IMG/VR virus record: IMGVR_UViG_3300025690_000006 | Span: 1-28,189 of that record | From: a virus | Lineage: Duplodnaviria; Caudoviricetes | Reading direction: 5' to 3' (one strand) | Length of the DNA: 28,189 nt | Part shown: positions 1 to 28,189 of the stretch, one piece after another | Numbering within the stretch: position 1 is the stretch's first letter | How the letters are laid out: every line of letters begins with the position of its first letter | Program-made: the position numbers and the translations under genes | The notes under the pieces: model-generated | The model's database searches: none | What the model was told of the DNA's origin: nothing | The model's input: only the letters and a program-made list of their open reading frames with translations

Positions 1-1
1 T

Positions 2-1051
2 GACGCAACGGTGATAGTAGAAGGTGAAGGCAATCTAATCTACAAGGGTGATGTTAATTTACGTGTTGCGGGCGACTTCAATGTAGATGTAGATGGCAAT
101 TATAATCTAGAGGTGGCTGGTGACAAGATAGAGAACATTAAAGGGCGTCACACCAAAGTAGTCAATCGTGATCAGAACTACACTGTCAGAGGCTCACGAG
201 GAGCTACTGTAGTCGGTCCTAACTCGGAAACTATGTTAGACACACATAATGTACTAGCAAAAGGCAACACCAATATTCGCAGTGAGGCTAAAATAGAAGT
301 CACAGCAGGAACAAATTTGGTAACATCTGCTGTCGGAGAGTGGACAAGTGCTGCTGGTACTGCTAACATTACTGCACGACATATCAGTATGATTGGGCAC
401 AAAGGCACCATTGGTGGTCCTCTTATTGATTATTACGGAGCAACATACGGTGGTTTGCCGGGTGGTGTAACTAACTTGGCAACTTTCTATGGATGTTTGG
501 TGGGTAAAGCAAGCGAAGCATGGCATAGTGATTATGCGATTTATGCAGCCGGTGCTGGATATGCAAAAGGAGCAGGTGCAGCATTAACAGCAGTCAAAGG
601 TGGAGGTACTACGCCTGGACCACCTCCTGTCGGTGTTCCACCAAAACCTGGTATCATGCCGTTCATTCCAGTACCTCCGAAGGCTCCTCTTCCTAATCCT
701 GCTGTTGTTGAACTTATGTTAGCCACTGGTTCATATGGTGTTAGAAACGTACAGGTGGATCCTAAACTGAAAGAGAAGATCATGAAGTCTGATGAGTATG
801 AGGAGTTGTTCAACTTTGATCCTGATATTCACGAGATTAGATCTAAAATTAGATCACCTAGTAATTTAAACAATGGTAAGTTTACCAGTTATCTGGTAAG
901 TGAAGAGTTATTAAACAAAGATTTCTCCAAAACAATACCTAAGAATATTGGTCGTTCAGCGAACAAAGATGGAACGATACGGTTTGGTGTTGAATTGCTT
1001 GGTAATAATCCTGTAGATAATAGAAGTAAAAGGTTCAAGGTGAAGAAATGA
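2..1051 (+). CDS. gp5: Baseplate hub / central spike gp5-like protein, C-terminal part (5' end outside the window)
   Basis: The frame is open from position 2 (GAC GCA ACG GTG...), so the GTG at 11 is probably not the true start. It carries 8-residue V-x-G-D/N beta-helix repeats typical of the T4 gp5 C-terminus (VEGEGNLIYKGDVNLRVAGDFNVDVDGNYNLEVAGD). It lies upstream of gp25/gp6 and ends in a Gly/Ala/Pro-rich linker plus an extra C-terminal segment. Confidence 0.85.
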   Translation, partial: DATVIVEGEGNLIYKGDVNLRVAGDFNVDVDGNYNLEVAGDKIENIKGRHTKVVNRDQNYTVRGSRGATVVGPNSETMLDTHNVLAKGNTNIRSEAKIEVTAGTNLVTSAVGEWTSAAGTANITARHISMIGHKGTIGGPLIDYYGATYGGLPGGVTNLATFYGCLVGKASEAWHSDYAIYAAGAGYAKGAGAALTAVKGGGTTPGPPPVGVPPKPGIMPFIPVPPKAPLPNPAVVELMLATGSYGVRNVQVDPKLKEKIMKSDEYEELFNFDPDIHEIRSKIRSPSNLNNGKFTSYLVSEELLNKDFSKTIPKNIGRSANKDGTIRFGVELLGNNPVDNRSKRFKVKK

Positions 1052-1674
1052 AGTTATTGATTGATCCAAAATATGATCCCACAGGTAAAGAAGTTACGTC
1101 CAAATTGAAACTAGGCCCAGGCATTAGTATGGCAAAGTTTCTAGGCGCTAGAGGATCTAGAACTCAAATCAAAAAGTTATACAATGAAGGATTTAACGGG
1201 CCACCTGACCTAGATCAGATAGCAAGAAATCTTGTGCTTCATGCACAAATTATGCAGACTGTGGTAAGCAACCAAGAGTACGCACAACATCGACTGATAG
1301 TTTCAGAAGGTATCTACGAACCTAATCCCGCGTTTGATCCTTCGGGAAATTACATCGGTGAAAGACCTGGCGACATTCTTAAATTGAGAAGAACAGGACA
1401 AGCGGTTGTATATCAACTAGTGGATCGTGCAGGTAAAACTGATCCAAGAAAAACATTCGATCTCGCGGTATATTGGAAAGATTATATCAACTATGATAAG
1501 ATAACGTTAGATTACGACACGTTTGATCCAAACGGAGATCTTACATCTCAAATCGTTGTAGAAACACCCGTTGTCCCAGTGACTTTTGAAGTAAGTTATA
1601 AATATGATATTGAAACAAAATATAATGGTGTGTTGCAAACTAAGAACGAATTTCTAGAAATCTTACCTGATTAG
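1048..1674 (+). CDS. Baseplate-associated protein with a probable degenerate peptidase M15A-like fold
   Basis: It overlaps the gp5 stop (ATGA). The motif series IARNL..IVSEGIY..RRTGQAVVY..YDKITLDY..QIVV parallels the M15A pattern NL..ITSGYR..SQHxxGQAAD..FDQLILEY..WVHVS, without the His/Asp/His ligands. Confidence 0.55.
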   Translation: MKLLIDPKYDPTGKEVTSKLKLGPGISMAKFLGARGSRTQIKKLYNEGFNGPPDLDQIARNLVLHAQIMQTVVSNQEYAQHRLIVSEGIYEPNPAFDPSGNYIGERPGDILKLRRTGQAVVYQLVDRAGKTDPRKTFDLAVYWKDYINYDKITLDYDTFDPNGDLTSQIVVETPVVPVTFEVSYKYDIETKYNGVLQTKNEFLEILPD

Positions 1675-1682
1675 TATAAATA
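1675..1682 (+). promoter_or_regulatory. T4-type late promoter TATAAATA
   Basis: Exact gp55 consensus in the intergenic gap, 19 nt upstream of the gp25 start. Confidence 0.85.
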
Positions 1683-1701
1683 AAAGAAAAATGGTTTATT
1701 A

Positions 1702-2298
1702 ATGGCAATTAATCAAGAAGACGGTAATTTATCATCGAGCCCTCGGGTCACCAAGATCCGACCGTACTCTGATATAGACTTAACCTTTGGTGCTAGAACT
1801 GCAACTGATGGTGATGTGTTTAGAAAAACTGATGCCGCTTCTGTAAAACAGGCGTTAAAAAACTTACTGTTAACAAATCGATTTGAAAAACCTTATCGAC
1901 CAGCATACGGTGCTAACTTGTCGGGTCTTTTGTTTGAACTTGCTGATGCTGATACTGGTAATGAAATAGCATCACGAATTAAAAATACGGTTACTCGTTA
2001 TGAACCACGAGTTAAAATTTTAAAATTAAAAGTAATTTCTCAACCAGATTACAATAAAATAAAAGTGTTAATAGAATTTCGTGTTGTTAATACTGGTATT
2101 ATAGATGTATTGCAGTTGGTATTAGGTGGTTCAGAGATCTGTGATCCTCCTTTTAATCCGGCTCCACCAGAACTAGAGTTCACGGGCGATCGTATTGTAA
2201 GTGAAAATCTAGATAATTTGATAACCGAAGCAGGTGGTTTTATATCTTACGATGATGATGCTGAAATTTATTTAGACATAGCGTTGATAACAGCGTAA
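1702..2298 (+). CDS. gp25: Baseplate wedge subunit gp25 with C-terminal extension
   Basis: YSDIDLTF...D..SVKQALKNLLLTNRFEKPYRPAYGANLSGLLFE...RYEPRV is the GPW/gp25 signature. The gene lies directly before gp6. Confidence 0.93.
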   Translation: MAINQEDGNLSSSPRVTKIRPYSDIDLTFGARTATDGDVFRKTDAASVKQALKNLLLTNRFEKPYRPAYGANLSGLLFELADADTGNEIASRIKNTVTRYEPRVKILKLKVISQPDYNKIKVLIEFRVVNTGIIDVLQLVLGGSEICDPPFNPAPPELEFTGDRIVSENLDNLITEAGGFISYDDDAEIYLDIALITA

Positions 2299-2311
2299 CA
2301 GGAGAAATTAA

Positions 2312-4117
2312 ATGGCAACGGCTATAAAATCTACTGAGTTAGATTTTGACAATATTAAAAATAATCTTAAAACTTTTCTAGCTCAAACGCCTGAATTTGC
2401 CGATTATAATTTCGAAGCATCTGGGCTTTCAAGCATTCTGGATGTGTTGGCTTATAATACTCATTACAATTCGTTATTAGCAAATTTTGCATTAAACGAA
2501 TCTTTTCTTCCAACTGCACAACTTCGATCTTCTTTGGTAAGTCTTGCTGGATCATTAGGTTACAGTGTTAGATCTAAAACTGCGTCTTGTGCTATAACCA
2601 ATTTATATGTTGTTAATCCTTTTATACCAACATCTATGGTTTTGCCTTCTGGATTTAAATTTAGTTCTACGATTAATAATAAATCATATACATTTAAAAC
2701 ACGAGAAACTTTAATCGCAACTAACAATGGTTCTAATCAATATTACTTTCAGCTTGGAGAAAATCAAAACATAGCCATTTATGAGGGTATTGAACAACGC
2801 AAACTTTTTGTTGCTGGGCCCGCAGGAGAAAACGAATCTTATATTATTCCAACTCAAAACTTAGATCTACAAACTGTTCAGGTTAGAGTTTACGCTGATC
2901 CTTCTACTACTTTTTATGATGTGTATACTGAAATTAGTGATGTTGTTAGTATTGGCCAAGATTCTAGAATTTTTGTTGTCAAAGAAACACCTAATGGTCA
3001 ATATGAGTTGACATTTGGCAATGGTGCTAGATTAGGAAAGTTTCCATCAGCGGGTAATAAAATTGAAGTTATCTACGATGCTGTTGCTGGACCTAATGCC
3101 AATGGAGGAAGAACTTTTATTCCTGTAGATACTGTTACTGATGGAGAAGGTAACAATCTAACATTAAATGTAGTTACTGTCACGGGTTCCATGGCAGGGC
3201 AAGAAAAAGAACCTATATCTTCTATTAGAAAAAATGCGCCTTATTTGTATGCGACACAGAATAGAATGGTTACCGCCTCAGATTATAGTTCTTTAGTTCT
3301 AAGGAAATTTTCTAATGTAATTAGCGATATTAAATCGTGGGGTGGAGAAGATAACGTTCCTCCTCAGTATGGTACTGTGTTCTTATCTATTGTTTTTAAT
3401 ACTGAAAATGCCGATATCATAGAACAAACAAAAAAAGATATTATATCACTCGCAAAAAATCTATCGGTGGCTTCCTTTAGTATCAGCTTCACTGATCCTA
3501 ATACAACATATTTGGTAGTAGATACCAAGTTTCAATGGAATCCTAATTTAACAAGTTCATCTCAAACAGCAATTGAACAGATTGTCAAAGACACTGTTAT
3601 CAATTACTTTGATGCACAGTTAGGTGGTTTTGATAAATCATTTAGAAGATCCAATCTTTTAACATTAATTGATGATGCTGATCCTTCTATTCTTTCATCT
3701 CGGGCTAATGTTAGAATGCAATATAGATTTATTCCTAGTGTCGGTATTTCAAATTATACGATACAATTTCCTTCTAGTATTGAAACATCTAATACCACTT
3801 CACATTCTATTACTAGTGATAGTTTTAATATCTCGGGTAAAGTTGGAACTTTTCGTAATCGATTAGGATCTTCTGTTATAGAAATTATAGATATTAGTAC
3901 AGGTAAAAATATATCAGATAATGTCGGAGAATATAATGCGTCAACAGGGACAATAACATTAAGTTCTTTTACTGGTTCCCTATTATCGAACAATGCAAAT
4001 ATTAAAATCACTGCTGTTCCCGCAAACGAATCCACAGTTAATGCTTTGCGTAATAACGTTTTAAATTTCGATGCAACAGCATCTACGACAACGGCAATTA
4101 TTACCGATTCACTATAA
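2312..4117 (+). CDS. gp6: Baseplate wedge subunit gp6
   Basis: Signature segments ELDFDNIKNNLKTFL..F.DYNFEASGLSSILDVLAYNTHYN...NESFL.TAQLRSS, FGNG..G, and E.ISSIRKNAP..YATQNRMVTASDY..WGGEDN.PPQYG. AGGAGA RBS upstream. Confidence 0.96.
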   Translation: MATAIKSTELDFDNIKNNLKTFLAQTPEFADYNFEASGLSSILDVLAYNTHYNSLLANFALNESFLPTAQLRSSLVSLAGSLGYSVRSKTASCAITNLYVVNPFIPTSMVLPSGFKFSSTINNKSYTFKTRETLIATNNGSNQYYFQLGENQNIAIYEGIEQRKLFVAGPAGENESYIIPTQNLDLQTVQVRVYADPSTTFYDVYTEISDVVSIGQDSRIFVVKETPNGQYELTFGNGARLGKFPSAGNKIEVIYDAVAGPNANGGRTFIPVDTVTDGEGNNLTLNVVTVTGSMAGQEKEPISSIRKNAPYLYATQNRMVTASDYSSLVLRKFSNVISDIKSWGGEDNVPPQYGTVFLSIVFNTENADIIEQTKKDIISLAKNLSVASFSISFTDPNTTYLVVDTKFQWNPNLTSSSQTAIEQIVKDTVINYFDAQLGGFDKSFRRSNLLTLIDDADPSILSSRANVRMQYRFIPSVGISNYTIQFPSSIETSNTTSHSITSDSFNISGKVGTFRNRLGSSVIEIIDISTGKNISDNVGEYNASTGTITLSSFTGSLLSNNANIKITAVPANESTVNALRNNVLNFDATASTTTAIITDSL

Positions 4118-4120
4118 ACA
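4113..4120 (+). promoter_or_regulatory. Possible variant late promoter TATAAACA
   Basis: One mismatch to TATAAATA; it overlaps the gp6 stop and sits 21 nt before gp8. Confidence 0.35.
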
Positions 4121-4141
4121 AAGGATTGAAAGAGAAATAAA

Positions 4142-5584
4142 ATGGCATCATCTACGACAAGAAGTTTTAATAGAACAATGTTAGACCAATTCAAGAAAGA
4201 TCTTGATAGTGATGGTGTAGAATATTTTATAGGTATTGCAAAGAATACTCCTTTTTCTTTAACATCACCGCTCGATATTAAATCTATTCATTATCAATCC
4301 GAGATGCGTCATACTCTACAGTCTGTTAAAACGTTATCATCCAATTCTTTCGTTGTTCCTTTAATAAATTGGACACCAAATATTATTTGGCAAGAATATG
4401 ACGATGGTTTAACACTGGGTGCTACAGATCAAGTAACACAGTTTTATGTTTTAAACTCACTCAACGAAGTGTTTATTTGTATTCAACAAAAAAAATTAGC
4501 AGGCGGGCAAAGTGTAATTTCAACAGTTGAACCAACATCGAGTTTATCTTTACCTGGTTCACCCGGCAGAACATTTAAAACGTCAGATGATTATTACTGG
4601 AGGCAGATTGGTGTTTTGAGTAACTTGGCTATAGCTAATTTCAAAACGGCAAATTGGATGCCTGTGAAACACATTACAGATCGTTCAGACTTTCTAGCAA
4701 TTTCGGAAGAGAGCACTCAACGTAACTTACAAGATTCTGCAATCGCAGGTGAAATAATTAACATTGCCATTGATAGTGGTGGATATGGTTATACAGAAGC
4801 TCCTACTATTATAATTGGAGGTGATGGTGAATTCGCTGCTTTCTCTTGCGAAATTAATGATGGGAAAATTGTTAAGATTAATATTGATTCGGCTATTCCT
4901 TTAGATGATATTGCCGACCCAACAGGATTCACACGGCAGGTTGGTGTCTATAGTGGGCATGGCCGTGGATATACTCACGCATCTGCTCAGACTGCTACTG
5001 GAGGATCTGTCTTACGACCAATTCTTGGACCCAGAGAAGGTCTTAATGCCAATCCTGTTGTAACTTTGAAAGCGGAATCTCTAATGGTTCAAGCAGATTT
5101 TGCAGGTAATGAATTCAATGAAATTTTGGCGCATAATGATTTTGCACAAGTTGCACTTTTACGTGATATTAAACAAACTGATGGTATTACTCCTTTCGTC
5201 TCAAATACAGGCAATGGGATGAAACATATTGAGATTACAGTTAATGGTGGTGGTGGCACAGTCTTTACAGAGGACGAATTAATTTCCAATGCAGGAGAAA
5301 ACGTGTTTGGAAGAGTTTTTCACCACGATACTATATCTACCCCCAATAAACTTTATTACTATCAAGATGATGAAACCGGGCATGTTCCATTCACTTCAGC
5401 GGATACTTCTATAAAAAACTTTAATCAAAACCAGACAACGGCCTCAGTTGTTAGCTTTCAATTACCCGATTTTGACATATATTCGGGTGACGTTTTATAT
5501 ATAAATAATCTAGATACCGCAATAGATCGTGCAGATAATCAAACCGAAGACATAAGAATCGTTATTCAGTTAGGACAAAACTAA
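4142..5584 (+). CDS. gp8: Baseplate wedge subunit gp8-like
   Basis: Segments VVPLINW...YDD, FYVLNS..EVFICI, EPT, TSDDYYW, F.T.NWMPV and the C-terminal YSGDVLYINN...R...QTEDIRIVIQL are typical of gp8 of aquatic T4-like phages. Confidence 0.88.
   Translation: MASSTTRSFNRTMLDQFKKDLDSDGVEYFIGIAKNTPFSLTSPLDIKSIHYQSEMRHTLQSVKTLSSNSFVVPLINWTPNIIWQEYDDGLTLGATDQVTQFYVLNSLNEVFICIQQKKLAGGQSVISTVEPTSSLSLPGSPGRTFKTSDDYYWRQIGVLSNLAIANFKTANWMPVKHITDRSDFLAISEESTQRNLQDSAIAGEIINIAIDSGGYGYTEAPTIIIGGDGEFAAFSCEINDGKIVKINIDSAIPLDDIADPTGFTRQVGVYSGHGRGYTHASAQTATGGSVLRPILGPREGLNANPVVTLKAESLMVQADFAGNEFNEILAHNDFAQVALLRDIKQTDGITPFVSNTGNGMKHIEITVNGGGGTVFTEDELISNAGENVFGRVFHHDTISTPNKLYYYQDDETGHVPFTSADTSIKNFNQNQTTASVVSFQLPDFDIYSGDVLYINNLDTAIDRADNQTEDIRIVIQLGQN
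5500..5507 (+). promoter_or_regulatory. T4-type late promoter TATAAATA inside the gp8 3' end
   Basis: Exact consensus about 76 nt upstream of the 1802-aa gene. It could also arise from the YINN codons. Confidence 0.5.
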
Positions 5585-8500
5585 TGCCAACAACATTTAC
5601 TACTACCACTTTATCGGGTTTATATAACGATGATTATCAGGATTCTGATAACTATCATCAAATTTTATTTAATTCTGGTAGAGCCTTACAAGCTAGAGAA
5701 TTGACTCAACTGCAAACTATGATCTATCAAGAGATGGGACGGTTTGGTGGAAATATTTTCAAAGAGGGTTCCGCAGTGTCATTTGGTGGTGTTGGAATAA
5801 ACTCTTTTTACGATTATGTCCAAATCGCTACAATTGTAAACGGGGTCTTCAGTGATATTCCTGTGGGAACTATATTTACTAATGATAACGGTGTTAAAGC
5901 TAAAGTGATATCGGTTCTTAATAGCACTGTTTCTAATCCTAATACATTGTACGTTAGTTATATTGATGGCGGTGCCAACGTTGCCTCCGGAGAATCGCCT
6001 TCATTCTCACCTTCCGACAATATAACGGCTCCTGGCTTTGGGTTAACAGTGTGGGATACAGGACAAAATGGAGCAACGTCTCCCGTAGGCAGAGGTACTA
6101 GAGTAGATGTTGCGGGTGGTGACTTTTTTGTATTAGGTAGATTTGTACGTGCAACACCACAAAATTTAATTCTGTCTAAATTTAGTCAAACTGCTAATAC
6201 TACGATAGGATATAAAGTTATTCAAGAAGTAGTATCAGTAAATGATACTACTGATTTATATGATAATAGTGGCGGTATTATTAATAATGCCTCGCCTGGT
6301 GCTGACAGATACAGAATTAGATTAGAACTGGTTGAGAAAACTTCAATCACTTCCGATGATACGTTCGTCTTTGTAGCTAAAATTCAAAATTCTAAAATTG
6401 TGGAAAAGGTTGATGTTTTAGATGATTATAACAAAATTAATGATGTCCTTGCTTTAAGAACAAACGAAGAGTCTGGCGATTATATTGTTAAACCTTTTAC
6501 TATAGCTTTTGATTCTGCTGATGATGCAAGTAATTTAAGTCTTACCGTATCGTCCGGTATTGCATATGTCAATGGATATCGTGTAGAAAATCCTTCACCT
6601 ATTGAACTAATCGTACCAAAATCACAATCGACCGAAGTTGTTAATAGCGATGTTGTTCCTGTAATATACGGTAACTACGTTTTACTTGACACTGCAACAG
6701 ACTTACCTGACCTCACTTATGGATCTTTAGAAATCGCTTCAGACCTCGGTGGTTCGTCTAAAATTGGTGAATGTAGAATACGAGGAATTGAACCTTCAGG
6801 ATCAGGTTATAAATTGTACTTGTTTGATGTTGTTATGGACGCAGGACAAGATTTTGCGACCGCGAAATCAATTGATAATGGAAAGTATGTTATAACTAAC
6901 TCAACGGGCAGCGCGGCAAGTTTGTTAGGAACAACCGACAACGATCTTTTGTTTCCAACCTCAAGACCTAGATTATCATCTTTAGACAATGTTATCATAA
7001 CAACACAAAGAACTGCAATCAAAACGGCTAGTGGTACTACCTTAACTCTTGATACTCTTACTGGCGATTCATATACGGATACGAGTCAATGGTTAATTTA
7101 CAATATCACGGATAATACTGCTGTAACTGTACCTACGGTTGATATAACTAATCCACAACAGGCAACGATCAGTGGTTTGATTGATACTAAACAATATCGT
7201 ATATCTTATTATATCAAAACATCACAAACCGCCACTGGCAGCGCCTTTACATTGAAAAGCAAAGCTTTAACTACAAGTGTAGGTTCCTATTATGCTGATG
7301 TTGTCACGGGTGAAGTTGATCTGGGTGTACCAGATGTGTATGAGATAGACGAAATCAGAATCGTTGCTGCTGGCGGTGGAGCTGATAATACTACAGGTGC
7401 AGATTGTTCAGAAAGATTTATTCTGGATGATGGTCAACGAGATAATTATTATGCAAACAGTAAACTATTATTGAAAGGTGGTGAATCTGATCCTTTAAGA
7501 GTATACGTTGCATTTAAATATTACGCTCACAGTACTGGTGACTTTTTTGCTGCATCAAGTTATGCATCATATGCGGATATTCCAGAACACACTTTACAAG
7601 ATGGCACTATAGTAAGTCTACGAAACTATCTGGATTTTAGACCCGACAAAGATGCTGCCGGCGCTTTCACAAAAATTTCGTATCTGCCAAGAAACGGCAC
7701 ATCAATTAATGCTGATATTTCATACTACTTGCCTAGAGCAGACAAGTTGCTTGTCACTCAGGAAGGTGATATTCAGATATTAATGGGTCAACAATCTAGA
7801 GATCCTCAATTAAAGAAAACACCCGACAACGCTTTAGAATTGTATCAAATTTTAATGAATGCTAACACTATTGATCAAAACGATGTTCAAGTCAAACCGA
7901 TCGAACATAAATTGTATACTATGTCTGATATTGGAAAGTTGGACAACAAAATTGATGAACTTAGAGAATACACAGAACTTAATCTCGCAGAACTCAGAGC
8001 TTTTCATACACCAGGATTAGATAGTGACGGTGTAGAACGCCCAGATGCTGGTTTGATTGTCGATAATGGTGATGATCAATCTGGTGCTGCTACAGATGAT
8101 GGAGATTATTCTGCTGCTCTTGATCCTGAGAATAAGTTGATTCGACCTAAAGCCGATGAAGATAACATTCGTTTAATTTGCGAAACCGACTATGGTACTA
8201 GTAATATAGTTAAACGAGGCGATAATGTCTATTTACAATTTGATTCTGACGAATGGAAATTTCAGGATCTTGCTTCTCGTTCAATTAAAATTAATCCATT
8301 CGGCATGGTGGATAATGTCGGCGTTATTAAAATGTCACCTTCAACGGACGAATGGAAAGATTGTAAAAGCGAAGCAATTAAAGCGATACAAGGCACTTCT
8401 AGGTTAGATTCTAAACAAGCCTTTTTGTGGAATAATTGGCAATGGAATTGGAAGGGGCGTAATGACGATGATCTTTGGGTCAGTGCTGGCGATAAATCCA

Positions 8501-10992
8501 GACTTGCAAACGGAATTCGTAGCAGAGCTTCACAGGTATTTAATGACTTCTATACGTCATCTAGATCTTCGAAAAAAGCTGCCGGATTTGTTAGACGAGT
8601 AGTTGCTAGTGATACTTTAAGAATGAGGATCGGTCATCGTACTATTGATCTGGCTTTGATTCCTTGGATTCGTTCTAGAAAAATATATTTTCACGCTAAA
8701 GGATTAACACCTAATACTAAATTTACTCCGTTCTTTGATGGTAAGATAGTAACTGATTGGTGTAGAGAAGAAACCACGTTTGTTCCTTTCTCAGATAGAA
8801 CCGACGATATTGGAAATCAAGGTGCACAATATAGTGCACATCCAGACGGATCAACAGAACTCCAATCAGACGATAATGGAGAAATTATTGGATCGTTTTA
8901 CATTCCAAATAGGAAACCTCTATATTATATTTCTAAGAAATTAAGAAAGTCTAAAATCAAAACAGAGTATCTCAGATTTAGATCAGGTGTTCGTGAGTTT
9001 AAACTTTTAGACATTAATGTAAACGATTGGGCAAAAGCAAAAAGTAAAGCGTTTGGTTACTACAGCGTTGTTGGCGCATTAAATAACAAATCAAATAATA
9101 TTTTAACTACTAGAGGCTATAAAACAGTTTCACCATTAGGATTAGGATTTGCCGGGCATCCCTCTACATACTCTCCTATCGAATTGCAATCCGCTTTGAA
9201 TGGTGTATCATTAAGTGGTGGTTATACTGGTATATTTGAAGCGCAGTTAGCAGGTAAATATGGTCCAGGAACAAGTTTCTTGAACAATACTCAGTTACAA
9301 ACGTTATCAAATAATGGTGAATTGTCTCAAGTTCTGTCTGATTACATTAGTGTTAACAATAAACAATATCCTTCAGGAAGCACTTCTATTGTTCCGACTC
9401 CGCAAAATCCGCTTGCTCAAACCTTCTATGTTGATAATCAATTTGGTCTTGTGTTGACTACAGTTTCATTGTATTTTAAAACGAAGTCCACCCAAGGATT
9501 GCCAGTATCAATTCATCTAAGACCTGTTGTGAATGGTAAACCTTCTAGTACAGACATTGTACCTGATTCACACGTATTTTTAAATCCGAGTGATGTGAAA
9601 ACGCCTGAGGTAAATGAAGTAGTTACGTTGAATACAATTCAAGAAGATTTCGAAACATTATTTACATTTGAAGAACCTATATTTTTGCAACCGTGGACTA
9701 ATTACGCTATTGTTGTATCATCAGTATCAGATGAATATGAAATATATAGTGCAAAAACTAAAGAAAGCGTGTTGGGTTCTGCGGGTCGTTTGGTCACCAC
9801 TCAAGAGGGTAACGGCACACTCTTCTTACCACAGAACGGAGTTGTCTGGTTAGAATCGATGAATCAAGATCTGATGATGAAACTCACTCGGGCTAAATTC
9901 GATCTTTCGGGTGGCACTCTTATGTTGAAAAATGCACCATTGTCTGCTTTACTGTTAGAAAAAAATCCAATCAGACTTTATTCCGGATCTGACCTTGTTT
10001 ATGTCAATGCGCCTTGTCATGGTTTATCTGTTGGAGATGTCACCACATTATCGGGATGTACGACTGTTGACAATGTTTCTTCAGCCACTTTAAATACAGC
10101 ACACACAGTCGAGGCAGTGGATCTAGAAGGATATAGAATTCAAATTACTGGTATAAATCCAACTAAAGATATTAGTGGTGGCGGCGATGAGGTTCTATCA
10201 AGAAGAAATGCAATTTTTGATGTTGCAAATCCTAACATCGAATCTATCATACCAAACTTTTCTTCTGTTGACTATTCTGCTAAATTTCTTACAGGCAATC
10301 ACATATCAGATACAACAACTGTAAGATTCCGACCTAATAATCAAGCGGGTTCAATGATCGATGCTAAGTTTGAAAAAATAACTCCTGATCAAAATATTGA
10401 ATTTGATCAACCAAGAGCTATTTTTAATTCTGCAAAAATAGATGGAACTAGTGGTCTAGGTAGTACAACTCCAGGATCAAACGCATCAGTTTATGTAAAG
10501 GTTGATTTAAAAACTTCTAATGATTATATTTCACCTATCATAGATCTTCAAAGAACATCTCTTACTTTAATTGGAGAATGTTTCGACGATGGTAACACCT
10601 CACTTAATCCGGTATCAGAAACCGCCGCTAGTGGTGGAACAGCAGGATCTAAACACATCACTACACCAGTAACCCTTGAAGTTCCTGCGGTATCGATTGA
10701 CGTTAAAGCCGAAGTTACGACACCTCCAGGTTCAAACGTAGATCTGTATTATAGAACTGCTACGGCTGATCAGAATATTAGTGAAGTTTCGTGGGTTTAT
10801 CAACCACCCGAAAACTCAATTGCAAATTCTACTAGTTCAGTAGAAGCACATTGGTTACCTGGCGGCAAAAATGGCACACTACCACCTTTCCAACAAGCTC
10901 AGACTAAATTTGTCATGACTGGTATTGATCGTGCGCCTAGATTAACTATGGAAAGTAAACAAGGTATTGTGACTAGATTCTTTGCAGTTTAA
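5584..10992 (+). CDS. Large virion structural protein, VrlC / DUF4815-like
   Basis: Segments Y.DDY....NYHQILFNSGRALQARELTQLQT..Q...FG.NIFKEGS, PGADRYRI.L, LALRTNEESGDYIV.PF, AYVNGYRV, YYLPR.DKL, YTMSDIGKL..KI..L..YT.L and PLAQTF; it occupies the usual position after gp8. Confidence 0.88.
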   Translation: MPTTFTTTTLSGLYNDDYQDSDNYHQILFNSGRALQARELTQLQTMIYQEMGRFGGNIFKEGSAVSFGGVGINSFYDYVQIATIVNGVFSDIPVGTIFTNDNGVKAKVISVLNSTVSNPNTLYVSYIDGGANVASGESPSFSPSDNITAPGFGLTVWDTGQNGATSPVGRGTRVDVAGGDFFVLGRFVRATPQNLILSKFSQTANTTIGYKVIQEVVSVNDTTDLYDNSGGIINNASPGADRYRIRLELVEKTSITSDDTFVFVAKIQNSKIVEKVDVLDDYNKINDVLALRTNEESGDYIVKPFTIAFDSADDASNLSLTVSSGIAYVNGYRVENPSPIELIVPKSQSTEVVNSDVVPVIYGNYVLLDTATDLPDLTYGSLEIASDLGGSSKIGECRIRGIEPSGSGYKLYLFDVVMDAGQDFATAKSIDNGKYVITNSTGSAASLLGTTDNDLLFPTSRPRLSSLDNVIITTQRTAIKTASGTTLTLDTLTGDSYTDTSQWLIYNITDNTAVTVPTVDITNPQQATISGLIDTKQYRISYYIKTSQTATGSAFTLKSKALTTSVGSYYADVVTGEVDLGVPDVYEIDEIRIVAAGGGADNTTGADCSERFILDDGQRDNYYANSKLLLKGGESDPLRVYVAFKYYAHSTGDFFAASSYASYADIPEHTLQDGTIVSLRNYLDFRPDKDAAGAFTKISYLPRNGTSINADISYYLPRADKLLVTQEGDIQILMGQQSRDPQLKKTPDNALELYQILMNANTIDQNDVQVKPIEHKLYTMSDIGKLDNKIDELREYTELNLAELRAFHTPGLDSDGVERPDAGLIVDNGDDQSGAATDDGDYSAALDPENKLIRPKADEDNIRLICETDYGTSNIVKRGDNVYLQFDSDEWKFQDLASRSIKINPFGMVDNVGVIKMSPSTDEWKDCKSEAIKAIQGTSRLDSKQAFLWNNWQWNWKGRNDDDLWVSAGDKSRLANGIRSRASQVFNDFYTSSRSSKKAAGFVRRVVASDTLRMRIGHRTIDLALIPWIRSRKIYFHAKGLTPNTKFTPFFDGKIVTDWCREETTFVPFSDRTDDIGNQGAQYSAHPDGSTELQSDDNGEIIGSFYIPNRKPLYYISKKLRKSKIKTEYLRFRSGVREFKLLDINVNDWAKAKSKAFGYYSVVGALNNKSNNILTTRGYKTVSPLGLGFAGHPSTYSPIELQSALNGVSLSGGYTGIFEAQLAGKYGPGTSFLNNTQLQTLSNNGELSQVLSDYISVNNKQYPSGSTSIVPTPQNPLAQTFYVDNQFGLVLTTVSLYFKTKSTQGLPVSIHLRPVVNGKPSSTDIVPDSHVFLNPSDVKTPEVNEVVTLNTIQEDFETLFTFEEPIFLQPWTNYAIVVSSVSDEYEIYSAKTKESVLGSAGRLVTTQEGNGTLFLPQNGVVWLESMNQDLMMKLTRAKFDLSGGTLMLKNAPLSALLLEKNPIRLYSGSDLVYVNAPCHGLSVGDVTTLSGCTTVDNVSSATLNTAHTVEAVDLEGYRIQITGINPTKDISGGGDEVLSRRNAIFDVANPNIESIIPNFSSVDYSAKFLTGNHISDTTTVRFRPNNQAGSMIDAKFEKITPDQNIEFDQPRAIFNSAKIDGTSGLGSTTPGSNASVYVKVDLKTSNDYISPIIDLQRTSLTLIGECFDDGNTSLNPVSETAASGGTAGSKHITTPVTLEVPAVSIDVKAEVTTPPGSNVDLYYRTATADQNISEVSWVYQPPENSIANSTSSVEAHWLPGGKNGTLPPFQQAQTKFVMTGIDRAPRLTMESKQGIVTRFFAV

Positions 10993-10994
10993 TT

Positions 10995-11225
10995 ATGGAC
11001 GATTTTATTGAAGTACAAGGCTATCCGGGCTTAGTTCGTGATCAAAAGACTAATGCTATATTAAACGTCGATATGGATAAAATCGAGCGGGCCCGAATTG
11101 CCAAAAAACTACGTTTAGAAAAACGTCAGGACGAAACAATGCTAAATGCTAGACTGTATTCTTTGGAATCTGACATATCCGAAATAAAAAACGCATTGGA
11201 ACTGATAACTAAAAAACTTATATAA
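10995..11225 (+). CDS. Small hypothetical protein with C-terminal coiled coil
   Basis: V.G.PGLVRD..TNAILN.D followed by the heptad-like LESDISEIKNALELI. I recall this type following VrlC-like genes in T4-like phages. Confidence 0.8.
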   Translation: MDDFIEVQGYPGLVRDQKTNAILNVDMDKIERARIAKKLRLEKRQDETMLNARLYSLESDISEIKNALELITKKLI

Positions 11226-11228
11226 ATA
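11221..11228 (+). promoter_or_regulatory. T4-type late promoter TATAAATA
   Basis: Exact consensus overlapping the upstream stop, 26 nt before the ATG at 11255. Confidence 0.85.
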
Positions 11229-11254
11229 AACCCATATCATATGAAGTTTTATAA

Positions 11255-14200
11255 ATGTCATTTAGACCAATCCGATTTGCCAACTCTATCGAGAATGCTG
11301 GTGCAGTTAAACAGTTTACGTTAACTGACGAAGATTATTTAGCTTATGTGGCGGGAAAACATCTCAGTGAGATGGTCGAAGGCGATCCTACTACTTTAAC
11401 CAACAATTCTAGTGCCACTACTTTAAATGTAGGCACTTACGTTGATACTGTAATAAATCCTTCTGAACCCAGCGAAGGACCTAGAACCCATTCTCGTGTG
11501 TATAATGTAAATGCAACATCTGTTCCTTCTAATGGAACCAATACGCTTGAGTACGAAAACCCCGTCAATTTACCTTCATTAGTCTACGTTGACGATACTG
11601 TTAGTATTACCGTTCTTATTGATGCAACAAACGCTGGTAATGGTTTCGAAGAAATTCAAACATCTATGACCATTGGTCAAGCATCTAATAACTATGTTAT
11701 TAACTCGACTGTTATTAATCCCGTTGCTGGGTTTATAGAAACTACTGGAGTTAATGCGGAAGGAATAACAGTTTCGTGGGAAGACTTTTCTTCTTCGTCC
11801 ACTAAACTCCAAGGGCAGTATTCGGCAACATACGATATAACATTTACTGATATTGGTTATATGACTTTTGAATTTTCTACAACAGTTACAGATACCGATA
11901 ATGCAGTCTCTACTGCATCAGATTTTTTTACCTCTTTTATACGGGTAGAACGTTCAGACACTCCCGGAATATCTGAAATTGAATCTTCGGTTTATCAAAA
12001 CTCTATAGACGTAGTGCAGGAAGAAGGTGATGATAGGAAATATCCTATATTTTATGATAGATGGCGTAGAGGATTAAAGGAAACAAACGATCTTGAACTT
12101 GACGCTATGTGTCAAAGAATAGTATCTAATATAATGTCACATGAACGTTCGGGCACTTATCGTTTAGCTTCAGAATCGCCGGGTTCAGATTGGCAGGTCT
12201 CTTTACCAAACATATTTGTCGACACTCGTTATGATGGCACTGCAATTGGATACAGTATTTGGAATAGAAAATCTGAATTTCATCCAACACCTTATAAACC
12301 TTTAATGGTTAGACGCGATAATAATAATTTTGATGGTCTTCAGGAAATGACCGAAGATCAAGTGAAGTTTACATTTGGCGAAAGAGCCAAACGTATTATT
12401 ATTGAGTCAGGGATTGGTCGTTATCAATTAAGATCTAGTGAACAAGGTCCACCCACTGATGAAGGCACTTGGATTGCTAGAGGTGTAGCACTGGACACCA
12501 GAGTTTCTTATAATGTAAATGAAGGTTATGAATCCGTATCGACGTATGCAACGGATTATGAGGCTAGTTTTCTGGGTATACTTGATTACGAAACAGAATA
12601 TCAATCTACTTATACCACAGATTATGCGACCGATTATGAATCATCTTATGATACACAATATCTAAACGAGTTTTCTGAACCATATGAAGGTACTTATATA
12701 AGCACGTATCAGGGTGGTTATGAAACTGATTATTTAACTGATTATGAACAAGAATATGAACACGAATATGAGGGCACTTACAGCACGGATTTTGAAGGTA
12801 CTACGGACAGCGAATTCTATCAAACGTCATATACAGGTGAAATTGATATAGAACCTTACGATGGTGAATATCAGGGCGCTTTATATGAAGCATCGTTTGA
12901 AGGCATATACGCAGGACCATATTCTACCGATTATGAAACTATTTACTCTGGTGAATATCAATCAAGTTTTGATGGTGACTATGCTGCAACCTTTGATGGT
13001 GATTATGAAGGCAGTTTTGATGGTGACTATGCTGCAACCTTTGATGGTGATTATGAAGGCAGTTATCAAGGCAGTTACGCTGCAACTTTTGATGGACAAT
13101 ATGAACCAGACTATATTGGTAGTTACACTGCAACCTTTGATGGGCAATATGAACCTGACTATATTGGCAGTTACACTGCAACTTTTGATGGGCAATATGA
13201 GGGCAGTTATCAAGGCGGCTATGCAGTAACATTCACTGGTCAATATACAGGAACCTTTGAAGGAACTCCAGTATCTGTTCCTTATCAAGGTGATCCTGTA
13301 TCACAGACCTTTGAGGGTACTGCTGCATCACAGACTTTTGATGGTACCGCTGTATCACAAACCTTTGAAGGTACTGCTGATTCTCAAACCTTTGAAGGTT
13401 CTGCTGTATCACAAACCTTTGAAGGTACTGCTGATTCTCAAACCTTTGAAGGTACTGCTGCATCTCAAACCTTTGAAGGTACTGCTGATTCTCAAACCTT
13501 TGATGGTACTGCTGCATCACAGACTTTTGAAGGTACTGCTGCATCGGAAACCTTTGATGATGGTAATCCTTACACAGCAACGTTCACTGGATCTTATACT
13601 CCAACGTTCACTGGATCTTATACTCCAACGTTCACTGGATCTTATACTCCAACGTTTACAGGATCTTACACACCAACGTTTACAGGATCTTACACACCAA
13701 CGTTTACAGGATCTTACACACCAACGTTCACCGGATCTTATACTCCAACGTTCACCGGATCTTATACTCCAACGTTCACCGGATCTTATACTCCAACGTT
13801 TACTGGAAATTATCAAAGAACATATGTTGGTCCTTCTGGGCCCTTGATTGTAACAGGGACAGTGAACCCAAAAGGCTCGGCGATAAACAACAACGTTAAT
13901 ACGACAAACTATCCAGCGGCAGGTGGATTTTTTACTGCACAATCTGGTTCTACCATTACTATTAGTAGTACAGGAACTCTAACCAGCAATCCTTGGTCAT
14001 CACTAGGTAATGTTTTAACTTTTTATAGTCAATCATATTTTATTGGCCCCGCAAAAAATCGTAAACATAGATGTGTTTTAGTATTAGCCGGAACTCATGC
14101 TCAAAATGCCTTTACTAATATTGTAATCGCTGGCTCCGGCGGCTGGACCAATACCTTAACTACTGCTAATGCTGTTCATACTCAAGGTTCTGGATTAGGA

Positions 14201-14377
14201 AAAAACCTTTACACCTTTGGTGGAACCGGTCTTACGGGAACTCAGTGGGAATGGGCCAGCGGCAATGTAAACAGTGGTTTTGAACCGCCTTTAGGTAACG
14301 GTGATAATTCGGACGCCTTTACAGTTCTTAATCTGGCCTCAACCGCCTCACAATCTTGGACTGTGGAATTTCCCTGA
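11255..14377 (+). CDS. Putative fibre/appendage protein, chain A: base domain, Tyr/Phe-periodic repeat shaft and C-terminal tip domain
   Basis: 1040-aa ORF under a late promoter. It has a non-repetitive N-terminal ~420 aa, about 435 aa of repeats with an aromatic residue every 4-5 positions, and a ~180-aa Gly/Thr/Asn-rich C-terminal domain. Confidence 0.7.
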   Translation: MSFRPIRFANSIENAGAVKQFTLTDEDYLAYVAGKHLSEMVEGDPTTLTNNSSATTLNVGTYVDTVINPSEPSEGPRTHSRVYNVNATSVPSNGTNTLEYENPVNLPSLVYVDDTVSITVLIDATNAGNGFEEIQTSMTIGQASNNYVINSTVINPVAGFIETTGVNAEGITVSWEDFSSSSTKLQGQYSATYDITFTDIGYMTFEFSTTVTDTDNAVSTASDFFTSFIRVERSDTPGISEIESSVYQNSIDVVQEEGDDRKYPIFYDRWRRGLKETNDLELDAMCQRIVSNIMSHERSGTYRLASESPGSDWQVSLPNIFVDTRYDGTAIGYSIWNRKSEFHPTPYKPLMVRRDNNNFDGLQEMTEDQVKFTFGERAKRIIIESGIGRYQLRSSEQGPPTDEGTWIARGVALDTRVSYNVNEGYESVSTYATDYEASFLGILDYETEYQSTYTTDYATDYESSYDTQYLNEFSEPYEGTYISTYQGGYETDYLTDYEQEYEHEYEGTYSTDFEGTTDSEFYQTSYTGEIDIEPYDGEYQGALYEASFEGIYAGPYSTDYETIYSGEYQSSFDGDYAATFDGDYEGSFDGDYAATFDGDYEGSYQGSYAATFDGQYEPDYIGSYTATFDGQYEPDYIGSYTATFDGQYEGSYQGGYAVTFTGQYTGTFEGTPVSVPYQGDPVSQTFEGTAASQTFDGTAVSQTFEGTADSQTFEGSAVSQTFEGTADSQTFEGTAASQTFEGTADSQTFDGTAASQTFEGTAASETFDDGNPYTATFTGSYTPTFTGSYTPTFTGSYTPTFTGSYTPTFTGSYTPTFTGSYTPTFTGSYTPTFTGSYTPTFTGSYTPTFTGNYQRTYVGPSGPLIVTGTVNPKGSAINNNVNTTNYPAAGGFFTAQSGSTITISSTGTLTSNPWSSLGNVLTFYSQSYFIGPAKNRKHRCVLVLAGTHAQNAFTNIVIAGSGGWTNTLTTANAVHTQGSGLGKNLYTFGGTGLTGTQWEWASGNVNSGFEPPLGNGDNSDAFTVLNLASTASQSWTVEFP
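12956..13267 (+). repeat. In-frame 24-nt units forming a 48-nt higher-order repeat (YxATFDG[D/Q] alternating with YEGS/YEPD units)
   Basis: 13 consecutive 8-aa units read directly: YQSSFDGD YAATFDGD YEGSFDGD YAATFDGD YEGSYQGS YAATFDGQ YEPDYIGS YTATFDGQ YEPDYIGS YTATFDGQ YEGSYQGG YAVTFTGQ YTGTFEGT. Confidence 0.95.
13301..13570 (+). repeat. 10 x 27-nt coding tandem repeat (SQTFEGTA[A/V/D])
   Basis: Consensus tcacaaacctttgaaggtactgctgNN; 270 nt gives 10 units, the last divergent (SETFDDGNP). Confidence 0.97.
13571..13810 (+). repeat. 10 x 24-nt coding tandem repeat (YTPTFTGS)
   Basis: Consensus tatactccaacgttcacNggatct; 240 nt gives 10 units. Confidence 0.97.
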
Positions 14378-14414
14378 TGATTGAACTTATCATACAAAAC
14401 ATGAGAATATTCTA

Positions 14415-15863
14415 ATGGCGGATTTTTTAAATTTTGAAGGTCCACTAATACCAGAAAACTTTAGTGGTTCTGCTGTTAATGAAAACTTTAGTGGTTCTGC
14501 TGTTAATGAAAACTTTAGTGGTAGTGCTGTTAATGAAACCTTTGAGGGTACTGCTGTATCACAGACCTTTGAGGGTACCGCTGTATCACAAACCTTTGAG
14601 GGTACCGCTGTATCACAGACCTTTGAGGGTACTGCTGTATCACAGACCTTTGAGGGTACTGCTGTATCACAGACCTTTGAGGGTACCGCTGTATCACAAA
14701 CCTTTGAAGGTTCTCCTTACACAGCAACGTTCACCGGATCATATTCGCCAACGTTCACCGGATCTTACACTCCAACGTTTACTGGGTCATATTCGCCAAC
14801 GTTCACCGGATCTTACACCCCAACGTTTACTGGGTCATATTCGCCAACGTTCACCGGATCTTACACTCCAACGTTTACTGGGTCATATTCGCCAACGTTT
14901 ACTGGGTCTTACACACCAACGTTTACTGGGTCATATACGCCAACGTTTACTGGGCAATATGAACCTACATACATCACGGATTATGTTCCTTCTTTTGATG
15001 GAAACATTATATCTGAAGATTTTGATGGAACGGTTTTTCAAGGCATCTATGATGGAACATTGTTCACAGGATCATATGATCAAGATCCAACATTTGAAGG
15101 CAATTATACCGGAGTGTTATTCACAGGATCATATGATCAAGATCCAGCATTTGAAGGCAATTATACCGGAGTGTTATTCACAGGATCATACACTCAAGAT
15201 CCAGCATTTGAGGGTATCTATGATGGAACATTGTTCACCGGATCATATGATCAAGATCCAGTATTTACTGGTACATACGATGGTGAAATATTCACAGGAT
15301 CATATGATCAAGATCCAGTATTTACTGGTACATATGAATCTGTAATATATACTGGTGAGTATCAACATGATTATGAAACTACTTATATAGGAGATTATTC
15401 AGGCACATACGACGGTAGCATATACGAAGCGACTTTTGGAGGAACGTATGTTGGTGAATATGAGGGCGATTATCTTACAACTTATATCGGTGAATATATC
15501 GCATCTTACACCGATGATTTTGGTGGGTTATATGCGACCGACTACGCTACTGATTATGAAACAGCATACACTACAGAATATAGTGGAGAATATGAAGAAC
15601 CCTTTGATGGTATATACGAAGGAACTGAATATGAAACTGAATATGAAACCGAATATACCGGTGAGTTTTACGAAACAGAATATTCAACAGACTTTGAGGG
15701 AGACATATATACACATGTGTATTCGGTTTCAGACTATGCATCTGAATATGATACAGACTATACCACTGAGTATAGTACGGACTTAATTTACGGCGCTTCT
15801 TCTGGACTTGAAGCGCCCTATGTGAGAGTAGAGACGTGGACTTTATATGTAAGAGCGGCATAA
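14415..15863 (+). CDS. Putative fibre/appendage protein, chain B: almost pure repeat shaft ending in VETWTLYVRAA
   Basis: 482-aa ORF starting 37 nt after the chain A stop, in a different frame, with a weak GAG(A) SD. It is extremely acidic, with no Lys and Arg only in the last 13 residues. It uses the same repeat vocabulary as chain A. Confidence 0.75.
   Translation: MADFLNFEGPLIPENFSGSAVNENFSGSAVNENFSGSAVNETFEGTAVSQTFEGTAVSQTFEGTAVSQTFEGTAVSQTFEGTAVSQTFEGTAVSQTFEGSPYTATFTGSYSPTFTGSYTPTFTGSYSPTFTGSYTPTFTGSYSPTFTGSYTPTFTGSYSPTFTGSYTPTFTGSYTPTFTGQYEPTYITDYVPSFDGNIISEDFDGTVFQGIYDGTLFTGSYDQDPTFEGNYTGVLFTGSYDQDPAFEGNYTGVLFTGSYTQDPAFEGIYDGTLFTGSYDQDPVFTGTYDGEIFTGSYDQDPVFTGTYESVIYTGEYQHDYETTYIGDYSGTYDGSIYEATFGGTYVGEYEGDYLTTYIGEYIASYTDDFGGLYATDYATDYETAYTTEYSGEYEEPFDGIYEGTEYETEYETEYTGEFYETEYSTDFEGDIYTHVYSVSDYASEYDTDYTTEYSTDLIYGASSGLEAPYVRVETWTLYVRAA
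14454..14717 (+). repeat. 10 x 27-nt coding tandem repeat (3 x ENFSGSAVN + 7 x [E/Q]TFEGTAVS, last unit truncated)
   Basis: The first unit starts at 14454 and the tenth at 14697 (9 x 27 nt later). Confidence 0.97.
14718..14957 (+). repeat. 10 x 24-nt coding tandem repeat (Y[T/S]PTFTGS)
   Basis: 240 nt gives 10 units, with Ser at units 2, 4, 6 and 8. Confidence 0.97.
15036..15347 (+). repeat. 5.5 x 57-nt coding repeat (FxGxYxGxx FTGSYDQDPx)
   Basis: Units start at 15036, 15093, 15150, 15207 and 15264, with a partial unit at 15321. Confidence 0.95.
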
Positions 15864-15876
15864 ATGAGGATTTATT

Positions 15877-16326
15877 ATGGCAGAGTATCGATTTTTAGAC
15901 AATGCATTTTGGGAAGAAGAAGATCATTCTAAATTAAAATGTATTCGTATGACCAAACTTGGTCCTGGCAAAGAAAAGAAAGACGAATTGACGGTTCACA
16001 AATTTCAACTTGACGGATCAGAAAATCCGTTGTATAATGAAATTATTGATGCGTTAACAATAGAAGGCATCAATGCTAGTACTGCTAAAAGAATTGCAGA
16101 AAAAGCAAAACGCAAAATTGACGATTCTGTTAAACGAGATCAGGATAAACAGGCTAAAGAGTTAGAAAAACTTTATACTTTAAAATTACAGGCCTTTGAA
16201 ATAGAAGATATAAAAAACTGCAAAGAAACAACTCTTAGGTCTAAAGTACGTAGAGCAAAAAATGAAGTTGAACTCAATGCCTCGGTTACAATGGTAATGG
16301 CATATCAAATGGGTTTTTTTAAATGA
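15877..16326 (+). CDS. Hypothetical protein, possibly a fibre assembly chaperone
   Basis: GAGGA RBS and a Lys/Glu-rich helical C-terminus (LYTLKLQAFEIEDIKN...LRSKVRRAK). The function is inferred only from its position directly after the fibre genes. Confidence 0.6.
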   Translation: MAEYRFLDNAFWEEEDHSKLKCIRMTKLGPGKEKKDELTVHKFQLDGSENPLYNEIIDALTIEGINASTAKRIAEKAKRKIDDSVKRDQDKQAKELEKLYTLKLQAFEIEDIKNCKETTLRSKVRRAKNEVELNASVTMVMAYQMGFFK

Positions 16327-17072
16327 CCCGTGGTTATGTAGTAGTTGGTACCGTTAAAAAATATTTTTACTTATCAGCTATTCATGTTATCGAAACTATT
16401 AAAGCATATAATCCTGATGCTAATGTCACCCTTTTCACTGAAGAACGTTTTTTGGACGGTCAAGAATTTTGTGCGGATAAAGTAGAATTTGTAGCCAGTC
16501 ACAAACGATCTAAGATTGATGGAATGGCAAAATCACCATACGACCAAACATTTTATATTGATGCTGATTGTGATATTGAACACGAAGATATTGCAAAGGT
16601 TTTCGATGAACTTGAAGATAATGATTTAGTTTTCACAGGATTGCCCGAAGAAAGACATTATTGTTACGCTGAAGTCTACTTTCCTGGCGCAACTAAACCA
16701 GATGGTAGTATGGGTGGATTTGAACTTTGTGGAGGAGTGTGTTTATATAACATGACTAATCCTTTGGTAAAAGAATTTATGGTGGATTGGCATGATCTCA
16801 CTATTCGTCAATATGATGGTCATTGGTGGCCATTAAACGAGGATGGCACAGAAGATCTTAAGAACTATCCAGCTTCTTTTAAACGGTGGGATCAATTCTC
16901 TCTTTGGTGGTTGTTAAACAAAGAACCAAAATATGAAACACTCAAAGTTTCGATTTTTAAAGATGATGCCCGTTGGAACTTTTTTAATGGTTATAGAGCA
17001 GAACATAATACTAAACCTGTTGTGATAAGACATTTCTCTAACTCAAAAGCAAAACACAATAACTATGATTAG
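16323..17072 (+). CDS. Glycosyltransferase, GT-A fold (GT8-like / nucleotide-diphospho-sugar transferase)
   Basis: N-terminal GYVVV strand, SPYDQTFYIDAD (DxD motif), GGV, WDQFSL, RWN and a C-terminal VIRH. It is coupled to the upstream gene by an ATGA overlap. Confidence 0.82.
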   Translation: MTRGYVVVGTVKKYFYLSAIHVIETIKAYNPDANVTLFTEERFLDGQEFCADKVEFVASHKRSKIDGMAKSPYDQTFYIDADCDIEHEDIAKVFDELEDNDLVFTGLPEERHYCYAEVYFPGATKPDGSMGGFELCGGVCLYNMTNPLVKEFMVDWHDLTIRQYDGHWWPLNEDGTEDLKNYPASFKRWDQFSLWWLLNKEPKYETLKVSIFKDDARWNFFNGYRAEHNTKPVVIRHFSNSKAKHNNYD

Positions 17073-17745
17073 AATTGGTTTGAAAGATGTACCCTTGAAT
17101 GATTATGCGTTAGATATACTAAAAGGAGCTGAATGGTTTATACAAGATGATCATTATAAAGCAGTGGTTTTATCATGTGAAAGTTTTTTGAATCATTCTG
17201 ACGAATATATTAGTGATCAGTATCTTCAAAAAATTATGGATATGGGCGACAAACATGATGGATTTCCTGAAATTATATGTGCACATTCGTTCGTTTCTAA
17301 GAATATAAAGTTTGTTGATTGTGATGATATAGCAGAAAGGGCTGAGGAGATTAATAAAAACCTCCAAGAGACCATTGGCGGTTTAGTTACTAATTTGTGT
17401 ATGAGAAGAAACGCTCTTTTTGCGGTATATCCTCCTGGAGGATTTATTTCGTGGCACAATAACGCTAATGCATCAGCCTACAACATCATCTTTACTTGGT
17501 CTGAAACAGGAGATGGTTACTTTAAATATTGGGATCCTGATAAAAAAGAAATCATTATAATTCCTGATGTAAAAGGATGGCAATGTAAAGCCGGTTATTT
17601 TGGAAGTTATGATCAAGATTCACGCACATTGTGTTACCACGCCGCTCAAAACAATTGTTTAAGAATGACTATAGCATTTACTCTCAGTAAAGATGAAATG
17701 GCATTAGGTCTGCAAGATATGATTATAGAAGATATTTCGTCTTAG
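17065..17745 (+). CDS. 2OG-Fe(II) oxygenase-like / double-stranded beta-helix protein
   Basis: YPPGGFISWHNN (H-x-N in place of H-x-D), distal YH, and R in CLRMTI; it overlaps the GT gene by 8 nt. Confidence 0.7.
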   Translation: MIRIGLKDVPLNDYALDILKGAEWFIQDDHYKAVVLSCESFLNHSDEYISDQYLQKIMDMGDKHDGFPEIICAHSFVSKNIKFVDCDDIAERAEEINKNLQETIGGLVTNLCMRRNALFAVYPPGGFISWHNNANASAYNIIFTWSETGDGYFKYWDPDKKEIIIIPDVKGWQCKAGYFGSYDQDSRTLCYHAAQNNCLRMTIAFTLSKDEMALGLQDMIIEDISS

Positions 17746-17761
17746 TTCTCATCCCATATTG

Positions 17762-17769
17762 TATAAATA
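17762..17769 (+). promoter_or_regulatory. T4-type late promoter TATAAATA
   Basis: Exact consensus in the intergenic region, 29 nt before the ATG at 17799. Confidence 0.85.
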
Positions 17770-17798
17770 AACTCATACATATATGGAATTAAGATCAC

Positions 17799-18152
17799 AT
17801 GGCACATTACGAAGATCTGAAGATAGATCAAGGCACAGATGTTGCAGTAGAAATTTATCTAGTCAATCCAGATGGTTCAGAAAAAGATTTAACAGGATAC
17901 AGTGTTGCTGCCAGTTTAGCGACACGATATGATGCGCCTAGTTTAGAAAAAATATCGTTCTCTGCTAATGTTGCTGCACCAGCAACCTCAGGGATAGTTA
18001 ATCTGTCATTGACAAATGCACAGACGCAGACACTTAATCCAAAGAAAAGATACGTTTATGATGTAGAAATCTCAGTTCTCGATGGTGGTTCAACCGTTGT
18101 TGAAAGAGTTCTTGAAGGAAAATTAACCGTAAGCCCTTCAGTAACGGAATAA
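17799..18152 (+). CDS. Small virion structural protein, Ig-like (BppU N-terminal-like)
   Basis: IDQGTD...DLTGY.....G.V.LSLT..QT..L...RYVYDVEI......RVLEG..TVSPSVT, a pattern I recall from tail clusters of aquatic T4-like phages. Confidence 0.75.
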   Translation: MAHYEDLKIDQGTDVAVEIYLVNPDGSEKDLTGYSVAASLATRYDAPSLEKISFSANVAAPATSGIVNLSLTNAQTQTLNPKKRYVYDVEISVLDGGSTVVERVLEGKLTVSPSVTE

Positions 18153-18153
18153 T

Positions 18154-19293
18154 ATGGCATCTATAGACAAAATTTTAATAGGATCACCTACTTATAAAAC
18201 AGTAGTCGGAAACGTAACCCGAGTACATAAAGTTGTAGTAGGCACTCCACTATCAACAGTTGTTATCGGACCATATGCCGACATTGACAACATCGTTGGA
18301 TTAGATACTACTGGTAAATCTCAAGGCAATGTCATTTCATATGACTCCGCTTCTGGTGATTTTATTGTTGGCGCCAGCCCAGATCTTGATATTGATGGTA
18401 AATTTTATCCTAGTGATTCTGCACATTCTAATATTCTTATTCGTAGATCAGGCACTCAAGGTGAACCTGTTAAACTACAACAAGGCGAGTTAGCGTATTC
18501 GTTTCTAGCCGATCCTAGTACCAATGGATTTGGCAACGGTGGTGATAGACTATACATTGCAGTTGGTCCTAATGATTCCGCAGGTCTTTCAACCGAGATC
18601 GATGTTATTGGTGGTACTTATTTCACCAATCTATTGAATCATCAACAAGGTACGTTGACTGCTAACAGTGCATTGTTGGTAGGTAGTGACAAACGAATAG
18701 ATCAACTTTTAGCAGACAGTGCTTCGTTTTTAAAACTAACCTCTAACGAAATCTATGCATCTAGTTTCGTAGATACGCCAGTAGTTCAAAATGATTCATT
18801 GGTACTTAAAGGTTCTACCGATAACTATATCTCAGCAACGAATGGAGCTGGTGTAGAGTTCTATTACAACAACAATGTAGCATTTGAAACAGCATCGTTA
18901 ACTGGCAGAAACGGTTTAACGCCAGGTTTATTATTAGGCGAAGATAGAACATTAGAAGTAAATGGACTATCCTTTTTAGATTCAACTACCATTGACGGTG
19001 ATTTGACAATCACCAAAAATCTTATAGTTCAAGGTACGACTACCAGTATAGAAACGACTGAGTTGTTAATTGAAGATAAGAGAATAGTGATTGGTAAGGG
19101 TATTACTAATCCGGTTGATGCAAATCAATCTGGTATTGCCGTAGGCGATTCAGACAATCCTATCGCATCAATCACATATGTTAATAATGGAGTTGATTCT
19201 GATTGTTGGTTATTCAGTCCAGGCATTTGTGCTCCCGATTTAACGGTTGATGAATTGATATTTGAAGAAATCGACTGCGGCACATACGCATAA
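18154..19293 (+). CDS. Tail fibre-like structural protein
   Basis: It contains an ILIRRS....P..LQQGELAY (Mtd/hyaluronidase N-terminal-like) motif, a GDLTI..NLIVQGTTTSI.T..L.IEDK.I fibre motif and a C-terminal IDCGTY. Confidence 0.7.
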   Translation: MASIDKILIGSPTYKTVVGNVTRVHKVVVGTPLSTVVIGPYADIDNIVGLDTTGKSQGNVISYDSASGDFIVGASPDLDIDGKFYPSDSAHSNILIRRSGTQGEPVKLQQGELAYSFLADPSTNGFGNGGDRLYIAVGPNDSAGLSTEIDVIGGTYFTNLLNHQQGTLTANSALLVGSDKRIDQLLADSASFLKLTSNEIYASSFVDTPVVQNDSLVLKGSTDNYISATNGAGVEFYYNNNVAFETASLTGRNGLTPGLLLGEDRTLEVNGLSFLDSTTIDGDLTITKNLIVQGTTTSIETTELLIEDKRIVIGKGITNPVDANQSGIAVGDSDNPIASITYVNNGVDSDCWLFSPGICAPDLTVDELIFEEIDCGTYA

Positions 19294-19296
19294 ATA
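19289..19296 (+). promoter_or_regulatory. Possible variant late promoter CATAAATA
   Basis: One mismatch to the consensus; it overlaps the upstream stop and sits 27 nt before the ATG at 19324. Confidence 0.5.
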
Positions 19297-19323
19297 TAAG
19301 AAGACTGTAGAGACTTATCTAAT

Positions 19324-22300
19324 ATGACAACACGTAAACGAATACTATTACCCAGAAGTGATATACCAGGTCGCGCTCCAACAATCAATGAGATTGATTT
19401 TGGTGAAATTGCTATCAATACACATGATGGTAAAGCGTTTATTAAAAGAGAAGCTAATGGTGAAGTCTCTGTTCAATCTATTGGTTCTGAAGAAGTAGAA
19501 AACGTATATTACGTATCCAAATCAGGAGATTATGGTAACGATGGTCGTTCATTAATAAATTCTTTTAAGACGTTAGATTCCGCAGTTGCCGTTGTAACAG
19601 CCAAACAAAGTTTTAAATTCAACGAGTTGGTGTGTGAAAGAGATTTGAATCTCATCATGGACGCCGTTCGTTATGATATGGTCTTAGACACCAATTACAA
19701 TACTGTCACCGCAGGTAACGCATACAAACGCGGCAATGCAATTAAAGTAACTACCGATCAAAAATATCAGACACGAAGAGCCATTAACGAAGAACGTGTA
19801 GGTATGATCTCTGCACCAGAAGTTGTCGCTAGTCCAACTGCTACACAAAGAGTTAGTAAAGGGTTTACCGAAATCATTGACATATTCTATGATGGCGATC
19901 CTGATGCTTTGTATTACACCGATCCCCCAATTGAAGTATGGGCTGATGCAAACGCTGCTTCTAATGTTATTCAAGACAATCGTTCGGCAATTCAAGATGC
20001 CGTAATTACTTTTATAAACAGTAGTTTTACAGAAACATATGATGCCGTCAAGTGTTCCAGAGATGTGGGTCTTATCTTGAACGCCGTCGCTCGTGATCTT
20101 TTATTGGGTACTGATTATCATACTGTGACTGCTGGATGGGCATATAAGCGGGCAAACTCTGCATATGTTTTGAGCAATCAAAATGATGCGACTATTGCAG
20201 CAATTAACTTTGCGCGAGATTATATTAACGCTCGTGCTAATGTTATTTCTGATACTGATATTACAAATTTGTTTTTAAACGTTACCAACGTTATTGATGG
20301 AACTCAAACAGTTTATCCTACGATCAACTATACGTCTACTGTTGGTTCAACGTATCAGAACGTGGACAGAGATGCAGCATCGGCGGCTGTTCAATCAAAC
20401 CGACAAACTTTGATTGATGATACAACAACGTTTATTAATAACAACTATACCGGTATTGGTGCAACTTGTGAACGTGATCTAGGTCTTATTATAGATGCTG
20501 TTTCTCGTGATCTTATTCTGGGTACTGATTTCTGGACAATTGCTGCGGGTAATTCATATCTTAGAACAAACTCAGCCTACGTACTTTCAGAACAATCTGG
20601 AGTAACCGTAGCGGTTATCAATTACGCAAGAGATCTCATCAAGGCACTTCCTGCTGTAACGTCTGACGCTTTGATTGATACTTTATTTAAACGAGTAACA
20701 GATTGCATTGATGGAACTTTTACGGTAGTTCAATCATACACCACGCTACCTCAAATCGGAACATATGCTAATGTAGCAGGAAGATTACTTCAAACTACAA
20801 CAATCAGTGGCGCCAGATCCAGTTTAGTTAGCAGTCTCACAAGTTTCTTGAGTACCAACTATCCTGCACTTGTTTACGATGTCGCTAAATGTGAACGTGA
20901 TACAGGTTTTATCATTGATGCTTTAATTGCAGATCTGTATTATGGTGGTAACACAGCATCACGTAATGCTGCACTTTCATATTTTTCCTTTACTGTATCA
21001 CAATTAGGTGCTGGCGAAGCGGCCGCTACTGTAGCCGCTTACAACGATCTTGCGACTAATATCAAAGCACTTGCAAACGTTACTGAAGATGCAAGAGTGG
21101 ATACTCTTATTGGTCTTACTACTGGTGTTATCACTGCCGGTAATACAGATTCTCTTTCAGTTGAAGTAGAGATTTCTATTGCGGGATTAACAACCACTGA
21201 ATACGATGCAATAGCCGCATCAGAAAGTACTGTCATTTTAGATACTATCACTTACGGCAGAGAAAATTACTCTTTCTACGATCAAGCGGCATGCGAAAGA
21301 GATGTTGGTTATATATTAGATGGCCTATCATATGATATCAGATATGGTGGTAACACTGCAATGCGTATTAACGCTGAAGCATATCTCGTAGGTGCGGTGT
21401 TACAAATAGGATCAGGTGAGTTAACCGCAACAGTTGCGGCATACAATGATCTTAAAACACGACTAGATGCAGTTGTCTCAACTACACCAGAACAGACGGT
21501 TAAAGATACTTTCATTGATGAGATTGTTGGTGTTATTAACGCTGGCAATACTACTGGTCTAGACGCTGAAGTAGAAATTGGTACAGGTGGATTATCGACT
21601 ACTGAGTTTGATGCAATTCAGGCTGCAATTGCTGATGCACAGACCGCAACGATTGCTTATGTTGACGCTAACTGGGTAAACTCTCTTAGTGGATATGATG
21701 CCGTCAAGTGCGCTCGTGATGCGGGTCTTATCATGGACGCAGTTCGTCGTGATTTGATTTTAGGTACAGATTATAATTCAATCACTGCTGGGTTTGCATA
21801 CAAAAGAGCAAACTCTGCATATGTTCTGAGTGCACAATTAACACCTACTATACAGGCAGTAAACTTCTTACGAGATCAAATTAAAACACTCACTGGTCCT
21901 GCTAGTGATAGTATTATCGATTCTCTGATATTAAAAGTTACTCAGGTACTAGACGGTACGATTACAACTTACACCACACCGACTTATGTAGATACCGCTG
22001 GTGCAACATATCAAACAGCAGATAGAATTGCGGCTACTAATAATATTCAAACTAATCGTGCAACAATCGTTTCAGATTTAACTACTTGGATATCGATTAA
22101 TTATTCTTCATTCTCATACGATATTGCTAAATGTGAACGAGATGTAGGATATATTCTTGATGCGTTGTCGCATGATGTTAAGTATGGTGGTAATACTGCT
22201 GCTAGACAAAATGCTTTAGCATACTTTGTAGGTGCAGTTTCTCAGTTGGGTGTTGGTGAGAACGTTGTAACAGTGCAATCGTATTTACAACTTAAGACGT

Positions 22301-25300
22301 TGATTAACGCCTATGTTACAACTACACCCGAACAGACCAACATCTCAGATCTATTAGATATTATTATTACCGTTATCAGTGATGAAAATTTAGACAGTCT
22401 ACCTGATGAAACAGAAATTGATACCACTGGCTTGGTAACAACGGAATTTGATTCAATATATGCTAATCGATTAGCATTCCAAAACGACACAATTGATTTT
22501 GTTAACGACATGAATCCTGTTAGCAATTTCGATGACGAGAAATGTTTCCGAGACACGGGTTTAATAATTGATGCTGTTGCGCTCGACTTACAGAACAATA
22601 CTAACTACAATAGTGCCACTGCTGGTTTAGCATACAGAAGAGGCAACGCACAGAAAGTTCAGAGTGATCAGTTATCTTATACTGTAGACTCTATCAATTA
22701 TCTTAGAGATCAGATTAATGCTTCTGGTATCAGTGAGGTTAGTCAAACGTTTGTTACGGCACGTTTCAAAGAGATTACGGATCTTCTTACTGAATCTACC
22801 GAGTACGGCGCGTTTGATGGTGATCCATTATTCTATACTGGTTCTGGTAGTGAAAACGCAGATAAAAGAAATGCAATTAATTCTCTTATCGTAAATCGTA
22901 AAAATATTCAAATCGAATTAATTAATTGGATACAAGTCAATTATGATACTTTAAAATACGATCAAGATAAGTGCAATCGTGATGTTGGATATATCATTGA
23001 TGCGTTGGCACATGATATCTTATTTGACGGATCTTTTGCAACTGATACTAACGCAAGATCGTATTGGGTAGGAACAGATTTAAATATTGAAGTTGGAACA
23101 GCGAGTGAGTCTCTTGATGGTGTCGCAGACGTTTGGACTAATCAATTAGGTTCAGGCGAAATCACAGCATCTCTTGCTGCTTATGAACAATTGAAAACTA
23201 TCGTCAACAAGTATATTGTCACATCGGCTGAAGAGACACGAGTTAATACTCTTATAGATGTTATCAGAACGTCAATCGCCGCTGTTGATGGAACTAGTGT
23301 TACAGTTACGTTGCCTACTATTACAGGCGATAGTAATTTGTTTCATGTTAACAGAAACACTTTACAAGAACAAGTGGTGTTTTATGCTAATTCAATATTC
23401 CCAGTATATTCATATGATCAAGTTAAATGTCGAAGAGATGTAGGTTTCATTCTTGATGGTCTATCATATGATCTTAAGTATGGCGGTAATAGTGCAACTT
23501 ATACGAATCAAAGATCTTATTTTTCTATATTCTCTAATGGATATGGTGATCTTTTGGGTCAGAACGAAATTACAGCCACGATTTCCGCTTATGAAAATCT
23601 TAAATCAATCATTGCTGGATACACGGCAGGTCTCAACACAGACAACATAAACAAGGTTATTGATCTTCTCGATATAATTATTAACTCGGTTCAACAATCT
23701 TCTGTTGGTACTTACACACTGGGTGAGTTCTTTGATGGTGCTGCAATTTATCAATACAATGTGCCAACAGGATCAGACCCATTGGCATTCCCAGATCTGA
23801 TTACGTTGGGTCACAAAGTCATATATAACGATTTGTACTTAGCACATCAAGCATTTGACGTTGGAGCTTCTCAGCGGTTAACTGTCATTCGATCATCCAA
23901 TGCAGTTGCAAAAAACCAAGGCACTGACTCAACAATCTTCCTGAAGTCGGGTGACTATATTGTCAACAATCCTATTAAGTTACCACCTAAGACTGCGATC
24001 ATTGGTGATGCGCTTCGTGCGTGTACGATCAGACCTAAGAACGTTGATAGTGATATCTTCTGGGCAGACAATGGTGTGTACATTAAAGAAATTACGTTCC
24101 GAGATCATCAAGACGGCGCTGCTGTTCTTGCGTTTGATCCTCGCGTTGACTCTGCCAAAGCAGGTCCATTCATCACACAGTCACCATACGTACAGAACTG
24201 TACTTCATTAACTTCATCTGGTATCGGTTTACGTATTGATGGATCAAAAGTATCAGGTCTTCGTTCAATGGTACTAGACGCATTCACACAGTTTAACGCT
24301 GGTGGTACAGGTGTGCATCTCCTGAACCGTGGTTACGCACAGTTAGTATCATTGTTTACAGTATCAACGACTACTTCTGTTCTAGCAACTTCTGGTGGTC
24401 AGTGTTCATTAACGAACTCTAACTCATCTTTTGGTGAACGTGGTCTTGTAGCAACAGGTGGTAGTAAGTCTTTGTATAATGGTTCTGTTCATGCCAACTA
24501 CATTCAGAATGACGAAGTAATACGTATTAATAACATTATCACACAAGACTCTGCTGATTACACGTTGAATCTTGGTGATTACAAGAAACCAAACTATAAC
24601 GATGCTATTCGGTTCGACTCTGATAATTATTATTATACTGTACTAAACGTATCTGATGAGATAACTCAAGATTGGGCAACCACAGGTAACACTACAGAAA
24701 ACGCACAAGGTGTGTTTAACACTACTGCATCGTTTCCACAACAGACCAAAACAAATAATGGTCTGATGGGTTACTCTACTCATATGAGTCAAGACGATCT
24801 CTACTTAGTCATCACCGAAATAAATGATGCTGCTGGTAAAGCAGAAATCTACACGAAAGATATCGTCGGGGGTGTTCCTCAGTGGGATTATCAAGCACAA
24901 GTTATACCTACACCTATAGCACCGGCTGTAGTAGATGCGAACACTAACTTTGGTGAAGTCGCTTTGTTAAATGAAACTGGTGATTTTCTTGCTGTATCCG
25001 CACCCGCACAACAAAAGGTTGATGCAACAAATGCTACCGTAGAAAACGGTGCAGTTTACATGTATGAAAGAACCGGATCTAGTTGGAGCCAACATTCTGT
25101 CGTATTCTTACCAGGCGTAACCGACAGAAACAGATCTTTTGGTAGATCAATGGATTTGAGTGAAGATGGTTTAACACTCATCGTATCTACTGATAACGAT
25201 ACTGGACCAGCCACACAAGGCGCTGTTTATTATTATCTGAGAACGTTAGATGATCCTTCTACTTGGGTTCAACAACAACGAATTATTTTTCCAGATGGTA

Positions 25301-26643
25301 CTGGGTTTAGTACTACGCAACCTTCTGTTACAATAAGTGCGGATGGCACTGATCTGATTATTCAATGGGGTGGGGCAATTAATAAGGCTTACTATTACCA
25401 ACGAAACATTGATAACATTTTTATTCTTGCACAACAAGTTTATCCTAGATCTAACTTTGTTACACAAAGAACTCCTATGATTCGTATGAATCCTACAGCA
25501 ACGCATTTTGTGATGGGTGATACTTTAACACCTAGAGGTTACTTTACCAACATTAATACTGATAGTGATAATAGTGCAGATTTTGAATTCGCTAAGAAAC
25601 AAAAACTAGACAATTTGATTTTCTCAAATAGCCCTGCTAAAATCACAACATCTGATACTGATCGTTGGATAAACTTTGAAAATGATTTTGCTGTTGGAAC
25701 TACGATACAACTTTTAGGTAGCACTGGAAACGATGGTAGTTATGTGATCAGTCAAGTGGCTCAAGACAGTGTTCAGTTTAGTGGCACTTTCCCATCCACA
25801 GGTGCAGAGACCGATGTACAAATGTATATTGATCAAGTGGGTGTTGCAGAATTCTTTGTCTTTGACGAAGGGCAGTGGGTCACCGAAGATATTATAGAAG
25901 CACCTATTGATGTTGATGAGAATTTTGGATTTGGTTCAGGTGTTGATATCAACACTAGAGGCGAACTAGCCTCGGTAGGTAACTATGTGTCTGATGGTCA
26001 ACAAAGAAACGAAGTTTCTATTATAGAACGTGCACGAAGTGATTGGAGAAAAGTAACACAACTTCAACCGTTGACACCCACAAACATTGCAGCAAAAGGC
26101 AGCAATGATGGGTACGGTTCTTATGAAAGAAGCACCGGTTCAACTGTCGGTGGTTCGGGTGATTTTGTTGTAGTCGGTGCTGCTGGTAGAAGAGAAACAG
26201 ACACTGATGCTGGCACAGAATACGGTGCAGCATACTCCTATTATTCTATTCTAGAAGAGACGGGTTCATACGAACTTACCATCGCTCCAGCACTAAATAA
26301 GAACTTTAAGTCATTACAAAATGCTAGTTTTCATCAGCGTTCTTTAATCACTGCTTCTGGTCACACGTTTGAATATGTTGGATCTGGTACAAACATGTTC
26401 ACTGCTATTCCTCAGAACGGCGGTGTACCTAAGAAAGAAAACGAAGTTATATTCGATTCGGCAGAAGCAGAATTTCCTAACTTTGGATTAGTATACTTTA
26501 CCGCTACAGACGAATTAGGTGATTTTAGAATTGGTGAAGATTTAACTATTAACAGAGAAGAAGGTACAATTACTGGGGTGACATTTGATAGATCATTGTT
26601 CGCAGTATTGACACCATTCATATTAGCACTAGAAGGATCATAA
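19324..26643 (+). CDS. Giant virion structural / tail fibre-spike protein: Mtd-N-like anchor, split pectin-lyase-like beta-helix, ten CxRD helical repeats and FG-GAP-like propeller
   Basis: Segments RILLPRS..PGRAP......GEIAINTHDGK.F, VYYVSKSG...NDG......KTL, TIFLKSGDY....PI.LP....I.GD.LR...I.P and QSPYVQNCTS; FG-GAP-like blades (FGRSMDLSEDG, GAVY); C-terminal ASGHTFEYVGSG and TDELGDFRIG. Confidence 0.8.
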   Translation: MTTRKRILLPRSDIPGRAPTINEIDFGEIAINTHDGKAFIKREANGEVSVQSIGSEEVENVYYVSKSGDYGNDGRSLINSFKTLDSAVAVVTAKQSFKFNELVCERDLNLIMDAVRYDMVLDTNYNTVTAGNAYKRGNAIKVTTDQKYQTRRAINEERVGMISAPEVVASPTATQRVSKGFTEIIDIFYDGDPDALYYTDPPIEVWADANAASNVIQDNRSAIQDAVITFINSSFTETYDAVKCSRDVGLILNAVARDLLLGTDYHTVTAGWAYKRANSAYVLSNQNDATIAAINFARDYINARANVISDTDITNLFLNVTNVIDGTQTVYPTINYTSTVGSTYQNVDRDAASAAVQSNRQTLIDDTTTFINNNYTGIGATCERDLGLIIDAVSRDLILGTDFWTIAAGNSYLRTNSAYVLSEQSGVTVAVINYARDLIKALPAVTSDALIDTLFKRVTDCIDGTFTVVQSYTTLPQIGTYANVAGRLLQTTTISGARSSLVSSLTSFLSTNYPALVYDVAKCERDTGFIIDALIADLYYGGNTASRNAALSYFSFTVSQLGAGEAAATVAAYNDLATNIKALANVTEDARVDTLIGLTTGVITAGNTDSLSVEVEISIAGLTTTEYDAIAASESTVILDTITYGRENYSFYDQAACERDVGYILDGLSYDIRYGGNTAMRINAEAYLVGAVLQIGSGELTATVAAYNDLKTRLDAVVSTTPEQTVKDTFIDEIVGVINAGNTTGLDAEVEIGTGGLSTTEFDAIQAAIADAQTATIAYVDANWVNSLSGYDAVKCARDAGLIMDAVRRDLILGTDYNSITAGFAYKRANSAYVLSAQLTPTIQAVNFLRDQIKTLTGPASDSIIDSLILKVTQVLDGTITTYTTPTYVDTAGATYQTADRIAATNNIQTNRATIVSDLTTWISINYSSFSYDIAKCERDVGYILDALSHDVKYGGNTAARQNALAYFVGAVSQLGVGENVVTVQSYLQLKTLINAYVTTTPEQTNISDLLDIIITVISDENLDSLPDETEIDTTGLVTTEFDSIYANRLAFQNDTIDFVNDMNPVSNFDDEKCFRDTGLIIDAVALDLQNNTNYNSATAGLAYRRGNAQKVQSDQLSYTVDSINYLRDQINASGISEVSQTFVTARFKEITDLLTESTEYGAFDGDPLFYTGSGSENADKRNAINSLIVNRKNIQIELINWIQVNYDTLKYDQDKCNRDVGYIIDALAHDILFDGSFATDTNARSYWVGTDLNIEVGTASESLDGVADVWTNQLGSGEITASLAAYEQLKTIVNKYIVTSAEETRVNTLIDVIRTSIAAVDGTSVTVTLPTITGDSNLFHVNRNTLQEQVVFYANSIFPVYSYDQVKCRRDVGFILDGLSYDLKYGGNSATYTNQRSYFSIFSNGYGDLLGQNEITATISAYENLKSIIAGYTAGLNTDNINKVIDLLDIIINSVQQSSVGTYTLGEFFDGAAIYQYNVPTGSDPLAFPDLITLGHKVIYNDLYLAHQAFDVGASQRLTVIRSSNAVAKNQGTDSTIFLKSGDYIVNNPIKLPPKTAIIGDALRACTIRPKNVDSDIFWADNGVYIKEITFRDHQDGAAVLAFDPRVDSAKAGPFITQSPYVQNCTSLTSSGIGLRIDGSKVSGLRSMVLDAFTQFNAGGTGVHLLNRGYAQLVSLFTVSTTTSVLATSGGQCSLTNSNSSFGERGLVATGGSKSLYNGSVHANYIQNDEVIRINNIITQDSADYTLNLGDYKKPNYNDAIRFDSDNYYYTVLNVSDEITQDWATTGNTTENAQGVFNTTASFPQQTKTNNGLMGYSTHMSQDDLYLVITEINDAAGKAEIYTKDIVGGVPQWDYQAQVIPTPIAPAVVDANTNFGEVALLNETGDFLAVSAPAQQKVDATNATVENGAVYMYERTGSSWSQHSVVFLPGVTDRNRSFGRSMDLSEDGLTLIVSTDNDTGPATQGAVYYYLRTLDDPSTWVQQQRIIFPDGTGFSTTQPSVTISADGTDLIIQWGGAINKAYYYQRNIDNIFILAQQVYPRSNFVTQRTPMIRMNPTATHFVMGDTLTPRGYFTNINTDSDNSADFEFAKKQKLDNLIFSNSPAKITTSDTDRWINFENDFAVGTTIQLLGSTGNDGSYVISQVAQDSVQFSGTFPSTGAETDVQMYIDQVGVAEFFVFDEGQWVTEDIIEAPIDVDENFGFGSGVDINTRGELASVGNYVSDGQQRNEVSIIERARSDWRKVTQLQPLTPTNIAAKGSNDGYGSYERSTGSTVGGSGDFVVVGAAGRRETDTDAGTEYGAAYSYYSILEETGSYELTIAPALNKNFKSLQNASFHQRSLITASGHTFEYVGSGTNMFTAIPQNGGVPKKENEVIFDSAEAEFPNFGLVYFTATDELGDFRIGEDLTINREEGTITGVTFDRSLFAVLTPFILALEGS
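19615..23700 (+). repeat. Ten ~140-aa protein repeats with a C-x-R-D-x-G-x-I-x-D-A motif
   Basis: Cys codons at 19633, 20053, 20467, 20890, 21292, 21709, 22132, 22543, 22972 and 23428, spaced 402-456 nt apart. The array boundaries are approximate. Confidence 0.93.
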
Positions 26644-26647
26644 AAAG

Positions 26648-27049
26648 ATGGCAACTCCATTAAACGCATTTAAAACAAAAACGTGGTCGCTAAGAGATTC
26701 TGATGCGAGCCAAGGCAAATTGGTCTACAATTCGCCGCCTGGTGTTACTGCGATTGTTTTGATGGCTCAGGTCGCCAACTATGATTCGGATGAAAGAACG
26801 TGTCGTTATAGTTTCATTCACAAAGATACTAGTACCGGTATTGAAACTCAATTAGTTGATCAATATCCTGTCAGAAAAAATGACGCTGCATCACCATTAA
26901 CCGGAAAGTTAATTATTCAAGAAGGTAATCAGATTTATGCTTACGCCCACGCTATAAATAATAGATATGAGAACGGTGGTGTAGGGTCTGTAGACTGCGA
27001 TGATAGTCTAAAACTTACGTTGTCTTTACTCGAATCGTTGAATGGGTAA
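26648..27049 (+). CDS. Small phage structural/hypothetical protein
   Basis: PLN.FKT...Y..PPGVTAIVLMAQVAN...DA....GKLI..EG...LKLTLSLLES, a type I recall following such giant virion proteins in T4-like phages. Confidence 0.72.
   Translation: MATPLNAFKTKTWSLRDSDASQGKLVYNSPPGVTAIVLMAQVANYDSDERTCRYSFIHKDTSTGIETQLVDQYPVRKNDAASPLTGKLIIQEGNQIYAYAHAINNRYENGGVGSVDCDDSLKLTLSLLESLNG
26953..26960 (+). promoter_or_regulatory. Possible late promoter TATAAATA inside the upstream gene
   Basis: Exact consensus about 100 nt upstream of the ATG at 27062. Confidence 0.4.
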
Positions 27050-27061
27050 CGGAAAACAATA

Positions 27062-28189
27062 ATGGCAAATTTAACCACCATATCGGGATATGTGCCGACT
27101 AGATCAGCAGATGAACTAGATGACGACCGTTATGAATTTATAACACTTGATCAAGTAGAACCAAATCCCGGTAATCCTGAGTCAGACGGTTCTCTTTTCA
27201 TATCAGACGCTGATGGCACCAGATCTTTCACCACCTCTCCTACGCTTAGTGGGTTAAACTTTCAAGCCAATACTCTTAGGGATCTATCTTATTATCCTTC
27301 ACAGTATTATCTGGTGTTGTCGGGTGATCCCACAGATGGAACTGTGGATTCTGTTGGTTGGTCAACTCTTGTAGAACAAGACACTCTACAAACGGTAACT
27401 GATAGAGGTGATAGTACAGATCGTGACGTTACTGCTTGGAACTTAATTGCTAAGAGAGATCTTATAGCAGTTGATGGAGATTTTAGTGGCAATGTAACCA
27501 TTGATGGAATTTTGGCTGTCGCGGATCCTACTGTGTTGTCCTCAACATTATTAGTCTTAGACAGTGCAACGATAAATGGAAATCTTACTGTTTCCGGTAT
27601 TACCAATCTAGAAGATAGCGCTGTGTTAGGCAATCGTTTGTTTCTAGGCGTTGCCGACGAAAAAACAGACGAAATTAAAATATTGTATAGAAGACAGTCT
27701 GATGGTCTTATCGTACAAGGTGATATTGAAACCGACGAATCAAAAACAATAAATATTGAGCAAACCGATTCAAACGCAACTCATTATGTTCTCTTTAGTT
27801 ATGCTAATAATGGATTGGGTGGTTTCGATAGTGTAAATTATGATTATTCTACACTAACATATCAACCATTTACTAACACTCTATCAACTTTTAATTTAGA
27901 AACTACCAACATAATCGCATCTGGTATAACGGATTTAGACTCTACCTTTGTAGCCGGCGATATTAGAATTCAGACAGAACACGGCCGATTATTAGATAGT
28001 GCTGGTAGATCCTTTGTAGTATATGATTCCGCAGGAGCATTGCTTTGGGGTAACAACGGCGTTCCTGCACCTGATGCTGTTACAGGTGAAGTACAATCTG
28101 TTTTTATTGGTCTGTCTGAACTCTTAGATGTCAATGCTGCTTCTCCTAGCGAAGGGCAAATCATAGCATTTGATGCAGCATCACAGACC
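27062..28189 (+). CDS. Tail fibre-like protein, N-terminal part (runs off the window; absent from the supplied ORF track)
   Basis: Manual translation is open for 376 codons: MANLTTISGYVPTRSADELDDDRYEFITLDQVEPNPGNP..., with DTLQTVTDRG, INGNLTVSG and LSELLDV....P.EGQ fibre-type motifs. Confidence 0.85.
   Translation, partial: MANLTTISGYVPTRSADELDDDRYEFITLDQVEPNPGNPESDGSLFISDADGTRSFTTSPTLSGLNFQANTLRDLSYYPSQYYLVLSGDPTDGTVDSVGWSTLVEQDTLQTVTDRGDSTDRDVTAWNLIAKRDLIAVDGDFSGNVTIDGILAVADPTVLSSTLLVLDSATINGNLTVSGITNLEDSAVLGNRLFLGVADEKTDEIKILYRRQSDGLIVQGDIETDESKTINIEQTDSNATHYVLFSYANNGLGGFDSVNYDYSTLTYQPFTNTLSTFNLETTNIIASGITDLDSTFVAGDIRIQTEHGRLLDSAGRSFVVYDSAGALLWGNNGVPAPDAVTGEVQSVFIGLSELLDVNAASPSEGQIIAFDAASQT

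What the first reader, a model, noticed from the sequence alone, without database searches (positions are those of the whole stretch)
12956..15347. Repeat variants appear in exactly reversed order in the two genes (a-b-b-a-c-d)
Seen: chain A read backwards from the tip side gives spacer units YEGSYQGG, YEPDYIGS, YEPDYIGS, YEGSYQGS, YEGSFDGD, YQSSFDGD. Chain B read forwards gives FQGIYDGTL, FEGNYTGVL, FEGNYTGVL, FEGIYDGTL, FTGTYDGEI, FTGTYESVI. The constant units also covary: A has three ...FDGQ then two ...FDGD, and B has three ...DP[T/A] then two ...DPV. The units differ in sequence and period (48 vs 57 nt) and are not DNA inverted repeats, so the match lies at the protein level. Inference: this is a residue-level pairing code, maintained by matched duplications at two loci about 2 kb apart.
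Basis: partly seen in the sequence, partly recalled or inferred. Interest (0 to 1): 0.85.

Follow-up and report, generated by a model that had tools for sequence, protein, structure and literature searches.

The report
Split-gene mirror-coded phage fibre stalk
Two neighbouring tail-region genes of an uncultured marine T4-like phage encode repeat chains that match step for step when one is read backwards (105 steps each), so they likely zip head-to-tail into one very long thin fibre stalk with a swappable tip, which relatives encode as a single chain; I found this design in no paper or solved structure.

Summary
In detail: spacer order a-b-b-a-c-d is mirrored (r=0.92, 2 of 720 orders). It is one part of a larger mirror. 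Gene A (11255-14377) residues 419-860 and gene B (14415-15863) residues 4-458 each parse into 105 steps that line up antiparallel. In the non-repetitive part Gly steps face Gly steps 7 of 7 and non-Gly 16 of 16 (P=4e-6). A 94% relative has 117 and 117 steps. 115 of 150 listed homologues are single chains (collar, out arm, tip, return arm, closing strand), and their arms co-vary antiparallel (z=20). The stalk is an insertion in the hairpin of the third repeat of a three-repeat collar; here B supplies the return strand. Tips are swapped between relatives. Best reading: a 1:1 two-stranded antiparallel beta-ribbon fibre, up to about 140 nm, kept in register by Gly/aromatic fit and bulges. The code is strict for step class and loose for residue identity. 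Pairing is inferred; no model or experiment shows it. This scan noted the same design on other DNA, including two-gene forms.

The parts
11221..11228 (+). TATAAATA, T4-type late promoter motif (motif recalled) upstream of gene A
   Evidence: 6 matches in the window, all on +; 3.3 expected, 9 of 100 shuffles reach 6, so weak by count
11255..14377 (+). Gene A, 1040 aa: collar, outgoing arm, tip
   Evidence: no Pfam hit; only a repeat-region PHROG hit
11255..12508 (+). Collar (aa 1-418): three internal repeats starting near aa 18, 274 and 362, with an insertion of roughly 150 aa in repeat 1; lacks its last strand
12509..12955 (+). Outgoing arm, non-repetitive part (35 steps, aa 419-567)
12956..13243 (+). 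Six 48-nt (16-aa) units, the A side of the finding
13310..13552 (+). A-X array, nine 27-nt units; faces B-Y
13583..13798 (+). A-Y array, nine 24-nt units; faces B-X
13835..14377 (+). Exchangeable tip domain (aa 861-1040), likely receptor-binding
   Evidence: no informative homologue or model
14415..15863 (+). Gene B, 482 aa: return arm and closing strand
   Evidence: stop of A and start of B spanned without differences by single contigs in 3 of 4 runs laid
14460..14702 (+). B-X array, nine 27-nt units
14730..14945 (+). B-Y array, nine 24-nt units
15036..15347 (+). Six 57-nt (19-aa) units (the last partial), the B side of the finding
15348..15788 (+). Return arm, non-repetitive part
15819..15860 (+). 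C-terminal strand (TLYVR motif) that in single-chain relatives is predicted to close the collar

Best explanation
Genes A and B encode arms that match step for step in reverse order, and they likely assemble as the two halves of one virion fibre: A would run out from a collar to a tip domain and B would run back antiparallel along it, its last strand predicted to complete the collar. SHOWN: equal step numbers, mirror order, matched change in relatives, single-chain homologues at the same locus, exchanged tips. INFERRED: the arms form a two-stranded beta-ribbon (1 A : 1 B), up to about 140 nm if fully extended. Every fourth residue is aromatic. Position 1 of a step faces position 3 of the partner step, so an aromatic ring covers a cross-strand Gly or small residue. 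Five- and six-residue steps are bulges, and their places plus the Gly pattern fix one register. INFERRED: an unmatched gain or loss of units loops out and is selected against. Because the distal halves of both arms and the tip are contiguous in the DNA, one recombination tract with mirror-placed ends swaps or lengthens both arms at once. INFERRED: the tip binds the host; both arms are strongly acidic, so cations in seawater would have to screen them.
For: 105 vs 105 steps in the window and 117 vs 117 in L009 with the same anchors; non-repetitive part Gly:Gly 7 of 7 and non:non 16 of 16, Fisher P=4e-6, the 12 shifted registers P>=0.14, best parallel offset P=0.068. Same rule in L012 (59% collar identity) 3 of 3 and 9 of 9, P=0.0045 over a 16-step run anchored by eye. 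Spacer order r=0.92, 2 of 720; L009 r=0.83, 48 of 40320. Inter-chain rather than intra-chain: L009 A-Y 11 = B-X 11 (both period 3; r=0.61, P=0.0005) and A-X 9 = B-Y 9; L006/L008 A-Y 10 = B-X 10 with A-X 9. 115 of 150 listed homologues end in the closing strand on the same chain; in 59 of them (652 steps) covariation peaks at position 1 against position 3 (z=20 and 11.5; reversed-order control max 4.9). Split forms are one clade (98/96) nested among single chains. Collar has three repeats (hhalign E 1e-7, 2e-5, 2e-4) and the stalk sits where repeat 2 has a short hairpin. AlphaFold2 of single-chain P0060 gives a confident collar with long strands 242-272 and 370-402. Tips differ between collars that are 99-100% identical; contigs show joints at the tip borders and a variant that leaves the window's sequence at 13305 and rejoins at 14934, mirror positions. 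Locus follows baseplate genes gp25, gp6, gp8-like.
Against: No co-change of paired steps in the non-repetitive part between window and L009 (0 of 10 changed steps), and only 2 of 5 in the shared repeat block (P=0.11). Constant units not significant in the window. A-X against B-Y in L009 matches in number but order is not significant (r=0.22, P=0.11); periodic arrays cannot tell antiparallel from parallel (A-Y/B-X r=0.70 in parallel). Both arms are acidic (71 and 73 D+E, 1 and 0 K+R), which should oppose pairing. The AlphaFold2 model is confident only for the collar and the first 10-20 residues of each stem strand; 102 of 404 residues are under pLDDT 50. Side bands of covariation (z 9.8 and 8.7 at neighbouring registers) leave the exact register and strand number open. 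Only three distinct complete two-gene pairs were seen (window, L009, L012). A proteins with other unit counts (P0001, P0002, P0004, P0170) have no visible partner and may be assembly collapses or true mismatches. Parsing rules and anchors were chosen by me on the window.
Confidence: 0.72

Rival explanations
1. Same register, different assembly: three A:B pairs form a six-stranded antiparallel barrel like the T4 gp37 needle, with aromatic and Gly residues alternating in the core.
For: Phage fibres are usually trimers (established knowledge; PMC3004832 passages). Aromatic/Gly on one face every second residue would pack a narrow core. Covariation has a second band at the neighbouring even register (z=9.8), as a second neighbour strand would give.
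Against: The collar is already pseudo-threefold within one chain and folds with high confidence as a monomer. Frequent one- and two-residue bulges on alternating strands suit an open ribbon better (inference). The second band could come from similarity between adjacent steps.
Confidence: 0.15
2. Branched form: each chain folds its own X array back on its own Y array, giving two side hairpins (a protein cruciform), and only the proximal arms pair between chains.
For: In the window all four arrays have nine units and the X-Y modules of A and B are 80% identical over 491 bases, so intra-chain pairing is allowed by sequence; a Pro-containing hinge lies between X and Y in both chains.
Against: In L006/L008 and L009 counts match between chains, not within them, and intra-chain order tests are null (r=-0.10, -0.09). 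The hinge follows the same bulge rule as the 57-nt units.
Confidence: 0.06
3. The mirror is chance, an assembly artefact, or a relic of a single-chain ancestor with no present pairing.
For: Short-read assemblies mis-count tandem repeats (A proteins of near-identical phages differ in counts); no laid contig spans the whole stretch.
Against: The non-repetitive part shows the rule (P=4e-6). L064 from another collection has the same steps (it may be the same sample). Three split lineages with different repeats and counts each keep the match, so it was rebuilt after the split.
Confidence: 0.04

Closest known systems
T4 long tail fibre gp37 needle domain
   Same: Chain goes out to a receptor-binding tip and returns antiparallel; described as a six-stranded antiparallel needle of three chains (PMC9659904, one passage), about 150 by 25 A (PMC3004832, passages).
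   Different: No sequence match. The stalk here is up to ten times longer, built of four-residue aromatic steps with bulges, split over two genes, and leaves a three-repeat collar. Trimer state untested.
Bovine ultralong CDR H3 stalk and knob
   Same: A two-stranded beta-ribbon stalk, inserted in a loop of a host domain, carries a variable binding knob (PMC10523490, passages).
   Different: That whole loop is at most about 70 residues, one chain, unrelated in origin; no mirror-ordered repeats.
Aromatic-over-glycine (mortise-tenon, aromatic rescue) pairs of beta-barrels
   Same: A Tyr covering a cross-strand Gly was used by designers to define strand register (bioRxiv 10.1101/2020.10.22.346965, passages); the same contact is inferred here.
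   Different: There, two sites in a membrane barrel; here the contact would repeat along about 100 steps of a soluble fibre.
MABP beta-prism domain (lead only, for the collar)
   Same: The four best VIA-align rows for the single-chain model are MACPF-family or MABP entries (Z 6.1, rmsd 4.6, 123 aligned; Z 6.1, 3.5, 115; Z 5.2, 3.9, 115; Z 5.0, 6.1, 122); that these share a threefold beta-prism is recalled, and the collar has three repeats.
   Different: Z under 8 may be only a common arrangement; 6-10% identity; Foldseek gives nothing at E<=0.001.
Phage C48C1 hypothetical protein WJE88074.1 (Kyanoviridae, OQ984149.1)
   Same: Same collar (hhalign 99.9%, 38% identity), same closing strand, same downstream genes.
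   Different: One chain of about 3350 aa with Arg-rich steps and several inserted domains; annotated only as hypothetical; no paper found.

Membership tests
T4 gp37-type needle fibre | Sequence homology to gp37/gp12 collar and needle | tested here: not met
   No Pfam or fitting PHROG hit for A or B; collar profile finds 0 PDB sequences at E<=1; 63 of 64 family members have no PHROG hit
T4 gp37-type needle fibre | Chain runs out to a tip and back, antiparallel | tested here: met
   By sequence statistics only:
T4 gp37-type needle fibre | Homotrimer giving a six-stranded barrel | tested here: inconclusive
   Pseudo-threefold collar argues for a monomer; second covariation band leaves a barrel open; A and B are two different chains
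T4 gp37-type needle fibre | His-coordinated metal sites along the needle (recalled) | tested here: not met
   The listed steps hold only isolated His residues, no series of His-x-His motifs
T4 gp37-type needle fibre | Tip binds a host receptor | not testable with these tools
   Only indirect: tips are exchanged
MABP beta-prism (collar) | Three internal repeats | tested here: met
MABP beta-prism (collar) | Significant structural match | tested here: inconclusive
   Z 5.0-6.1, below the level the tool calls reliable
Unnamed mirror-fibre family with this collar | Collar domain, two mirrored aromatic-step arms, C-terminal closing strand, position after the baseplate wedge genes | tested here: met
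   here collar on A, closing strand on B

The most novel reading that the evidence does not exclude
A natural two-chain protein duplex: two separately made polypeptides find one register over about 440 residues by a readable complementarity rule, as nucleic-acid strands do, forming a bare two-stranded fibre of about 140 nm. The nested gene layout lets one recombination event exchange tip and distal stalk together, and where the two distal modules have been homogenised, as in this window, the duplex could switch between a linear and a cruciform fold.
Probability: 0.45. Interest if true: 0.92.

Novelty: categorically new. Interest (0 to 1): 0.8.

Why it matters
Known phage fibres are mostly parallel trimers; out-and-back needles are short. 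A family of at least 454 clusters (50% identity, E<=0.001) with no Pfam name appears to build fibres of hundreds to over a thousand residues per arm by antiparallel self-matching. The two-gene form is the most testable case: the strands can be made separately, mixed, mismatched and swapped, so the pairing rule can be measured directly. If it holds, it gives a natural rule set for long programmable beta-strand pairing and explains how abundant marine T4-like phages change fibre length and tip together.

Tried and rejected
Complex prediction of A 556-690 with B 176-326, three copies each, no alignment: no answer (score 0.00, mark 0.34); not used either way. AlphaFold2 of the tip alone: mean pLDDT 36.7, not searched. 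ESM Atlas: B gives only hypothetical viral clusters under 0.9; tip gives nothing. Tip search among longer proteins: only the 4 known A-type proteins. Search for more B proteins: 1 hit, a single-chain relative; cluster look-ups gave no B; B start pattern 1 locus at a contig end; genome contigs none; metagenome scan 2 loci, one identical to the window and one the same contig as L009. Foldseek of the single-chain model: nothing at E<=0.001 in BFVD or PDB; no row at Z>=8 among 48,161 chains. The 83-aa tip of L006 looked by eye like mid-chain domains of single chains, but phmmer over 233 proteins found only close relatives: dropped. Side-by-side framing of the 3478-aa L014 lost register at bulges (arms 1430 and 1400 aa): not counted. 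DNA inverted repeat as cause: rejected. Charge complementarity as the code: rejected for this pair. Sigma-70 promoter scan at chance level. Paper searches with nothing describing this design: (listings; most subscription papers are not in the library, supplements not searched); phage A1002 'two-protein chain-like fibers' (PMC13730344) and 7-7-1 capsid fibres (PMC12796354) were read as passages and are different.
Full report
Setting. The window is the baseplate and fibre region of a T4-like phage: gp5 C-terminus, gp25, gp6, gp8-like and a 1802-aa gene precede the locus, and tail-fibre-like genes follow. The stretch 12000-15900 is held by 20 of 24 listed runs, 19 of them labelled marine metagenome. 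The host is unknown. The finding lies in two adjacent + strand genes, A (11255-14377, 1040 aa) and B (14415-15863, 482 aa). Neither has a Pfam hit; A has only a repeat-region PHROG hit. The stop of A and the start of B are spanned without differences by single contigs in 3 of 4 runs laid and by two pieces in the fourth, so the split is real.

Observation. The six spacers of A read backwards and the six of B read forwards give a-b-b-a-c-d as stated. Their distance matrices correlate at r=0.92 (2 of 720 orders), against -0.11 in parallel; at DNA level r=0.83 (18 of 720). There is no DNA inverted repeat. The claim on constant units holds for the one residue named, but whole units give r=0.13 (40 of 120). 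In L009 spacers give r=0.83 (48 of 40320; parallel r=0.49, P=0.03) and constant units r=0.84 (24 of 5040).

The mirror is larger. Cutting both proteins before each Phe or Tyr, with nine-residue pieces split 5+4 (my rule), gives 105 steps for A 419-860 and 105 for B 4-458; the same anchors give 117 and 117 in L009. The order is A: irregular, 48-nt x6, X x9, Y x9, tip; B: X x9, Y x9, 57-nt x6, irregular. The 35 irregular steps cannot owe their order to tandem duplication. Of these, 23 are aromatic four-residue steps facing aromatic four-residue steps; Gly at position 3 faces Gly 7 of 7 and non-Gly faces non-Gly 16 of 16 (Fisher P=4e-6). The other 12 pairs involve bulged or non-aromatic steps and were left out of that table. 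Twelve shifted registers give P>=0.14 and the best parallel offset 0.068. Over the whole stalk the table is 18 of 18 and 16 of 16; steps that start without an aromatic face a Gly step 23 of 24 times. L012, with different repeats and a 59% collar, obeys the rule 3 of 3 and 9 of 9 over a 16-step run (P=0.0045) and has 3+4 blocks in A against 4+3 in B, with one further partial unit in B.

Between chains, not within. In the window all four distal arrays have nine units, so either pairing fits. Relatives decide: L006 and L008 have A-X 9, A-Y 10, B-X 10 (B cut by the contig end); L009 has A-X 9, A-Y 11, B-X 11, B-Y 9, with a period of three in A-Y and B-X. Order tests within a chain are null. A-X against B-Y matches in number only (P=0.11).

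The family. A collar profile from six sequences finds 454 representatives at E<=0.001. Of the 150 listed, 115 end in the closing-strand motif on the same chain; the 35 others include fragments, two variants my pattern missed, and A-type halves. Among 59 loci examined two hold complete split pairs (L009, L012) and two partial ones; phage C48C1 has a single chain of about 3350 aa in the same gene order. The downstream 149-aa and 249-aa genes are found in 36 of the 59 loci. In a tree of 36 collars the split forms make one clade (98/96) nested among single chains, with a 3478-aa single chain next to it (some long-branch rows are badly extracted and were ignored). In 59 of the 115 single chains that stayed four-periodic for at least five steps from both anchors (652 steps), covariation against within-protein shuffles peaks for position 1 of one arm with position 3 of the partner step (z=20.0 and 11.5), with side bands of 9.8 and 8.7; the reversed-order control reaches 4.9 (an unpooled version on 83 proteins shows the same band).

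Anatomy. The collar has three internal repeats. Repeat 2 carries a short hairpin between a DT motif and a strand of the type T-x-x-hydrophobic-Y; repeat 3 has the DT motif, then the entire stalk, then the C-terminal TYTLY strand. So the stalk is an extended hairpin of repeat 3, which makes its two arms antiparallel at the base. AlphaFold2 on single-chain P0060 with a 64-sequence alignment gives a confident collar and long strands at 242-272 and 370-402; the middle 102 residues are low-confidence. I saw secondary structure and confidence only, not contacts. In the window, B supplies the return arm and the closing strand.

Exchange. The window and L006 have identical collars but unrelated tips (180 and 83 aa). 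P0002 (99% collar) has a third tip, 90% identical to that of P0010, whose collar is only 68% identical. Contigs from 3 of 4 runs show joints that skip the tip at its borders, and loose ends show a variant that leaves the window's sequence at 13305 (A residue 684) and rejoins at 14934 (B residue 174), partner positions in the register above (separate contigs, so their linkage is inferred). This suggests how two loci 2 kb apart change together: tip and distal arms are one nested DNA block.

Mechanism. Most likely a 1:1 two-stranded antiparallel ribbon with aromatic rings over cross-strand Gly or small residues, a contact known from beta-barrels (bioRxiv 10.1101/2020.10.22.346965, passages), and bulges that fix the register. 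At 3.3 A per residue (recalled) 105 steps give about 139 nm at most. Against a strict letter code: none of 10 changed irregular steps between window and L009 has a changed partner, and both arms are acidic. A trimeric barrel and a cruciform remain rivals. Where on the virion the fibre sits, and whether the tip binds the host, are inferred from gene position and tip exchange.

Known systems. Closest in working is the T4 gp37 needle (PMC9659904, one passage; PMC3004832, passages); this is not a member by sequence. The bovine antibody stalk and knob is a small analogue (PMC10523490, passages). The collar has a weak lead to the MABP beta-prism. Seven searches of the held library found no description of the design (listings only, supplements not searched). 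This scan has noted the same design on other genomes at least eight times, including two-gene forms; none is a look-alike of this DNA. These notes are unchecked AI readings, seen after I had written my own, and are not counted as support.

Verdict. Observation confirmed; interpretation right in kind, too strict on 'residue-level' and too narrow in extent. Interest 0.8; design not found in print; physical pairing awaits experiment.

Noticed in passing
window 13290-13830 and 14430-14970: The X-Y modules of genes A and B are direct DNA repeats (80% over 491 bases), whereas in L009 the two modules differ; looks like homogenisation between the two genes and makes each chain self-complementary.
   Followed up: partly
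window 15877-17745: Three genes (149 aa unknown; 249 aa; 226 aa with a weak 2OG-Fe(II) oxygenase PHROG hit) follow the fibre; the first two are found in 36 of 59 loci. They may chaperone or modify the fibre; the 249-aa protein looks glycosyltransferase-like by eye only.
   Followed up: partly
L036-L039, L052, L055, L058, L062: Two complete members of the family lie in tandem.
   Followed up: no
L005 11668-21711 (phage C48C1): The 3350-aa homologue has Arg-rich steps, several domains inserted along the chain and a duplicated segment of about 70 aa.
   Followed up: no
L028 8915-17428; P0021: Family members that end in an extra C-terminal domain instead of the closing strand.
   Followed up: no
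L014 9260-19702: Nearest single-chain relative has arms of 1430 and 1400 residues around one tip.
   Followed up: partly
window 11450-12000: Insertion of roughly 150 aa in collar repeat 1, shared by the clade around the split forms and absent from short homologues.
   Followed up: no
window 19324-26643: 2439-aa protein with many dispersed helical repeats bearing a C-x-R-D motif, hit by tail-fibre PHROGs.
   Followed up: no
window 1597, 1675, 5500, 11221, 17762, 26953: Six TATAAATA motifs, all on the + strand, several just before genes.
   Followed up: no
window about 10996-11230: A small ORF of under 80 aa between the 1802-aa gene and gene A (seen); C48C1 has a small 'virion structural protein' after its own large gene.
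   Followed up: no
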